Assembly (NCBI GenBank): GCA_022820485.1
Contig: JAJEFJ010000031.1
Span: forward strand, 2,491 to 66,490
Reading direction: 5' to 3'
Length of the DNA: 64,000 nt
Origin: Candidatus Latescibacterota bacterium
Lineage (GTDB): Bacteria > Latescibacterota > UBA2968 > UBA8231
The notes under the pieces were generated by a model that did not search any database, was not told the origin of the DNA, and was given only the letters and a program-made list of their open reading frames with translations. Positions 1 through 64,000 of this stretch are shown in pieces (the first letter of the stretch is position 1; each line of letters begins with the position of its first letter). Both the position numbers and the translations under genes were made by a program.

Positions 1-891
1 CGCCACGAGCATGGGCACGCGCCCCCGCACCCACGGCTGCATGACCAACGCCAAGCGCGTCCGCCGCCGCAGGGCTGCTTCGTCCGCACCCGCAGCGTGC
101 GCCCGCGCCACCCGCGCCGCGTCAATGGCGCTGATAACGTGATTGATCAAAATGATCCCACTTATCGTGGAAGCTCGCTTGAGAAAGCGATTGCTCTCGT
201 CGCGTTGGTCTTCGTAGCGGAGCCGTCGCTCGGAATGGAAATTTTCGACTGAATCGACTTCAGTCGGCGCGGCGGCATTGCCGATACTGCCATCGCTCCT
301 CACGCGCTTCAGATCTTTCCAACCGGCGACATATTGATCGTATTTGCCAATCAGCTCGTAGTATTGCTGAATCTGGCTCGGCGCACATCCGCCAAAATCC
401 GCATTCCCCGACTGCTGCATCGCCGGAATGTACACTTCGACAACTTCGCTACTGCAAGGCAACGCGTGTGTGATCGACGAATTGTTCGAGATCGTCGAGC
501 CGCGCCAAGCTAGGTAGTTGAGCGGATCCCAGTGCTCGTCGGCCACCGCCCGGAACTCTTCCTCCAAATCGTTGCCCTTGCCCGTCCAAGCCACCCACAT
601 ACCCACCAGCGCGGCTTCGGCTCCGAAGAAAATCAACCCTCGCTTCTTCGATCCCGCATACCACTCGCCCAACCCCGGTACCAGCGCAGAAAACAAAAAC
701 GCCCGCTTGGACGACTTGCCCTTGCGCTCCTGCGTTCGCAGGGTCGGCTCAGGACCGGCATCGCCTTCCACCGCCCGCAATCCCACCAAGAACGCCTGCC
801 CCTCCTCGCTCAAAATACTCGGCAATCCCTCGGCTCGGACGCCGCCAGCAGTTAGCACCGCAACCACCAGCGCGATTCCTATCCTCGTCAT
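1..891 (-). CDS. DUF5683-like membrane protein (3' end runs off the window)
   Basis: Not in the ORF track because it has no stop in the window. ATG at 891 follows an AAGGAG RBS. My translation gives a signal peptide MTRIGIALVVAVLTAGGVRA, KSSKRAFLFSALVPGLGEWYAG and NHVISAIDA, motifs typical of DUF5683-type proteins. Confidence 0.7.
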   Translation of the reverse strand, partial: MTRIGIALVVAVLTAGGVRAEGLPSILSEEGQAFLVGLRAVEGDAGPEPTLRTQERKGKSSKRAFLFSALVPGLGEWYAGSKKRGLIFFGAEAALVGMWVAWTGKGNDLEEEFRAVADEHWDPLNYLAWRGSTISNNSSITHALPCSSEVVEVYIPAMQQSGNADFGGCAPSQIQQYYELIGKYDQYVAGWKDLKRVRSDGSIGNAAAPTEVDSVENFHSERRLRYEDQRDESNRFLKRASTISGIILINHVISAIDAARVARAHAAGADEAALRRRTRLALVMQPWVRGRVPMLVA

Positions 892-943
892 GCTTACTCC
901 TTTCCATTGCGGCAGCAGACAAAACGCGACCAGCTATTATACC

Positions 944-1678
944 CTAATCACCTTCATCTTCGAGATGATTTCTCAATACATTCTTGACGTAAGCCGGCGT
1001 TTCTTCTCCAACTTTTTCTGCGGTCTCTTTCAATTGGTCATACTCAGTTACTTCCTCACCTACCCAAAGAATATCCAGTCTGCGAATCTCTCGCATTGCT
1101 ACATGACTATAGGATTCTGGAAACGCCCAATAGCATGACCGGCAATTGCTGACTCCTTTCAATTTCCAATTTTCGCAATTCTCGCAACTCCATGACTTTG
1201 CCCGATTTGCAGATGGGCATATCAGCATGTACTCCTCAGAATCCTCCGACAGATCTATGTCGTCTCCAGCGATTTCGAATGGAATTCTATGGTCGATTTG
1301 CAGTTCGCGCTCAGGGAATGGTTCAAGATAGATATTGCAGCGAGCACCATGTTTTTCTATTAGCGTATTCTTCAGATCAGAAGAGAACGCCGTCCTCCCT
1401 GATAACTGAGCAGCGCGAACGTCTGATGGATTGCCAAACTTGTACGCGGCGATTTTCCTCCCATCAGAGCCGGTTACGCGAAACGTCTCTATCGGAATCC
1501 CCTGCTCTCGAACGTCTCTGATTGCTCGTGGCGGATGGTTGTAGCCGTAAATATCCTTGAGTTCCTCTGTCGTGATTTGTCCATTTTCAAGAATGTGCTC
1601 AATGACCGTTCTAGGTCTTTTCGCCTGCACGCTCTTCAGCAGGTCTAAAAAGTCTGGAGGATAGTTCTTTTTGCTCAT
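944..1678 (-). CDS. HNH endonuclease with N-terminal HTH, putative type II restriction endonuclease
   Basis: QIDHRIP...CPSANRAK HNH-like core with CENC and CRSC Zn pairs; overlaps the methylase stop by 4 nt; lower GC than the flanks. Confidence 0.75.
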   Translation of the reverse strand: MSKKNYPPDFLDLLKSVQAKRPRTVIEHILENGQITTEELKDIYGYNHPPRAIRDVREQGIPIETFRVTGSDGRKIAAYKFGNPSDVRAAQLSGRTAFSSDLKNTLIEKHGARCNIYLEPFPERELQIDHRIPFEIAGDDIDLSEDSEEYMLICPSANRAKSWSCENCENWKLKGVSNCRSCYWAFPESYSHVAMREIRRLDILWVGEEVTEYDQLKETAEKVGEETPAYVKNVLRNHLEDEGD

Positions 1679-2592
1679 TCCAAAGCGAGCTCCTGCTGAA
1701 TTTGCGGTATTCTATCATGTCTCTGACCATCGTTCAGGCGTTCCACTAAAGCAGGCGAAAGATACAGAGATTCGACAGTCTCGTGCTTGTCGCCCAAGAG
1801 TGTCGCTTGGCTCGAGCGACCGGCGCTAATGTGCAAATGAGCTAGGGAAAGCGACCGAGGGAGTGGTTTGCCGTGACTTTTTTCGCCGGTTTTCCCGTCG
1901 TAGCTCGCTATGTAAGAAAGCCTCCGATCATTCATGGCTTGCAGTGCGTCTGCGAACTCGGCATAGTTTAGCCCGCTACAATACCTATGATCTCTCGTAA
2001 AGGACGTGCCTTGATAGGGCGGATCCATGTAAATGAGATCCTCTTTTGCGGCCTCTGCGACCATCTTACGGAAATCTACTGCGGAAAGGAGGGTTTTCCC
2101 GGCAAGCAGGGCGTGAACACCGAGTATCTGGCGCTGCATAAGTATAGGACGCATACCCGACCGCCGGTTATCCGCGCTTTGATTAAATAGGCCCTCGGCA
2201 CTGTACCGCACCGAGCCTTTTACTATGCGCGCTAGCAGATAGAGCAAGTGATGAGGTTGGTGTGCAGCATTGAACTTGTCGCGGATGTCGAGGAAGAAGG
2301 CCCTTTTATCCGGGTGTTGTTCCGTCCACAACTGCTCGTAGTTTTTGCTCAACTCATTTGGCCGCTGCAAAATTTCTTCCCACAGCGCCATTAAAGGTTC
2401 GTTCAAATCATTGAGCCAAAATCGTTTTGCGAGCCCGTGCGCAGCAGCAGCAAGAGAAATGGCACCAGACCCGCAAAAAGGCTCAATGAGGCAATCGACA
2501 TCGTGCGGAAAATGCGCAAGGATATGCCGTGCAATACCGCGCTTACTACCCTGATAGGGGAATGGATGCGGAATTGCCATGTGCTGTAACAT
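1675..2592 (-). CDS. DNA adenine methyltransferase (Dam/D12 class, m6A)
   Basis: PYQGSK, EPFCGSGA (SAM-binding motif I) and YMDPPY (motif IV). Confidence 0.92.
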   Translation of the reverse strand: MLQHMAIPHPFPYQGSKRGIARHILAHFPHDVDCLIEPFCGSGAISLAAAAHGLAKRFWLNDLNEPLMALWEEILQRPNELSKNYEQLWTEQHPDKRAFFLDIRDKFNAAHQPHHLLYLLARIVKGSVRYSAEGLFNQSADNRRSGMRPILMQRQILGVHALLAGKTLLSAVDFRKMVAEAAKEDLIYMDPPYQGTSFTRDHRYCSGLNYAEFADALQAMNDRRLSYIASYDGKTGEKSHGKPLPRSLSLAHLHISAGRSSQATLLGDKHETVESLYLSPALVERLNDGQRHDRIPQIQQELALE

Positions 2593-2730
2593 CTCTACCC
2601 CCTCCGCATCACGACAATGCGGTTTGAATCGGTTCCGCGCTTGTTGTTGTCAACGCCCCACATGTTCGAGGCTTGGTAAACGTCTATTCGTTGATTACGA
2701 CGCAATGTGCGCCCCTAACAATCTGCGTTT

Positions 2731-5700
2731 CTACAAATACCCAAACAACACCGTAAAATAAGACTTCCACCGCCCCTTATCTGGCACCTCGTCAATCCCA
2801 TAAGCCACATCCACCTGCACCCGCGTCGGGATGCTGTAATATGAAATCAAGTCAAACCGCAACTGCCCCCCCACATCCCGCAGCGGGCCGTCGCGTCCAT
2901 AGCGTTCGTTCCACTCACCTATGCTCCGATCCCAAGCCTTGCCCATGCTGCCGTACACCGCGCCATACACTTTGTCGAAATATAGCTGCGCAATGCGCTT
3001 GTCCATATTCGGCAGCAGGGGAAAGCGCAGCGTCGCCGTGCCCATCAGGGCCTTGCGCCCCTCAATGCTGTAAAACGTATAGCCCTTCATAAAGTTGAGA
3101 CCACCGAGGCGATAGTCGAAGAAATCGCCGACCCGCGACGTGTCAGTGACTGCCTCGCTGTCGATCCAGCCGCCGTATAGCCGCAGGCCCAAGCGACTAT
3201 TGCCCGGCATGCTCATGTGCTCTCGCCAATCGACGGTAAACTGATTGTAGAACAGCTTGATATAGTTCTCGTCGATAAAAGATGCCTGCTCGTTGAAGCC
3301 GTCGATGAAATAGTTGAACATCCGGTCGTAGCGTGCGTAGAGCTGGCGACCCACAGGGCTTATATCGCGGTCCCGCCGCCGCGCAATCATCTCCAGCCGA
3401 TAGGTCAGCCCCAGCCCAAAGCCATTGAGATAGGTATAGCCAAAGGGCCGCTGGGCAGTGCGCTCAAATCCGACCTGTCCGTCGCCTTTGCAGACGAGGC
3501 AGTCGCTCTCGACACTGGCGTCGTAGCGTTCGTACGTGGCCGAGGCCGTCAGCTCCCCGTAGCGCCCCAATTTGCCGCGCACCCCTGCGTTTAACTGGCT
3601 CAGGTTGTAGTTGACGGCGTTGACAATGATCGTCCGCGCCTCCGAGCTATCGCCGCGAGCTGAGTGTCGGTGCTGATTGAATAGCTGTAAAAAGAAAGTA
3701 GGACGGAATCCCTTAAACTCGTATATGGCGAACAAATCGCGGTCGGTATTGGTCGGCGCGATGGCTCCCCCGGCGAATACGCTCTGGCGATTGAGCACAT
3801 CGCCAGCACTGAGGTACGCACCTGCCTTGAAGTACCCTTCGTCAATGAATATCCTCGGCAGAATCCCTGTCTTGAGAAAGTCAATGCCATACGCTTGCGG
3901 CGCGCTCGGCAACGCGGCCACGGACGTACCGCCCCAATCCAGCGACAAATCCTGAGAAAACCACGCCTCTGCAGCCGCCACCGGCATCCCCTCGTCCTGC
4001 AACCGGCGGATCTCAAAACCAGCCGCCGTATAAGCCGTAAAGACGACCTCACCCTCCGCGCCGACTGATGGGCTAAACGCGCCGCCAACAGTATTAGTTA
4101 TCTGCCGCAGCGCACGCGTCTCTAAGTTCAGCGCATAGATATTGAAAATGCCGCTGAAATCCGACGCAAATACGAGCTCCGCGCCGTCTGCGCTCCACGC
4201 GGGGTCGCGGTCCGTACCCGGCGTGGCAATGGCGAGATCGAATGATTCTTCGGCGAGCAGAGCTCCCCCTGCGTCCAATTCCACCACGGCAATGTTGCGC
4301 TGCCCCTCGCGCGCAATCGCAAACGCCAGCTTGCGGCCGTCGGGCGAAAAGCGCGGCGTGTAAAGCTGGGTGCCATCCGCGAAATGAGTTAGATAGCGCA
4401 GGTCCGTGCCGTCGGCCCGCACCATCGCCAAGTTGTTGCTAGTGCCCTTGTTCTGCACGAAAACGATCCACTCGCCATCGGGAGAATAGGTCGGATATAG
4501 CGCACGCATCCCGCGCGTCAGCCGCCTAACACTCGGCGGCTCCGGTGCCGTGCCGCTGACCATAGCCGGCACAAACCACAGCATATTGCGCCAAAAACTA
4601 GGACCGGCGGCCGCAGAATCCCATTCGTAAATATCCGCCTGCCGCGAACCGTATTTGTCCGCCCGGTCGATGCGCGAAAAGAGCAGCTTGCGCCCGTCCG
4701 GCGACCAATCCACGGTCGAAGCTGCTGCCGGAAACGCGGCGATTTCCTCCTCGCCGGTAGCGAGGTCGCGCACGATCAAGCCGTGTGGGTAGTGGTGCCG
4801 CTTGCGCGTCGATAGATACGCCAATTTTTCGCCATTGGGCGCCAGCCGCGGCCGCAGATTGGAAAAGCCGACATCCACGATCCGCTCGCCCTCGCGCAGC
4901 GGCCCCAACGCCGCTACCTGCGCCCGATAGCCCTGTCGCATGGACTCGATCCACTCGTCGTACAGCTCGTCCGCGCTCTTGCCCAAGACCTTTTTGCACG
5001 CCCCGTCAATGGCGAGGGTATGCCACTGCGACGCGGCCCGGTACAGTTCGGCGACTTTTTCTTCCCCGTACGTCTCGGCAATGTAGCGCACCAAGCCAAA
5101 GCCGTGATCGTACACGTATTCGTTGCCAAAGCCCTGCTTGCCAAAGACGCCCATCTGCTCAAAGGATAGCTGCTCGTCCGCCAGCACCAACGAGCGGAGC
5201 ACCATGTCGCGGTTGGCATCCCAGCGGTCGTGTCCCGTAGTCGCAGTACCATATTGGGCCGCGCCCTCAGCCAACCACATCGGCATCACCGTACCCATCA
5301 CCGGATAGGACGCGATGACATCTGGGTAGCCGATGAGAATGTCAGGCCGATTTTTCTCTCGCTGGTAGCCAAAGTACTGCAAGTAGAGCGCGGGGACGCG
5401 CTGCACGCCTTTGCGCGCTGCCCCCAGCGAAATGATGTGGGCAAACTCGTGGGTTATTACGTTGCGCAGCCAGTCCGAACTGCCGCGCAAGTCGAAGTCG
5501 TGGTCCAGCGACGTGGCCCAAATCTCAATGGTGTCTTGATAGAAAAAAGCCGCGCCATTGGCGTAATCGTCGTGGTCCTTGAGCACGATCCGCACGCGCC
5601 CGTCAGGCTCGTACCCATACAGTTCGGTAAGGGGTGCGTACGCCGCTTCGGCAATGCGCGCCGCCCGCGCCGCCGCTCCTTCCAGCCCCTCGTGGTAAAA

Positions 5701-5820
5701 AATGCGGAAGTGCTCGGTCTCTACCACCTGCCACGCCAACTCCGGGTGGTTTTGGGCGCGGGATGCGCTCGTCCAGCCGAGCATTAGGCCGACCAGCAGC
5801 AGGGTCGTCAATTTCCCCAT
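2731..5820 (-). CDS. Gluzincin (HEXXH) + PD40/TolB-like propeller + Omp85/BamA-type barrel outer-membrane protein
   Basis: Signal peptide; THEFAH followed by WLAEG; repeated WSPDG/YSPDG/FSPDG/WSADG; C-terminal LGGLNFMKGY and alternating beta-strands ending YFTVLFGYL. Confidence 0.78.
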   Translation of the reverse strand: MGKLTTLLLVGLMLGWTSASRAQNHPELAWQVVETEHFRIFYHEGLEGAAARAARIAEAAYAPLTELYGYEPDGRVRIVLKDHDDYANGAAFFYQDTIEIWATSLDHDFDLRGSSDWLRNVITHEFAHIISLGAARKGVQRVPALYLQYFGYQREKNRPDILIGYPDVIASYPVMGTVMPMWLAEGAAQYGTATTGHDRWDANRDMVLRSLVLADEQLSFEQMGVFGKQGFGNEYVYDHGFGLVRYIAETYGEEKVAELYRAASQWHTLAIDGACKKVLGKSADELYDEWIESMRQGYRAQVAALGPLREGERIVDVGFSNLRPRLAPNGEKLAYLSTRKRHHYPHGLIVRDLATGEEEIAAFPAAASTVDWSPDGRKLLFSRIDRADKYGSRQADIYEWDSAAAGPSFWRNMLWFVPAMVSGTAPEPPSVRRLTRGMRALYPTYSPDGEWIVFVQNKGTSNNLAMVRADGTDLRYLTHFADGTQLYTPRFSPDGRKLAFAIAREGQRNIAVVELDAGGALLAEESFDLAIATPGTDRDPAWSADGAELVFASDFSGIFNIYALNLETRALRQITNTVGGAFSPSVGAEGEVVFTAYTAAGFEIRRLQDEGMPVAAAEAWFSQDLSLDWGGTSVAALPSAPQAYGIDFLKTGILPRIFIDEGYFKAGAYLSAGDVLNRQSVFAGGAIAPTNTDRDLFAIYEFKGFRPTFFLQLFNQHRHSARGDSSEARTIIVNAVNYNLSQLNAGVRGKLGRYGELTASATYERYDASVESDCLVCKGDGQVGFERTAQRPFGYTYLNGFGLGLTYRLEMIARRRDRDISPVGRQLYARYDRMFNYFIDGFNEQASFIDENYIKLFYNQFTVDWREHMSMPGNSRLGLRLYGGWIDSEAVTDTSRVGDFFDYRLGGLNFMKGYTFYSIEGRKALMGTATLRFPLLPNMDKRIAQLYFDKVYGAVYGSMGKAWDRSIGEWNERYGRDGPLRDVGGQLRFDLISYYSIPTRVQVDVAYGIDEVPDKGRWKSYFTVLFGYL

Positions 5821-5900
5821 AGAAGAGTCCTCCTCAACTCGTAACCTCTAAAAGGCGATCTCACTGTTGCAAAGGCACTCCTCTTCCAATTCCTAATTCT
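5786..5900 (-). repeat. Duplicated leader + RBS + first ~12 codons, copy A (Omp85 gene)
   Basis: Shares CAGCAGGGTCGTCAATTTCC, GAGTCCTCCTCA and TCACTGyTGCAAAGGCACTCCTCTT with 9776-9920. Confidence 0.9.
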
Positions 5901-5918
5901 CAATTCCCAATTCCCAAC
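5887..5918. repeat. Degenerate heptamer tandem repeat (AATTCCT/AATTCCC)
   Basis: caattcctaattctcaattcccaattcccaac. Confidence 0.8.
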
Positions 5919-8645
5919 TCACTGACTCACCGCCATTTTGACCACGGCTTCCCCGCGCCGTCCGTCGTCGCCGTGCGCGATCAAGCGGCATAGATACAGG
6001 CCGCTCGCATAGCCTTCCACCGACCAAGTAATTTCGCGCTCGCCAGCTTCCAAGCCCTCCTTGCGAAGCTGGCTAACGTGCCCGCCCAACGCATCAAACA
6101 CCTCCAATTCAATGCGTCCAGCCACGCTCAGCGCAAAGCGCAAATGCGCCGCTTCACCGGGGCCAACTGGATTGGGATAGCAATAGACCCGGCTTAGCAA
6201 GAGCACCTCGGGCCTTACAACGGGCCGACCAGCCACCAGCGCGGTCCGCGACCCAGCCGCATCGGCACCCGCCTGCGGCCAATGGGCCGGCCCGCCGGTG
6301 TACTGCGCCGCTACCCGCTGCAAATCCCACGCATACACAGCCGTGCTATCCAAAGCCGCTAGCGCCAACCGGCCATCGCCGTCTAAATCCACTACCACCG
6401 GCGACCCCGTCGGGGGAGCAGCCGTCAGCAGAGGAAAGCCCGGCAAGAGCCGTCCATCGTCATCTACGCCAAAAATCCCGCTGTGGCCGGCGACGAATAT
6501 CTCCTGTTTGCCGTCGGCATCCACGTCGCAAAGCACCGGCTCAAAGACCAGATCGCCGACCTCGGCAAAGCGCGGCAAGGCCGTGGGAAAGTCGGCTTGG
6601 CGCAATCCGTCGATGCGCAGGGCGTGTACCGCTCCACCACGTGCAAGTAAAACCACCTCCAACAGGCCATCACCGTCCAAATCGCCCAAGACCGGCGGCG
6701 CGGCGAGCGAATCGCCCAACTCGACGACCTGTGCTCCGATCTCAACCTGTCCGCCGACCGTGGCAAAGATCGGCTCGACTTGACCATCGCCATCCAAATC
6801 GCCTACCGCCGAGGGCACCATCGGCGGTCTTTGTTCCTCTAACTCGCCGCTTATGGCATCTACCACATAGGTCTGTTCCGCTCCAGCGAGTAACAACTCG
6901 GCCTCCGCCCCCGCGCTGAACTGCGCGTCCAACGGTACCTCATCCAGCGCAAGCCGCCACCGCGGTTGGTCCGCCCCAACGTCCCACGCGCTAATCTCTG
7001 CGTCGCGCCGCAAAAAAACCTCGGGCCGGCCATCGCCATCTCCGTCTCCAGCCGCCAGCAACCGCGCTTCTGGCACTTGCCATGCCGCCACGCCATCTCC
7101 GGTCGCATAGCCGACTCCCCCCTCGGCCTCAAAGAGCAACTCTGCTATTCCGTCGCCGTCCAGATCCGCGGCTTGCAGCCGACCATCGCCCAGCAAATCC
7201 CGTGGCCAGCCCGGGCGCACGCGCCCGAAGCGTATGGCCACCTGCATGGTATCGCCGGGTGCGGAAAGCACTTCAATTTCAACGTCGGTCTCCCACTCCC
7301 GATTACTGCGCGAATCGGGCCGCGTCGCCGGGCCGAACAGCGTTTGTCCGCCGCCGAAAAACGGGTCGTCGGGCCATCCCTCGAATTGCAACTCCCACGC
7401 ACGGCGTGGATTGCCAATGTCGCGGTACCCGTCGGCCTCCTCCAAGGCAATTGCCGGCCAATGGGCTCGATTATTCACCGTGGAGTCTTCAGCGTGCGCT
7501 ATCACGCCCTCATCCACGTGCCATATCAGCACTCCCGACCCCGGGACAAAGGCGTCGTATTCGTCGATCTCCGTCCACACGCTCTCTTCTATAGTGATCT
7601 GATCGGGATCGATCCACACCTTATTTTCGTCTTCCCCAACGCCGCGTTGGCCGCGCTGCTGCCTGTTCTCCAGCAAAAAGTACTCGCCTGTGGCAATGGG
7701 AATGCGCACGGCCTTGGGCAGATCTCCACTGCGGTCGGTCGCCAGCAGCGATAGTACGGTATCGCGCCGCACCACCATCGGCTCGATCCACCTTAGCTGC
7801 ATCTTGCTCCAAGCCATGGGGTGCGGCGGCGCGAAACCTCTCACCCACGCAAGGCTGTCGGTCCGCACATAGCCCAAAGCGTTGGCCCCTATGTCCATCA
7901 GACTCCAGCTTCCTAGCGCCGGCGAGCCAGTAGCGAAATTGGACAACCCAGGCAGGCCCAACTGATGGCCAAAGAACTTGGCCAACAAGCCATTGAGACC
8001 GACCCGACCATTGAGGCTGGGCGACTCCGGCAGGATCCATGCCTGCTCTATCTCCACACCACCCACGGTCAGCGGCCCGCCGTTAAAATCCGCAAAATCG
8101 CGCTCGGCTAGGAAGACTGAGCGAATGTCGTTCAGGCCGCCGGTCTCGTAGCCGACCCCGGCGTGGAACACGAGGAAGCTGTTGAATTCGTCCAAGCGCG
8201 GGCCGTCGGGATCGGCCTGCGCGGCGTGGAGGGCAGCGCGCACCAATTCGATCCACTTCGCGCCGATCTCCTGGGTCGTGCGCCCGTTGCCGTAGTGGAG
8301 CATGGATTGGGGAAGCGTGTACGCCTGCTGTGCGGCGCGGGGGAATACCTCGGCGGAAATCGCCACCCGACCTGCGGAAACGACCTCGTAATAACGCGCC
8401 AGGGCGGTCAAATGCCGCTCGAAATAAGCGCGGTCGTGCGGCGGCAGGTCATAGGGAAGCACGTAATCTTCTGCCGCTTCCTCTTCCTGCGCCGAGCGCA
8501 GATCAAACGCGCCGATTCCCGTGGTTGTCAGCTCATCGGGATTTTCGTGCGGAAAATCCACGCGCAAGGCCAAAATTCGCCACTCGGCGTCAGCGTCGGT
8601 GGCCGCTGACAACAGCAGTGAGAAGCAGAAGCCTAAGAGAAGCAA
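5919..8645 (-). CDS. Secreted M6 (immune inhibitor A)-like domain + FG-GAP/VCBS repeats + T9SS type A-like CTD; zinc motif degenerate
   Basis: ILALRVDF, VFHAGVG, GHQLGLP, WSLMD, EYFLLENR and GVLIWHVDE are M6-like; several DLDGDG repeats; C-terminal YCYPNP...ASGLYLCRL. TTG start is uncertain. Confidence 0.8.
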   Translation of the reverse strand: MLLLGFCFSLLLSAATDADAEWRILALRVDFPHENPDELTTTGIGAFDLRSAQEEEAAEDYVLPYDLPPHDRAYFERHLTALARYYEVVSAGRVAISAEVFPRAAQQAYTLPQSMLHYGNGRTTQEIGAKWIELVRAALHAAQADPDGPRLDEFNSFLVFHAGVGYETGGLNDIRSVFLAERDFADFNGGPLTVGGVEIEQAWILPESPSLNGRVGLNGLLAKFFGHQLGLPGLSNFATGSPALGSWSLMDIGANALGYVRTDSLAWVRGFAPPHPMAWSKMQLRWIEPMVVRRDTVLSLLATDRSGDLPKAVRIPIATGEYFLLENRQQRGQRGVGEDENKVWIDPDQITIEESVWTEIDEYDAFVPGSGVLIWHVDEGVIAHAEDSTVNNRAHWPAIALEEADGYRDIGNPRRAWELQFEGWPDDPFFGGGQTLFGPATRPDSRSNREWETDVEIEVLSAPGDTMQVAIRFGRVRPGWPRDLLGDGRLQAADLDGDGIAELLFEAEGGVGYATGDGVAAWQVPEARLLAAGDGDGDGRPEVFLRRDAEISAWDVGADQPRWRLALDEVPLDAQFSAGAEAELLLAGAEQTYVVDAISGELEEQRPPMVPSAVGDLDGDGQVEPIFATVGGQVEIGAQVVELGDSLAAPPVLGDLDGDGLLEVVLLARGGAVHALRIDGLRQADFPTALPRFAEVGDLVFEPVLCDVDADGKQEIFVAGHSGIFGVDDDGRLLPGFPLLTAAPPTGSPVVVDLDGDGRLALAALDSTAVYAWDLQRVAAQYTGGPAHWPQAGADAAGSRTALVAGRPVVRPEVLLLSRVYCYPNPVGPGEAAHLRFALSVAGRIELEVFDALGGHVSQLRKEGLEAGEREITWSVEGYASGLYLCRLIAHGDDGRRGEAVVKMAVSQ

Positions 8646-8683
8646 GGGAGCTAAATCGCAGCGTCGCCGCTCGACGCGGCAAC

Positions 8684-8731
8684 GACTCGACGACTCGACT
8701 GAGCTCGCCGAAGTCTGAGCTCGCCGAAGAC
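8684..8731. repeat. Nested REP-like 24-bp imperfect palindrome
   Basis: GACTCGAC[GACTCGACTGAGCTCGCCGAAGTC]TGAGCTCGCCGAAGAC. Confidence 0.8.
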
Positions 8732-8757
8732 AAAACCAGCGTCCGATGGGAACACCC

Positions 8758-9810
8758 TCAGAAAATGATGTTCATGGAAATGGGCGTATTGTCTCCCACC
8801 ACCGTCTCTTCACTACCGATTATATACGCCACGTCAAACTGGAAGCGATTGTATTTTAGCCCAACGCCAAAGGTCTTGGTGCTTACCTCGCCGTCGGTGT
8901 CCTGAGAAAGGCCCGCCCGCAACGCGATAAACGCCTCCCCTTCGCGCGCGGAAAGCCCATATTGGTATTCGCCGCCCACGTGCAGATCCATCTCCTCGAA
9001 CTCGTTGCTCATGCCCTCGTCGGCCCAGGCCTTGGCCAAGTTGCTGACAAAAGACCCATCGGCAATCAGCGGTTTGTACAGGTCAAAGGAGAGCATCAGG
9101 TCGTTGTATTGGGTATCCATCACGTCGTACGCCACCCCGACGACGATGTGCTGGGGCAGCGGATCGGCCTGATCGGCGTCGATATAGGCGATCTTGGGGC
9201 CTAGGTTGCGCAGGGCCGCGCCAAAGCTGAGGCTGGGAGCGGGTTTCCATAAAAAACCCAAATCCGCGGCAAAGCTGTTGCCCACGCCTCGGCCTCGCTC
9301 AATGCCGGCCCCTGCATCGGCCAAGTTGCTGCGGATGAACTTCAAGCCGATACCAGCGGACGTATTGTCGCCGATATGCGCCCCGTAGGCCGCAGACACA
9401 GCCACGTCATAGCTGCGGAAGGTGCCTTGTTGGTTGCCGCGCTCGTCCGTGCGGATCTGCTCGCCTAGATTCAGCAGCGCGACATTGAAGCCAAAGCCAC
9501 CCCATCCTTCCACGGGCTGGGAATAGGCCAGAAACTCGTAAGACAAGTCGTCGGCCAGCTTCGGCAGCCACCTGGTGTGCGAAAGATGGAGCTTTTTCTT
9601 GCTCTGCCCGACCAGCGCGGCTGGGTTGAAGTAGCTCGCCGTGGCATCATCGGCCACCGCCACGTACGATTCGCCCATAGCAATGGCGCGGGAACCCGGC
9701 TCGATCAACAACAGCAGTGGAGCACTGCGGCTCTCGGGCGTGGCCCGGACCCCATCGGGCAATGCGCCGACACAAAGGCCAGCCAACAGCAGGGTCGTCA
9801 ATTTCCTCAT
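8758..9810 (-). CDS. porV: PorV/PorQ-family outer-membrane barrel
   Basis: LLIEPGSRAIAMGESYVAVADDATASYFNPAAL plug motif, GIGLKFIRSNL, terminal Phe; directly downstream of the porU-like gene. Confidence 0.85.
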   Translation of the reverse strand: MRKLTTLLLAGLCVGALPDGVRATPESRSAPLLLLIEPGSRAIAMGESYVAVADDATASYFNPAALVGQSKKKLHLSHTRWLPKLADDLSYEFLAYSQPVEGWGGFGFNVALLNLGEQIRTDERGNQQGTFRSYDVAVSAAYGAHIGDNTSAGIGLKFIRSNLADAGAGIERGRGVGNSFAADLGFLWKPAPSLSFGAALRNLGPKIAYIDADQADPLPQHIVVGVAYDVMDTQYNDLMLSFDLYKPLIADGSFVSNLAKAWADEGMSNEFEEMDLHVGGEYQYGLSAREGEAFIALRAGLSQDTDGEVSTKTFGVGLKYNRFQFDVAYIIGSEETVVGDNTPISMNIIF

Positions 9811-9920
9811 AGCGGAGTCCTCCTCAGCTCGGAATAAAATATAAAAACGATGCCTCTAGTACTAAGGCAATATCACTGCTGCAAAGGCACTCCTCTTGCA
9901 ATTCGCAATTCCTAATTCCT
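9776..9920 (-). repeat. Duplicated leader + RBS + first ~12 codons, copy B (porV)
   Basis: Aligns to 5786-5900 with two indels. Confidence 0.9.
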
Positions 9921-9922
9921 AA

Positions 9923-10025
9923 CTGATGTTACGCAGTAGCTCGCTATCTTGTGGTTTATTGAAGCCTGTTGACCCAAGATATTGGGGCGAAATTGAGGAT
10001 TTTCTAGAAAACTGCGTAACATCAC
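9923..10025. mobile_element. 103-bp MITE-like element, copy 1
   Basis: 15-bp terminal inverted repeats CTGATGTTACGCAGT / ACTGCGTAACATCAC; about 12 mismatches to 52639-52741; no ORF. Confidence 0.85.
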
Positions 10026-10044
10026 TTCCTAATTCACCACATGC

Positions 10045-13000
10045 TCACTTGGCGACCTGCAAGACGGCGCGGCGCGCGACCGCAGCCCCGCTTTCCCGCT
10101 CGGCTTCTATTCGGTAAATATACGAACCGTTGGCCAAACCCGCCGATGGCGTCCAAGACACTTGGTTATAGCCAGCGCGCGTCTGCCCGTCTAGCCGCTC
10201 TATCAGCCGCCCGGCCAGCGAAAAGACCTCTATCTGCACCGTGCGCATCTCGTCTGCTAGCTCATACGTGAAGTAGCCGCTATCGCGCATGGGATTCGGG
10301 TAAAATAGAACGTTGGCAAGGCTCGTATCCCCTTCGTCTTCTCCAACCGTGACGACCACGGTCTCACGCGACGAATTGTTGAAGTTGTCCCAAGCCTTCA
10401 GGCGGATTTCGTGTTTGCCGGTTTCCAATTCGGGCAGGGGAAATTCGATCACGCCCTGCCGATAATCCCCGCCCTGCACGCTGTATAGATCCGTCAAAGT
10501 GAATAGCTCGCCGTCAATGGCCAGCTCGATTTCGTGTCCGGTCTCTCCGGTGATGTTGATGCCGCTGGGATCTGCAATCGAGGCCAACAACACCGTCTGC
10601 CGCGGAATCGTGCTGCCTTTGGCTCCCTCAAAGCGCAGGGAAATTTCCGGCCCTTCCACGTCCGCTTCCACCCCTTCAGCCGTGCCCGCCAGCACCAGTC
10701 CACCCACCGCGCCAAAGGCCGCCGGGCGATCATCGCTCCAGACGTAGGCGCTGATGCGGCCGTTTTGTCCGCCATACGTAATGTCTTTAGGCACCCTAAA
10801 TGCGGCGCGGAAGCGGCCCTCGGCTACTGGAAAGCGGCCGCGAAAAATGGGGGCACCGGTCTGCTGATAAGTATAGCCCTCCAAGTCGCTCTCTTCACTC
10901 GAATCAAAAGCCTGCAACCACACTTGGCCCGCATAAGCAGTGGCCGACGCACCCGCGGCGTCGAGGACTTGGCCGGCGATGGCTACTTCGCCGAGAGCGC
11001 GGAGCGAGTCGGTCGCGTCAATCTGCACCTGAAAGCGCGGCATGGCCAAGCGCGTCGCCGGGTCGCCGAAGAGCGAGTAGCGCTGAATGTTGCGAAATGT
11101 AGTATTGCCGCTGGGAACGTAATACGGCAACAGCAATTGCTTGGCTTCGAAAAGGGCTAGCCCAATCGGCACGTGCTCCCTTCCGGTGTGGAACATCTGC
11201 CAGTAAAACTGGTTGGCCAACTGGACGTTGGTGGAGTGATACCCCACCCGGGTCGCGCAAATCATGCCGATCACGCCCCCGTCTTCCTTCTTCAGCAGCG
11301 CTTCGGGCAAGGAGAGGCGCACTGGATCGTCGAACACCCCAACTTGACTCGCAGCCGTGTAGAACAGGGGCAAACGAGCACCGTTGTTGAGTTTGTCCAA
11401 ATCGCGAGCCAGCAAAAACATGCTCTCGTGGGCCAGCACGTTAAGGCTGCCGTGCCCCAAATAAGTCACAGTGAGCGCACCCTCGTTGAAGAGCCGAATA
11501 AACTCGTCGCGGGCCCGAGGTTTCTCTCGTCCCTCTAAGGGAAATTGGGCGATGTAGAGCTTGATCAAATCCAGCGAATTGGGCAGGATGTTGCGGGCCA
11601 TGTATTCGCTGTCGCGGATGAAATAAGATTCGACCTTGTGCGGCGCGTCTCGATTGAGCAAGTCGTCCGAGACTAATGCCTGTCGGCTCTGCCAAGGCCC
11701 CACTTCGGGCGTGCGGTCGTAGGCGATGATTTTATCGACGACCACGTCGGCCTCGGCTGCCGTCTGCACCGTCAGCCGCCCAACGGCCATGTCGGGGTAC
11801 AAATCGCCACCCACCACGCGCGTGTACCACTCGTCGTACGTGCTGTCGCCGTCTTGGAACGGCGGGATCCAATTGCCCTGACTGAGCGCTGAGTTGTTTT
11901 TGTAATCGTACGAACCATCGCCGATCAAGGCCACAAATAGCGGCGCGGGATCCCAGTTCTCGGCCGCGTACGCGAGAAAATTGCGGAGCGCCGCCGGGTC
12001 TAAAAGGCCGCCGGAAAATTCGTCGTAGATGTCTTGGACGTCGATAGCCGCCGTCCGCAGGGGCGGCCCAAAGCGGTTGTCTTCCGCCCGCCATTGGGCC
12101 AAGCGCTCGGCCGCAGCGCGAAAATCGCGGTGGTAAATCGCCACCCAATCGGCCCCCCGGCTCCTAGTCGTCAAATCGCCGGGCCAGTCGAGCTCAATGC
12201 GCATTGGTCGCTTCCAAGCAGCCGGGCCGCCTACTGCGTAATGACGCGGCACATCCCCGGGCCGATCCTGAAAAATTACCGTCCCGGCTTGTGCATCGTA
12301 TTCGAAGTCCACGATCTCGGCCAACCCCGCAGACACCTCAAAGATGCGCGGCTGCTCGTCGGCAAAACCCGCGAGGCGAAATTGCGTGGTGCTCGTCAGC
12401 GGATAGGTGAAAAGCAACTCGCCGCGCTCGGCGACTAAGCCCCGGCTGTACTCCACTTCGTACCAATCGAAGCGAGACGGATTGCCGGAGTGAAAAATTC
12501 CCAAGTGGTTCAGCCCTTCCTGTGCTCCTCGCGTCGCCCACAACGTATCGGATGTAACCGGCATCTGGCCCGATCGCGCCGGGATTGCAAAAGCCGCTGT
12601 TCCAATGGTCTCTTCGTTCCAGCGCACCGAAAAACGCGGCTGTGTCCCAGGCACCCCGATAAAGCCCAACCGCACAGCCACCGGATCGGGGGCGGCCTGC
12701 CGCACCACTATCGGGAAATTGCGCGCATTGCCGCGAAAGTCCTCCCAGTACCAAGTGTAGCCGGATTTGATGCCTACGAGCTGGTTGAGGACGAACTGCT
12801 CGGCTTCCTCGTGGATTCGCTCCCGATAGCTCGTGGGCTGCGGCGGATCGGACTCCACCAGAGCACCGCTTCTTTGCTCGGCCCGCCGCCCCTCGCCTCC
12901 ACCGCCGAAACCCAGCCAGTACGCGTTCTCGTGCGTGTAAACATTGTGCCGATACTGAAACGAGCGGCTGGCCGGAACGTATTCCCAGCGGCTGACCGGC

Positions 13001-13761
13001 TCGGCCCAAAACAAGACGAAGTCGTCCGCGTCCAAGCGGCCATCGCCCCCATCCTCCACGACTAAGCCCACTTCCCGCAGGGCTTGGGGCGGATTTATCT
13101 CGTCGATGGGCAAGGCGTTACCGCCGCCGTAGTGCAGGCGCAAACTCGCTGGATTGACGTCGCCGATTGCGACCCCAGCGGCCTCTAAGTCGGCTCCCGA
13201 TATCCTGTAGATCCCCTCTTCCGCGACGGATATTCGCAGCCAAGTCCCTTCCTGCAACGCGGCTTTGCGCGCCGGCCGCCTTTTGGGCGGCAATCGCCAG
13301 TTCTTGGCTTGCTCGGGGTTGACGAGCAACCCTCGGTAGAATGCTTCGCCCCAAGGGTCGGCAACGCGAGAGCCGCTGCTGCCGGTCACGTGTAGGTCAA
13401 CGACGATTCGATCGTACAGAGTCCGCGTTCCATCCGCTTCAACGAGCGGGGCAAACGCCACTGGAACGACGCGCTGGCGACGCACAAAACCGCTTTCGCC
13501 GAGAAATACCGGACCGGGCGTGGGCGCGTCGTCTTCAGCAGCGCGATCCGTCCGCGCTACGCGGGCTTCGACCAGTTCCAAGCGAACCTGTCCGTCGGTT
13601 GGGACGCCGATCAAGGCACCGCGCCCCTGCTCCAATTCTCGGCCCTCGGGCAGCCAAACCAACTGCAGGCGCTGTGGCGTCTGTTCGCTTACGCGCAATT
13701 CTGCCGTGGCCGCACTCCCGCAAAAAAGCACGAGCACCCAAAAACAGCATTTGAATCTCAT
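10045..13761 (-). CDS. porU: PorU-like C25 (gingipain-family) protein with T9SS CTD; catalytic Cys replaced by Ser
   Basis: IYDEFSGG, GDGSYDYKN, AVGRL, YLGHG, ATRV, YSLFGDPA, KAWDNFNNSS and FYPNP...LANGSYIYRI. Confidence 0.88.
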   Translation of the reverse strand: MRFKCCFWVLVLFCGSAATAELRVSEQTPQRLQLVWLPEGRELEQGRGALIGVPTDGQVRLELVEARVARTDRAAEDDAPTPGPVFLGESGFVRRQRVVPVAFAPLVEADGTRTLYDRIVVDLHVTGSSGSRVADPWGEAFYRGLLVNPEQAKNWRLPPKRRPARKAALQEGTWLRISVAEEGIYRISGADLEAAGVAIGDVNPASLRLHYGGGNALPIDEINPPQALREVGLVVEDGGDGRLDADDFVLFWAEPVSRWEYVPASRSFQYRHNVYTHENAYWLGFGGGGEGRRAEQRSGALVESDPPQPTSYRERIHEEAEQFVLNQLVGIKSGYTWYWEDFRGNARNFPIVVRQAAPDPVAVRLGFIGVPGTQPRFSVRWNEETIGTAAFAIPARSGQMPVTSDTLWATRGAQEGLNHLGIFHSGNPSRFDWYEVEYSRGLVAERGELLFTYPLTSTTQFRLAGFADEQPRIFEVSAGLAEIVDFEYDAQAGTVIFQDRPGDVPRHYAVGGPAAWKRPMRIELDWPGDLTTRSRGADWVAIYHRDFRAAAERLAQWRAEDNRFGPPLRTAAIDVQDIYDEFSGGLLDPAALRNFLAYAAENWDPAPLFVALIGDGSYDYKNNSALSQGNWIPPFQDGDSTYDEWYTRVVGGDLYPDMAVGRLTVQTAAEADVVVDKIIAYDRTPEVGPWQSRQALVSDDLLNRDAPHKVESYFIRDSEYMARNILPNSLDLIKLYIAQFPLEGREKPRARDEFIRLFNEGALTVTYLGHGSLNVLAHESMFLLARDLDKLNNGARLPLFYTAASQVGVFDDPVRLSLPEALLKKEDGGVIGMICATRVGYHSTNVQLANQFYWQMFHTGREHVPIGLALFEAKQLLLPYYVPSGNTTFRNIQRYSLFGDPATRLAMPRFQVQIDATDSLRALGEVAIAGQVLDAAGASATAYAGQVWLQAFDSSEESDLEGYTYQQTGAPIFRGRFPVAEGRFRAAFRVPKDITYGGQNGRISAYVWSDDRPAAFGAVGGLVLAGTAEGVEADVEGPEISLRFEGAKGSTIPRQTVLLASIADPSGINITGETGHEIELAIDGELFTLTDLYSVQGGDYRQGVIEFPLPELETGKHEIRLKAWDNFNNSSRETVVVTVGEDEGDTSLANVLFYPNPMRDSGYFTYELADEMRTVQIEVFSLAGRLIERLDGQTRAGYNQVSWTPSAGLANGSYIYRIEAERESGAAVARRAVLQVAK

Positions 13762-13852
13762 AAAATGGTATAGGCGGGATAGGTCATTGGATCATGGTGA
13801 TTGGCACTTTTAAGGTCATTCCAAGCCCTCTTTTTGTCAAGAGCATCTCACC

Positions 13853-13881
13853 TTGACTTATCGGCTTAGTGCCGCTATGTT
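13853..13881 (+). promoter_or_regulatory. Putative sigma70 promoter of rpmB
   Basis: TTGACT-17 nt-TATGTT, followed by a GGGAGG RBS. Confidence 0.6.
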
Positions 13882-13908
13882 TTATAGTTTTGTAACAGGG
13901 AGGCACTC

Positions 13909-14136
13909 ATGGCCAGACAATGCAGCCTGACCAACGTTAAGGGCCTAGTTGGCAACAGCGTCAGCCACTCGCAGCGCAAAACCAAGCGCGTCCAACAGCC
14001 TAATCTCATCAAAAAGCGCATCTTCATTCCCGAGGAAAACCGCACCGTCACCCTCCGCCTAACCGCCCGTGCCCTACGCACTTTAAACAAAAAAGGCGTC
14101 CATCAGTTCCTGAAAGAAAACGGGATCAAGGTCTGA
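13909..14136 (+). CDS. rpmB: 50S ribosomal protein L28
   Basis: GNSVSHSQRKTKRVQQPNL...LRLTARALRTL. Confidence 0.97.
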   Translation: MARQCSLTNVKGLVGNSVSHSQRKTKRVQQPNLIKKRIFIPEENRTVTLRLTARALRTLNKKGVHQFLKENGIKV

Positions 14137-14140
14137 GCGG

Positions 14141-14410
14141 ACAAAAGCGCTAGAGGCCGAGGGGCTGAGCCGCTGGGGACTGGACTGGGCCGGCGGCTTG
14201 CTGTGGGCATTGTTACCAGTGGCCACCCAAGCCGCGCATTTGCATCGCACCGCCGCGCGCTACCATGCCATCGGCTGGCGCTTTGCAGCCGACGAACACA
14301 ACGAAGACGCCTTTACCCCGCTCAGCGCCGGCGCGGCGCACATGAATCAGATGCTCAAGCGCGCGCGCGCCCCCCAAGGCATTTTCAACCCCGGTAAGCT
14401 ATACGCCTAG
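14141..14410 (+). pseudogene. C-terminal fragment of a GlcE-like glycolate oxidase FAD subunit
   Basis: Frame reads LDWAGGLLW...FTPLSAG...LKRARAPQGIFNPGKLYA*, resembling the GlcE C-terminus; no N-terminal FAD domain and no good start. Confidence 0.65.
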
Positions 14411-15591
14411 TAGATCTCGCCTGGCCGATAGTCCGGCGGCGGCGTTTCCCGTTCGCTGAGCCACAGCGACCGCCCAACCCGCGCCTGGACGTATTGATAG
14501 TCATAGCTCGTATCTGGAGCGGCGATATTGCCCTGCGATGGGTATTGGGCAATCGCCTCCTCGACCAAATCCACGCCCAGCCCGGGCGCATCCGGCACCG
14601 CGATATGGCTGTCGATCACTTCGGGCTGACCAGTCATCACCTCGTATCGCTGCGGCACATCGTCGGCTAGGTGCTCCAAGATCAGGAAATTGGGCAGCGT
14701 GGCCATTAGGTGGACAGCCGCCATTTCGGCCACCGGCCCCAACGAGCCGTCGTGCGGAGCCATCGTGCAGTAGTGCGCCTCGGCCATAGCGGCGATCTTC
14801 TTCATCTGCGACAGCCCCCCAGCGCGGCCCGTATCGGGCTGTACCACATCGATAATTTCGCGCTCAATCAGCTCTTTTACGCCCCAAATAGTGGCGTGGC
14901 GTTCGCCCGCAGCAATGGGAATATCTACGGCATCGGCAACCCGAGCGAGGGCGTCGATGTTTTCAGGAGCTACTGGATCTTCGTAAAATAGCAGGTCGTA
15001 ATCTTCAAGCGCATGCCCCAAGGCAATGGCATCGCGCGTCGTTAACCAAGGTGGCCCGTGGACATCGACCATGAGATCCACCTCGTTGCCGACCTCCTTG
15101 CGGATGGCGGCAACCGTTTCCACGCAGTTGTTGATTCCCCCAGTCTTAATCGCCGTATAGCCTTGATCGACCAAAGCGCGGGCCCGCTCGGTCTCGTGCG
15201 CATGGGCATAGACCCGCACCCGGTCGCGCATCTTGCCACCCAAGAGATTCCACACCGGCTGCCCGAGGGCCTTGCCCTTGATGTCCCACAAGGCCATCTC
15301 AATGCCGGTCATGGCACCAGAGCCGACGATGCCGGTCATGCCGTGGCCCATCATCGCCACCTGCATCTTGCTCCACAGCCGCTCGATGTGAAACGGGTCT
15401 TCGCCGATCATCAAAGGCGTTAGATCGTGGATGGCCGTTTCGACCACGCGCGGCCAGCCCGACGCCTCGCCCACGCCGTAGATGCCAGCGTCGGTCTCGA
15501 CCTTGACGAAGAGCCAGTTGCGCGCCGACCAGCCGCTCGCCTGCGGAGGCGCACACTGCATCAAATAAGTCTTGATTTGAGTAATTTTCAT
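14407..15591 (-). CDS. Mandelate racemase/MLE-family enolase (galactonate dehydratase-like)
   Basis: ALWDIKGK, MVDVHG, FYEDP, AGER, QPD. Start moved to MKITQIKTY after a GGAGA RBS. Confidence 0.9.
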   Translation of the reverse strand: MKITQIKTYLMQCAPPQASGWSARNWLFVKVETDAGIYGVGEASGWPRVVETAIHDLTPLMIGEDPFHIERLWSKMQVAMMGHGMTGIVGSGAMTGIEMALWDIKGKALGQPVWNLLGGKMRDRVRVYAHAHETERARALVDQGYTAIKTGGINNCVETVAAIRKEVGNEVDLMVDVHGPPWLTTRDAIALGHALEDYDLLFYEDPVAPENIDALARVADAVDIPIAAGERHATIWGVKELIEREIIDVVQPDTGRAGGLSQMKKIAAMAEAHYCTMAPHDGSLGPVAEMAAVHLMATLPNFLILEHLADDVPQRYEVMTGQPEVIDSHIAVPDAPGLGVDLVEEAIAQYPSQGNIAAPDTSYDYQYVQARVGRSLWLSERETPPPDYRPGEIY

Positions 15592-15674
15592 AGCGGTCTC
15601 CCCGTGTTGCAATGAAGCGACAAGTATAAGCCATAGAGCAAAATCAATCCATTGCCAGCACCCCTTGGCATAGA

Positions 15675-15703
15675 TTGACAGGCATATTTTCAATACTTAG
15701 CTT
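15675..15703 (+). promoter_or_regulatory. Putative sigma70 promoter of the polyprenyl synthase-secDF run
   Basis: TTGACA-17 nt-TAGCTT in an AT-rich divergent spacer. Confidence 0.5.
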
Positions 15704-15752
15704 CTAAATTTTCTATTTATGTAGTGATTTAATTCCAACAGATGCCTTTCTC

Positions 15753-16721
15753 ATGGACCCCTGCATAGGTCTGATCGATCAAGAACTGGTCCGGTTTGAA
15801 AAGCGGCTCAACGCCGAACTCAATGCCGATGTCGAGCTGGTCCACGTCATTGCCCGCTACATGGCCACCCTCAAGGGCAAGCGCCTCCGGCCAGCCCTCA
15901 TCCTGCTCGTGGCCAAAGCGTCTGGCCGCTGGAATGAACAGCTAATCGACACGGCCGTGGCCGTCGAAATGATTCACGCCGCCACCATGGCGCACGACGA
16001 CGTAGTAGATTCAGCAACCGTGCGCCGGGGCCGCGATACGGTCAACGAGCGTTGGACCGGGCAGATCGCCGTACTCATGGGCGACTTTCTGCTCGCGCGC
16101 GCCCTGCGCCTGCTGATCGAGATCGGCAATCTGCAGGTCCTAAGCGCAGTCGCGCACGCCACCGAGCGGCTGAGCATAGGCGAAATTTTTGAAATCCAGA
16201 TCGGCACTCAGTGCGACACGCGCGAAGAGTCGTACTTTGCCATGGTCAGCGACAAAACGGCTTCCCTGATCTCGGCCGCAGCGCGGATTGGCGCGATTCT
16301 CTCCGGCGCATCAGACGAGATCGTGCAATCTATGGGGCGCTACGGAGAATCGCTCGGCCGCGCCTTTCAAGTCGCCGACGACATCCTCGACCTCACCAGC
16401 GATCAGGCGACCATGGGCAAGCCCGTCGGACACGACCTGCGCGAAGGCAAGATCACCTTGCCATTGATACGCGCCTTACAGCAAGCCCCTTCAGCGGCGC
16501 GGGCCGAGATGGAGGCCCTTTTGACCCGGCCCGACAAAGACGAAGCCGAATGGGCGCAGATCGTAGCCTTTGTCGAAGAGTACCGAGGAGTCGCCGCCGC
16601 CACCGAGACCGCACACGAATACGCCGCCCAAGCTCAGCAATGCCTAAAAGTACTGGCCCCATCCCCGGCCCGCTCCGCGCTAGAACGAGCCGTGCAGCTC
16701 GTCGTCGAACGCAGCAATTGA
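15753..16721 (+). CDS. Polyprenyl diphosphate synthase (IspB-like)
   Basis: GKRLRP, HDDVVD...RRG, FQVADDILD, GKPVGHDLREGK. Confidence 0.93.
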   Translation: MDPCIGLIDQELVRFEKRLNAELNADVELVHVIARYMATLKGKRLRPALILLVAKASGRWNEQLIDTAVAVEMIHAATMAHDDVVDSATVRRGRDTVNERWTGQIAVLMGDFLLARALRLLIEIGNLQVLSAVAHATERLSIGEIFEIQIGTQCDTREESYFAMVSDKTASLISAAARIGAILSGASDEIVQSMGRYGESLGRAFQVADDILDLTSDQATMGKPVGHDLREGKITLPLIRALQQAPSAARAEMEALLTRPDKDEAEWAQIVAFVEEYRGVAAATETAHEYAAQAQQCLKVLAPSPARSALERAVQLVVERSN

Positions 16722-16733
16722 CGCGACCAGCCC

Positions 16734-17771
16734 ATGCTCAAGCGCAGTCTGCTGGCCGTCGGCGGTTTGGCCGTGGTCCTGTACTTTCTGCCGTCGCCCC
16801 AGCCCGCCGTGCCGGTGCGCGCCGACCGCTTCTTGTTGGGAACCCTCGTCACGGTCAAGCTTTACGGAGACGAAGCAGTGGTTCGCCCGCACCTAGAGGC
16901 GGCGTACGCAGCGATCGCCCGCGTCGATTCGGCAATGAGCCACTACCGCGAGGACGGAGCCTTGCGGCGGCTAGAGCAGCAGGCGCAACTCACCCCAACG
17001 CACGGCTCGACCGGGCTGATTGCGGTCTTGACGCGCAGCCAGCACTTCGCCGCGTTGACCGATGGAGCTTTTGACTGCACGGTGGGGGCGTTGACGAGCC
17101 TGTGGAACTTCTCCGATGCGGTAGCACCGCCTGCCCCGGCGCAAATCGATTCGGCGCTGACGCTGGTGGGCTACAAAGGGTTGGAAGTTGCAGCCCAGTC
17201 GTTTCGGATCAACAGGCCGGGACTGCAGTTGGACCTGGGAGCAGCGGCCAAAGGCTACGCGGTTGACCAAGCCGTAGCGGCCATGCAGGAGTTGGGGGTA
17301 GAGGCCGGAGTTATTGAGGCTGGCGGCGACATTCGCTATTGGGGCGAAAAGCCGGACGGTCGGCCTTGGCTTTTTGGGGTCCAGCACCCGCGCGCCCCAG
17401 AGCAATACCTAGCAGTAGAGGACCTCGGGCTCGCGGCGATCGCGACCTCGGGCGACTACGAGCAGTACTTTGATTGGGAAGGCGAGCGCTATCACCACCT
17501 GCTCGACCCCAAGACTGGCTATCCAGCGCGGGCTAGCATAAGCGCCACTGTGTGGGCCGCGACTGCACTGGACGCCGACATCCTGTCAACCGCGGTCTTC
17601 GTCTTAGGGCCTGAGCAAGGGCTCGCGCTCGTCGAGGGCCTAACGAACGTTGAGGGCTTTATTTTCTTTGCGCGAGACGGGCAGCTCATGCACCGGGCGT
17701 CAACCGGGCTGCGCGACCGCTTTCGCTTTTGCAATAGCAACAAACCTTCGCCGGGCTGTGCTCGGCACTAG
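16734..17771 (+). CDS. apbE: FAD:protein FMN transferase
   Basis: DLGAAAKGYAVD, GGDI, ATSGDYE, YHHLLDPKTGYP. Confidence 0.93.
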   Translation: MLKRSLLAVGGLAVVLYFLPSPQPAVPVRADRFLLGTLVTVKLYGDEAVVRPHLEAAYAAIARVDSAMSHYREDGALRRLEQQAQLTPTHGSTGLIAVLTRSQHFAALTDGAFDCTVGALTSLWNFSDAVAPPAPAQIDSALTLVGYKGLEVAAQSFRINRPGLQLDLGAAAKGYAVDQAVAAMQELGVEAGVIEAGGDIRYWGEKPDGRPWLFGVQHPRAPEQYLAVEDLGLAAIATSGDYEQYFDWEGERYHHLLDPKTGYPARASISATVWAATALDADILSTAVFVLGPEQGLALVEGLTNVEGFIFFARDGQLMHRASTGLRDRFRFCNSNKPSPGCARH

Positions 17772-17789
17772 CGGAGTAAAGACCAATTT

Positions 17790-20312
17790 ATGAAACGCAA
17801 TCGAAGACTCGTGCTGATCGTGGCACTGATCGCCGCGGCAATGTACTACCTGCTGCCGAGCGTGGAATTTTACAGTATGGCGGACGACGAGCGAGAGGCC
17901 ATGGAGCTAAAATCTCCCGGGCAACTCGTCGATCTGAAAAAGCGCTCGCTCAATTTGGGACTGGATTTGCAGGGCGGCATCCACCTCGTCCTAGAGGTCA
18001 AGACCGAGGGGATGGAGCAGCAGGAAGCCCAAGATGCGGTCGCCCAAGCCCAAGAAGTCATCCGCAACCGCGTCGATCAGTTTGGGGTGGCCGAGCCGAC
18101 CATTCAGCGCCAAGGCGACAACCGCATTATCATCGAGTTGCCCGGCGTCCAAGACGTGCAACGCGCCAAAGATCTAGTGGGCCAAACCGCGCTGCTCGAA
18201 TTCCAGCTCCTCGAACCCGCTGAGGATCGCACCCGCTTGATCCAGCGCATCGACCAAGTGCTGGCTCCGCAAGAAGAGGAAGAAGAGGAAGAAGAAGACC
18301 TCCTCCTTTCCTCCACCGCAGAAAGCGCCCCCCTCTCCTCCATGCTCAGTGGTGCAGGAGAAGACCTCACTGTCTCGGGCCGCGACTTGCAGCGCGTCAA
18401 GAACTTGCTCAACACCCCAGAGGCCCAAGAGCTCATCCCCGCAGACGTAGAATTCCTCTTTTCGAGTAAGCCCGCCGGAGCCGAGGGCAATGAGTTCTAC
18501 TTCCTCTACTTGGTGCGCAAGAAGCCAGAAATGACCGGGCACATGATTCAAGACGCCTTTGTCTCCATCGGCCAAGTAGTAGAGTACATGGGCCAGCCCA
18601 TCGTCAATTTCTCAACCACCGACGAAGGAGTGCGGCTCTTCAGCCGCATCACAGGTTCGCACATCGGCGAGCGCATGGCCATCGTCCTCGACGAATCCGT
18701 GTACTCGGCCCCGACCATCCAGAACAAAATCAGCGAGGGACGCGGCATTATCACCGGCAGCGGCACCCAAGAAGAGGCCAAAGACCTCGCCATCGTGCTG
18801 CGGGCCGGCGCACTACCGGCCGAAGTCGAGATCATCGAAGACCGCACGGTCGGCCCCTCGCTGGGGCGCGACTCCATCGAGCAAGGCAAGACCGCAGCCA
18901 TCTACAGCATGGTACTGGTCGTGATCTTCATGGTCCTCTACTACCGAGCGGCTGGATTGATCGCCGACTGCGCCCTCCTGCTCAACATGCTCTTCATCAT
19001 GGCGGTACTGGCCGGTTTTCACGCCACGCTGACCTTGCCCGGTATCGCCGGCATCATCCTGACCATCGGCATGGCCGTTGACGCCAATGTGCTGATCTTC
19101 GAGCGCATCCGCGAAGAGTTGCGCTCGGGTAAGACCGTGCGCGCGGCCATTGATTCCGGCTATGGCCACGCGCTTTCGGCCATCATCGACGCCAACGTGA
19201 CCACGTTCCTAGTCGGCATCGTGCTCTATCAGTTCGGCACCGGGCCGATCCGCGGCTTTGCTTTGACCCTGTGCATCGGCATCATCTCCAGCCTCTTTAC
19301 GGCCTTCTTTGTAACCCGCACGATCTTCGAGCTGATTACCCGGAAATCAGAGCAATCGAGCTTGAGCATCGGGCCGGTCGCACTGTTCTCCAAGTTGAAC
19401 ATCCGCTTCCTCTCGCTGCGCAACATTGGTTTCGGCACCTCGGCGGCCGTGCTGCTCATCGGCATCGTCTCCATCTTGGGCATCAATGGCATTCGCAAGG
19501 GCATTGACTTTGCCGGCGGCACCTTGCTGGAGTTGCACTTCGATCCAGCCGTCCAAGTCGAGGACATTCGCAGCCAGCTCGGTCGCGTCCCCGTGGGCGA
19601 TGCCGAGATCGACCTGAGCAAGAGCGAGATCAAGCAATTCGGCTCGGAAAACGACATCCTCATCCGCGTCAGCGAGAGCGGGGCAGGCACCGAGGTGGCC
19701 GACGGCATTATGGGAGTTCTCGAGTCCGGATTTGCCGACAACATCGAAGAAATGGAGTGGATTCGCCGCCAAGAAAAGGTCGGCCCCAAAATCGGCAGCG
19801 AACTGAGCAACGCGGCCGTGCGCGCAGTGCTGGTGGCACTGGCGCTGATCCTGATCTACATGGCTTGGCGCTTCCACCGCTTCCTCTACGGCATCGCCGC
19901 GGTAGTCGCGCTCTTCCACGACGTGCTCATCACCCTCGGGCTACTCTCGCTCCTCAACATTGAGATTACCCTCGCGGTGGTCGCCGCCTTGCTGGCCATT
20001 GTCGGCTACTCGCTCAACGACACGATCGTGGTCTTCGACCGCATCCGCGAAAACCTGCACACGGCTCGCCGACAGGGTTTTGACGGCACGGTCAACCAGA
20101 GCATCAACGAGTGTTTGAGCCGCACGCTGATCACCTCGGCGACGACCCTTATGGCGGTACTAGTGCTGATGATCTTTGGCGGCGAGGTCAACCGCGACTT
20201 CACCATCACCTTGATGATCGGCGTTGTGGTCGGGACCTATTCATCCATATTCGTCGCCAGTCCAGTGCTTTACCTAGGCCAACAGCGGGCCGCCGCCAAA
20301 GAGGCCAACTAA
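17790..20312 (+). CDS. secDF: Protein translocase SecD-SecF fusion
   Basis: LGLDLQGG, GMAVDANVLIFERIREE, GIDFAGG, GYSLNDTIVVFDRIRE. Confidence 0.96.
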   Translation: MKRNRRLVLIVALIAAAMYYLLPSVEFYSMADDEREAMELKSPGQLVDLKKRSLNLGLDLQGGIHLVLEVKTEGMEQQEAQDAVAQAQEVIRNRVDQFGVAEPTIQRQGDNRIIIELPGVQDVQRAKDLVGQTALLEFQLLEPAEDRTRLIQRIDQVLAPQEEEEEEEEDLLLSSTAESAPLSSMLSGAGEDLTVSGRDLQRVKNLLNTPEAQELIPADVEFLFSSKPAGAEGNEFYFLYLVRKKPEMTGHMIQDAFVSIGQVVEYMGQPIVNFSTTDEGVRLFSRITGSHIGERMAIVLDESVYSAPTIQNKISEGRGIITGSGTQEEAKDLAIVLRAGALPAEVEIIEDRTVGPSLGRDSIEQGKTAAIYSMVLVVIFMVLYYRAAGLIADCALLLNMLFIMAVLAGFHATLTLPGIAGIILTIGMAVDANVLIFERIREELRSGKTVRAAIDSGYGHALSAIIDANVTTFLVGIVLYQFGTGPIRGFALTLCIGIISSLFTAFFVTRTIFELITRKSEQSSLSIGPVALFSKLNIRFLSLRNIGFGTSAAVLLIGIVSILGINGIRKGIDFAGGTLLELHFDPAVQVEDIRSQLGRVPVGDAEIDLSKSEIKQFGSENDILIRVSESGAGTEVADGIMGVLESGFADNIEEMEWIRRQEKVGPKIGSELSNAAVRAVLVALALILIYMAWRFHRFLYGIAAVVALFHDVLITLGLLSLLNIEITLAVVAALLAIVGYSLNDTIVVFDRIRENLHTARRQGFDGTVNQSINECLSRTLITSATTLMAVLVLMIFGGEVNRDFTITLMIGVVVGTYSSIFVASPVLYLGQQRAAAKEAN

Positions 20313-20346
20313 AGCCAGCCGATTGCGGGCGGGGCCACCTCTCGCC

Positions 20347-21558
20347 ATGAAAACGATAGTAGTAGCTGCCTTTGTCCTGCTCTTGATCTACTACGGACCG
20401 CCGCAGGATCGCTCTAGCCCCTTTGACGTCGCGTGGATGCTGGGTGCGCTGGCCCTCTTGGCCGCGGCTGGAGGCCAATTGGCACAGGCGATTCGCCTAC
20501 CAGCCCTAGTGGGATGGATCGGGGCCGGGATGTTGCTGGGCACCGGCGGCTTGCAACTCGTCGATCTAGGCGCATTTTCCCTGCATCAATTGCTCTTTCT
20601 CACGGCGGGCCTCGGGGTCGGCTTCCAAGTAGGGCTGCACGTAGTATGGCCAACGCACGCTTGGCGCACGCTTGGGTTGGTAGCGGCGGTGACCGCGCTG
20701 GTCTTTGCCGCGGTCACCGCGGCCACCGCATTGCTCGGGCTGCCTTGGGAGCAAGCCGTACTCCTCGGCGCATTGGCCGGCTTGTGGGGGCCTTTCACGG
20801 GTGTACCGGAATTTGGCCGGCGCGGCGCACTAGTGCTGGCCGTGCTAGGGACGGGCTGCGCCCTCGGGGCATTGGCTGGAGCACTGGTTCTGCTGGAAAC
20901 TGGAGCCGCAGGATGGGTCGGGCACGTCGGCCTATCGCTTGTAGCTGGCGGCGGGCTAGGGTTGGGGCTACGCCTTTTAAGGCGATTCGCCACGCCAAGC
21001 GCGACCATAGTCTCCGGCCTAGTCGGGGCTTTTTTCTTAACAGCTCTCGCGCTAGATATCCTCGGGCTGATGGCCTTGCCCTGCGGGTTGGTGGCGGGAC
21101 TCGTACAAGACAAGCAGCAAAGCCGCCGCGTGCGGTTGCTACTGCACCGGAGTGCGCCAGTGGCCTTCATGCTCTTTTTCGCCCTCGTGGGAACCGCGCT
21201 CGATCTCGGTGCACTGTGGCCGCCCGCGGACGGGCTGTACGAGGCCGCGCTCGTCCTAGTGGCCGTGCCGCTGCTTTTGCGAGGCCTGACTCCCATGGCG
21301 TACTACCCGCTACCTGGGCCCCATCCAGGGCGGCGTATTGGCTGGCGTCTCCTGCCGCGCGGCGCGTTGCTGTTCGAGTTGTTCTGCGGCCCGCACGGGC
21401 TGGCCCCCTACGTAGGGGCCGAGGGTCTGTTGGCGCAGGCCGTGTTCTTGGACATTCTCGTTTCGACCCTGCTTTTCTCCTCCTTGTCATTGCTCGTAGA
21501 TGAAAGCCTTAGCGCTGCAGAAAAGGCCCGCTCTGTAGAAGACGGCGCGACGGTCTGA
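20347..21558 (+). CDS. Polytopic membrane protein, cation:proton antiporter-like
   Basis: Many hydrophobic helices; LPALVGWIGAGMLLG, FFALVG, LLPRG. Confidence 0.55.
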   Translation: MKTIVVAAFVLLLIYYGPPQDRSSPFDVAWMLGALALLAAAGGQLAQAIRLPALVGWIGAGMLLGTGGLQLVDLGAFSLHQLLFLTAGLGVGFQVGLHVVWPTHAWRTLGLVAAVTALVFAAVTAATALLGLPWEQAVLLGALAGLWGPFTGVPEFGRRGALVLAVLGTGCALGALAGALVLLETGAAGWVGHVGLSLVAGGGLGLGLRLLRRFATPSATIVSGLVGAFFLTALALDILGLMALPCGLVAGLVQDKQQSRRVRLLLHRSAPVAFMLFFALVGTALDLGALWPPADGLYEAALVLVAVPLLLRGLTPMAYYPLPGPHPGRRIGWRLLPRGALLFELFCGPHGLAPYVGAEGLLAQAVFLDILVSTLLFSSLSLLVDESLSAAEKARSVEDGATV

Positions 21559-21625
21559 GCCGAGCCGCTGTTGGTTTGTGTCCAACTAGGCTGATTCGTA
21601 TCTTTGATAGTCTAGATATTTTTGT

Positions 21626-22318
21626 ATGGACCACATCCGCGACAACTGGGAATTACTGCGCACCCGCATTGAGCGGGCGGCCGAGCGCAGCGGGCGCGCA
21701 GCGGGCGCGATTGAGGTCGTCGCCGTCAGCAAAACGCGCAGTGCATGCGAAATCGAGGCGGCTTACGCCTGCGGCTTGCGCCTCGTGGGCGAAAACCGCA
21801 TCCAAGAAGCAGCAGTCAAGCGCCCACAGGTCGCCGCGCCCCTCGCTTGGCACTTTGTCGGCCACTTGCAGACGAACAAAGCCGGGCAGGCCGTCGAGCT
21901 TTTTGACCTCGTGCAGTCGGTCGATTCCGCACGACTAGCGCGGGCACTCAGCCGCCGCGCCGAGCAGGCCGGCTGCACCATCGAGGTGCTCTTGCAGGTA
22001 AACACGGCCGGCAGCCTGAGCCAAGGCGGGGTGGTTCCCGATCAGCTCGTCGATCTAGTCGCAGCCCTCGCGCCGCTGCCGCACTTGCGGATTCGCGGCC
22101 TGATGACCATTGCCGCCCACAGCGAGGACGAAACCACCGTCCGGGGCTGTTTTCGGACCTTGCGCGAGCTCGGCGAAAAAGTCGCCGAGTGTGACTTTAC
22201 AGGCGTGTCCGTGGACTACCTATCCATGGGCATGAGCGGCGACTTTGAACTCGCCATCGCCGAAGGGGCCAATTTGTTGCGCCTCGGCACGGCGATCTTC
22301 GGCCCGCGGCCGACCTGA
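21626..22318 (+). CDS. yggS: YggS-family PLP homeostasis protein
   Basis: VAVSK, GENRIQE, WHFVGHLQTNK, LSMGMSGD, RLGTAIFG. Confidence 0.96.
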   Translation: MDHIRDNWELLRTRIERAAERSGRAAGAIEVVAVSKTRSACEIEAAYACGLRLVGENRIQEAAVKRPQVAAPLAWHFVGHLQTNKAGQAVELFDLVQSVDSARLARALSRRAEQAGCTIEVLLQVNTAGSLSQGGVVPDQLVDLVAALAPLPHLRIRGLMTIAAHSEDETTVRGCFRTLRELGEKVAECDFTGVSVDYLSMGMSGDFELAIAEGANLLRLGTAIFGPRPT

Positions 22319-22334
22319 TGCATAGGAGATAATC

Positions 22335-22628
22335 GTGTTCGATTTCGGCGGTTTTTTTACAGACGTCAAGGGCCTCCTCATTGGTCTCATCACGATCTAT
22401 AGCTACGTGGTCCTCATCCGGGTGCTGATCTCGTGGTTTAATCCCAGCCCCCACAACCCACTCGTCCAATTCCTACGCGGCGTCACCGATCCGGCCCTCG
22501 ATACAGTGCGCTCCTTCTTGCCGAGGTTTTTCTGGTCAACTGGAATAGACTTTACGCCGATAGTCCTGTTTTTCCTGCTCAGGCTCGTCGTCGTCTTTCT
22601 CCACAATATCTTCCCCGTAGCCGAATGA
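22335..22628 (+). CDS. yggT: YggT-family membrane protein
   Basis: ISWFNPSPHNP...VTDP...IDFTP. Confidence 0.9.
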   Translation: MFDFGGFFTDVKGLLIGLITIYSYVVLIRVLISWFNPSPHNPLVQFLRGVTDPALDTVRSFLPRFFWSTGIDFTPIVLFFLLRLVVVFLHNIFPVAE

Positions 22629-25600
22629 GCATGGCACCCCAAACCCCTTTTGCCTCTGTTCCGTCCCAAGTCGATTTCCCCGCTCAGGAACGCGAAATCC
22701 TCGAGGTCTGGCGCGACGGCAACCTGTATCGCAAATCCGTCGATGCCCGCTCGGTCAAGCGGCCCTTTCGCTTCTACGACGGGCCGCCCTTTGCAACCGG
22801 CCTGCCCCACTACGGACACCTGCTGGCGTCCATCACCAAAGACGTGGTGCCCCGCTACTGGACGATGCGCGGCTACCGGGTCGAGCGCCGCTGGGGCTGG
22901 GACTGCCACGGCCTACCCGTCGAAAACGAAGCTGAACAGCAGCTCGGGCTCCGGTCGCGGCGCGACATTCTCGAGTACGGCGTAACCCAGTTCAACGAGG
23001 CCTGTCGAGATTTGGTGCTGCGCTACACGGCCGAGTGGCAGCGGCTGATCGAGCGACTGGGGCGCTGGGTTGACTGGGACCATCAGTACCGGACGATGGA
23101 CCCCGATTTCATGGAGTCCGTGTGGTGGGTTTTCAAGTCGCTGTGGGATAAGGGACTCGTCTATGAGGGCTACAAGTCCCTCGCCTACTGTCCCCGCTGC
23201 GCCACACCGCTGTCGAACTTCGAGGTCAACCAAGGCTACCAAGACACGCAGGACCCGTCGATCACAGTGCGCTTCCGCGTCGTCGGCGAGCCGCGCCTGT
23301 CCCTGCTCGCTTGGACGACGACCCCGTGGACGCTGCCCTCCAACATGGGCTTGGCCGTCGGCCGCGACATCGACTACGTGCGCGCCACCACCCGCGACGG
23401 AGAACAATTGATCCTCGCCGCTTCCCTCGTCGAAGACCATTTCCGTCGGCACGACAGCGAAATCGCCGAGGTAACGCCGATCGCCGTCGAAGACCTCGTC
23501 GGGCTGCGCTACGAGCCTCTGTTCTCCTACTTCGCTGGCCATGCCGAAGAGGGCGCTTTCCGCGTCGTGACGGCCGACTTTGTATCCACCGACGACGGCA
23601 CCGGCATCGTCCACATTGCCCCGGGGTTTGGCGAGGACGACTACCAACTTGGCCTAGCCGAAGGCTTGCCCGTGGTATGCCCCATCGACGCCGACTGCTG
23701 CTTCACCGACGAGCTCCCAGACTTTGCGGGCACTTTCGTGAAGGACACCGATACGCCCCTCATCCGCCGCTTGCGCGCCTCGGGCCAGCTATTCTCCGAA
23801 GGCTCCATCGAGCACTCGTACCCCTTCTGCTGGCGCTGCGACTCGCCTCTCATCTACCGCACGATCTCCACTTGGTTCGTAAAAATCGAAGGCGAGGTAA
23901 AAGAGAAGATGCTCGCCGCCAATCAGCAGATCTGGTGGATTCCCGAGCACATCCGCGATGGCCGCTTTGGCAAGGGCATTGAGTCGGCACCAGACTGGGC
24001 CGTCAGCCGCAACCGCTACTGGGGAACGCCGCTGCCGATTTGGCGCAACGAGGAGACGGGCGAAGCCGTATGCATCGGCAGCCGCGAGGAGTTGTGCGAA
24101 CTCACCGGCCGCGAAGTCGATGACCTACACAAGCACTTCATCGACGACCTCGAGATCCCGGCACCGTCGGGGAACGGCTCGCTGCGGCGCGTGTCCGAAG
24201 TCCTCGACTGCTGGTTCGAGTCTGGGTCCATGCCGTACGCGCAAAGCCATTACCCCTTCGGGCGGCGCGAGGACTTTGAGGCCTCTTTCCCAGCCAACTT
24301 CATCTCCGAGAACCTCGATCAGACCCGAGGGTGGTTCTACACCCTGACGATCTTGGCCGCGGCGCTATTCGACAAGCCGGCTTTCCACAACTGCATCGTC
24401 GGCGGCATGCTGCTAGCCGCCGACGGACGCAAGCTGAGCAAGCGCTTGAAGAACTATCCCGATCCGGCTGAGATGCTCGAGACCTACGGAGCCGACGCCC
24501 TGCGCCTCTATCTGCTCAACTCGCCGGCCATGAAGGCCGAAGAGATGCGTATGACCGAAGAGGGCATCAAGCAGAGCCTGCGCGATGTCATCATTCCCTT
24601 GTGGAATGCCTACAGCTTCTTCGTCACCTACGCGACCATTGACGGCTGGACGCCAGATGAGCGCCGTGCGCAGCCGCTCGACCACCGCCTCGACCGCTGG
24701 ATTCTTTCGGAGTTGCAGACCCTGCTCCACGACCTCAACGCCGAAATGGAAGCCTACCGGCTCTATCGCACGGTACCGGCAATGGTGGCCTTTATCGAGA
24801 AGCTGACCAACTGGTACATCCGCCGCAGCCGCCGCCGCTTCTGGAAATCCGAAGACGACCAAGACAAGGCGGCCGCGTACGACACCCTCTATCGGGTGCT
24901 GGTGACCTTCATCAAAGCCCTCGCGCCGGTCTTGCCCTTTATCACCGAGATGATCTACCAAAACTTGGTGCGCCGCGTGGACCCCGAGGCACCTGAAAGC
25001 ATCCACCTGTGCGACATGCCCCAGGCCGACGAGCACTTGCGCGACGCCGCCTTAGAACAGCAAATGGAACTAGCCACGCGGGCCGTGGTCTTGGGCCGCT
25101 CGCTGCGCAGCAAGCACGAGCTCAAGGTGCGCCAGCCGCTGCGGCACCTCTATCTTTTGCCCCCCAACGGACACAGCCACCACGGGCTGGAGCAGATGAC
25201 CGACCTACTAGCCGACGAACTCAACGTCAAGGAGGTGGTGCTGGTGGAGGAAGAGACCGAGTTCAGCGAGGTCTCCTACCGGCCCGACTTCCGCGCCTTA
25301 GGACCGCGTTTCGGCAAGCGGATGCCAGAAGTCGCCGCTCGTATCCAAGCCCTGACGGTCGAGGATGTACACCTCCTCGAAAGCGGCGGCCAACTCTCCG
25401 TGGTCGGCGGCGAGATCGGGCTGGACGACATCGTCGTCCAGCGCCGCGAGAAGGAGGGCGTGGTGGTAGCCCTCGACAACAACCTCGGGGTGGGGTTAGA
25501 CGTCCAACTCGACGACGAGTTAATCGCCGAATGCACTGCGCGCGAATTCGTCAACCGCGTGCAGAACATGCGCAAAGACGCCGGGCTAGACGTCGCCGAC

Positions 25601-25786
25601 CGCATCCACGTCTGGGTACAAGGCACGACCACTCTGGAGGAAGCGGTTCAGCAGCACCGCGAGTACATCGCCGCCGAAATTTTAGCGCTAGCCCTCCACA
25701 CCGGAGAATTGCCCCAAGAGGCGCTCTTGCAACAGGAGCGGCAGGTCAACGGCCACAATGGCACCATTGCCATCGCTAGGGCCTAG
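22625..25786 (+). CDS. ileS: Isoleucine-tRNA ligase (type 2)
   Basis: DGPPFATGLPHYGH, GWDCHGLP, WTTTPWTLP, DQTRGWFY, KLSKR. Confidence 0.97.
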   Translation: MSMAPQTPFASVPSQVDFPAQEREILEVWRDGNLYRKSVDARSVKRPFRFYDGPPFATGLPHYGHLLASITKDVVPRYWTMRGYRVERRWGWDCHGLPVENEAEQQLGLRSRRDILEYGVTQFNEACRDLVLRYTAEWQRLIERLGRWVDWDHQYRTMDPDFMESVWWVFKSLWDKGLVYEGYKSLAYCPRCATPLSNFEVNQGYQDTQDPSITVRFRVVGEPRLSLLAWTTTPWTLPSNMGLAVGRDIDYVRATTRDGEQLILAASLVEDHFRRHDSEIAEVTPIAVEDLVGLRYEPLFSYFAGHAEEGAFRVVTADFVSTDDGTGIVHIAPGFGEDDYQLGLAEGLPVVCPIDADCCFTDELPDFAGTFVKDTDTPLIRRLRASGQLFSEGSIEHSYPFCWRCDSPLIYRTISTWFVKIEGEVKEKMLAANQQIWWIPEHIRDGRFGKGIESAPDWAVSRNRYWGTPLPIWRNEETGEAVCIGSREELCELTGREVDDLHKHFIDDLEIPAPSGNGSLRRVSEVLDCWFESGSMPYAQSHYPFGRREDFEASFPANFISENLDQTRGWFYTLTILAAALFDKPAFHNCIVGGMLLAADGRKLSKRLKNYPDPAEMLETYGADALRLYLLNSPAMKAEEMRMTEEGIKQSLRDVIIPLWNAYSFFVTYATIDGWTPDERRAQPLDHRLDRWILSELQTLLHDLNAEMEAYRLYRTVPAMVAFIEKLTNWYIRRSRRRFWKSEDDQDKAAAYDTLYRVLVTFIKALAPVLPFITEMIYQNLVRRVDPEAPESIHLCDMPQADEHLRDAALEQQMELATRAVVLGRSLRSKHELKVRQPLRHLYLLPPNGHSHHGLEQMTDLLADELNVKEVVLVEEETEFSEVSYRPDFRALGPRFGKRMPEVAARIQALTVEDVHLLESGGQLSVVGGEIGLDDIVVQRREKEGVVVALDNNLGVGLDVQLDDELIAECTAREFVNRVQNMRKDAGLDVADRIHVWVQGTTTLEEAVQQHREYIAAEILALALHTGELPQEALLQQERQVNGHNGTIAIARA

Positions 25787-25812
25787 TACTAGTGAAGAGA
25801 GGTAAACGTAAA

Positions 25813-26217
25813 ATGGACAACAAACCCAATCAGCTGGACCAAAAAGACCTCGATTTCTTCAAAAAATTGCTCCTCGAAAAAATTTCCCAGACCTCGGATG
25901 ACGTCGAAGCCATCGAAAACACCTCGCGCAACGACGCCCGGGAAACAGCCTCCGAGGACCGCTCGACCTACTCGCTGCACATGGCCGACCACGGGACCGA
26001 CGCCATGGAGCGGGAAAAATCCCTACTCCTCGCCCAGCGCGGGGGCGATTACATCATCTACTTAAACGAGGCCCTGCAACGCATCGAGGACGGCACTTTT
26101 GGCATCTGCCGCACCTGCAAAGGGACAATCGGCCGCGGCCGCCTAGAGGCCGTGCCCACCGCCACCCAGTGCATTAGCTGCAAATCCAAACGCGAAGAGG
26201 CGTCGGACTTAGAGTGA
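25813..26217 (+). CDS. TraR/DksA C4 zinc-finger protein
   Basis: HMADHGTD, CRTC...RLEAVP...CISC. Confidence 0.92.
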   Translation: MDNKPNQLDQKDLDFFKKLLLEKISQTSDDVEAIENTSRNDARETASEDRSTYSLHMADHGTDAMEREKSLLLAQRGGDYIIYLNEALQRIEDGTFGICRTCKGTIGRGRLEAVPTATQCISCKSKREEASDLE

Positions 26218-26720
26218 CGTTTCTGTGGATCATACCACTGGCCGTGGCCATCGATCAAGCAAGCAAATTCATCGTCCGCGGCTCCATGGCGCTGTACCAG
26301 TCCGAACCTGTATTGGGCAACTTTTTCCGCCTGACCTACATCCACAACCCTGGCGCGGCCTTCGGGCTAAACATGGGCAGCCCGCTGTTGCACACGGTCT
26401 TCTCGTTCCTAGCCCTCGGCATCCTCATTTACCTCTACCGCTCGCTCACCGCAAATGAGCGGCTTTTGCGCCTAGCGCTCTGCCTAGTGTTAGGCGGTGC
26501 CGTGGGCAACATCATCGACCGCCTGTACTTGGGGGAAGTGGTGGATTTTTTCGACTTCGGCCTCGGGGATTTGCGCTGGCCGATCTTCAACTTTGCCGAT
26601 TCCTTCGTCACCGTCGGCGTCTTGCTCTTGGCCTTGGGCTACTCTCGCCGCGAAAAGACGGACTCCTCCCCAGAGCAGCCGTCCTCTCCTGAGTCCGAAG
26701 AGGAAACCGTCCGGGAGTAA
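26214..26720 (+). CDS. lspA: Lipoprotein signal peptidase II
   Basis: NPGAAFG, GNIIDR, VVDFF, FNFAD. Confidence 0.96.
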   Translation: MTFLWIIPLAVAIDQASKFIVRGSMALYQSEPVLGNFFRLTYIHNPGAAFGLNMGSPLLHTVFSFLALGILIYLYRSLTANERLLRLALCLVLGGAVGNIIDRLYLGEVVDFFDFGLGDLRWPIFNFADSFVTVGVLLLALGYSRREKTDSSPEQPSSPESEEETVRE

Positions 26721-26726
26721 ATTCCC

Positions 26727-27680
26727 ATGGACCTCGCCGTCCCCGTCGAATCAGCCGCCGAGCGGCTCGATCTTTTCCTCCGCGTCCACTGTCCCCAACA
26801 TTCGCGCAGCAGCATCCAAGCACTCATCAAGGCCGGAGCAATCCGCGTCAACGGCCAAAAGACGCGCCCGGCCTACTTGGTCCAGCCCGGAGACGAAATC
26901 GCCGTCGAACTGCCCGAGCCCGAGCCATTAGCCATGCGTCCCGAGCCGCTGCCCCTGTCCATCGCGTACGAAGACGACGATCTGCTAGTCGTGAACAAGG
27001 CGGCCGGCATGACCGTGCATCCGGCTCCAGGCGCGACCGAGGGCACCCTCGTCAACGCGCTGTTGCACCACTGCCGCGACCTGTCGGGCATCAACGGCGC
27101 GCTCCGGCCGGGAATCGTCCACCGGCTCGACAAGGAAACCAGCGGCTTGCTACTAGTCGCCAAGCGCGACGCCGCCCACCGGACGCTGGCCGCAAGCCTC
27201 CAAGCGCACCAGATCGAACGCCGGTACACCGCCTTAGTGTGGGGCGTCTTGCGCGAGGAAAATGGGCGGATCGAAGCGCCGATTGGCCGCCATCCCAAAA
27301 ACCGCAAGAAGATGGCCGTGGTCGAGGATGGGCGAGCGGCGGCGACCCATTTCAGCGTCGCCAAGCGTTGTCCTTTTACGACCTTGATCGAGTGTCAGCT
27401 AGAGACCGGACGCACACACCAAATCCGCGTGCATCTGGCCCATATCGGCTATCCAGTCTTCGGCGACCCCGTGTACGGAGGCCGCGACCAAGCTAGAGGA
27501 GTTCGCCCCGAGTACCGACGCCAAGCCAACTGGATGCTGAGCCTGATCAAACGCCAAGCCCTGCACGCCAAAAAACTGCGCTTCGCACATCCGACTACTG
27601 GAGAGATGATGGAGTTCACCGCGCCGCTGCCGGAGGACTTTCAGGCCGCATTAGAAGCGGCGCGGATGGAAAGCGGATAG
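26727..27680 (+). CDS. rluD: RluA/RluD pseudouridine synthase
   Basis: S4 domain, HRLDKETSG, TGRTHQIRVH. Confidence 0.93.
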   Translation: MDLAVPVESAAERLDLFLRVHCPQHSRSSIQALIKAGAIRVNGQKTRPAYLVQPGDEIAVELPEPEPLAMRPEPLPLSIAYEDDDLLVVNKAAGMTVHPAPGATEGTLVNALLHHCRDLSGINGALRPGIVHRLDKETSGLLLVAKRDAAHRTLAASLQAHQIERRYTALVWGVLREENGRIEAPIGRHPKNRKKMAVVEDGRAAATHFSVAKRCPFTTLIECQLETGRTHQIRVHLAHIGYPVFGDPVYGGRDQARGVRPEYRRQANWMLSLIKRQALHAKKLRFAHPTTGEMMEFTAPLPEDFQAALEAARMESG

Positions 27681-27719
27681 TACGCCACGACCCTAGACAA
27701 CCGACGAGGAGGACGGCCG

Positions 27720-29081
27720 GTGGACTTTCGACTCAACGACGACGAGATACTCGCCTTTATCGCGCGCGGGTACCATATCTTCCACCCCGCGATCGACGCG
27801 GAGATACACCAAGCGGTTTACGCTCAGACCCGCGCCGCCTTTGTCGAGGGCAAAAATCCCGGCAACGCCATCTACGAACAGGTCCCGGCACTTGCGCAGG
27901 TATTGTCGCATCCACAGGTGGTAGGGGCGCTGACGAGCATCTTGGGCGCGGATTATCACATGCTCTGCCACCGCCATGCCCACCTGACCCAACCCGGCCA
28001 AGCAGCCGGCGGGTTTCACCAAGACGGAACGCCCCGAACCTTGCGGGGCTGGACCCGTCCCTGGCGCTATGGGCACCGGCCGCGCAAGGTGTTGCTGGTG
28101 TACTTCCCCCATGCAGTGCCCAAAGAGTTAGGGCCGACGACCTTGGTGCCCGGGTCGCAGTACTATCGACAGCGGCCCGAGGCAATGGAAGCCTTGGAAT
28201 GCGGGGTCGAGGGCGACGCCGGGATAATGGCCATCTGCCACTTCTCGTCTTGGCATCGGGCCGGAGCTAATACGAGCAACACTGAGCGGATTATGCTCAA
28301 ATTTGTCTTCGACCGCCGGGGCGAGCCGCAAGCGCCTAGCTGGCAGGCCGCAGCATCCTACCATCCCGATTTTACCGCAACCGCACGCCAATGGTCGGCG
28401 CTCCCCGACGGGCACCTGTTGTGCCTGCCCAAAACTTGGAAGACGATGTGGAACTGGCTTAGCGGCCGCGGAGCCGAACGGCTCGGCAGCACGGCGTCAC
28501 TACCGTCGCTATTCCAAAATTTAGCGTCAGACCAAGAACACGAGGCGCTGGAAGCGGCCTATGGTCTGGGTGGGCAAGTAGATGCCGACGGAGCGCGGGC
28601 TTTAGTCGCCCGGATGCGCCACGGAGACGAGCAAGAGCGCGAGATGGCCGCAGTGGCGCTGAGTGCGGCGGGCCACGTCGCCGTGGATGCGCTGCGCGAG
28701 ACGCTGGCGGACCCCGATCCGTGGCTGCGGGCGATGGCCGCGGACATCGCGGGCGACCTAGGCCGCGAAAGCCTAGCGCTACTGCCCGACATCGAGCGCG
28801 CCCTAGAAGACGAAGATGTCTGGGTGCGGCACAATGCCCTACAGGCGCTGGCACTGTGGGGCCGGGAGGCGCACGGTGCAGAGGATCGAGTAGTAGAGGC
28901 ACTGACCGACGCCGAGCCTTTTGTGCGCTTCAACGCCCTCGGCGCACTGATGAGTATGCGTCCCTTGGATGCGCGTTGCGCCAAGTGGTTGCAGCACGTC
29001 GCCGCCAACGATGAAGCGCATCCCCAATGGCGAGCACAAGATGCGTTGCTGCGGTGGGACAACGCCACATTGCGCTATTAG
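27720..29081 (+). CDS. PhyH-like dioxygenase fused to HEAT repeats
   Basis: FHQDG, GPTTLVPGS, WHRA; C-terminal DPDPWLR, DEDVWVR and DAEPFVR repeats. Confidence 0.8.
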   Translation: MDFRLNDDEILAFIARGYHIFHPAIDAEIHQAVYAQTRAAFVEGKNPGNAIYEQVPALAQVLSHPQVVGALTSILGADYHMLCHRHAHLTQPGQAAGGFHQDGTPRTLRGWTRPWRYGHRPRKVLLVYFPHAVPKELGPTTLVPGSQYYRQRPEAMEALECGVEGDAGIMAICHFSSWHRAGANTSNTERIMLKFVFDRRGEPQAPSWQAAASYHPDFTATARQWSALPDGHLLCLPKTWKTMWNWLSGRGAERLGSTASLPSLFQNLASDQEHEALEAAYGLGGQVDADGARALVARMRHGDEQEREMAAVALSAAGHVAVDALRETLADPDPWLRAMAADIAGDLGRESLALLPDIERALEDEDVWVRHNALQALALWGREAHGAEDRVVEALTDAEPFVRFNALGALMSMRPLDARCAKWLQHVAANDEAHPQWRAQDALLRWDNATLRY

Positions 29082-29101
29082 CTGCGCCGAAAGGAAAAGT
29101 C

Positions 29102-30517
29102 ATGCACGAGACCAACCTACTGCGAGCCGGAGCGGCGATGATCGACATCACCCCGCCGGCAGGGACGCATTTATCAGGCAGCGGGGCTGGCGAACACCGC
29201 CCGGCTCAGGCCGTGATGGACCCGCTCTTTGCCAAGGCCATCGTCTTTGAGGCGGGCGAGCGGCGCGTCTGCATGGTGATCTTGGACCTCACCATTGTCA
29301 CTGGCGACTATACGGACCAAATCCGCGCCGCCATCGGCGAGCAAACGGGTATCTCACCCGAGGCGATCATGGTCCAGGCGACCCAGACGCACTCCGCCCC
29401 GAGCCTCGGCTACTTCATGCTGGACCCAGATTTCCCATTGGAGACGACCGAGGAGACCGAGTATCTGCGCGGGGCCGAGCGCGCCTATGGCGACCGGGCC
29501 GCTGCCGCCGCAGTCGAGGCCGCAGTCGAAGCGGTGGACAAACTGCAACCTGTGCGCATCGGTCTGGGGCGCGGCGTATTGGGGGATTTGGCCTTCAATC
29601 GCCGAGGCATACGCCGGGACGGCACCATCGCCATGCCCAAGCCGCTGGGTCGGGAGCAGCAGCCGTTCGGGATCGCGGATATCTGCTATCTCGAAGGGCC
29701 GATGGACCCGGAAGTCGGCGTGTGCTGCATACAAGATATGGATATGCAGCCGCTGGCCTTTCTCCTGCACTACACCTGTCACCCGGTCAATGCGTTCGGC
29801 TACCCCGAGACCTACCGGGCCGTGTCCGCGGATTGGCCTGGTGCTTGGACGAAACAGATGCAGCAGCTATTCGGCTCCGCCGCCGTGCCGTTGGTCGTCA
29901 ACGGCTGTTGCGGCAACATCAACCCCTGGCACCCCTTCGACCCGGATTGCCGACCAGATCACCAGCGGATGGGGCGAGAATTGGCCCAGATGAGCGAGCG
30001 AATCGTACACAATATGGCGTTTGCCAACGACGCTACGTTGGACTTTAAGCTGGAAAAGGTCGGCCTGCCCTTGCGCGAAATTCCAGCCGAGCGCTTGCGC
30101 GAGGTCAACGCGATCCTCACTGAGCATCCGCAACCGCCGCGCGGTGCCAACGGCGAAGTGGACCCGCACTGGTTCCGGGCCGCATCGACCCACAGCGTCG
30201 AACTATGCCGCCAGCGGGACGCCGAGTTCCCCTATGAAATCCAAGCTTTCCGCATCGGCGACCTCGGCGTAATCGGCCTGCCGGGGGAACCTTTTGTCGA
30301 AGGACAACTCGCGCTCAAAACGAACTCAGCGGCCCCTTTTCTCTTTCCAGCGCACCTCACCACGCACTACGTCGGCTACCTGCCGACGCGGGCGGCCTAC
30401 GCCCGAGGCGGACACGAGGCCAATGAAGACGTTACCTACTGGGCCAAACTCGCCCCCGGCAGCCTCGAAACGGTCGTCGAGCAGGCCCGGACGCTGGTAG
30501 AAGAGCTGTTCGCATGA
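29102..30517 (+). CDS. Neutral/alkaline ceramidase-like hydrolase
   Basis: IDITP, ATQTHSAP, YTCHP, GCCGNINP, GLPGEPF, GYLPT. Confidence 0.7.
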   Translation: MHETNLLRAGAAMIDITPPAGTHLSGSGAGEHRPAQAVMDPLFAKAIVFEAGERRVCMVILDLTIVTGDYTDQIRAAIGEQTGISPEAIMVQATQTHSAPSLGYFMLDPDFPLETTEETEYLRGAERAYGDRAAAAAVEAAVEAVDKLQPVRIGLGRGVLGDLAFNRRGIRRDGTIAMPKPLGREQQPFGIADICYLEGPMDPEVGVCCIQDMDMQPLAFLLHYTCHPVNAFGYPETYRAVSADWPGAWTKQMQQLFGSAAVPLVVNGCCGNINPWHPFDPDCRPDHQRMGRELAQMSERIVHNMAFANDATLDFKLEKVGLPLREIPAERLREVNAILTEHPQPPRGANGEVDPHWFRAASTHSVELCRQRDAEFPYEIQAFRIGDLGVIGLPGEPFVEGQLALKTNSAAPFLFPAHLTTHYVGYLPTRAAYARGGHEANEDVTYWAKLAPGSLETVVEQARTLVEELFA

Positions 30518-32562
30518 ACCATTTATCAAACGCATTCCTCGTCGCCGCAATAACCCTACTCACCGGTGCAGTCGCCTCCTTGGCTGAAGAAGGAATGCAG
30601 CCGCAAGTCGCGATCATTACTGGCGAATTTCGGGATCCCCGCTCGCGGGAAATCGGGTTTCAATACGACTCTGCTCCGGCACGGACCACGTCTCGCGTCA
30701 TCCTAGACGAGCAGAATCGCTTCTCCCTCTCGGTGCCCACTGCGTGGGGGACCCTCGTCATCGGACGGTACGAAAGCGGGTTCCCTAACTTGTGGCAGCT
30801 ACTGAAGTTCATGGTCTTTGACAAGCGCGAGCTGTTCTTCTTCTATGTCGAACCCGGCGATAGTTTGCACATCGCCGTGGAGGAGAGCTTTTTCGGACCT
30901 TCCTATTCGTTTAGCGGCCCAGGAGCCGACAACAACCGCTTCGTGGTCGAATGGATGTCCGAATTCGGCCCCTTCAGTCTAGACTACGAGGGGCTGGAAA
31001 TCGCGGATTTCAAGCACCAAGTAGATCAGCGGCGGCAAGACCAGTTCGAGTTTCTGGCCGAAGGACGCGAGGAATACGCGCTCACCCCGGGATTTGTCGA
31101 TTATGCTACGGCATTCATCAAGTACGAATGGGCTCAGCGCATGGTTTCCTACCCGAGGCATTACTATCGCGCCAACGGACGCGAGAACAAAGCTATTGTG
31201 CCGGCCTACTACGACTTCCTGCTAGATATTCCCCTAGCGGACGAAAAGGCCATAGTCACGCCGGATTATGACACATTTGTAGATCTTGCGCTCGACTGGT
31301 TTGCGAAGATGGAAGCGGAAGATAGAGAGCAACACAAAGCTCCTGCCATGTCTAAGCTCCTGCAACTGTCGCAGTACGGCCTGTCGGATTCGGCCCAAGC
31401 TCGCTTTGATTCAATCTACGAAAAGAACAACGTTCCTATCCTAGGCCTGTCACAGCGAATCGATTTGTCTCGGTACGGTCTGTCGGACTCGCTCCAAGCT
31501 CGGCTCGATTCAAGTTACGAAAAGGCCGAGAAACCAAAACTGTCCGAACAATTCGACTTGTCGCGGCTGGGCGCGTCGCAAGCAAAGCAAGCCCTCCTCG
31601 ACTCGCTGTTCGCCCAGACCAGATCCTATAGGAGTACCTATCCAAGTGAAGACGCGCCGAGAGTCGATACTACGGACGGGAAGGTGGTTTTTCACCTAGC
31701 CAAAGAAGGACAGTTGGAAGAGTTCGCCAAGACGCGCAAGCTATCCGAGAAAATCGATGTGTCGGGATTGGGGCTGTCGCATTCGCTCCAGGCCCAGCTC
31801 GATTCAAGTTACGCAAACCACAAACCGCGCAAGCTGTCGGACATCGTCGATCTAGCGCAGTTCGATTTGTCGGCGGCAGCCCAAGCCCAGCTCGACTCGC
31901 TATTCGCCGAACCACTAGGTTGGACGACTTGGAGTTTTGCACAGCGATACGATCAAGCGAAGAAGTCCATGGAGGGGCGGGTGCTATACTGGTATCTGGC
32001 CGGGCAGGTAATCAAGGGATTTGAAGGCGGTAGCGAGCAATTTGAATTGGCCCGCGAGAAGTGGGAGGATTTCGAGAAAATCAACCCGCACCCAGAATAC
32101 ACCGAGGCGGTCGCCGCGGCGTTGCACAAGGCCCTTCGTCTGCGCCCTAAGCAACCTGCCCCCGATTTCACCCTCTCCGACCTCAACGGCCAGCCAGTAT
32201 CCCTGAGTCAGTTCAAAGAGAAGGCGGTATTCTTGGATTTCTGGGCAAGTTGGTGCGGGCCGTGTATCAGCAACTTGGCTTTTCTGCGACAGATCAAAGC
32301 GCAAATGGCTGACCAGCAGGTCGTGTTCCTCAATATCTCGTTGGATGAAAGCGATTCCGCCTGGCGCAAGGCCGTCGCCGAACACGGAATCAAAGGCGTC
32401 CACGTGCGGGCTCACGGATGGGGCTCCGAAGTGGCGAAAAGCTATAACGTGACGAGCTTGCCCGAGTATTATATAGTGGACGCGCAGGGATTGATTGCGG
32501 AGCGTCTATCTACAGTACGCGATACAGACGAGATTATAGCGACGATCGAGAAGAGCTTGTGA
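30514..32562 (+). CDS. Secreted TlpA/redoxin protein with an internal repeat insertion
   Basis: Signal peptide; C-terminal APDFTL...DFWASWCGPC thioredoxin fold. Confidence 0.85.
   Translation: MNHLSNAFLVAAITLLTGAVASLAEEGMQPQVAIITGEFRDPRSREIGFQYDSAPARTTSRVILDEQNRFSLSVPTAWGTLVIGRYESGFPNLWQLLKFMVFDKRELFFFYVEPGDSLHIAVEESFFGPSYSFSGPGADNNRFVVEWMSEFGPFSLDYEGLEIADFKHQVDQRRQDQFEFLAEGREEYALTPGFVDYATAFIKYEWAQRMVSYPRHYYRANGRENKAIVPAYYDFLLDIPLADEKAIVTPDYDTFVDLALDWFAKMEAEDREQHKAPAMSKLLQLSQYGLSDSAQARFDSIYEKNNVPILGLSQRIDLSRYGLSDSLQARLDSSYEKAEKPKLSEQFDLSRLGASQAKQALLDSLFAQTRSYRSTYPSEDAPRVDTTDGKVVFHLAKEGQLEEFAKTRKLSEKIDVSGLGLSHSLQAQLDSSYANHKPRKLSDIVDLAQFDLSAAAQAQLDSLFAEPLGWTTWSFAQRYDQAKKSMEGRVLYWYLAGQVIKGFEGGSEQFELAREKWEDFEKINPHPEYTEAVAAALHKALRLRPKQPAPDFTLSDLNGQPVSLSQFKEKAVFLDFWASWCGPCISNLAFLRQIKAQMADQQVVFLNISLDESDSAWRKAVAEHGIKGVHVRAHGWGSEVAKSYNVTSLPEYYIVDAQGLIAERLSTVRDTDEIIATIEKSL
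31348..31910 (+). repeat. Five ~25-30 aa coding repeats (LS..[IF]DLS..GLS.S.QA.LDS.[YF])
   Basis: Visible in the protein and in DNA (repeated gctcgattcaagttacg and gactcgct). Confidence 0.85.
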
Positions 32563-32645
32563 AGGAGAAAGTCAATGCCCGCGTCTTCGCCACGCCGCCT
32601 GTCAGAATTGATGCGGTACAGGCATGACAGTAGATTCATGATGTC

Positions 32646-32915
32646 ATGCCTGCTACTCAGATTATCCTTCGCAATGTCGATCCCGAACTCTTGCGGCGAC
32701 TTCGCGCTATCAGCACAGAACGCGGCGAGAGCTTGAACAGCACCGTGCTGCGTCTCCTGAAAGACGCGGTCGGGCTAGATGCGCGTCGCGACCGCCTGCG
32801 CCGGTACGTCACCTGGACGGCCGACGACCTCTCGGAGTTTACCGATGCGCTACGTGCACAGCGAATCGTCAATGAACGGCAGGCAGTGAACTTCCTACCG
32901 GGTATCCACGGGTGA
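32646..32915 (+). CDS. FitA/Arc-like ribbon-helix-helix antitoxin (orphan)
   Basis: QIILRNVDPELLRRLRAISTERGESLNSTVLRLL. Confidence 0.65.
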   Translation: MPATQIILRNVDPELLRRLRAISTERGESLNSTVLRLLKDAVGLDARRDRLRRYVTWTADDLSEFTDALRAQRIVNERQAVNFLPGIHG

Positions 32916-32940
32916 TCGACTATGTGGGCACTCCCACCTT

Positions 32941-33972
32941 TCAGCTATTGAACCCAACTTCGCGCTCTCCCCTGTCGGCCGCCTCCTGAATGCGAACGAC
33001 GTTGCGCGTCGAGCCTAGTACCGCAGCGGTGTCGAGGCCGTTGGCGGGAACTTCGTCGGCGATGTCGTCGAGGAAGGAGCGCAGATAGCCGCCCCGTTGG
33101 GCCGGGGGTAGCGGCTCGATCTGCACAGTGGCGTCTTCCCTGCCGAGCACTTGAATTTCCTTGGCCGTAGTCGCAGTCTCGATTACTCCATCCCGCCCCC
33201 AAAACGTAGTCCGCCAGTAGTAGGGCATGGTGTAGCCCGCCCTATCGGGAGCGAAGTACGACACGTCGCCCAACACCCCACAGCCATTGTCCATCTCCAG
33301 CATCATCTGCCCGGCGTCCTGCATGTGGAAATCCTCGGGGACAAAGGCCCGCCAGCAGCGCGCGGCGTTGATTTTCGACCACTGGCGGCCCGTGACCCAA
33401 GGCAAGGCGTCGATGGCGTGGATGCCAATATCAGTGATGGTGCCGCCGTGTTTGCCCTGTTCAAAATACCAGCCGGGCCGCGAGCCCAAGAGCAGTGGGT
33501 GTTGGCCACCAAAGGCGATGGCGTGGACTTCGCCGATGCGGCCAGCTTGGATCAGGTTGCGCGCGCCGATAAACGCAGCCGAGTCGCGCATGGTCAACAT
33601 GCAGCCGACCTTGAGGTTTTTCTCGCCCGCCAATGCCTCAATGCGGTCGAGATCGGCCATTTTGGTGCACAGAGGTTTGTCGCCGATGACGTGCTTACCG
33701 CGCGTGAGAGCATCGATCAGCACCGGGCCGCGACCGGCGAAATAGGTACCGGTCGCAACGATATCACAGTCCACCTCGTCGAGCATCTGCTCGATCCGGT
33801 CGTGGGTAATTGCGGCAGTGCCCTTTGCGCGGATTTCGGCGCGTGTCTCCGCGTGCTCCTCGCACGCAGCTACCACTTCGAGCGTGGACGAGTCGCAAGC
33901 TAGTGCGTAGAGGTCGAAGATGTGGCCGTGGCGGAAACCGGCGAAGGCGATTTTGTGAGGGGCTTCACTCAT
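32941..33972 (-). CDS. Gfo/Idh/MocA oxidoreductase
   Basis: GKHVIGDKP, GRIGEV, GGTITDIGIHAID. Confidence 0.9.
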   Translation of the reverse strand: MSEAPHKIAFAGFRHGHIFDLYALACDSSTLEVVAACEEHAETRAEIRAKGTAAITHDRIEQMLDEVDCDIVATGTYFAGRGPVLIDALTRGKHVIGDKPLCTKMADLDRIEALAGEKNLKVGCMLTMRDSAAFIGARNLIQAGRIGEVHAIAFGGQHPLLLGSRPGWYFEQGKHGGTITDIGIHAIDALPWVTGRQWSKINAARCWRAFVPEDFHMQDAGQMMLEMDNGCGVLGDVSYFAPDRAGYTMPYYWRTTFWGRDGVIETATTAKEIQVLGREDATVQIEPLPPAQRGGYLRSFLDDIADEVPANGLDTAAVLGSTRNVVRIQEAADRGEREVGFNS

Positions 33973-33984
33973 TCTTACCTCGAC

Positions 33985-34713
33985 TCACGATTCCTCTTCC
34001 TCGTCGCCGTACGAGTGCCCGCCGAAAATGGCCCGCAGTTCGGCCGCGGACGTGGCTTGGCGCATCTGGGCCATGCGCTCGGCCTCGTGTTTTTGCAGAG
34101 CGCGGACGTTTTCCAGCACCGCGCTGAGCTTGTCAGCGGGGAATTTCACCGCGCCGTTTTCGTCCATGTGAATGATCTCGCCCGGGGCCACATCCATGCC
34201 GGCGACTGAGACCGGCACATTAACCGCGTGAATGGCTTGGGCACCGTGACCAGCGGTGACGCCGCTGAGCAAGTACTGGAACTTCATCGGGCGGATCTCG
34301 TCAATGTCGCGCGAGGGCCCGTTGGAAATCGCGCCAACGCAGCCAATGGCCTGCATAGCAGTAGTCATGTTGCCGCCGGCTAGGCCGACCTTGCCCGCGA
34401 TTTCGGGCGGAAACTTCTGCTGGAAGACCAAGATCGTCGGCTTGGGCGAGGCGTCGAGGGCATCGAGAACGTCCATGAAGCTAACGCCGCTGTAATTGGG
34501 ATCGGGCAGGCCGTAAGTGCAAGTGACCGCGTAGCCGACCGTAGGGCCAAGCTCGGGATACATGCAGCGCAGCGACTGATCGGTGTACCAGTTTTCGCTC
34601 CAGGGATTGTATAGTCCCAAGCACAAGGGGTCGCCCGGATAGGTGGCGACGACATTGGTAATGGAAGGCGTGTCGAAGTTTTTCAGTTCTTCAAGCATTT
34701 CTTGTTCGGTCAT
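33985..34713 (-). CDS. RraA/HMG-aldolase family protein
   Basis: VGYAVT, GPSRDIDEI, VAPGEIIHMDENG. Confidence 0.85.
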   Translation of the reverse strand: MTEQEMLEELKNFDTPSITNVVATYPGDPLCLGLYNPWSENWYTDQSLRCMYPELGPTVGYAVTCTYGLPDPNYSGVSFMDVLDALDASPKPTILVFQQKFPPEIAGKVGLAGGNMTTAMQAIGCVGAISNGPSRDIDEIRPMKFQYLLSGVTAGHGAQAIHAVNVPVSVAGMDVAPGEIIHMDENGAVKFPADKLSAVLENVRALQKHEAERMAQMRQATSAAELRAIFGGHSYGDEEEES

Positions 34714-34743
34714 TAGAAGCTCCTGATTAGGTAATGGGAAAGG

Positions 34744-35124
34744 TCAACCCGCGTCTGCCGCTTTCTTCTTTAGCGCATGGTAAAACAGATTCGCTACGAG
34801 GCACATAGCGAGGATGACCAAATAGGCACCTATTGTGCCGATCTCTTGCTTAAGAATGTCCATCACAACGTTGAGGATGATCAGCGCAGCACCGTACAGT
34901 GCGAGGACATGCCACCACTTCACGGCACTTCTTCCTTCCGTCGTCGCTTTCTTCTTTAGCATCTGATAAAACAGACCAGCAGATACGAAAATCATAGCGA
35001 GGAAGGCCAAATAGGCTCCTATCACGCCGATCGCACTCTGGGTAATGACCGTCACAGCATTGATGACGATCAGCGCAGCATACAGTGCGAAAAAATGCCG
35101 CCACTCAAAGTTCCAACGGTCCAT
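34744..35124 (-). CDS. Small membrane protein with internal duplication
   Basis: AAGGAG RBS; two homologous halves each ending LFY..LKKKA. Confidence 0.7.
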   Translation of the reverse strand: MDRWNFEWRHFFALYAALIVINAVTVITQSAIGVIGAYLAFLAMIFVSAGLFYQMLKKKATTEGRSAVKWWHVLALYGAALIILNVVMDILKQEIGTIGAYLVILAMCLVANLFYHALKKKAADAG

Positions 35125-35168
35125 AACACTCGCTCCTTATCGGTAGTAGTTCCAATGTGCGCGTCGCG

Positions 35169-35981
35169 TCAATGCTGATCGCGCCGCGGCAGAATCGGCT
35201 GATTCTTCAACTCGCGGATTAGCTCTACCAGCCCCTCAGTCGCCGCTGCTAAAAATTTTTCGCCCTTTTCCTTGGTAGCTTTAGTCGCGTCCCCCATAAC
35301 CCCGCTGCCCGTCTGCTGGCTCCAATAGGGTATCAGCCGCGCACCCGATCCCTCGGGATGCGTGCCGGCCAACAGGTCGGTGCGGAAACTAGGCGACAGC
35401 GGCGAACGCTCGTCAACAGCCTTGTCCATTTCGACGAGTTCCGGCTTGAGCGCCAAGTAAAGCGAAGTCTCGTATTCGCCGGCGTGCGAAGTGCCGCCGT
35501 AGTCCGAGTCGCGCAGTTCGTTGCCCACGGTCTTGGCGCGGCGTATATCCCAGTGATTGACCGAGGCACAGAGGATCTGCCCCTCGTATTCGAGGACGGT
35601 GAGACGGGCCGCTAGGTCGAGCGGCGAGGTGTTGGAGCCGTGGCCATTGACGATGAGGATGCGCTTAAAGCCGTGGTGGGCCAAGCTGCAACACACGTCC
35701 TTGACGTAGCGGATAAAGGTGTCCCACGTAATGGTCAGGGTGCCGTGGAAATCCATGTGGTGCGGGCTGTAGCCGTGGGTGACGGGCGGAGCGAGCACGG
35801 CTTCCTCTGGGATGCGGGCCACGGCGCGCTCGCAAATGCCGTGACACAGCACCACGTCCGTATCCACCGGCAGATGCGGACCGTGGTCTTCGTGGGTGGC
35901 GACGGGCAGCACGGCCACGCGGCCCGCGGCGGCAGCGTCCCGGGTCTCGTTCCAGATCATTTCAGCGTAGCGGTATTTCAC
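35169..35981 (-). CDS. Creatininase-family amidohydrolase
   Basis: EDHGPHLPVDTD, NGHGSN, HAGEYETS; GTG start after AAGGAG. Confidence 0.9.
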   Translation of the reverse strand: MKYRYAEMIWNETRDAAAAGRVAVLPVATHEDHGPHLPVDTDVVLCHGICERAVARIPEEAVLAPPVTHGYSPHHMDFHGTLTITWDTFIRYVKDVCCSLAHHGFKRILIVNGHGSNTSPLDLAARLTVLEYEGQILCASVNHWDIRRAKTVGNELRDSDYGGTSHAGEYETSLYLALKPELVEMDKAVDERSPLSPSFRTDLLAGTHPEGSGARLIPYWSQQTGSGVMGDATKATKEKGEKFLAAATEGLVELIRELKNQPILPRRDQH

Positions 35982-36149
35982 GGCAGTTCGCTCCTTGAGT
36001 GTAGTAGAGTCAGCGCACGAGAACGCGGGAAGAAATACGCAATTCGTGCAGCAGGGGCAAGTTGCCGTTCCTCGACAGTTTTTGGCATCCCTTCTATATT
36101 GGTAGAAGGGGCAACGATACTCGCAACTTAATCGAAGGAACAGCAATAC

Positions 36150-37244
36150 ATGGGTCGCAAGATACGCCTCGGTGTGCTCTGCGGCGGGCGCTCGGCCGAG
36201 CACGAGGTCTCGGTGATTTCAGCGCGCTCGATGTTGGAAGCCATCGACAAGGACAAGTACGAATTGGTGATGATCGGCATCTCCAAGGAAGGGCGCTGGC
36301 TGTCCGCTGCGGACACGCAGCAACTTCTGGCGTCCAGTCAGGTCCACGAGGACGGACTAACACCAGTAGCACTCGACTATCTGGGGACGCGCTCGCTCGT
36401 GGCGCAGCGAGGCGATGTGCAGGACCAAGCCCTCGACGTAATCTTCCCCCTCTTGCACGGCCCCTACGGCGAGGACGGCACCATACAGGGCCTGATGGAA
36501 CTGGCCAATGTAGCGTATGTAGGGGCCGGAGTCGTCGGCTCGGCCGTGGGCATGGACAAGGAGCTGATGAAGCGGGTCTTCAAGGCCGAGGGATTGCCGC
36601 AGGTGGACTACCAAGTAGTGCGGCGCAGCCGGTGGGAAAAGGACCGCGCCGGAGTGCGGGCCGAAGTTGAAGCCGCGCTGGACTACCCCGTCTTCGTCAA
36701 GCCAGTGAACCTCGGTTCGAGCGTCGGGGTGAGCAAAGCCTGCGATGGTGCCGAACTGGAACAGGCCATCGACGACGCAGCGCAATACGACTACAAGATC
36801 GTGGTCGAAGCCGAAGCTACTGGCTGCCGCGAAGTCGAAGTGGCGATCTTGGGCAACGAGTCGCCGGAAGCGTCCATTACCGGCGAGATCGTGCCGGGCA
36901 ACGACTTTTACGACTACAACGCCAAATACATCGACGACAATTCCGATCTAATCATTCCAGCGCGTATCTCACCCGCCACCCAAGAGGCCGTGCGCGAGCT
37001 AGGCATCCGGGCCTTTCAGGCGATAGAAGCCTGGGGGTTAGCTCGGGTGGACTTTTTCGTGCGCGAAAGCGATGAGACGATTTTCGTCAACGAGATCAAC
37101 ACCATGCCGGGGTTTACGCCCATCAGCATGTATCCCAAGCTGTGGGAGGCGAGCGGCGTGAGTTACGGTGATTTGATCGACCGGTTGGTCCAGTTGGGAA
37201 TCGAGCGACACGAGGACAAGCAGAAGACGAAGACAGCGCGGTAA
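36150..37244 (+). CDS. ddl: D-alanine-D-alanine ligase
   Basis: GGRSAEHEVS, HGPYGEDG, GSSVG, NEINTMPGFT. Confidence 0.97.
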   Translation: MGRKIRLGVLCGGRSAEHEVSVISARSMLEAIDKDKYELVMIGISKEGRWLSAADTQQLLASSQVHEDGLTPVALDYLGTRSLVAQRGDVQDQALDVIFPLLHGPYGEDGTIQGLMELANVAYVGAGVVGSAVGMDKELMKRVFKAEGLPQVDYQVVRRSRWEKDRAGVRAEVEAALDYPVFVKPVNLGSSVGVSKACDGAELEQAIDDAAQYDYKIVVEAEATGCREVEVAILGNESPEASITGEIVPGNDFYDYNAKYIDDNSDLIIPARISPATQEAVRELGIRAFQAIEAWGLARVDFFVRESDETIFVNEINTMPGFTPISMYPKLWEASGVSYGDLIDRLVQLGIERHEDKQKTKTAR

Positions 37245-37311
37245 GCGGTATGCACATTCTGCGTCCTTCTGCGTCCTTCTGCGGATAATCGTATTGATTG
37301 CGAATTGATCT

Positions 37312-38019
37312 ATGAAAACAGCACGCTGGGAAAAGGGCAACGTCAGCAACCTAATTTCGTTTGCCCTATTGGTGGCGGGCCTCTGGGGACGCGTTGAGGA
37401 TGTAGCTGGCAGCGAATGGGTACTGGCGGTCGGGTTGTTTGGCTTTGCCGGCGGCGCGACCAACTGGTTAGCAGTAAAAATGCTCTTCGACCGGGTGCCC
37501 CTGCTGTACGGGTCAGGAGTGATCCCAGCGCGGTTTCGCGCCATCCGGGAAGCGGTCAAAGACGCCATCATGCGCTACTTCTTCGACGAGGAGTATCTAG
37601 AGCGATTCTTTGCCGAGCGGATGGCCGGAGACGACGTGGGAGAAAAGGTGCAAAAGGTGCTGGCGTCCGACGAGGTTGACGCGATCATCGACCGCAAGCT
37701 AGACGAGTTGGCGGAATCGCCGCAGGGGATGATGCTCCAGTTGGTCGGGACGCAGACGGTCAAGCCGCTAGTCAAGCAGTTCGTGATTGGGTTCGGAAGC
37801 GAGATCGCGCCGCTTTTGGCCGACGAGGCGGGCATTGACGTCAGCACCATGCGGCAGCAGGTTGACGGCCTGCTGGAAACCAAGTTGGAGGAGTTGACGC
37901 CCGACCGAGTCAAGGAGATGATGGAGGAAGTAATCCGCGAGCACTTGGGCTGGCTAATCATCTGGGGCAATGTGTTCGGCGGCACTATTGGACTTTTATC
38001 TAAAGCACTGGGGTATTAA
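37312..38019 (+). CDS. DUF445-family membrane protein
   Basis: TNWLAVKMLF...GVIP; HLGWLIIWGNVFGGTIG. Confidence 0.8.
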   Translation: MKTARWEKGNVSNLISFALLVAGLWGRVEDVAGSEWVLAVGLFGFAGGATNWLAVKMLFDRVPLLYGSGVIPARFRAIREAVKDAIMRYFFDEEYLERFFAERMAGDDVGEKVQKVLASDEVDAIIDRKLDELAESPQGMMLQLVGTQTVKPLVKQFVIGFGSEIAPLLADEAGIDVSTMRQQVDGLLETKLEELTPDRVKEMMEEVIREHLGWLIIWGNVFGGTIGLLSKALGY

Positions 38020-38021
38020 AA

Positions 38022-38828
38022 ATGAGCCAATGGAATTTGCAGGGCGAAGTAGCAGTAGTCATCGGTGGCACCGGCGTATTGGGCGGAGCAATGGCCCAGG
38101 GATTGGCCGAGGCCGGAGCCTCCGTAGCGGTGTTGGGGCGGGACCACGACCGGGGAAATAAGCGAGTAGCGGCGATAGAGGCCGCAGGAGGCACAGGCGT
38201 TTTTGCCGCCTGCGACGCCACGGACAAAGCGTCGCTCAAGGACGCCCACGAAGCGGTCGTCGCGGCGTTGGGCCCTGTCAACGTGCTCCTCAACGCAGCC
38301 GGCGGCAATCAGCCGCAGGTGACCCTGAACGACGACTTAGACTTCGCCGCGATAGCAACCGACGATTGGCAGCGTTGTTTCGACTTGAACTTGGGGGCTG
38401 GTGCGCTGTTGCCCTGCCAAGAATTCGGCTCAGCCATGGCCGCACAAGGCCGGGGCAGCATCATCAACATCGCCTCGATCGCCGCCCACCTGCCGGTTTC
38501 GCGGGTGGTGGCGTACTCCGCGGCCAAAGCGGCCGTATTGAACCTAACGCAATTCCTCGCGCGGGAGTGGGCCGACAAAGGCGTGCGGGTCAACTCCATC
38601 ACCCCGGGCTTCTTCCCCGCCGAGCAAAACCGCCGCTTGCTCTTTGAAGACGACGGCACCCCAACCGAACGCGGCCAACAAATCCTCTCCCACACCCCCA
38701 TGGACCGCTTTGGCCGCCCCGAGGAGTTAGTCGGCGCAGCGGTATTTCTCGCATCGGACGCAGCCAGCGGCTTCGTCACCGGCACGGACATCCGCGTTGA
38801 CGGGGGGTTTTTGGCGACGACGATTTAA
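38022..38828 (+). CDS. SDR oxidoreductase (mannonate/gluconate dehydrogenase-like)
   Basis: GGTGVLG, NAAGGN, YSAAK, PGFFPAEQNR. Confidence 0.9.
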   Translation: MSQWNLQGEVAVVIGGTGVLGGAMAQGLAEAGASVAVLGRDHDRGNKRVAAIEAAGGTGVFAACDATDKASLKDAHEAVVAALGPVNVLLNAAGGNQPQVTLNDDLDFAAIATDDWQRCFDLNLGAGALLPCQEFGSAMAAQGRGSIINIASIAAHLPVSRVVAYSAAKAAVLNLTQFLAREWADKGVRVNSITPGFFPAEQNRRLLFEDDGTPTERGQQILSHTPMDRFGRPEELVGAAVFLASDAASGFVTGTDIRVDGGFLATTI

Positions 38829-38838
38829 GATAGCCCGC

Positions 38839-39219
38839 TCAATCGTCATTCGAAAATGGCGTCCCTTGATGGAATCTCAGCTTCCAACCACCAGACGACC
38901 GCGTCCAGATTGAACTCCTTCGTGCTTTCTCGATATTTTCGCCGTAGGTGATGATACTATTGTACGTTACCTGTGCGACTCCTTCAGCAAGAAGACGCGC
39001 ATCAAAGTCTGGAAGTGGAATCACCGCTTCTATGGGCGTTGAAGGTACCGAAAGCGTGTCGGCGCGCTGGTAGATACGCCCAGACCTGCCAAACTCGAAG
39101 AAGTCCTCGGCGATGACTTCCTCCATCCTCGATAAGTCGAAACGCGTTTCCGCCCGCCACAACTCTTCTTCTAGGCGCTGTAGGAGTTGCCGATCTTCGG
39201 CCGTAAGTTCAGTCTCCAT
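38839..39219 (-). CDS. DUF4440 / NTF2-like protein
   Basis: DFFEFGRSG, RSSIW, WKLRFHQGT. Confidence 0.85.
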   Translation of the reverse strand: METELTAEDRQLLQRLEEELWRAETRFDLSRMEEVIAEDFFEFGRSGRIYQRADTLSVPSTPIEAVIPLPDFDARLLAEGVAQVTYNSIITYGENIEKARRSSIWTRSSGGWKLRFHQGTPFSNDD

Positions 39220-39308
39220 TGATGGTTGTTCCTCCCTGTTTCTATTCGATCCAATCAGCACCTCATACGGCGTTATAGGCTGTGGGAAATCTCAGGATAG
39301 ATTCTCGA

Positions 39309-40604
39309 TCACGGGGGAATGAAGTCATGACCTTTACTGTTTTTGCGAAACTGGCGTTGTAGTATTTTCCACAAGGGGTTCATTCCTCGTGGCTTGAATT
39401 GCTCGGGATCTTTGCCCTGTTCGACAGCTTGCCAATAATGCCAACTCATCTTGTGACTCGATGCAATCTCATAATCTAACCCCGTCCATGACCCATCACC
39501 GCGAAAGGCGTAAAACGCCCAATGCCAACCTCGGCTGTTATAGATTTCTATTAGGTCGCTCAGGTAGGCCGCAGCGCCTGCGAGCCGGCGGTCGTACCAA
39601 AATTCTGAAGCTATGATTCGGTGAGAAGGTATCTCATATCGCTCAGCAAACCGCTGTACCGCGTTGACCTCCTCCGCAAGACGATCAATAGTCCACGACT
39701 CCACAGGACCATCCCACCACTTCGGAACTCGGTCTGGATAGGCGTACCGGTCCTTATTGACTCGATAAGTCACCATCTGCCACGGCCCAGGATTGTGAAA
39801 AGCGTATAACACTTTGTCATCATCTACAGGGCGATTGAAGCCGAACGCTTGAGGAGCGGCATAGAACCAGCCATCGAGCATGATGGGCGTATCTGCATCT
39901 ACTGAACGGATGGATTCGACCATCCGCTGGTTAAATCGGTTGAGGTCCGCTGGCGTATCCTGGATACTCTGAAACCATTGGCTGAAATTCTCGTCCCGTT
40001 CTTCAAAGCCGAATACCTTCTCTGGATGTGGTTCATTGAGAGGGTTGTAAGCTACGATTGCAGGATGCTTTTCCAAACGCCTTGCTAACTGACGCCAGAA
40101 ATTGAAGGCTTGTTTATGGTAGCTTTCGTCACGCCAGAGCCGGCCATCATCTTGGTTCTCATTCAACTGCTTCCAGCGTGCACCAGGCAAGCTGGCCATC
40201 GCAAGGACAACTTTGATACCATTGCTCTCGGCTTCATTGAGTGCTTCTATCAACAGGGCTAGATCGGTCTCATTGATTGCTGCGAAATTATCGGCGTTGC
40301 CGATTAGAAAGTCTCTATTATCGGCGGGCCATGCATCGGGTAAAATCCGAACATAATCCAGTCCCAGTTCACCTGCCGCCCTGTACCACTCAGGACGATG
40401 TCGCTCGTTCTGCTGATTAGCTCCCTTACGCTGCTTTTCCCAAAAGCCAATCTTGGGAGCATCGGACATAACGCCGCTGGTGAAGCACAAAATAGATATT
40501 ATTGAAACTATGTATCTATAAATACCCCGTTGCCGCCCTTCCTTATAACTGTTTCCGTTCCGAATAAGCATCTGTGCTCTATGGTTTCGTGTTCCTTCAA
40601 TCAT
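39309..40604 (-). CDS. Glycoside hydrolase family 5 (cellulase-like); start uncertain
   Basis: YNPLNEP (acid/base), YAFH, ASEF (nucleophile), WHWAFY; lower GC. Confidence 0.85.
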   Translation of the reverse strand: MIEGTRNHRAQMLIRNGNSYKEGRQRGIYRYIVSIISILCFTSGVMSDAPKIGFWEKQRKGANQQNERHRPEWYRAAGELGLDYVRILPDAWPADNRDFLIGNADNFAAINETDLALLIEALNEAESNGIKVVLAMASLPGARWKQLNENQDDGRLWRDESYHKQAFNFWRQLARRLEKHPAIVAYNPLNEPHPEKVFGFEERDENFSQWFQSIQDTPADLNRFNQRMVESIRSVDADTPIMLDGWFYAAPQAFGFNRPVDDDKVLYAFHNPGPWQMVTYRVNKDRYAYPDRVPKWWDGPVESWTIDRLAEEVNAVQRFAERYEIPSHRIIASEFWYDRRLAGAAAYLSDLIEIYNSRGWHWAFYAFRGDGSWTGLDYEIASSHKMSWHYWQAVEQGKDPEQFKPRGMNPLWKILQRQFRKNSKGHDFIPP

Positions 40605-40816
40605 GCTTTCTTCCTGCGAAATGCCAAAGCAGTTTCGTAGTGCTTGGTGATCGATCCTCCGTAGTTCTTGTTTATCAGGTCGGCGATACCATCAAATAGA
40701 TGCATGTGATTGAGTTCGGGCAGCGCGATGTGGTCAGAATAGGTGCCAATGAGTTTGATGTACTGTTTCGCCTCTATCCATTCCGCAAAGGTCCAAGACA
40801 TCCCTGACAAGATCAT
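40601..40816 (-). pseudogene. C-terminal fragment of a class I SAM methyltransferase
   Basis: YIKLIGTYSDHIAL...LFDGIADLINKNYGG resembles methyltransferase C-termini; no SAM-binding N-terminus. Confidence 0.55.
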
Positions 40817-40873
40817 CAGGGTCCGGGCCTCACTTCGTCATAGAGCAAGGCAACGGTATTGAAGTCACCGCGC

Positions 40874-42115
40874 CTACTTCCACAGCAACCGGAGGTAAAA
40901 CAGCGGATTCGTCAGCATCTTGCGCGGCACGGCGTCGGCCATCATGCCGCAGATCATGTCGCTGACCTCGGCATTTTTGGCGGCCTTGCGAATGACCAAG
41001 TTCATCAGGTAGGGCCAGCGGCCCAAATTGTGCAGCTTGGTGCTCAACTTCAGCTCGCTGCCCAGCGCATCCCACAGCCGATCCTCATAGCGCCGCAAAA
41101 AGCCAGCCGAATAATCCTCGGCCTCCCGAGCTTGAACTGCGGTCTCCACGGCAAAGCGGGCCGAGTATAGGGCATTGCCAATGCCCTCGCCCGTGAATGG
41201 GTCAATCAAACCGGCCGCGTCCCCCAAGAGCAAAAAGCCATTCCCGTGCGCCGGTCGCCGCCGCGAGCCAACCGGCAAATTCCAGCCGACCGGGTCTTCG
41301 AGGGGACGGGCGTCGCGGAAGCGCGCGCCAAAGGTCGTACTCGCCACCGCTGCTGCGAGCGCGTCCTTGAGGTCGATGCCGCGCGCCTTGATGTCTCGAT
41401 GATCCATGCCGATGCCGACATTGGCGCGGTCGCCCTCTAGGGGAAAAATCCAAAAATACCCAGGCCGCACCTCGTCTATAAAGTGCAATTCGATCTGATC
41501 GCTTAGGCCCGCCACGCCCTCGAAATACTGCCGCAGGGCCACCATCCAATCGCGGCCCTCGTGGCGGTACAACCCGCTCTTGCGGGCGACGATCGAGTTG
41601 AAGCCATCGCACCCCAACACCAAGGGCGCGCGAAATTCCAAGCACGTGCCGTCGGCTGTACGCCCCCGCACCCCACAGACCTGCCCGCCCGCCCTCAGCA
41701 GCTCGCGCACGGCAAAACCCTCTAAAGTGTGGGCGGCCGCAGCCCGCGCCTTGCCAAAGAGAAAGTCGTCGAAGACCTCGCGGCGGATGACAAACCCCTC
41801 CATCGGCAACACCCGACCAGTCAGGGTATTGCACAGATCGTAGCGGCTCAGGTCGATAGACGCAGCAGTCGCGTCTGGGCTGCCGAAGACAATGCGGGCA
41901 ACAGCCGCCCCAGGCAGGTCGCACACCTCCTCAAACAGCCCCAGTTCGTGGAGGATGGCTACCGTCTTGCCGGAGAGGGCGTCGCCGCAAATTTTGTCGC
42001 GGGGGAAACACTGCTTGTCCAGCAGCAGAGCCGCCAACCCGTGGCGTTGCGCATACATTGCGGCCGTGGCACCGGCCGGACCGCCGCCGACGATGATGAG
42101 GTCGTAAGTTTGCAC
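40874..42115 (-). CDS. Geranylgeranyl reductase-family flavoprotein
   Basis: GGGPAG, FPRDKICGD, GYFWIFP, GDAAGLIDPFTGEGI. Confidence 0.9.
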   Translation of the reverse strand: MQTYDLIIVGGGPAGATAAMYAQRHGLAALLLDKQCFPRDKICGDALSGKTVAILHELGLFEEVCDLPGAAVARIVFGSPDATAASIDLSRYDLCNTLTGRVLPMEGFVIRREVFDDFLFGKARAAAAHTLEGFAVRELLRAGGQVCGVRGRTADGTCLEFRAPLVLGCDGFNSIVARKSGLYRHEGRDWMVALRQYFEGVAGLSDQIELHFIDEVRPGYFWIFPLEGDRANVGIGMDHRDIKARGIDLKDALAAAVASTTFGARFRDARPLEDPVGWNLPVGSRRRPAHGNGFLLLGDAAGLIDPFTGEGIGNALYSARFAVETAVQAREAEDYSAGFLRRYEDRLWDALGSELKLSTKLHNLGRWPYLMNLVIRKAAKNAEVSDMICGMMADAVPRKMLTNPLFYLRLLWK

Positions 42116-42235
42116 GTGGCCAGAAAATAGCCCGTCCAGCCCTCGCTACAAGGGCGCGGGCCGAATTTGCTTTGTAGGTGATCTTCCTTACATTTTCGGT
42201 TTCGTCAACACAAGCACCAAAGGAGTTGCAACAAG

Positions 42236-44134
42236 ATGTCCGAAGATGCTCAAACCGAAGATCCACAGGTTGAAAAACGGGCTTTCCAAACCGAGGTCCA
42301 ACAGCTACTCCACCTGTTGGTTCACTCGCTGTACACCCAAAAAGAGATTTTCTTGCGCGAGCTGATTTCCAACGCCTCAGACGCCCTAGACAAAATCCAC
42401 CACCGCTCGCTGACCGACCGCAATATCCTCGACCCAGACGCCGAACTGGACATTGAGCTCGAGGTATCGAGCAGCAATAAGACCCTGACGATCCGCGACC
42501 GGGGGATCGGCATGACCCGCGACGAGGTCGAAAATAACATCGGCACCATCGCTCGCTCCGGCTCGGCCGAATTTGCCAAACAACTAGCCGATGCCGACGA
42601 TGAGGAAGAAAAGCTCAAACTGATCGGCCAATTCGGGGTGGGCTTCTATTCGGTCTTCATGGTCGCCGACCGAGTAGTGATCACCACGCGCGCGGCCGAC
42701 CCAGAAGCCGACGGCGTGCTGTGGGAATCCACCGGCGACGGAGCCTACACTCTATCCCACGCCGACAAAGCCGACCGCGGCACTGAGATCAAAATCTACA
42801 TCCGCTCGGACTGCGAGGAATTTCTCGACGCCCACCGGCTAGAGGCTATCATCCGCAAGCACTCGGATTTTGTCGCCTATCCCATCAAGGTCGCTGGCAA
42901 ACAAGTCAACGACACGGCCGCGCTGTGGACCCGACCGCGCAACGAAATCACCCCCGAACAGTACAACGAGTTTTACACGCACCTAACCGGCGATCCCGAG
43001 GAACCGCTCGCGCGCGAGCACATCGTCGTGGATGTGCCGATCCAATTTTACGCCGTGCTCTACATCCCCAAGCGCGCCCCAGTCCAATGGCTGCACACAG
43101 AGCCGACGATCTCGCTCAACCTGCACGTCGCGCGGGTCTTTATCCAAGACGACTGCAAGGAGCTTTTGCCGCTGTGGCTGCGCTTTGTGCGCGGCGTGGT
43201 TGACTGCGACGACTTGCCGCTCAATGTCTCGCGCGAAACCCTCCAGCAAAACCCCATCATCGGCAAAATCCGCGCTACCTTGGTGCGGCGCATCATCGGC
43301 ATGTTAGAGGGCATGGCGAAGAAGGACGAAGAACAGTACATGACCTTTTGGCACGCCTGCGGCACCATCCTCAAAGAAGGCGTGGCCACCGATGCCGCAC
43401 ACCAAGCCCAACTCGCCAAGCTCCTGCGCTACCGCTCCTCGCTGACCGACGATGACACGCCCTACATCTCGTTGCAGACCTACGTCGATCGGATGCAGAG
43501 CGAGCAGGACAAGATCTACTACCTCGCCGGCGAGAGCAAAGAGGCCATCGCCCAAAGCCCCCTCTTGGAAACCTTCCGCAAGCGCGGCCTAGAGGTGCTC
43601 TACTTCGACGAACCGGTCGATGAATGGGTCGTCCAAGGACTGCAAAAGTTCGCCGACAAAGAATTCGTGGGCGTGGATGCGGCAGAGTTAGACTTGGAAG
43701 AGGACGCAGTCGAGTTAGAAGGGGTCGATGAGCAGAAGGCCGAGACCATTGAGCTGATTTCCTTTCTCAAGAACAAGCTCGCCGGCCGAGTCGAAGACGT
43801 GGTCGAGTCCAAACGGCTGACCGACAGCCCTTGCTTACTAGTCGCCAGTCAAGGCGGCTTGAGCCGCAACATGGAGCGGCTGATGAAAATGACCGACCAG
43901 GAGTTCAAAGGCTCGCTGCGCACGCTAGAAATCAATCGCCAACACCCCATCATCCGCAACATGGCCGCGGTGCTCAAGCGCGACCGCGACTCCGAGCAAT
44001 TGGAAAGCTGGGCGCATTTTCTAGTTGATTTCGTCTTGCTAGGCGAGGGCACGATCGAGGATCCACAGCGGCTGAGCCAGAGCTTGCAGTCCATCATGGG
44101 CGCGGCCACAGAGCACGCGACCGAGGAGAGTTAG
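42236..44134 (+). CDS. htpG: Chaperone HtpG (Hsp90)
   Basis: EIFLRELISNASDA, IGQFGVGFYS, LPLNVSRE. Confidence 0.97.
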   Translation: MSEDAQTEDPQVEKRAFQTEVQQLLHLLVHSLYTQKEIFLRELISNASDALDKIHHRSLTDRNILDPDAELDIELEVSSSNKTLTIRDRGIGMTRDEVENNIGTIARSGSAEFAKQLADADDEEEKLKLIGQFGVGFYSVFMVADRVVITTRAADPEADGVLWESTGDGAYTLSHADKADRGTEIKIYIRSDCEEFLDAHRLEAIIRKHSDFVAYPIKVAGKQVNDTAALWTRPRNEITPEQYNEFYTHLTGDPEEPLAREHIVVDVPIQFYAVLYIPKRAPVQWLHTEPTISLNLHVARVFIQDDCKELLPLWLRFVRGVVDCDDLPLNVSRETLQQNPIIGKIRATLVRRIIGMLEGMAKKDEEQYMTFWHACGTILKEGVATDAAHQAQLAKLLRYRSSLTDDDTPYISLQTYVDRMQSEQDKIYYLAGESKEAIAQSPLLETFRKRGLEVLYFDEPVDEWVVQGLQKFADKEFVGVDAAELDLEEDAVELEGVDEQKAETIELISFLKNKLAGRVEDVVESKRLTDSPCLLVASQGGLSRNMERLMKMTDQEFKGSLRTLEINRQHPIIRNMAAVLKRDRDSEQLESWAHFLVDFVLLGEGTIEDPQRLSQSLQSIMGAATEHATEES

Positions 44135-44136
44135 AC

Positions 44137-45450
44137 ATGTCCGATCAAGTGCGCCAACAAGCCCTAGCGGCCCGCGCCGCATCGCGCGTCCTCGCCGCGA
44201 CCTCCGCAACGGTGCGCAACCAAGCCCTCGAAGCCATTGCCACAGATCTCGAAGCCAATCGCGAGCGCATCTTGGCGGCCAACGCCGAAGACCTAAAAGC
44301 CGGCGAGCAAGACGGGCTGGCCTCGCCTTTGCTCAAGCGACTCGATCTGAGTGGAAGCAAGTTCGCCAGCACGGTGGAGATGGTGCGTGAGGTCTGTGCC
44401 CAGCCCGATCCCCTCGGCCAGACCCAGAGCGCGACCGAGCTAGACGACCAACTCCACCTCTACCGAGTGACCGTGCCCATCGGCGTGATCGGCGTGATCT
44501 TTGAATCCCGGCCCGACGCCTTGGTGCAGATCGCCTCCCTGTGTCTCAAGTCCGGCAATGCCGCCCTGCTCAAGGGCGGACGCGAGGCCACCGTAACCAA
44601 TCAGACCCTCGCCGAGATAATGTGCCAAGCCACGCATGGCATCCTACCAGAGGGGTGGATGACGCTCCTGCCCGGCCGCGAGGAAGTCCGCGCCCTGCTC
44701 GGCGAGGAAGAACTGATCGACCTCATCATCCCGCGCGGCAGCAACGAGTTTGTGCAATACATCATGCACAACACCAAGATCCCGGTCATGGGCCACGCCG
44801 ACGGAATCTGCCACGTGTACGTCGATGCCAGCGCGGATCTGGACAAGGCCGTGCAAATCGCCGTCGATGCCAAGACCCAATACGTGGCCGTGTGCAACGC
44901 AGCCGAGACCCTGCTCGTCCACAGTGGCATTGCCCCGGCTTTTTTGTCGCGGGCCGTACCGGCACTGATCGCAAGGAACGTGGAGTTGCGCGGCGACGAG
45001 CGCGCCCTCGCCCTTGCCAACGCCAACGGGCAAGTCAAACCAGCCACTGAATCCGACTGGTCCACCGAATACTTGGACTTGATGCTAGCGGTAAAAGTCG
45101 TCGATAGCACGGCCGAGGCCATCGAACACATCAACGCATACGGTAGCCATCACACCGACGCGATCGTGACCGAGGACTTGGAGGCTGCGCACACCTTTTT
45201 GCGCGAGGTGGATTCAGCCTCGGTGATTCACAACGCCTCGACGCGCTTTGCCGATGGCTTCAAATACGGGCTAGGGGCTGAGGTCGGCATCAGCACCAAC
45301 CGCCTGCACAGCCGCGGCCCGGTAGGCCTAGAGGGCCTCGTCATCTACAAGTACATTCTCCAAGGGGACGGCCACATCGTCGATATGTACGATGGCCAAC
45401 AGCAGCGCCCCTTCATCCATCGCCCCCTCGACCAACACTGGCAGGCCTAA
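44137..45450 (+). CDS. proA: Glutamate-5-semialdehyde dehydrogenase
   Basis: [29 protein letters not shown]. Confidence 0.96.
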
Positions 45451-45451
45451 C

Positions 45452-45808
45452 ATGAGCGAGCACACCACAGATCCGACTTACACTCCGGTAGAGCGCCACA
45501 TCTTTCTCTGCGCCACGCCCACCAAGCCCAAGTGCCACAGCGACGGCACCGGGGCCGAGTGCTGGGAGTACCTGAAAAAGCGCTTGTCCGAATTGGGCTA
45601 CGGCCATCCGGGCAAGGGCGGCATCCACCGCACCAAGGCCGACTGCCTGCGCGTCTGCGAGGTCGGGCCGACGGTTGTGGTATATCCCGAGGGCGTCTGG
45701 TACCACTCCATGACCGTCGAGAAGCTGGAGCGCATCATCCAAGAGCACTTAATCGGCGGACAAGTCGTAGAAGACTTGGTCAATCGGGAACCGTTCCGCA
45801 GCCTATAG
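45452..45808 (+). CDS. Thioredoxin-like [2Fe-2S] ferredoxin
   Basis: HIFLC...C...CLRVC..GP...YPEGVWY...EHLIGG. Confidence 0.9.
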
Positions 45809-45827
45809 TAGCCGGCCGCAAAAGCGC

Positions 45828-47009
45828 ATGGCGAAATCCAAATCCAAACACATCGACCTCGAGATCAAGGACGCCAGCCTGATCTTCGACCGCGTCTGGA
45901 GCGACCTAGAGCAAGAATTCGGTCGCGCCGAGCTCTGCTTCCCCGGAGAAATCATCTGGCTCGGCGGCGCGCCCGGCGCTGGCAAGGGCACCAATACCCC
46001 CTTCATCCTCGAAGCGCGGGGCATTACAGCAGCGGCCATCGTGATCAGCGACTTGCTCGACAGCCCCCGCGCCCAACAGATCAAGGACGCCGGCGGCTTG
46101 GTCGGCGACGAGGAGGTCACCTACCTGCTCTTGCACAAGCTGCTCGACCCAATCTACCAGCGCGGCGTGATCGTCGATGGCTTCCCGCGCACCCAAGTGC
46201 AGGTCGAGTGCCTCAAGCTGTTCTACGACAAGATGACCGAATTGCGCGAGGAATTCCGCAATCACAACTTCCCGCGCCCCCTCTTCCGCACTGTGTTGCT
46301 CTTCGTCGATGAAGAAGTCAGCGTCGCGCGCCAACTCCACCGCGGCCGGGAGGCCCAAGAGCATAACCGCAAGGCCACGGAGTCAAGCGTTGGCCAGCTC
46401 GCCGAGATCCGCGCCACCGACCTCGACCCAGCGGCCGCGCGCAAGCGCTACCAAGTTTTCAAGGAGACGACCTTTGAGGCATTGCGCTCGCTGCGCGCTA
46501 TTTTCCACTTTCGCTTCATCGACGCCAGCCAGCCGCTCGCCAAAGTGCAACAGGAGATTGAGGAGGAGTTTTCCTACCAGAGTTCGCTAGAGCTTTCGCA
46601 CAAGACCTTCGACCGCGTCCGCACCATCACGCCGGCCAGCCGCCTCGTGCTCTACGCCCGCCAAGAACTGGTCAAGCGGCTGGAGATCTACAACGAGGAT
46701 CATCCCGAGCTGTTCCAGCGGGTCATCGACAAAGTCAACTCCAAGTTCATGCCCATTGTCACCCGCTATGCCATTACCGGCATGACGCTGGTCAACTCCG
46801 AGGATTCGCTCTTTGACAATCCTTTGGCCTTAGCCATGCTAATCGACGTCTTTTCCGAGCGCGGCTATCAGGCCCTCGTCGATGTCGAAACCATTGAGGC
46901 CCCCCACCGCATCGATCCCAACACGCACGAAATCATCTGCCGACAAAAGCGCGTCTATCGCTTTCAGATCCGCTTTGCGGCCTTGGCCATCCGGCACGGG
47001 ACCGACTAG
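45828..47009 (+). CDS. Adenylate/NMP kinase with long C-terminal extension
   Basis: GGAPGAGKGT P-loop, GGLVGD, VDGFPRT. Confidence 0.85.
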   Translation: MAKSKSKHIDLEIKDASLIFDRVWSDLEQEFGRAELCFPGEIIWLGGAPGAGKGTNTPFILEARGITAAAIVISDLLDSPRAQQIKDAGGLVGDEEVTYLLLHKLLDPIYQRGVIVDGFPRTQVQVECLKLFYDKMTELREEFRNHNFPRPLFRTVLLFVDEEVSVARQLHRGREAQEHNRKATESSVGQLAEIRATDLDPAAARKRYQVFKETTFEALRSLRAIFHFRFIDASQPLAKVQQEIEEEFSYQSSLELSHKTFDRVRTITPASRLVLYARQELVKRLEIYNEDHPELFQRVIDKVNSKFMPIVTRYAITGMTLVNSEDSLFDNPLALAMLIDVFSERGYQALVDVETIEAPHRIDPNTHEIICRQKRVYRFQIRFAALAIRHGTD

Positions 47010-48028
47010 CCCGGCCCGATCTGCCCCTCTTTTAGCATGGTAATCAGAGCCGAGTCCTCCACGTCGAGGGGGAGCAACACCCGGCTGCGGCGGCGGCTCG
47101 ACTCATAGGTGGCAAAAATCAGTTCGGTCGCTTGCAGTGCCCTACGCGCCGACAAGCGCGGCTCCACACCGCTTTCGAGACAGGCGATCAGGTCGAGCAC
47201 CGACAGCACAGTGTCGTCACCCGGCGGCTCGCCATCGGCGATCTCTTCATCCGCAAAGTCCTGCCACGCCGCACCCGCGCGCAACAGCCGCAGCGGTGCC
47301 CGCTCCGCGCCGCCGACTTCGATAATGCCCTCGCTGCCGATGAGCCGGTTGCGCGGGCCTTGCACGTGCGCGGCTCCTGTGCCGAGCAAACCCTCGACGC
47401 CATTTTGCCAGCGGATCCACGCCAGACCGCTGGTATCTAGGGGCACGCCAAACACCGAGCTCTCGGATTCGACGGCGATCTGGCCCATGACCCATTCGGC
47501 GGGCACTTCGTCGTTGTAAAAAAAGAACATGTCAAACCAATGCGTGCCCCAATCAAACAGGTTGGAGCACGCGCCTTCGAGCCGCTGGAGCGCGCCTATG
47601 GCCCCTTCGTCGAGCAATTGCTTGGCCTTGACAAACACAGCACCAAAGCGGCGTTGGTGGCAGAAGGTGAGGAGCACGTCGCGGTCGGCACAGGCCCGAG
47701 CCAGCGCCTTGGCATCCCCCCATGTGCTGGCCATGGGCTTTTCGCAATGGATGGCTTTGACGCCGGCCGCGGCCGCGGCTTCGACCATCTCGCGGTGCAG
47801 GCCGGTCCACGTGCAGATGCTCACTACATCGAGGGCTTCGCTTTCTAACATGGCGCGGTAATCTTCGTACGGGGACGCCACGGCAAAGTCCTCGGCAAAG
47901 GACGCGCGGGACGCTTCCACTGGATCGGCGCAGGCTGCGATTGCGACTTGGGCGGAGGCTTGGTAGCCCTCGGCGTGGCGACGACCGCGATTGCCGCAGC
48001 CGATCACGCCGACTTTGTACTGAGTCAT
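47006..48028 (-). CDS. Gfo/Idh/MocA oxidoreductase
   Basis: GCGNRG, CEKPM, DWGTHWFD. Confidence 0.9.
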   Translation of the reverse strand: MTQYKVGVIGCGNRGRRHAEGYQASAQVAIAACADPVEASRASFAEDFAVASPYEDYRAMLESEALDVVSICTWTGLHREMVEAAAAAGVKAIHCEKPMASTWGDAKALARACADRDVLLTFCHQRRFGAVFVKAKQLLDEGAIGALQRLEGACSNLFDWGTHWFDMFFFYNDEVPAEWVMGQIAVESESSVFGVPLDTSGLAWIRWQNGVEGLLGTGAAHVQGPRNRLIGSEGIIEVGGAERAPLRLLRAGAAWQDFADEEIADGEPPGDDTVLSVLDLIACLESGVEPRLSARRALQATELIFATYESSRRRSRVLLPLDVEDSALITMLKEGQIGPG

Positions 48029-48113
48029 CTTGTGCTCCCTATGAGTTTGCGTAAAATTGCGCGTTGTAAAATAGAGATTACTTCGTCTCGCCAAAACTCA
48101 ACAGGAGAACGCC

Positions 48114-48944
48114 ATGCCCATCACCGACGCCCTCCCCGACATGGAGCGCGAACTCAAATTTTTCAGCGCGACCAACGACAACCCGCAAAGGCTCACCCGC
48201 GCCCAGATCCGCCAGTTCAACGAACAGGGCTACATCTGTCCCTTGGACGTGTTCACGCCCGAGGAAGCCGCAGCCAATCGCCGCTATTTCGACGCGCTCA
48301 TGGCCGAGGCCAAGGCCCACGGACACAACAGCTATTCGATCAACGGCTGGCATCGCCACTGCCGGGGCATCTACGACCTGTTGCACGAACCGCGCATTCT
48401 CGATTACGTCGAAGACCTCCTCGGCCCCAACCTCGTCAGCGTCATGACCCACTACTTTTGCAAGGAGCCGGGCGAACAAAAACAAGTCGTCTGGCACCAA
48501 GACGCCTCGTACTGGCCGCTAACCCCGAGCAAGGTAGTGACCGCTTGGCTGGCCATCGACGATGTATATGAAGAAAACGGGCCGATGACCGTCGTCCCCG
48601 GCTCGCATTTGCAAGGCCAGATTCCCTTTGAGCACAGCACCGCCGAGGAGCAAAACGTCTTGGGTCAGAGCGTGCACGATCCACTCCAATGGGGCGGCGA
48701 GCCAGTGGCCTTTACCATGCGCGCCGGCCAGATGTCCCTGCACACCGACCTGCTCTTGCACGGCTCGGCCCCCAACCGCTCCACGCGCCGCCGCTGCGGC
48801 CTGACGCTGCGCTACATGCCGCCCGAGGTGCGCACCCGCGAGGAGAAGCGCGCCCACGGCTATATCTGCCGCGGTACCGACCCGAGCGGCTACTGGATCA
48901 ACCACCCCGTGCCGACCGGCGACGAGACGCCCTCCAAAGGCTAG
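48114..48944 (+). CDS. PhyH-family Fe(II)/2-oxoglutarate dioxygenase
   Basis: WHQDASYW, VPGSH, LHGSAPN..RRCG. Confidence 0.9.
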   Translation: MPITDALPDMERELKFFSATNDNPQRLTRAQIRQFNEQGYICPLDVFTPEEAAANRRYFDALMAEAKAHGHNSYSINGWHRHCRGIYDLLHEPRILDYVEDLLGPNLVSVMTHYFCKEPGEQKQVVWHQDASYWPLTPSKVVTAWLAIDDVYEENGPMTVVPGSHLQGQIPFEHSTAEEQNVLGQSVHDPLQWGGEPVAFTMRAGQMSLHTDLLLHGSAPNRSTRRRCGLTLRYMPPEVRTREEKRAHGYICRGTDPSGYWINHPVPTGDETPSKG

Positions 48945-48949
48945 CTACC

Positions 48950-49915
48950 GTGTTCCTACCGGAAGCTTTTCGCGACCGCTTGCAGGCCATCCTCCCAGCC
49001 GAGCACTTTGCCACCTGCTGGCAGAGCTTGGCCGCTGAGCAGCCTACGGCCTTCCGCGCCAACGCACTCAAGGGCACGCCTGACGCGCTCGTGGCCGAGC
49101 TAACGGCGGAGGGCTTTGCGCTGACGCCGCTCGCTTGGAAGGCCGACGCCTTTGTCGTCCCGGCTACCCAACGCCGCGCCCTCACCGAATGCGCGGCCTA
49201 CCGCGAAGGCCGGCTCTACATCCAAAACCCCTCCAGCATGGTACCGCCGATTCTCCTGTCGCCGCAAAGCGAAGAGTGCATTCTCGACCTCGGAGCCGCC
49301 CCAGGCAGCAAGACCTTGCAGCTCGCCGAGCTGATGGACAATCAAGGAAGCATCTGGGCTGTGGAGTCCGTGCGCGGCCGCTTCTTTCGCCTGCGGGACA
49401 ACCTAGCGCGGCACGGAGCCGAAAACGTGCAAACCCATCTCGCCGACGGAACCCGCATCTGGCGTCGCCATCCAGAGCGCTTCGACCGCGTGCTCCTCGA
49501 TGCGCCATGCTCGTCCGAAGGGCGATTCCGCGCCGATGCTCCCAAGACCTATGCCTATTGGAGCCAGAAGAAGATCGCCGAGGCCAGCCGCAAACAGCGG
49601 CGGCTCTGCTACTCAGCCGTGCAATGCCTCAAGCCGGGCGGGGTGTTGGTCTATTCGACCTGCACCTTCGCACCCGAAGAAAACGAGGCCATCATCAACC
49701 GAGTGCTGCGGCAATTCGCCGATGCCCTAACCGTCGAGGACATCGCACTGCCTTTTGCCAATGCGGTGTCGGGCTTGAGCGAGTGGCGGGGGAAGGCATT
49801 TGATGCCCAAGTACAGCGAGCTAAGCGGATTTTACCGCTGGAGGGAATGGAGGGGTTTTTCGTGTGTCGATTGCGTAAGACGGCGAGTACAGTTAGCGAC
49901 CTACCTCAGCGCTAA
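48950..49915 (+). CDS. RsmB/NOP (RsmF-like) m5C RNA methyltransferase
   Basis: AAPGSKT, LDAPCS, YSTCT..PEENE. Confidence 0.92.
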   Translation: MFLPEAFRDRLQAILPAEHFATCWQSLAAEQPTAFRANALKGTPDALVAELTAEGFALTPLAWKADAFVVPATQRRALTECAAYREGRLYIQNPSSMVPPILLSPQSEECILDLGAAPGSKTLQLAELMDNQGSIWAVESVRGRFFRLRDNLARHGAENVQTHLADGTRIWRRHPERFDRVLLDAPCSSEGRFRADAPKTYAYWSQKKIAEASRKQRRLCYSAVQCLKPGGVLVYSTCTFAPEENEAIINRVLRQFADALTVEDIALPFANAVSGLSEWRGKAFDAQVQRAKRILPLEGMEGFFVCRLRKTASTVSDLPQR

Positions 49916-51989
49916 GCCCCAAGCGCCAAGTCCGGCCCGCAGCGGGTTCGAAGAAGCGCCCGCCAAAGGCGTTGGGAACCACTGAGCCGTTGTACCGGGC
50001 ATCAAACAAGTTATCGACCGCGACAAAGGGCCTCGCTGCGCGATAGTCAATCCCCAAGCGCAGATCGACTCGCAGGTACGCACCATTGAAAAACTCGTCG
50101 GACGCGGCGTCGCTGCCGGGCGGCGGGCCGTTGAAATCATTGGCCCAGTAGCGGCCAACCCGCTCTAATTCGATCTCGGCAAACAGACCCTGCGGGCTGT
50201 CGTAGCTCAGCGCGGCGAAGAGCCGATGGCGCGGCACGCCCGGCACCTCGTTGCCAGCGAGCTGAACAAGTTCACCGTCGGTCTCAACCTCGTAGTCCTC
50301 AAAAACGTAGTCGCCAAAAGTGTACGCGAGGGTGGTCCGCAGCCCCGAGACCGGCACCGCCGAAAGCGAGAGCTCCAACCCCCGGTTGCGCGCTTGACCG
50401 GCGTTGCGGAAGTAAATCTCCTCGCTGTCTTCACTCTCGACCTGAAAGGGAATCAGCGCGTCGGCGATCTGGAGTTGATACAAGGCGACCTCCAGATCCA
50501 AGCGCGCCCGGCGCACGTGGCGGCGCAATCCCGTCTCCAACCCGAGGACGCGCTCAGGGCCTAGATCCGGGTTGAAGCCGCCCTCGCCGCTGGGCCGGTT
50601 GCCCAACTCAGAGGTCGTGGGCGTCTGGAAGGCCGTGGCAACATGGGCGTACCAGCGCGAGAAGGGATCGAGGCGGTACACCATGCCCACCATCGGACTG
50701 AACTGGCCCATGTCACGCGAATTATCGTCCACGGCAAATCGGTAGCGGTCGTAGCGCCCCCCTACGGTCGCAGTCAGCGCATCACCCAAATCTCTCTCCA
50801 CGGAGACAAAGGGCCCGAAACTCCGCACCTGTTCCTCCTGATCCACTTGGCTATCGCCGTATTGCACGAGTGCGAAGACGCGCTCGTCTTCTACTCGCAC
50901 GCCCTCGGGCAAGCCCTCGTTGGCAAACTCGCGGCGGTCGTCGCGTTGGAAGTCCAAGTCGAGGCCAGTCACGAGGCGCGTACTGGCCCAAGCAAATTGG
51001 TGCTCGCTGCGCAGGCCGCCAGCGCGGCGGTCGAGCTCAATGATGCGGCCTGGAATGGGGTTTTTGAGCGCGCGGCCAACGCCGTACAGCACGAGGCTCG
51101 ACGCGCGATGGTGCTGTGCGTGCGGCGGGCGATATTCGAGACGAATGCCGCCTTGGCCCTGCTGCACCTGCTTGGATGCCCCCTGCCCTACCACAAATCC
51201 GCGTGCGCTGCGTGGACTGGTGCGCACAGGTTCCGCAGCGAGCGAACTCGGATTGAACAAGTACGGAGCATCGTACAAATGCAGTAGAAGCGTCAACTCA
51301 GTATTAGGAGTGAGAGCGTGGCCGACGAGTGCGTTGAGGCTGCGAGCGCGGGCGTCGGCATGGTCGCGATAGCCCTCGCTGCGCAGCTCGTACAAGCTGG
51401 CGAACGCATGAGTATTATCAGTTCGCCCCGCAAGACTCGTCTGCGCGCGGAACAGGCCGTTGCTGCCGGCGATCAAGCGCGGCTCCACGCGCCAAGCCTC
51501 CTCAGCCGGAGCTTGGGTGTGGGCTGCGAGCACGCCGCCGCCCGCATTGCCGTACAGCGAAGAACTGGGACCGCGCAGAACCTCAATGCGTCCGGTTGAC
51601 CCCAAGTCGAGGTTGTTGAGCTGGCTCTGGCCGTCGGGCATGGTCAGGGGAATGCCGTCGAGCAAGACCTTGATCCCACGCACGCCAAACGCCGCGCGTG
51701 CGCCCAAGCCTCGCACACTGAGCCGATCGCCTTGAGACAGGTTGTGGCGGTTGGCGATGAACAGCCCAGGCACCGGACGCAGCGACTCGGCCAGCGAGAG
51801 CCCGGGCCGGGCGCGCCCGACCTCAGCGATCACGGTCGTAGCCAGCGGCAAATCAAATCCCTCGCGAGGCGCGCGTGTCGCCGTGATTTCGATGGGGGAC
51901 ATTTGGTAGCGGGGTTCAGGATCGTCGGCGCGAGCGGCTGCGGCGATCAGGATTAGCGTTAGGCACTGGATTAACTGATTTTTTTTCAT
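49893..51989 (-). CDS. TonB-dependent receptor
   Basis: Plug RGLGAR...DGIP, RIEVLRGPSSSLYG; barrel ending NLFDARY...EPAAGR. Confidence 0.92.
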   Translation of the reverse strand: MKKNQLIQCLTLILIAAAARADDPEPRYQMSPIEITATRAPREGFDLPLATTVIAEVGRARPGLSLAESLRPVPGLFIANRHNLSQGDRLSVRGLGARAAFGVRGIKVLLDGIPLTMPDGQSQLNNLDLGSTGRIEVLRGPSSSLYGNAGGGVLAAHTQAPAEEAWRVEPRLIAGSNGLFRAQTSLAGRTDNTHAFASLYELRSEGYRDHADARARSLNALVGHALTPNTELTLLLHLYDAPYLFNPSSLAAEPVRTSPRSARGFVVGQGASKQVQQGQGGIRLEYRPPHAQHHRASSLVLYGVGRALKNPIPGRIIELDRRAGGLRSEHQFAWASTRLVTGLDLDFQRDDRREFANEGLPEGVRVEDERVFALVQYGDSQVDQEEQVRSFGPFVSVERDLGDALTATVGGRYDRYRFAVDDNSRDMGQFSPMVGMVYRLDPFSRWYAHVATAFQTPTTSELGNRPSGEGGFNPDLGPERVLGLETGLRRHVRRARLDLEVALYQLQIADALIPFQVESEDSEEIYFRNAGQARNRGLELSLSAVPVSGLRTTLAYTFGDYVFEDYEVETDGELVQLAGNEVPGVPRHRLFAALSYDSPQGLFAEIELERVGRYWANDFNGPPPGSDAASDEFFNGAYLRVDLRLGIDYRAARPFVAVDNLFDARYNGSVVPNAFGGRFFEPAAGRTWRLGLSAEVGR

Positions 51990-52019
51990 AGCATTATTAT
52001 GACGTTACGCATTTTCCTT

Positions 52020-52045
52020 GTCATGCTGAGCGGAGCGAAGCATCC
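52020..52045. repeat. REP-like short palindromic unit
   Basis: GTCATGCTGAGCGGAGCGAAGCATC (ATGCT...AGCAT stem); single copy in this window. Confidence 0.45.
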
Positions 52046-52128
52046 CATACTTAAGAAGCCGTACATAATCAGTTTCTAAAGAACACCACGAAGAAATACA
52101 GACGCAAACCGGGAATTAGGACCAAGCC

Positions 52129-52593
52129 ATGAGCATGGGAATCGCCCTACTGCTGTTGCTAGGCGGATGCTTTGCCGCAGAGGACGGACCAAGCGGCGCA
52201 GTAGAAGCCCTGCGCAGCGAGGTGGAGTTTGTCGAGGACGCGGGATTGGAGGGCAGCGTGTCGATCGACAGCTTGACTTGGTTGCCGTTTTTTCCAGAGC
52301 CGGGATTCGGGGGAACAGCGGAATTCGAGGGGGCCTTTGCGGCCGTGTTTAGCAATGTCGGCGACGCCACCGTGTGGGTGCGCTACGACTTGCGGTTTTT
52401 CGACCAAGAGGAATTTCTAATCGACGCGTTTATACCGTTTGGGCAACCGGTAATCCTCAGCGCCGGGGAAACGCGCCGCGTGGAAGGAGATTTTCTAATT
52501 CGCACCGACGACCCGCGCGATTTTGAACGACTCGCCCTAATGAAGCTCGTAGCGCACATCAGGCGACCTTCTCAATTAGGAATTAGGAACTGA
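52129..52593 (+). CDS. Hypothetical lipoprotein
   Basis: Lipobox LLGGC; beta-rich body. Confidence 0.6.
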   Translation: MSMGIALLLLLGGCFAAEDGPSGAVEALRSEVEFVEDAGLEGSVSIDSLTWLPFFPEPGFGGTAEFEGAFAAVFSNVGDATVWVRYDLRFFDQEEFLIDAFIPFGQPVILSAGETRRVEGDFLIRTDDPRDFERLALMKLVAHIRRPSQLGIRN

Positions 52594-52757
52594 GAATTAG
52601 GAATTACCCCGCCCTAATTCGTAATTCCTAATTCCTAACTGACGTTACGCAGTCGCTCTATATCTTGCGGATTATCAAAGCCTGTTGACCCAAGATATTG
52701 GGGCGAAATTGCGGATTTGCTGGAAAACTGCGTAACATCAGTTCCTAATTCCTAATT
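52573..52757. terminator. Inverted heptamer arrays (AATTAGG)n...(CCTAATT)n between convergent genes, likely bidirectional terminator
   Basis: aattaggaattaggaactgagaattaggaatt pairs with cctaattcgtaattcctaattcct; the right arm is interrupted by the MITE. Confidence 0.6.
52639..52741. mobile_element. 103-bp MITE-like element, copy 2
   Basis: Terminal inverted repeats CTGACGTTACGCAGT / ACTGCGTAACATCAG; same length as copy 1. Confidence 0.85.
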
Positions 52758-53557
52758 CAAAACGCCACAAAGCCCCCACAAACCGGAATGCACTGCCCAG
52801 TGACGTAATCCGACAGGTCGGACGCCAAAAACTCCACCACTTTAGCGCAGTCCTCGGGCGTGCCCAAGCGGCGGAGAGGAATCTGCGACTCTAAGCGCTG
52901 GCGCGATTCCTCGCTGTTGCGGCCCTGGGCCACGGCGCGGGACGACAAAATTAGGCCCGGGGCAATGCAGTTGACGTGGATGCCATACGGGCCTAGCTCG
53001 GCGGCGAGTACCCGCGTGTAGTGGACGATACCGGCCTTGGCCACCTTGTAGGGCATCCCACCGCCGTCGCGTCCGCTCCACAGCCCCGCTTGCGAGGCCA
53101 CGTTGATGATTTTGCCGGATTGGGCCTCCTTCATCGCCGCGCTGACCGCTTGACAGCAGTGGATGGTGGCGGTGAGGTTGATGTCCATGATGTAGCGGTA
53201 GTGGTCTTCTCCAGCCAAGGAGGCGGCTTGTTCCTCGTGCGAGCGCAAGTTGCCGCCGGCGTTGTTGACCAGTATGTCGATGCGGCCAAAAGTATCGAGT
53301 CCCTCGGCGACCAAGGCATCTACTGCTTGGCGGTCGGTGACATCCACGGCAATGCCCACGGCGCGGCGACCGAGGTTGACGACTTCGGCTTCCACAGTCT
53401 CGGCCGCGAGTTCTTCGCCGTATTCGCGCGCGGCCTGCAGGTCTATGTCGGCGATGATAACGTCCGCGCCCAAGCGAGCCAGATGGAGGACGTAAGCGCG
53501 ACCCAAGCCGCGCGCACCACCCGTGATGAGAGCAACCTTGCCTTCAAGCGACATCAA
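52757..53557 (-). CDS. SDR oxidoreductase
   Basis: TGGARGLG, NNAGG, YKVAK. Confidence 0.92.
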   Translation of the reverse strand: MMSLEGKVALITGGARGLGRAYVLHLARLGADVIIADIDLQAAREYGEELAAETVEAEVVNLGRRAVGIAVDVTDRQAVDALVAEGLDTFGRIDILVNNAGGNLRSHEEQAASLAGEDHYRYIMDINLTATIHCCQAVSAAMKEAQSGKIINVASQAGLWSGRDGGGMPYKVAKAGIVHYTRVLAAELGPYGIHVNCIAPGLILSSRAVAQGRNSEESRQRLESQIPLRRLGTPEDCAKVVEFLASDLSDYVTGQCIPVCGGFVAF

Positions 53558-53706
53558 AAATCTCCTTTTCCAAATAATTAGGACACGACATCAATCGTCG
53601 GCAATCCACGAAGAGCCAAGAGAATTGGATAAAACTTGCATGACAAGAGGAGCGTTTGGCAAATTAGGTGCTAGCGAATGCGCGTTACCTAACAGAAAGA
53701 GGTCGA

Positions 53707-55089
53707 ATGGCAGAGCAAATCGGTGCAATCATTGAACAGGGGCCAGAGGACTGGCAGATCGTACAACAGGACGAGCGTGGGGAAGGAAGGATTGAGCTAG
53801 AGGGTCGATGGAAGTTTGAAACGCCCGGACAAGTGGAGGTGCGCTTGGTGTGGGAGGATACAGGGGTGGCCGTTGCGGCCGGTTTGGACTGGCAGGCGGT
53901 ACCGACAGCGGAGGATGGTACTTGGAAAGGTGCTTTGAAACGCATACCCGCAGGAGGGCTTTACCGGCTGGAGACGCGGTTGCGGACGGCGGACAACCCG
54001 GCTGGGGAATGGTCGCCGCGCGGGGATATGCGGCACTTTTTGGGGGTAGGCGATTTGTGGGTGATTGCCGGGCAGAGCAATTCGGCCGGATACGGACGCG
54101 GACCGTACGAGGATCCAGTCGAGTTGGGGGTCCATCTGTTTAGGAACAGCGAGCACTGGGCACTGGCGACGCACCCGATGAACGAATCGACCGCTACCCA
54201 ACACGCAGTGAACCGCGAGGCCGCCAACCCAGGGCATTCGCCCTACCTGCAATTTGGCCGCACGCTCAAAAGAGTGCTCGCGCACCCAGTGGGTTTAGTA
54301 CAGACGGCATTGGGAGGCTCTCCGCTCACTCGTTGGAACCCCGGCGAGCCTGGGGCGGCGGATTTGTTCGACAATATGGTGCAGTGCGTGGACAAGGTCG
54401 GAGGAACGGTCCGGGGTATTGTGTGGTACCAAGGGGAAAGCGATGCGGGGACCGACGCGGACGCGACCAGTTACGCGCAGCGGTTCCAGCAAGCAGTCGC
54501 CGCCTGGCGGGAGGCCCTTGCCGATGCGGAGTTGCCGGTGCTCACCGTGCAGCTAAACCGCGTGTACCAACCCGCCGACCCGGATGCCGATCGGCACTGG
54601 AGCCAAGTGCGCGAGGCCCAGCGGCAGGTGGCGCGGCAAGTGCCGGGCATAGGTGTGGTGCCCGCACTCGACTTGCCGCTTGCCGATCTGATCCACACCA
54701 GTCCCGCCGGCAACATGCTCTTGGGCGAGCGGTTGGCGCAGGCGGCTTTGGGGCTGGTCTATGGCCAAGTAGTAGCTTGGCAAGCACCGGATTTAGCGGC
54801 GGCCCGGCGGCGGGAGGACCGCGTCGAATTGGAGTTTACTGCCGTCGAGAGCCGGATGGACAGCATCGACTTAGAGGCCAATAGCTTCCGGGTCGAGGAT
54901 GAAGCCGGCGAGGTGCCAATCGCAGCGGTGGTCTATCCCCAGGACCACCGCGTCGAACTGATCTTGGAGCGGCCTTTGCAAGGGGCGGCTAGGGTTCACG
55001 GCGGCTACGGCAAGGATCCAGCGACCGTGCCAGCGGATATGGAGCGATTCTTGCCCATGTTGGGCTTTTGGGGCGTGGAGATTGTCTGA
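53707..55089 (+). CDS. Sialate O-acetylesterase (SASA/SGNH) family
   Basis: GQSNS, WYQGESD, DLIH. Confidence 0.85.
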   Translation: MAEQIGAIIEQGPEDWQIVQQDERGEGRIELEGRWKFETPGQVEVRLVWEDTGVAVAAGLDWQAVPTAEDGTWKGALKRIPAGGLYRLETRLRTADNPAGEWSPRGDMRHFLGVGDLWVIAGQSNSAGYGRGPYEDPVELGVHLFRNSEHWALATHPMNESTATQHAVNREAANPGHSPYLQFGRTLKRVLAHPVGLVQTALGGSPLTRWNPGEPGAADLFDNMVQCVDKVGGTVRGIVWYQGESDAGTDADATSYAQRFQQAVAAWREALADAELPVLTVQLNRVYQPADPDADRHWSQVREAQRQVARQVPGIGVVPALDLPLADLIHTSPAGNMLLGERLAQAALGLVYGQVVAWQAPDLAAARRREDRVELEFTAVESRMDSIDLEANSFRVEDEAGEVPIAAVVYPQDHRVELILERPLQGAARVHGGYGKDPATVPADMERFLPMLGFWGVEIV

Positions 55090-55805
55090 TGATTATGGTA
55101 CGCGCAAGTATCTTATCGGCTGCCCTGCTGTTCGGCAGCGCTGGGGCGCAGACGAATCTGGTAGGTTCCTGGGAGAGCTGCCAGAGCGAGTTGGGCTCCT
55201 TCGTAGAGCACTTCTATATCGAGTTCAATAGCAATGGGCGCTTCCGCCGCGTCGCGCTGCGGGACGATTCCGAGCGGCCGGTAACAGAAGATCAAGGCCA
55301 GTACGAAGCCGCTAACGGCATTGTTACCCTGCGCTATACCGCCAACGTCAGCGGGGTGCTGGCCGAACAAAGCGAGACGGTGCCCTTCCAGCTAGAGGAC
55401 GACACCCTGTATTGGGGAGCCGAACCCGCAATCGCCTTGGCGCGAGCACAGGAACTAGGCGACGAACTATTGGGTCGGTGGGGCATCGTCAATTTTGCCG
55501 ATGGGACGCTGGCCGGACACGTGGTCTTCCGGGCCGATGGAACCTACGAGCTAGAATTGGGTGGCGTCGGGCACAGCGGGGTGTGGTCGCGAGCGGGGTC
55601 GGGCGTAGTCCACTGGCCGACCACTGCCGATGAAGCCGGGGTCGTTGGGTTGCCGGCGGTGTGGACCAATGTGCGCGTCGAGGGCGACCAGCTCTTCTAC
55701 GACATCGCCTGTAGTTTCACCGTTGAAGCCGTGCGGTTGGCCACGGCTGTGGCGGAGGTGTCTTGGGGGGCGATCAAGCACCGTCTCGCAGGCCCGCCAA
55801 AATAG
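55089..55805 (+). CDS. Secreted protein with two lipocalin-like repeats and a C-terminal SWGAIK motif
   Basis: Signal peptide; LVGSW..FNSNGRF and LLGRW..FRADGTY; TAVAEVSWGAIK tail. Confidence 0.65.
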   Translation: MIMVRASILSAALLFGSAGAQTNLVGSWESCQSELGSFVEHFYIEFNSNGRFRRVALRDDSERPVTEDQGQYEAANGIVTLRYTANVSGVLAEQSETVPFQLEDDTLYWGAEPAIALARAQELGDELLGRWGIVNFADGTLAGHVVFRADGTYELELGGVGHSGVWSRAGSGVVHWPTTADEAGVVGLPAVWTNVRVEGDQLFYDIACSFTVEAVRLATAVAEVSWGAIKHRLAGPPK

Positions 55806-56727
55806 CCGTCGCAAGCTCCATCGTCGCGATGGCCTCGTCCAAGTCCGCAGCCGGCGGGCCGATGGGACGACCGGCCTTAATGCAGTCGAAGAAGTGGGCG
55901 GCCTGTGCTAGGGTGCTGTCCGTACCCTCCTTTTGCAAGTGCTTGCGCTCCCCGTCGCAGACCAACTCGCAGGTGGAAATCCCCTCTATATAGGCTGAGA
56001 TGTCGCGGCCGTGGATTTCGTAGCGCTCTAGGCGGGCGTCGGTGGTGTAGTTGGCGCAGATCTGGGCGACGCAGTCGTTTTCAAAGACGACCAACGCGGC
56101 GTGGACGTCCTTGTAGGCGGATGCGCGCCGGACAAAGCTGTGGACTTCGGCGACCGGCGCTCCACCCAAGTGGCGCACCAGATCAATCGCGTGGATCGGG
56201 CTTTCGAGCAGCATGTTGTCCATGACGATTTCGGGAAAGCGGCCACCGGCGATAAAACCGCTCATGCTCTTGTGGAACTCGCCGACTAGCTGGTAGATCG
56301 GGCCGCGAGACTCGATCTCCCCGCGCACCTGCAAGACCAACGGATCAAAGCGGCGATTCCAACCGACCATGCCACGGGCACCGCTGGCCTCAGCAGCCTC
56401 TTTCAGAGCGCGGGTCTGGTCCAAACTCATACCCGGCGGCTTCTCCAGCAGAGTATCGATCCCTCGCTCCAAGCACGGCAGGGCCGCCTCGGCATTGAGA
56501 TGGGCCGGGGTCGCGACGATCGCCGCGGCCAATTCCTCGGCGTCGAGCATAGCCTCTACGTCCGCGTAGCGGCGTTCGATGCCCCACTCGTCGCCGACCT
56601 GTTCGCGGCTTGCCGCAACCGGATCGCAGACGGCGACCAACTCGACGTCCTCCAGCTCATGCAGGGCGCGCACGTGGCCGCGACCGCGACCGCCGCAGCC
56701 AATTAATCCAACAGGTATATTCGCCAT
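55774..56727 (-). CDS. Gfo/Idh/MocA oxidoreductase
   Basis: GCGGRG, LEKPP, GWNRRF, IHAID. Confidence 0.9.
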   Translation of the reverse strand: MANIPVGLIGCGGRGRGHVRALHELEDVELVAVCDPVAASREQVGDEWGIERRYADVEAMLDAEELAAAIVATPAHLNAEAALPCLERGIDTLLEKPPGMSLDQTRALKEAAEASGARGMVGWNRRFDPLVLQVRGEIESRGPIYQLVGEFHKSMSGFIAGGRFPEIVMDNMLLESPIHAIDLVRHLGGAPVAEVHSFVRRASAYKDVHAALVVFENDCVAQICANYTTDARLERYEIHGRDISAYIEGISTCELVCDGERKHLQKEGTDSTLAQAAHFFDCIKAGRPIGPPAADLDEAIATMELATAILAGLRDGA

Positions 56728-56789
56728 AGATAGCTCCTTTTAGTACCTAGGGACCGATTTAGTTTCCCTCTCCAGATAGCGCAAGTGCA

Positions 56790-57062
56790 TCAACCACGCA
56801 TCTTTCTGGCACTCTCGAAGTCCTTTTCCAACTCTTCACGGGTTAAGTTCGCAACAGGAACTTGGTACGACTTCAAAATATCAAAAAAAGCCACTCTGCC
56901 TAGGCCAGCGAGTTCTGCGGCTCGCCCTGAGGATAAGCGACCAATTTCATAAAGCTTTGCTGCCAAAAGTATTCGTGCTTCCTGTGCAAATTCATCAGGG
57001 GTTTCTTTTAGCGCATTCAGGATGTTGGCAGGGCATTCAATCTTTATATCTACAGACGACAT
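56790..57062 (-). CDS. UPF0175-family putative antitoxin (orphan)
   Basis: AAKLYEIGRLSSGRAAELAGLGRVAF; low GC. Confidence 0.85.
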   Translation of the reverse strand: MSSVDIKIECPANILNALKETPDEFAQEARILLAAKLYEIGRLSSGRAAELAGLGRVAFFDILKSYQVPVANLTREELEKDFESARKMRG

Positions 57063-57254
57063 CTTGGGCCTCCGACGGGCGGCGAGGGCGGTTATGCCTT
57101 AGCTTACATCAGAAAACATACGGGGGAGATAAAGGCGTTGTCAACGGAGCATTTAGTGCAGCAGTAAGCCTGTCGTTGGTCGGGATGCGATCTTGAAAAC
57201 TATCGACAGAAAGGGCTCCTGGTAGGGCCATAAACGCCTCTTTCCCACCAAAGC

Positions 57255-57291
57255 AAAACGGGCTACGTCTTTTGACGTAACCCGTTGTTTT
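57255..57291 (-). terminator. Stem-loop downstream of tRNA-Arg(ACG)
   Basis: AACGGGCTACGTC-TTTT-GACGTAACCCGTT with flanking A/T runs. Confidence 0.65.
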
Positions 57292-57294
57292 TAA

Positions 57295-57371
57295 TGGCGC
57301 ACCCACAGGGACTCGAACCCCGAACCTTCTGATCCGTAGTCAGGTGCTCTATCCAATTGAGCTATGGGTGC
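57295..57371 (-). tRNA. tRNA-Arg(ACG)
   Basis: GCACCCATAGCTCAATTGGATAGAGCACCTGACTACGGATCAGAAGG...GGTTCGAGTCC...GCCA. Confidence 0.97.
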
Positions 57372-57409
57372 AAAGCAGTGTCATAAAATAGACTCCGCCC
57401 CCATACTCG

Positions 57410-58585
57410 TCAAGGTGCGAACCCCTCGGACAAAGCCTCCAAATACTTGTAACCCGATCCCGTATTAAAGAGCACCACGCGCTCGTCCGGGGCCACTAGC
57501 CCCTGCTCCTTGAGCTTGATTAGGGCCGCTAGCGTCGCCCCGCCTTCGGGTGCGGGGAAAATGCCCGCGTGCGCCGCCATGCTGTGCGAATGCGCGATCA
57601 ATTCCTCGTCGCTGACGGCAATGGCAGTGCCGCCGCTTTCCCGCAACACCTGCAACATCAGAAAATCGCCGACCGCACTGGGGACGCGCAGACCCGAAGC
57701 CACGGTGTGAGCGCCTTCCCAAGCCTCGGCAGCTTCATCGCCGCGAGCAAAGGCCCGCACAATCGGCGCACAGCCCTCGGCCTGCACCGAGATCATCCGC
57801 GGCCGGTGCTCGCCAATCCAGCCGAGTTGCTCCAGCTCGGCGAATGCCTTCCACATCCCGATCAACCCCGTGCCCCCGCCGGTGGGATAAATCACCACGT
57901 CGGGCAACAACCAATCCATCTGCTCGGCCAGCTCGTAGCCTAGCGTTTTCTTCCCCTCGATGCGGTACGGCTCCTTGAGCGTCGATACCTCAAACCACCC
58001 CTCGGCTTCTTTGCGCTCGCCGACGATGCGACCGCAATCGCTGATTAGCCCGTCAACCAGTTTGACCTCGGCACCGCAGGACCGACACTCGACGACAAAA
58101 GCCTGCGGCGTATCGCGAGGCATAAAGACAATCGCCGACAGGCCACAGGCGGCGGCGTAGGCTGCCATCGCGCCACCGGCATTGCCCGCCGTGGGGATGG
58201 CCAGCTTTTGCACGCCGCGCGCGCGAGCACAGGTAACGGCAGCCGAGAGTCCGCGCGCCTTGAAGGAGCCGGTGGGATTGGGCGATTCGTCCTTGATGTA
58301 GAGCTGAGAAAAGTCCGTCCAGCGACCCAAGCGCTCCGGGCGCAGCAACGGGGTGAAACCCTCGCCGAGAGAGACGATCTCCTCGGGCGTGCGAATGGGC
58401 ATGACTTCCCGGTAGCGCCACATCGTCGGCGGGCGGCTGCTAAGCGCGTCGCGGGTCAACGCACGTCCGGCCCGGTCTAAGTCGTAGCGGGCGAGGAGGG
58501 GCGCACCGACCTCCGACAGGTTCTGCAACACGTCGGCGTCGTAACGGGCACCCGTACGGGAACATTCTAGATGCGTCATGAACAC
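57410..58585 (-). CDS. thrC: Threonine synthase
   Basis: LGEGFTPL, NPTGSFKARG, TAGNAG, PTGGG, NTGSGYKY. Confidence 0.88.
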   Translation of the reverse strand: MFMTHLECSRTGARYDADVLQNLSEVGAPLLARYDLDRAGRALTRDALSSRPPTMWRYREVMPIRTPEEIVSLGEGFTPLLRPERLGRWTDFSQLYIKDESPNPTGSFKARGLSAAVTCARARGVQKLAIPTAGNAGGAMAAYAAACGLSAIVFMPRDTPQAFVVECRSCGAEVKLVDGLISDCGRIVGERKEAEGWFEVSTLKEPYRIEGKKTLGYELAEQMDWLLPDVVIYPTGGGTGLIGMWKAFAELEQLGWIGEHRPRMISVQAEGCAPIVRAFARGDEAAEAWEGAHTVASGLRVPSAVGDFLMLQVLRESGGTAIAVSDEELIAHSHSMAAHAGIFPAPEGGATLAALIKLKEQGLVAPDERVVLFNTGSGYKYLEALSEGFAP

Positions 58586-59163
58586 GGGGTGGCGTACAAT
58601 CCTTTCGCAAGTATGTGAGCCTCGACCGCTTCGGGCACCATGTAGCGGATCGGTAGGCCAGCGGCCCGGCGCGACCTAATCTCGGTCGAGGACAGCTCAA
58701 TGAGCGGAGTATCTATGAAATGCAGAAGCGCCAGCAGCTTGGGGTCGTCGCTTGCCACCTCGCCGGGACGCGCCCCTACTACCACCGTACACTGGGCAAA
58801 AATGCCTTCGAGATCGTGCCACTCGTCTAGCTGGCCGATGTTGTCCGCGCCGATAATAAAAAATAGCGCAGCACGAGGATGAAGCTGGTGCAGCAGGCGC
58901 AGGGTTTCAACGGTATAGGACTTGCCCGGGCGGTCTAGCTCCAAGCGCGAGGCCGCAAAATCGGCGCAGTCAGCCACGGCTAGTTCAACCATGGTCCAGC
59001 GCTCCTCAGCCGGTGCGTACGCGCCCTGCTTGAGCGGCTGATCGGCTGCGGGAATGAAGAGCACTTCGTCGAGGGGGATTTGCTCTAAGGCGAAGCGGGC
59101 CAAGAGCAGATGGCCGTGGTGGATGGGGTCAAAACTGCCGCCGATGACGCCGATGCGCCGCAT
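58576..59163 (-). CDS. nadD: Nicotinate-nucleotide adenylyltransferase
   Basis: GGSFDPIHHGH, SYTVET, IIGAD, LSSTEIR. Confidence 0.95.
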   Translation of the reverse strand: MRRIGVIGGSFDPIHHGHLLLARFALEQIPLDEVLFIPAADQPLKQGAYAPAEERWTMVELAVADCADFAASRLELDRPGKSYTVETLRLLHQLHPRAALFFIIGADNIGQLDEWHDLEGIFAQCTVVVGARPGEVASDDPKLLALLHFIDTPLIELSSTEIRSRRAAGLPIRYMVPEAVEAHILAKGLYATPCS

Positions 59164-59165
59164 CT

Positions 59166-59912
59166 TTAGCCCGGCGATTGGCTCAGCCCGGATAGGTGCT
59201 TCTGCACGCCCTCCACCAGCTCCGGGTCGCCGCTGTCTTGCAGTACTTCCTTCCAATAGCGCACCGCTAGATCCACATCGCCTTGCTCGCGGGCGATTTC
59301 GCCCATGTGGAAAAGCGTGGTGTAATACCACTCACCGACATCCGGGTACTCGCGCAAAACTTCCTCGTAGGTCATTTTGGCCGCGTCGAGATGGCCCTGC
59401 TTGTGGTACAGGCGGCCACTTAGGTACTGCTTTTGCGCTAGGCGGCTCCGGCACTCGACGATGCGCTCGCGCGCCTGTTCCGCCAAGGGCGCGTCGGGAT
59501 TGTCTTCAATAAAGTTGCGGAAGGCCGTCAGGGCCTCAAAGGTCTCCTTCTGGTCGAGCTCTGGGCGGCGCAATTGCTTGAAGTACGACTCGCCTACCTT
59601 GAACTGCGCCTCAACCGCCCACTCGCTAGACGGATAAATATCGACGATGCGCTGATACTCAAAGGCGGCATTGACCCAATCGCGATTGCAAAAGTGCGCT
59701 TCGGCGAGGAGAAACTGCGCCTCGGCCACCCGGCGCGAGCCGGGAAAGTTGCTGACTAAGCGCTTGAAGTGTTCGGAGGCCTCTAGGCAGCGGTTTTTCT
59801 CCATGGCCTTTTGGCCTTCTTCAAAGTAGTAATCCGCGCCTTGGAGTTTCTCCGGCGGCGTGCTGGCGCAGGCGGCGACGCACAGGGCGAGCGGGAAAGC
59901 GAGATATTTCAT
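59166..59912 (-). CDS. bamD: Outer-membrane assembly lipoprotein BamD
   Basis: Lipobox VAAC, TPR helices, ELDQKET. Confidence 0.88.
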   Translation of the reverse strand: MKYLAFPLALCVAACASTPPEKLQGADYYFEEGQKAMEKNRCLEASEHFKRLVSNFPGSRRVAEAQFLLAEAHFCNRDWVNAAFEYQRIVDIYPSSEWAVEAQFKVGESYFKQLRRPELDQKETFEALTAFRNFIEDNPDAPLAEQARERIVECRSRLAQKQYLSGRLYHKQGHLDAAKMTYEEVLREYPDVGEWYYTTLFHMGEIAREQGDVDLAVRYWKEVLQDSGDPELVEGVQKHLSGLSQSPG

Positions 59913-59914
59913 AG

Positions 59915-60541
59915 CTAGCGGTTAGAAAAGAACAAATAGATAAGCCCACCGAGCACAGTGGAGACGATCACAGGTTCGACGAACTTGCTCCACGTTTGTT
60001 CCTCTAACTCGGTCTGGGCGAATTTGAACTGGTCGTGCTGGAGTAGGTCTAGCTGCTTTTTGGGGATCTGATCGCGCTGCGTGCGAGTGATTTCGTCCTG
60101 CCAGTGGACCACGTCGTCGCGCTCGTCGCTCAAGCGCAGGGCGAGCGTTACCCGGCCCTGGCGGCTGACTTTGCTGCCGCGCAGTCCCGAATACGCGGAG
60201 ACGCCCAAGTCGAGCACTCGGTAGGACAGGCGCATACTCGCCGGTTGGGCCGCGGTCGAATCCAAGGTCACGCTAAAGCCGCGCGTCAGCAGCCGGTTGG
60301 CCAGCAGGTGTTCAACCATCCAATTGGCATCGTGCTTGCTCTGCGCCACGATCAACAAGGGAGCCGACGCGGCATCCGCTGGCATTTCAATGCGCCCCAA
60401 ACTCTCATCGACCGCACTCGCCACGGTCTCGACCAACAAGTCCATATTGGTGGGAAAAGGAATGGCGGCCGACGCGGTGGCACCGATCATCAGCGCGGCC
60501 AAAAGGCGATAACAAATTCGCAACAAGATCGTTCTCATCAA
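59915..60541 (-). CDS. Hypothetical secreted/membrane protein
   Basis: Operonic; signal peptide and C-terminal hydrophobic EPVIV...YLFFSNR. Confidence 0.65.
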   Translation of the reverse strand: MMRTILLRICYRLLAALMIGATASAAIPFPTNMDLLVETVASAVDESLGRIEMPADAASAPLLIVAQSKHDANWMVEHLLANRLLTRGFSVTLDSTAAQPASMRLSYRVLDLGVSAYSGLRGSKVSRQGRVTLALRLSDERDDVVHWQDEITRTQRDQIPKKQLDLLQHDQFKFAQTELEEQTWSKFVEPVIVSTVLGGLIYLFFSNR

Positions 60542-61248
60542 CCACCGAGGTGTTTTATCTGTTCGCGGGCTGTGGGCACATATTCGCTGTCTGGATATTC
60601 ATCGACTAGCTTGCGCAAGGCCACAAGCGCCCGGTCGCGCTCGTCCAAAGCGAGGTGACAGCGGGCAATTTTTAGCTGGGAGTCGTCGGCTTTATCCGTG
60701 TTGCTGAAGGCAAACACCTTGGTGAATTCGATGAGCGCCTGCTGGTATTGGCGCAGCCCGTAATAGCACTCGCCTTTCCAATACTGGGCGTTATCGGACC
60801 ATTCGCTCAGGGGTGCTTTCTGCAGCAAGCGATCAAACTCGGCCAAGGCGCGGTCGTATTGTTTGTGGCGATAGTAGTAGAGCGCACCTTGGTACATGTT
60901 GAACGCATCGCTTTTGCCGCTATCGGACGTCGCCGTGGGGCGCGGCGACTGGGCGCGGCGCGGTAAAGAATCCAGTCGCGCACTTAGGACGCGGCTTTGG
61001 CTTTGGAGGGCTCTGAGTGCTTGCCGCAACTGGGCGTTGGACGCCTCTAGCTGGCGCACGCGCTCAGCCATGGCTTGCTCGCGCTCGTATGCGACCGCAA
61101 CAGCGCGTTCGAGGGACTGAAATGCTTCGCTTTCCTCTGGCTGGACCTCTTCCCGCTGGACGAGGGGTTGTTCGACCGGCGGCACAGGCGGCGCAGCACA
61201 AGCCCCAAGGCCCAAGGCCAACACCAACGCGCTCTTCGCGCTTTTCAT
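60538..61248 (-). CDS. CpoB/YbgF-like TPR lipoprotein
   Basis: Lipobox LGAC, coiled coil, DNAQYWKGECYY. Confidence 0.8.
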   Translation of the reverse strand: MKSAKSALVLALGLGACAAPPVPPVEQPLVQREEVQPEESEAFQSLERAVAVAYEREQAMAERVRQLEASNAQLRQALRALQSQSRVLSARLDSLPRRAQSPRPTATSDSGKSDAFNMYQGALYYYRHKQYDRALAEFDRLLQKAPLSEWSDNAQYWKGECYYGLRQYQQALIEFTKVFAFSNTDKADDSQLKIARCHLALDERDRALVALRKLVDEYPDSEYVPTAREQIKHLGG

Positions 61249-61333
61249 TGCATTTTTTATTGGAATCACAAATGAACCATCTTCGATAAATATAGCACAA
61301 TCCCCCTCTCCAGACCAAATCGCGCAAGGGACG

Positions 61334-61855
61334 TCACGCACACGCGCTGGGCAGCGCCTTGATGCGCTCGACTAATTGGGTAGTGGAAGTGCCCGGCCAC
61401 AGCGGCAAGGCGCGCACTTGGCCGCCGCGCACTTCGACGTATTCGCGGCCGACGATCGCGGCCGGGGTGTAATCGCCCCCCTTGACCAAGACATCGGGCG
61501 CGAGCGCGGCCACGAGGCCCTCGACGCTCTCACCCGAGAAGATACACACATGCGAAACGCATTCTAAAGCCGCGAGCACCGCGGCGCGGTCGTCTTGCGG
61601 GCAGACGGGCCGTCCGTGGCCCTTGAGGGCGCGGACCCCGTCGTCGTCGTTTAACCCCACCGCGAGACAGTCACCCAAGGCACGCGCCGCGCACAAGTAC
61701 TCGACGTGACCACGATGCAGCAAGTCAAAGCATCCATTGGTGAAGACGAAGGTCTGCCGCGCTTTTTTTAATTGGCTGCGGACGGCGAGCAACTGGTCGC
61801 ACGTAATGATTTTGGCGGGACCGACCAAGGTCGGCTGTGCATCGGGCGACTGCAT
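61334..61855 (-). CDS. rfaE2: D-glycero-beta-D-manno-heptose 1-phosphate adenylyltransferase
   Basis: FTNGCFDLLHRGH, LKGHGRP, VKGGDY, STT. Start moved downstream of tRNA-His. Confidence 0.92.
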   Translation of the reverse strand: MQSPDAQPTLVGPAKIITCDQLLAVRSQLKKARQTFVFTNGCFDLLHRGHVEYLCAARALGDCLAVGLNDDDGVRALKGHGRPVCPQDDRAAVLAALECVSHVCIFSGESVEGLVAALAPDVLVKGGDYTPAAIVGREYVEVRGGQVRALPLWPGTSTTQLVERIKALPSACA

Positions 61856-61877
61856 GGGCAAAGACGAGATTAGAAGA

Positions 61878-61955
61878 TGGGGTGGATGACGGGAGTTGAA
61901 CCCGCGCCCTCCAGGGCCACAACCTGGCGCTCTAACCAACTGAGCTACACCCACC
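61878..61955 (-). tRNA. tRNA-His(GTG)
   Basis: G(-1)GTGGGTGTAGCTCAGTTGGTTAGAGCGCCAGGTTGTGGCCCTGG...GGTTCAACTCC...CCCA. Confidence 0.96.
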
Positions 61956-61977
61956 ACCTAGATCTTGAGGGCTTGCA

Positions 61978-62054
61978 TGGCGTGCCCAGTAGGACTCGAA
62001 CCTACGACCGTCTGCTTAGAAGGCAGATGCTCTATCCAACTGAGCTATGGGCAC
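61978..62054 (-). tRNA. tRNA-Arg(TCT)
   Basis: GTGCCCATAGCTCAGTTGGATAGAGCATCTGCCTTCTAAGCAGA...GGTTCGAGTCC...GCCA. Confidence 0.97.
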
Positions 62055-62081
62055 ATCGCCAAGCGGTGCAAGCATTTAAAA

Positions 62082-62110
62082 ATATTAGGGCCTATCCCGC
62101 GCAAAGTCAA
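62082..62110 (-). promoter_or_regulatory. Sigma70 promoter of the tRNA-Arg/tRNA-His/rfaE2 run
   Basis: TTGACT-17 nt-TAATAT, 27 nt upstream of the tRNA. Confidence 0.7.
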
Positions 62111-62122
62111 CGCGACTCGCGG

Positions 62123-63178
62123 CTAGGCCGGGCCGACGCTTTCGTTGTTGACGGCCTGCACCAGCGCCCGCATATAGGCGATAGAGTACGCGACGCCGGC
62201 GCGGCTGCCTCCGATCATCTCGGGAATGTGGTCGGGAATGATGGCCCCGTCGAACTCGACGGCGCGCAGGGCCTGCATCACGCGGTGCATGTCCTGATAG
62301 CCGTCGTCCATCAGGGTTTCGACCCACGGGTCCGGCATGGGGTTGGAGACGTTGCGGAAGTGAATTTTGAAGAGCTTGTTGCGCGCACCAAAGTAGTGTA
62401 TCGCTTCTTCGACCGACGCCCCCATGCCCTGCTTGCCGCCCTCCAGCCAACAGCCGACGCACAGACAGACGCCGATATTGGGACTGTCGGCAATGTCCAT
62501 CGCCCGCTTGTACCCGGCAAAATTGCCGAAGATGCAGCGCGGTATTCCGCCTAGGGCATAGACCGGCGGGTCGTCGGGATGGATGCCGATATAAACTCCG
62601 ACTTCCTCGGCGACCGGCGCGACCTTGCGGATCATGTACTCGTAGTTTTCCCACAGCTCGTCTTCCGCGTAGGCGCGGCCGTGGGTCAAGTCGCCGGCAA
62701 AGGTCTCGCTGCCCCAGCGACCTGTGGCGCTTTTGATGTCGAGAGTCCGCGCGCTCATGCCGCCGCGGCGAGTGGTGCGGCCGGTGCTCCAGATGCCATT
62801 GCCCATGTGGGCGTACGTGTGGTAGTGGATGCCAGCGGCGCCGAGGTCGCGGATGAATTGGATTAATTCTGCGACTTTCTCGTCGCGGCCGGGCAGATTG
62901 AGCGTAATCTCCGGAACGTTGTGGACCGCGTGATTGGCGATGCGATAGATCTGCAGGCCGTATTGGGCAAAGCGCACGGCGAACTGTTTGTAGTGTTCGA
63001 CGCTGTGCAACGCCGGGTCGTCAATGCCGAGCATGACCCATTCGACGCCGAGCTGTTGGAAGAATTGCAAATCCTCGTCGCTGGCCTTGTGCGAGGTCTG
63101 AACGGCGACTTGGATTCCCGGTTTGCTGGAGTACAGGCCGGGGACGGCGCGCAATGCGTAGGGTCTGTTGGCGGTCAT
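62123..63178 (-). CDS. uxuA: Mannonate dehydratase family
   Basis: PVAEEVGVYIGIHPDDPP, IHFRNV, IPDHIP. Confidence 0.85.
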   Translation of the reverse strand: MTANRPYALRAVPGLYSSKPGIQVAVQTSHKASDEDLQFFQQLGVEWVMLGIDDPALHSVEHYKQFAVRFAQYGLQIYRIANHAVHNVPEITLNLPGRDEKVAELIQFIRDLGAAGIHYHTYAHMGNGIWSTGRTTRRGGMSARTLDIKSATGRWGSETFAGDLTHGRAYAEDELWENYEYMIRKVAPVAEEVGVYIGIHPDDPPVYALGGIPRCIFGNFAGYKRAMDIADSPNIGVCLCVGCWLEGGKQGMGASVEEAIHYFGARNKLFKIHFRNVSNPMPDPWVETLMDDGYQDMHRVMQALRAVEFDGAIIPDHIPEMIGGSRAGVAYSIAYMRALVQAVNNESVGPA

Positions 63179-63963
63179 AGAGTGCCTTCCTTTATCAGTT
63201 CGGAAACCGGCTGCGACCTTTCCCAGCGCAGCGCGACTTCTTGGTCAATACCGCAGAGCCAGTTCCAGGTGCGGATGCGCCGCACCCGATCGCGGTAGGA
63301 TTCAACTTCGGTTACATAGGGCAGGCGCAGACGATCGCGATAGGCGGGAATTTCCGCCGCATCGCAGCGCCAGTCTCGCTGTGGTGCAGCCGTGCGGTGG
63401 TAGGAGAACTTGATCATGCTGCGGGCGCGGTCGTTGGTTTTAGGACCGGCCTTGTGCCAGATGCCATAGCGGGTCAGCACCACCGTGCCGGCCGGCACCG
63501 TCAGCGAGACTTGGCCGAGGATGTCGCCGTAGTGGGCGATGGCCTCGCGATCGACGGCGCGGCAATGCGAGCCGGGCAGAACCATAGTTGGCCCGTCGAC
63601 GAGCGCGACGCTGTGCGGGTAGTAGTAGCACTGGAGTTCAAAGACGTCGTAGCCGCTGCCCGAAAGCCCGTCCGAATGCCAAGTCTGGCCGAAGTGCGGC
63701 TCCTTGAAAAAGTGGTGGTGGCCGCCTCGGGGCACCAAGAAATCCTCGCCCAACAGCGAGCGCGCGACCCCGGCGACTTGGGGATGCAGGAGCACCTGCT
63801 GAGTGAAGTCGTCCGCGGCGATAAAGGCGTCGCAATTGCCGGGAGCGAGGTCGTCGCAGCAGCGATTGAAGCCCTCGTCAATGACGCTTTCGAGGACCAC
63901 CAAGCCGGAGGCGACAAAGTCCATGACGCCATCGTCGTCTAGCGTCGGTTTAATTGGCGACAT
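63175..63963 (-). CDS. PhyH-like dioxygenase
   Basis: WHSDG, GPTMVLPGSH, IWHKA. Confidence 0.75.
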   Translation of the reverse strand: MSPIKPTLDDDGVMDFVASGLVVLESVIDEGFNRCCDDLAPGNCDAFIAADDFTQQVLLHPQVAGVARSLLGEDFLVPRGGHHHFFKEPHFGQTWHSDGLSGSGYDVFELQCYYYPHSVALVDGPTMVLPGSHCRAVDREAIAHYGDILGQVSLTVPAGTVVLTRYGIWHKAGPKTNDRARSMIKFSYHRTAAPQRDWRCDAAEIPAYRDRLRLPYVTEVESYRDRVRRIRTWNWLCGIDQEVALRWERSQPVSELIKEGTL

Positions 63964-64000
63964 CCGTTCCTCCTAAGCGAATTTTTCGAGCACGAACTCA

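Follow-up and report, generated by a model that had tools for sequence, protein, structure and literature searches.

Background

The T9SS is known almost solely from Bacteroidia, and its C-terminal signal peptidase/sortase PorU acts at the cell surface. Three E. coli proteins also serve here for comparison: the insertase BamA, the propeller BamB and BepA, a zinc protease that disposes of stalled outer-membrane proteins. PorU has been classed as a cysteine peptidase/sortase (PMC5121618, PMC4560394), the catalytic cysteine of the P. gingivalis protein being C690 and the active-site mutant data considered here concerning C690A (PMC5121618). Another described group of relevance is the WD40-Omp85 subfamily; the main text of the article devoted to it does not contain the word 'peptidase' (PMC4104836). 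A literature search of limited coverage returned nothing on a Ser-type PorU, on the five-gene cluster or on the GldM-less pattern reported below.

General organisation of the locus

All positions refer to the window, i.e. the whole stretch of 64,000 nucleotides that was analysed, and all features described were on its minus strand. The host was a Latescibacterota MAG (referred to as G000; 93 % complete), and the ordinary Bacteroidetes envisaged in the preliminary description as the case that would speak against its proposal does not apply to this Candidatus Latescibacterota. The gene order was porU, porV, a dead M6-like/FG-GAP/CTD gene, a gluzincin-PD40-Omp85 fusion gene, a Dam methylase gene with an HTH gene, and a small DUF5683-like gene. 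The five co-oriented envelope genes initially reported (porU, porV, M6-like, Omp85 fusion and fifth gene) thus kept both their common strand and their identities, but a methylase and an HTH gene are inserted before the fifth. Gene porV starts 234 bases downstream of porU. A promoter and terminator scan yielded fewer sites than shuffled sequences, and therefore no operon claim is drawn from that scan.

PorU and its nucleophile site

Gene porU (10045..13761) encodes a T9SS C-terminal signal peptidase/sortase orthologue of 1238 aa, which matched NF033707 with 634 bits (cut-off 420; model positions 2-1081 of 1095) and PF01364 (Peptidase_C25) with an E value of 1.4e-76. Its Peptidase_C25 domain, as delimited by Pfam, spans residues 541-905 (11047..12141), and the conserved core of this domain is kept in the Ser clade described below. 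His770 (codon at 11452..11454) is the equivalent of the catalytic His, being aligned to the His of the GHG motif in both PorU 6za2 and RgpB 1cvr. Where the catalytic Cys would be expected (C690 in P. gingivalis), the protein has Ser805 (codon AGT, 11347..11349); the alignments place this residue opposite the 'TATCDF' Cys in PorU of P. gingivalis (PDB 6za2) and opposite the corresponding Cys in RgpB (1cvr). Because Ser805 takes the position of C690, the protein was classified, as judged from its sequence, as a PorU orthologue outside the cysteine peptidases. Its own CTD (residues 1154-1223; 10093..10302) scored 23.1 bits with TIGR04183 (cut-off 23) and 21.9 bits with PF18962, under the cut-off of 27. 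No second PorU or PorU2 was found in the host genome, whose sole C25 domain is that of PorU, as is also true of G083 and G009, both closed genomes; the second, Cys-intact PorU that the preliminary description had considered is thus absent.

Cysteine peptidases are usually crippled by a Cys-to-Ser swap if their active site has not adapted to it. His and Ser were displayed together by all 53 syntenic Latescibacterota PorU genes in which the site was covered (53/53), and the Ser codons of these 53 Ser-type loci were AGT in 30 cases and AGC in 23. Likewise, Ser was encountered in 111/111 motif-pattern matches among the 120 closest PorU homologues. An alignment of 282 C25 domains contained 138 Ser and 144 Cys rows; the His was kept in 137 of the 138 Ser rows, and ~50 positions conserved throughout the family were retained equally well in the Ser group. 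Ser rows displayed Ala804 (137/137), Gln806 (135/137) and Gly840 (137/137), whereas Cys rows had T or S at position 804 in 138/144 cases and Gly840 in only 6/144. The Ser rows formed one clade (local support 100) with a single Cys row (P0252) nested inside, and in none of the 137 Ser-clade sequences had Ala, Gly, Thr or Asn taken the place of the Ser. When pairs with equally diverged Omp85 genes were compared, Ser-Ser pairs showed a C25 identity no lower than that of Cys-Cys pairs, the Cys sample of this rate comparison being small (7 loci), and Ser-type PorU displayed no sign of relaxed constraint. His842 was considered as a Ser-specific compensating residue; this was weakened by P0264 and L111, two sister rows of Cys type that also display His, and the alignment of His842 to RgpB W284 lies at the edge of a local match that is itself weak.

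PorU had initially been proposed to act either as a scaffold or as a Ser-based enzyme. Since the Ser is fixed, the His and the conserved core are kept and constraint is not relaxed, these comparisons suggest that an enzyme based on Ser805 is more likely than a dead scaffold, and the former is thus a live reading.

A long PorU-related paralogue (~1800-2400 aa) that keeps the Cys was found in many genomes of family f1, though not in G000, G083 or G091, and long His/Cys paralogues related to PorU were also found in families f2 and f3. These two sister families kept SprA and the porV-M6i-Omp85 genes and lacked canonical PorU, which is therefore dispensable in this class.

PorV and the M6-like protein

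Gene porV (8758..9810) encodes an outer-membrane shuttle of the PorV/PorQ family (350 aa). It scored 234 bits with the family model NF033709 (cut-off 90) and 158 bits with the PorV equivalog NF033710, under the cut-off of 250.

The following gene (5919..8645) encodes a protein of 908 aa combining an M6-like inactivated metalloprotease domain, an FG-GAP propeller (FG-GAP_3, E 2e-15) and a CTD. With NF052323 ('T9SS-dependent M6-like inactivated metalloprotease'), a family for which a literature search of limited coverage found no paper, it reached 282 bits, under the cut-off of 600. Because its positional orthologues L090 (904 bits) and L094 (655 bits) exceed this cut-off, the window protein is assigned, on sequence and gene position, as a diverged relative of that family. 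Its last 105 aa matched the C-terminus of NF052323 (model positions 951-1041, E 1e-13) and scored 21.6 bits with TIGR04183, just under the cut-off of 23. The zinc-binding motif is degenerate, reading KFFGH (residues 223-227; 7965..7979) at the place of the canonical HEXXH of M6 peptidases; neither HEXXH nor HXXEH was found anywhere in the protein, and the motif was degenerate in all syntenic homologues. A role of the M6-like protein as substitute for PorZ was set aside, a separate PorZ-like gene being present in the genome.

The gluzincin-PD40-Omp85 fusion

The next gene (2731..5820) encodes a fusion of 1029 aa composed of a gluzincin (MA) domain, a PD40/TolB-like propeller and an Omp85 barrel, as indicated by Pfam, fold comparisons and alignments. 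The N-terminal peptidase-MA-like domain (residues 23-305; 4906..5754) matched PF13485 (Peptidase_MA_2) with 28.3 bits (E 1.8e-6), under the cut-off of 32.4, and displayed an Atlas feature score of 0.96 to Peptidase_MA_2 clusters. It contains a single HEXXH, reading HEFAH at residue 124 (5437..5451), with Glu185 downstream. H124, E125, H128 and E185 were invariant in 18/18 aligned homologues (alignment A1) and in 79/79 locus ORFs. As initially described, two of the three protease domains of the locus are thus altered (Ser805 in PorU, KFFGH in the M6-like protein) and the gluzincin fused to Omp85 is intact.

The TolB-like beta-propeller (residues 312-607; 4000..4887) was recognised through its PD40 repeats (E 3e-22) and by VIA-align with TolB 1c5k (Z 25.9, rmsd 2.7, 240 residues aligned); no POTRA family was among the Pfam matches of the fusion. 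The C-terminal 399 aa fold in the AF2 model (pLDDT 81.7) as an Omp85-type barrel, with 16 strands at residues 652-1026 (2743..3867). The barrel was folded alone, whole-protein fold searches being dominated by the propeller. Its best 18 VIA-align rows all belonged to the Omp85 superfamily (BamA, TamA, FhaC/CdiB, Sam50 and Toc75; Z 15.9-20.2), against Z values of at most 14.6 for other porins, and Foldseek agreed on an Omp85-type barrel. The top structure was F. johnsoniae BamA 9n2d_A (Z 20.2, rmsd 6.0, 314 residues aligned), a likeness at the level of the fold only. At sequence level, PF01103 (Bac_surface_Ag) did not match the C-terminal 389 aa of the window protein at E values up to 1, and it was annotated on a minority of the 120 fusion homologues listed. 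The fusion profile retrieved only TolB-like propellers among PDB sequences, with neither BamA nor a peptidase, and P0003 gave no useful match with PDB sequences. A complex prediction combining fusion residues 22-640 with the fifth protein scored 0.00, a value that says nothing either way.

Solved Omp85 proteins have the domains that precede the barrel on the periplasmic side. By analogy, with a periplasmic topology assumed from these other Omp85 proteins, the most likely role of the fusion is that of a BAM-like factor for assembly or quality control that faces the periplasm.

The fifth gene and an inserted gene pair

The fifth conserved gene (1..891) encodes a small envelope protein that carries a signal peptide as well as a PG-x-G-E/Q motif (alignment A3); it extends five codons beyond the window start and amounts to 302 aa in the contig. 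Of the 63 loci with at least 1.5 kb of downstream sequence, 60 had this gene after the Omp85 gene. Its scores were below threshold for both DUF6677 (17.6 bits, cut-off 24.3) and DUF5683 (14.4 bits, cut-off 26.7), so that the label 'DUF5683-like' given in the preliminary description denotes an apparent resemblance rather than membership.

Between the fourth and fifth genes lie a Dam-family adenine methyltransferase gene (1675..2592; PF02086, E 1.6e-32), which is outside the module, and the HTH protein gene inserted with it (944..1678; HTH_39, E 4e-5). Of 79 related loci, 14 had the methyltransferase and 11 the HTH gene, all of them close relatives; the pair is a recent insertion.

T9SS complement of the genome

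A search for T9SS components, as had been suggested, yielded a partial set. SprA, a PorZ-like gene and PorV/PorQ-family members were found, but not GldL, GldM or GldN, nor a specific GldK. The canonical Bacteroidia-type parts identified were the SprA translocon, CTD cargo, PorU and PorV. CTD matches numbered at least 50, i.e. 50 CTD-only proteins among 51 scored from 201 candidates, and seven PorV/PorQ-family matches were above cut-off. The single PorZ-like gene (737 aa) scored 170 bits (E 7.5e-50) with NF052228, the model used for PorZ, and such a partner was present in 8/8 genomes of the genus. NF033708 was rejected as a PorZ model, as it describes a ChiA-type C-terminal signal, for which no match was found. 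The neighbourhood of SprA contained LptF/G and unknown genes, with nothing specific to T9SS.

For GldK, the best match in the genome reached 84 bits (cut-off 350) and covered the generic C-terminal part only, and GldL gave no match. GldM was absent from the genome, from the genus (0/8, PF12081) and, above cut-off, from the phylum (0/121), G181 serving as positive control with 612 bits; GldN was found in 0/8 genomes of the genus, in a search without positive control. Very diverged homologues could be missed by these motor searches (GldK/L/M/N).

Synteny and distribution of the cluster

The preliminary description had made its proposal depend on shared synteny of the M6 and Omp85 genes with porU-porV among relatives, and this synteny was borne out. 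With loci anchored on the Omp85 gene and restricted to those with enough flank, M6i was found upstream in 65/67, PorV in 64/66 and PorU in 49/56. Loci with Cys-type PorU displayed the same gene order (L090, L096 and families f8-f14), and L090 and L096 are among the 79/79 with an intact HEXXH..E in the Omp85 fusion. The order porV-M6i-Omp85-DUF was held across at least two phyla, down to ~30 % identity.

In the Latescibacterota sample, the Omp85 fusion was present in 118/121 genomes (52/52 high-quality ones) and SprA in 115/121. The fusion was also found in 67/151 sampled genomes of a Bacteroidota-labelled phylum, which does not agree with the initial view of a module of a non-Bacteroidetes lineage. 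As indicated by coordinates, 52 of these 67 have the fusion 3-8 kb downstream of PorU; 65/67 fusion genomes also have PorU, and 65/110 PorU-bearing genomes have the fusion. The fusion and a detectable GldM never occurred together in the two phylum samples, which are dominated by few deep clades. Judged from these sequences, the order of the five genes is an ancestral trait of several FCB lineages and not lineage-specific.

Functional interpretation

Taken together, the locus is somewhat more probably than otherwise a T9SS attachment/processing operon in which Ser-type PorU still works, the M6-like protein is non-catalytic and the Omp85 fusion is a periplasm-facing assembly or quality-control factor. 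The catalytic Cys of PorU would have been converted to Ser by a single TGY-to-AGY change in one clade (GTDB-coded families f1 and f6), and the resulting protein would still work as a C-terminal signal peptidase/transpeptidase. We infer that the acyl-enzyme formed by Ser805, activated by His770, would be an oxy-ester rather than a thio-ester, in an active site that may have been retuned by Ala804, Gln806 and Gly840, three residues fixed within the clade. The M6-like protein would be a non-catalytic, CTD-bearing surface protein. The fusion would unite a barrel of BamA type with a propeller like that of BamB/TolB and a functional zinc protease, and would serve T9SS outer-membrane components or stalled cargo. 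It is gene order that suggests a functional tie of this trio (M6-like protein, Omp85 fusion and fifth protein) to T9SS; the operon offers three candidate components for the many FCB lineages in which motor genes go undetected. The Ser-fixed clade, with its sole C25 protein in closed genomes that encode dozens of CTD cargoes, is a natural test of serine on this fold. A broader proposal can be made tentatively, as a possibility short of probable: that this is a second, GldKLMN-independent T9SS outside classical Bacteroidia, with a core that includes the porV-linked trio, and that one Latescibacterota clade runs it on the first natural Ser-nucleophile member of the clan CD (C25) peptidases, acting as a transpeptidase.

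Ser-type PorU could alternatively be a pseudo-enzyme, a scaffold of the PorV/PorZ/PorQ complex, with CTDs left uncleaved or cut by another protease such as the long Cys-type paralogue. The replaced nucleophile, the long His/Cys paralogues in part of f1 and in f2 and f3, and the existence of f2 and f3 without canonical PorU despite SprA are all consistent with such a scaffold. It nevertheless appears rather unlikely in view of the His kept in 137/138 rows, of synonymous drift of the AGY codons without a single exchange of Ser for Ala, Gly, Thr or Asn among 137 sequences, and of nucleophile neighbours under tighter conservation than those of Cys-type PorU. Rate acceleration was absent, the closed genomes G083 and G009 encode no other C25 domain, and the PorZ-like partner was kept throughout the genus (8/8), which also argues against a scaffold. 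As regards the other end of the operon, the fusion and the small membrane protein could be general factors of outer-membrane biogenesis or quality control, without specific T9SS role and merely inheriting their position. The fusion is indeed near-universal in the phylum, highly conserved (mean column identity 62 %) and persistent where canonical PorU was lost, and PMC4104836 likens the 'WD40-Omp85' class to a BamA-BamB fusion. The shared gene order across phyla, the co-occurrence with PorU in 65/67 fusion genomes of the second phylum, and the presence of SprA in 115/121 genomes, the fusion and SprA being never informatively apart, make this doubtful.

The preliminary description had inferred that protease activity was reassigned, with the Omp85-fused gluzincin taking over catalysis from both PorU and the M6 protein and now processing or exporting CTD cargo. 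This gluzincin has the sole intact protease motif of three and is tightly syntenic with porV, as such a transfer would predict. The M6 domain is, however, degenerate in every syntenic homologue and HEXXH..E intact in 79/79, including loci with Cys-type PorU (L090, L096). The two states were likewise seen beside Cys-type PorU in families f8-f14 and in many of the genomes sampled from the Bacteroidota-labelled phylum. Both states therefore predate, and are independent of, the Cys-to-Ser change, and there was thus no hand-over event. Nor does cleavage of CTDs at the surface by the Omp85 protease fit a PorU that acts there and N-terminal domains that face the periplasm, as in the best-matching solved Omp85 relatives. 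CTD removal is placed at the surface in PMC11285876. Reassignment is accordingly rated highly improbable.

Comparison with known systems

The locus resembles the P. gingivalis PorU-PorV-PorZ-PorQ assembly (6za2) in the full-length PorU match, the adjacent porV, the CTD on PorU, the PorZ-like gene and the PorV/PorQ paralogues. It differs from the P. gingivalis T9SS by Ser in place of C690, by three extra conserved genes after porV, and in that GldL/M/N and a specific GldK were not detected in the genome. The M6-like protein shares architecture, gene position and degenerate motif with NF052323, but differs in its score of 282 bits, under the curated cut-off, and in its diverged FG-GAP part.

Like members of the WD40-Omp85 subfamily, as characterised by Heinz and Lithgow 2014 (PMC4104836), the fusion displays a TolB-like propeller replacing POTRA before the barrel; unlike them, it adds an N-terminal gluzincin with invariant HEXXH..E and holds a fixed position after porV and M6i. 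Compared with BamA, BamB and BepA of E. coli, all three domain kinds are united here in one polypeptide, as a functional analogy only. BepA belongs to family M48 and not to the MA_2 type of the window fusion.

Organization and conservation of the locus

Seven genes, all on the minus strand, occupied the first 13.8 kb of the window. PorU (10045-13761) scored 634 bits with the NCBI PorU model (cut-off 420) and PorV (8758-9810) exceeded the cut-off of the PorV/PorQ family model. Next came a 908-aa protein (5919-8645) that combined an M6-like domain with FG-GAP repeats and also carried a C-terminal sorting domain (CTD); judged by its sequence, this protein is a diverged relative of NF052323, the 'T9SS-dependent M6-like inactivated metalloprotease'. 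The following gene (2731-5820) encoded a 1029-aa fusion of three parts: a domain resembling peptidase MA, in which HEFAH occurred once, a propeller resembling TolB (Z 25.9 against 1c5k), and a C-terminal barrel that reached pLDDT 81.7 when modelled by itself. The best 18 structure matches of this barrel model were all Omp85-superfamily barrels (Z 15.9-20.2), porins reaching at most 14.6. The predicted signal peptide of the fusion is followed by Q23-N-H-P-E-L (Gln23 at 5752-5754), a stretch that was invariant in 18 of 18 homologues; Gln at the predicted mature N-terminus recalls the published 'Bacteroidetes Q-rule'.

A Dam-type methyltransferase gene and then an HTH gene (together 944-2592) lay between the fusion and the fifth gene of the cluster. 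They were encountered in only 14 and 11 of 79 related loci, respectively, all of them in close relatives, and displayed a GC content of 0.54-0.56 versus ~0.60 in other parts; the pair is an insertion. The fifth gene, last of the seven, encoded a 302-aa protein with a signal peptide and no more than sub-threshold likeness to DUF6677 and DUF5683. Housekeeping genes, including SecDF, IleRS, Ddl and HtpG, filled the remaining window. Just ahead of the window start, the next co-oriented gene (286-2289 of region L101, minus strand, contig C52 of source genome G000) encoded a protein of 668 aa that carried a type A CTD and an HExxH domain of MXAN_6640 type (37 bits, under cut-off) and is a candidate for a further T9SS cargo.

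With the Omp85 gene as anchor, gene order was compared across 79 loci, all from named records. Upstream of this gene were found the M6-like gene in 65 of 67 loci (upstream flank of at least 3 kb), PorV in 64 of 66 (at least 4.5 kb) and PorU in 49 of 56 (at least 8 kb), while the fifth gene was located downstream in 60 of 63 (at least 1.5 kb). In relatives, synteny with porU-porV held for the Omp85 and M6-like genes. The seven loci devoid of PorU formed two groups: five (L083, L087 and L091-L093, from some Latescibacterota lineages) retained the order porV, M6-like gene, Omp85 gene and fifth gene with no porU upstream, the genes preceding this block in L091 being on the opposite strand, and two (L089 and L097) displayed none of the three genes porU, porV and M6-like. 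Identical gene order was encountered in metagenome-assembled genomes (MAGs) titled Ignavibacteriae (L090), KSB1 (L094) and 'bacterium' (L096). In a sample of 121 Latescibacterota genomes, the fusion was present in 118 (52 of 52 high-quality ones), a PorU-like match in 111 and SprA in 115.

The preliminary description had recognized a T9SS-like locus with altered PorU and M6 residues and an intact Omp85-fused gluzincin, and this observation was sound: PorU carries Ser805, the M6 motif is degenerate and HEFAH is present. Its interpretation was half right. A non-Bacteroidia attachment operon is indeed at hand, but the five-gene cluster is old, and both the additional genes and the state of their catalytic residues are ancestral and do not represent local re-wiring. 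HEXXH..E was intact in all 79 reading frames of the fusion and the M6 motif was degenerate, by several different ways, in all reading frames of the M6-like gene; nothing was therefore reassigned when PorU changed, contrary to the protease reassignment proposed earlier.

Other T9SS components

The G000 assembly (6.26 Mb, 107 contigs, 93% complete, 8% contaminated) contained SprA, seven PorV/PorQ-family matches over cut-off and a single PorZ-like gene (41601-43454 of contig C62, 737 aa, 170 bits, under the cut-off of 260), which occurred in one copy in each of eight genomes of the genus. Of 201 CTD candidates, 51 were scored and 50 of these were CTD-only matches. Exactly one C25 domain was detected in this genome, and neither PorU2 nor a second, Cys-intact PorU was found. 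The search for the GldKLMN set was negative in G000 for GldL and GldM, and GldK displayed generic matches only (84 bits versus a cut-off of 350). Pfam GldM_1st was detected in none of the eight genus genomes, and neither was GldN, searched without positive control. None of the 121 phylum genomes displayed GldM over cut-off (one marginal match, E 5e-4), while the same model scored 612 bits in a positive control (G181). Around sprA (region L142, contig C22 of G000), LptF/LptG were situated directly upstream on the opposite strand and a selenocysteine synthase gene (5802-7184; SelA, E 2e-144) ~5 kb upstream.

In a second phylum, which includes a MAG titled 'Bacteroidota bacterium', 151 genomes were sampled; 67 carried the fusion, 110 PorU and 36 GldM over cut-off. 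Among the 110 PorU genomes, 65 displayed the fusion without GldM, 29 GldM without the fusion, 16 neither and none both; one genome (G153) combined the fusion with a GldM-like match of 36 bits, under cut-off. As read from coordinates, the fusion followed PorU on the same strand at a distance of 3-8 kb in 52 of the 67 fusion genomes, and three had no PorU over cut-off; the two genes lay on different contigs in 11 and far apart on one contig in one. The highest PorU scores, i.e. the best fit to the model, belonged to genomes with GldM and without the fusion. The genomes are related to one another, and a few deep clades probably underlie the split, which is a pattern rather than a statistic.

A serine in place of the PorU cysteine

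In HMMER alignments, Ser805 and His770 of PorU corresponded to the Cys and His, respectively, of P. gingivalis PorU (6za2) and gingipain R (1cvr); the catalytic cysteine of P. gingivalis PorU is C690 (PMC5121618). Among the 120 closest homologues, all 111 sequences caught by the pattern displayed Ser; the other nine, which escaped the pattern, were inspected subsequently. After clustering at 50%, 151 sequences comprised 13 His/Ser, all with ~50% or more identity to the query, 132 His/Cys and six fragments or misaligned sequences. Among the 56 PorU reading frames that neighbored the Omp85 gene, 53 were His/Ser, two His/Cys (L090 and L096) and one a fragment. The Ser codon was AGT (30) or AGC (23), one step away from TGY.

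Twenty fetched regions were used for the distribution among GTDB-coded families. Ser was encountered in seven, from families f1 (second and third PorU copies included) and f6, and Cys in nine, from f5 and f7-f14. The other four (L103, L117, L118 and L119, of genomes G061, G039, G073 and G067) carried Cys in a PorU-related paralogue of ~1800-2400 aa, scoring under both the PorU and PorU2 cut-offs. In f2 and f3 this long paralogue was the only C25-type protein found, alongside SprA and the fusion; it was missing from G000, G083 and G091, and was also seen in the second phylum. The closed genomes G083 and G009 contained a single C25 domain each.

The alignment of 282 C25 domains passing the coverage filter (at least 330 of 370 residues) comprised 138 Ser and 144 Cys rows. 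His was retained in 137 of the Ser rows, the exception (P0311, a distant 1709-aa protein) being probably misaligned. Some 50 positions conserved in Cys-type PorU were at least equally conserved in the Ser group, and Ala804 (137/137), Gln806 (135/137) and Gly840 (137/137) co-occurred with Ser; His842 was found in 130 of 137 Ser rows, but also in Cys-type sister rows. With the columns of the Ser/Cys trait left out, a FastTree phylogeny of 157 non-redundant rows contained one clade (local support 100) that united 36 Ser rows with a single Cys row, P0252. The position of this Cys row implies that Ser either arose once and was reverted once, or arose two to three times. When pairs of matched divergence in the neighboring Omp85 gene were compared, C25 identity of Ser-Ser pairs equaled or exceeded that of Cys-Cys pairs (only seven Cys loci). 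The retained His, conserved core, co-travelling residues and matched-divergence identity point to purifying selection on Ser and the surrounding site. A working Ser-His enzyme fits this sequence pattern better than a scaffold does, catalysis itself being deduced.

Comparison with known systems

The literature searched yielded nothing on T9SS in Latescibacteria, on a serine PorU or, unrelated P. gingivalis work aside, on PorU/PorV together with Omp85; Latescibacterota are not among the groups named in the relevant passage of PMC11285876. A 'WD40-Omp85' class, characterized by a TolB-like propeller and of no known function, was defined by Heinz and Lithgow (PMC4104836). The locus described here is a T9SS attachment operon from outside the Bacteroidia, and its PorU has Ser instead of Cys throughout the clade.
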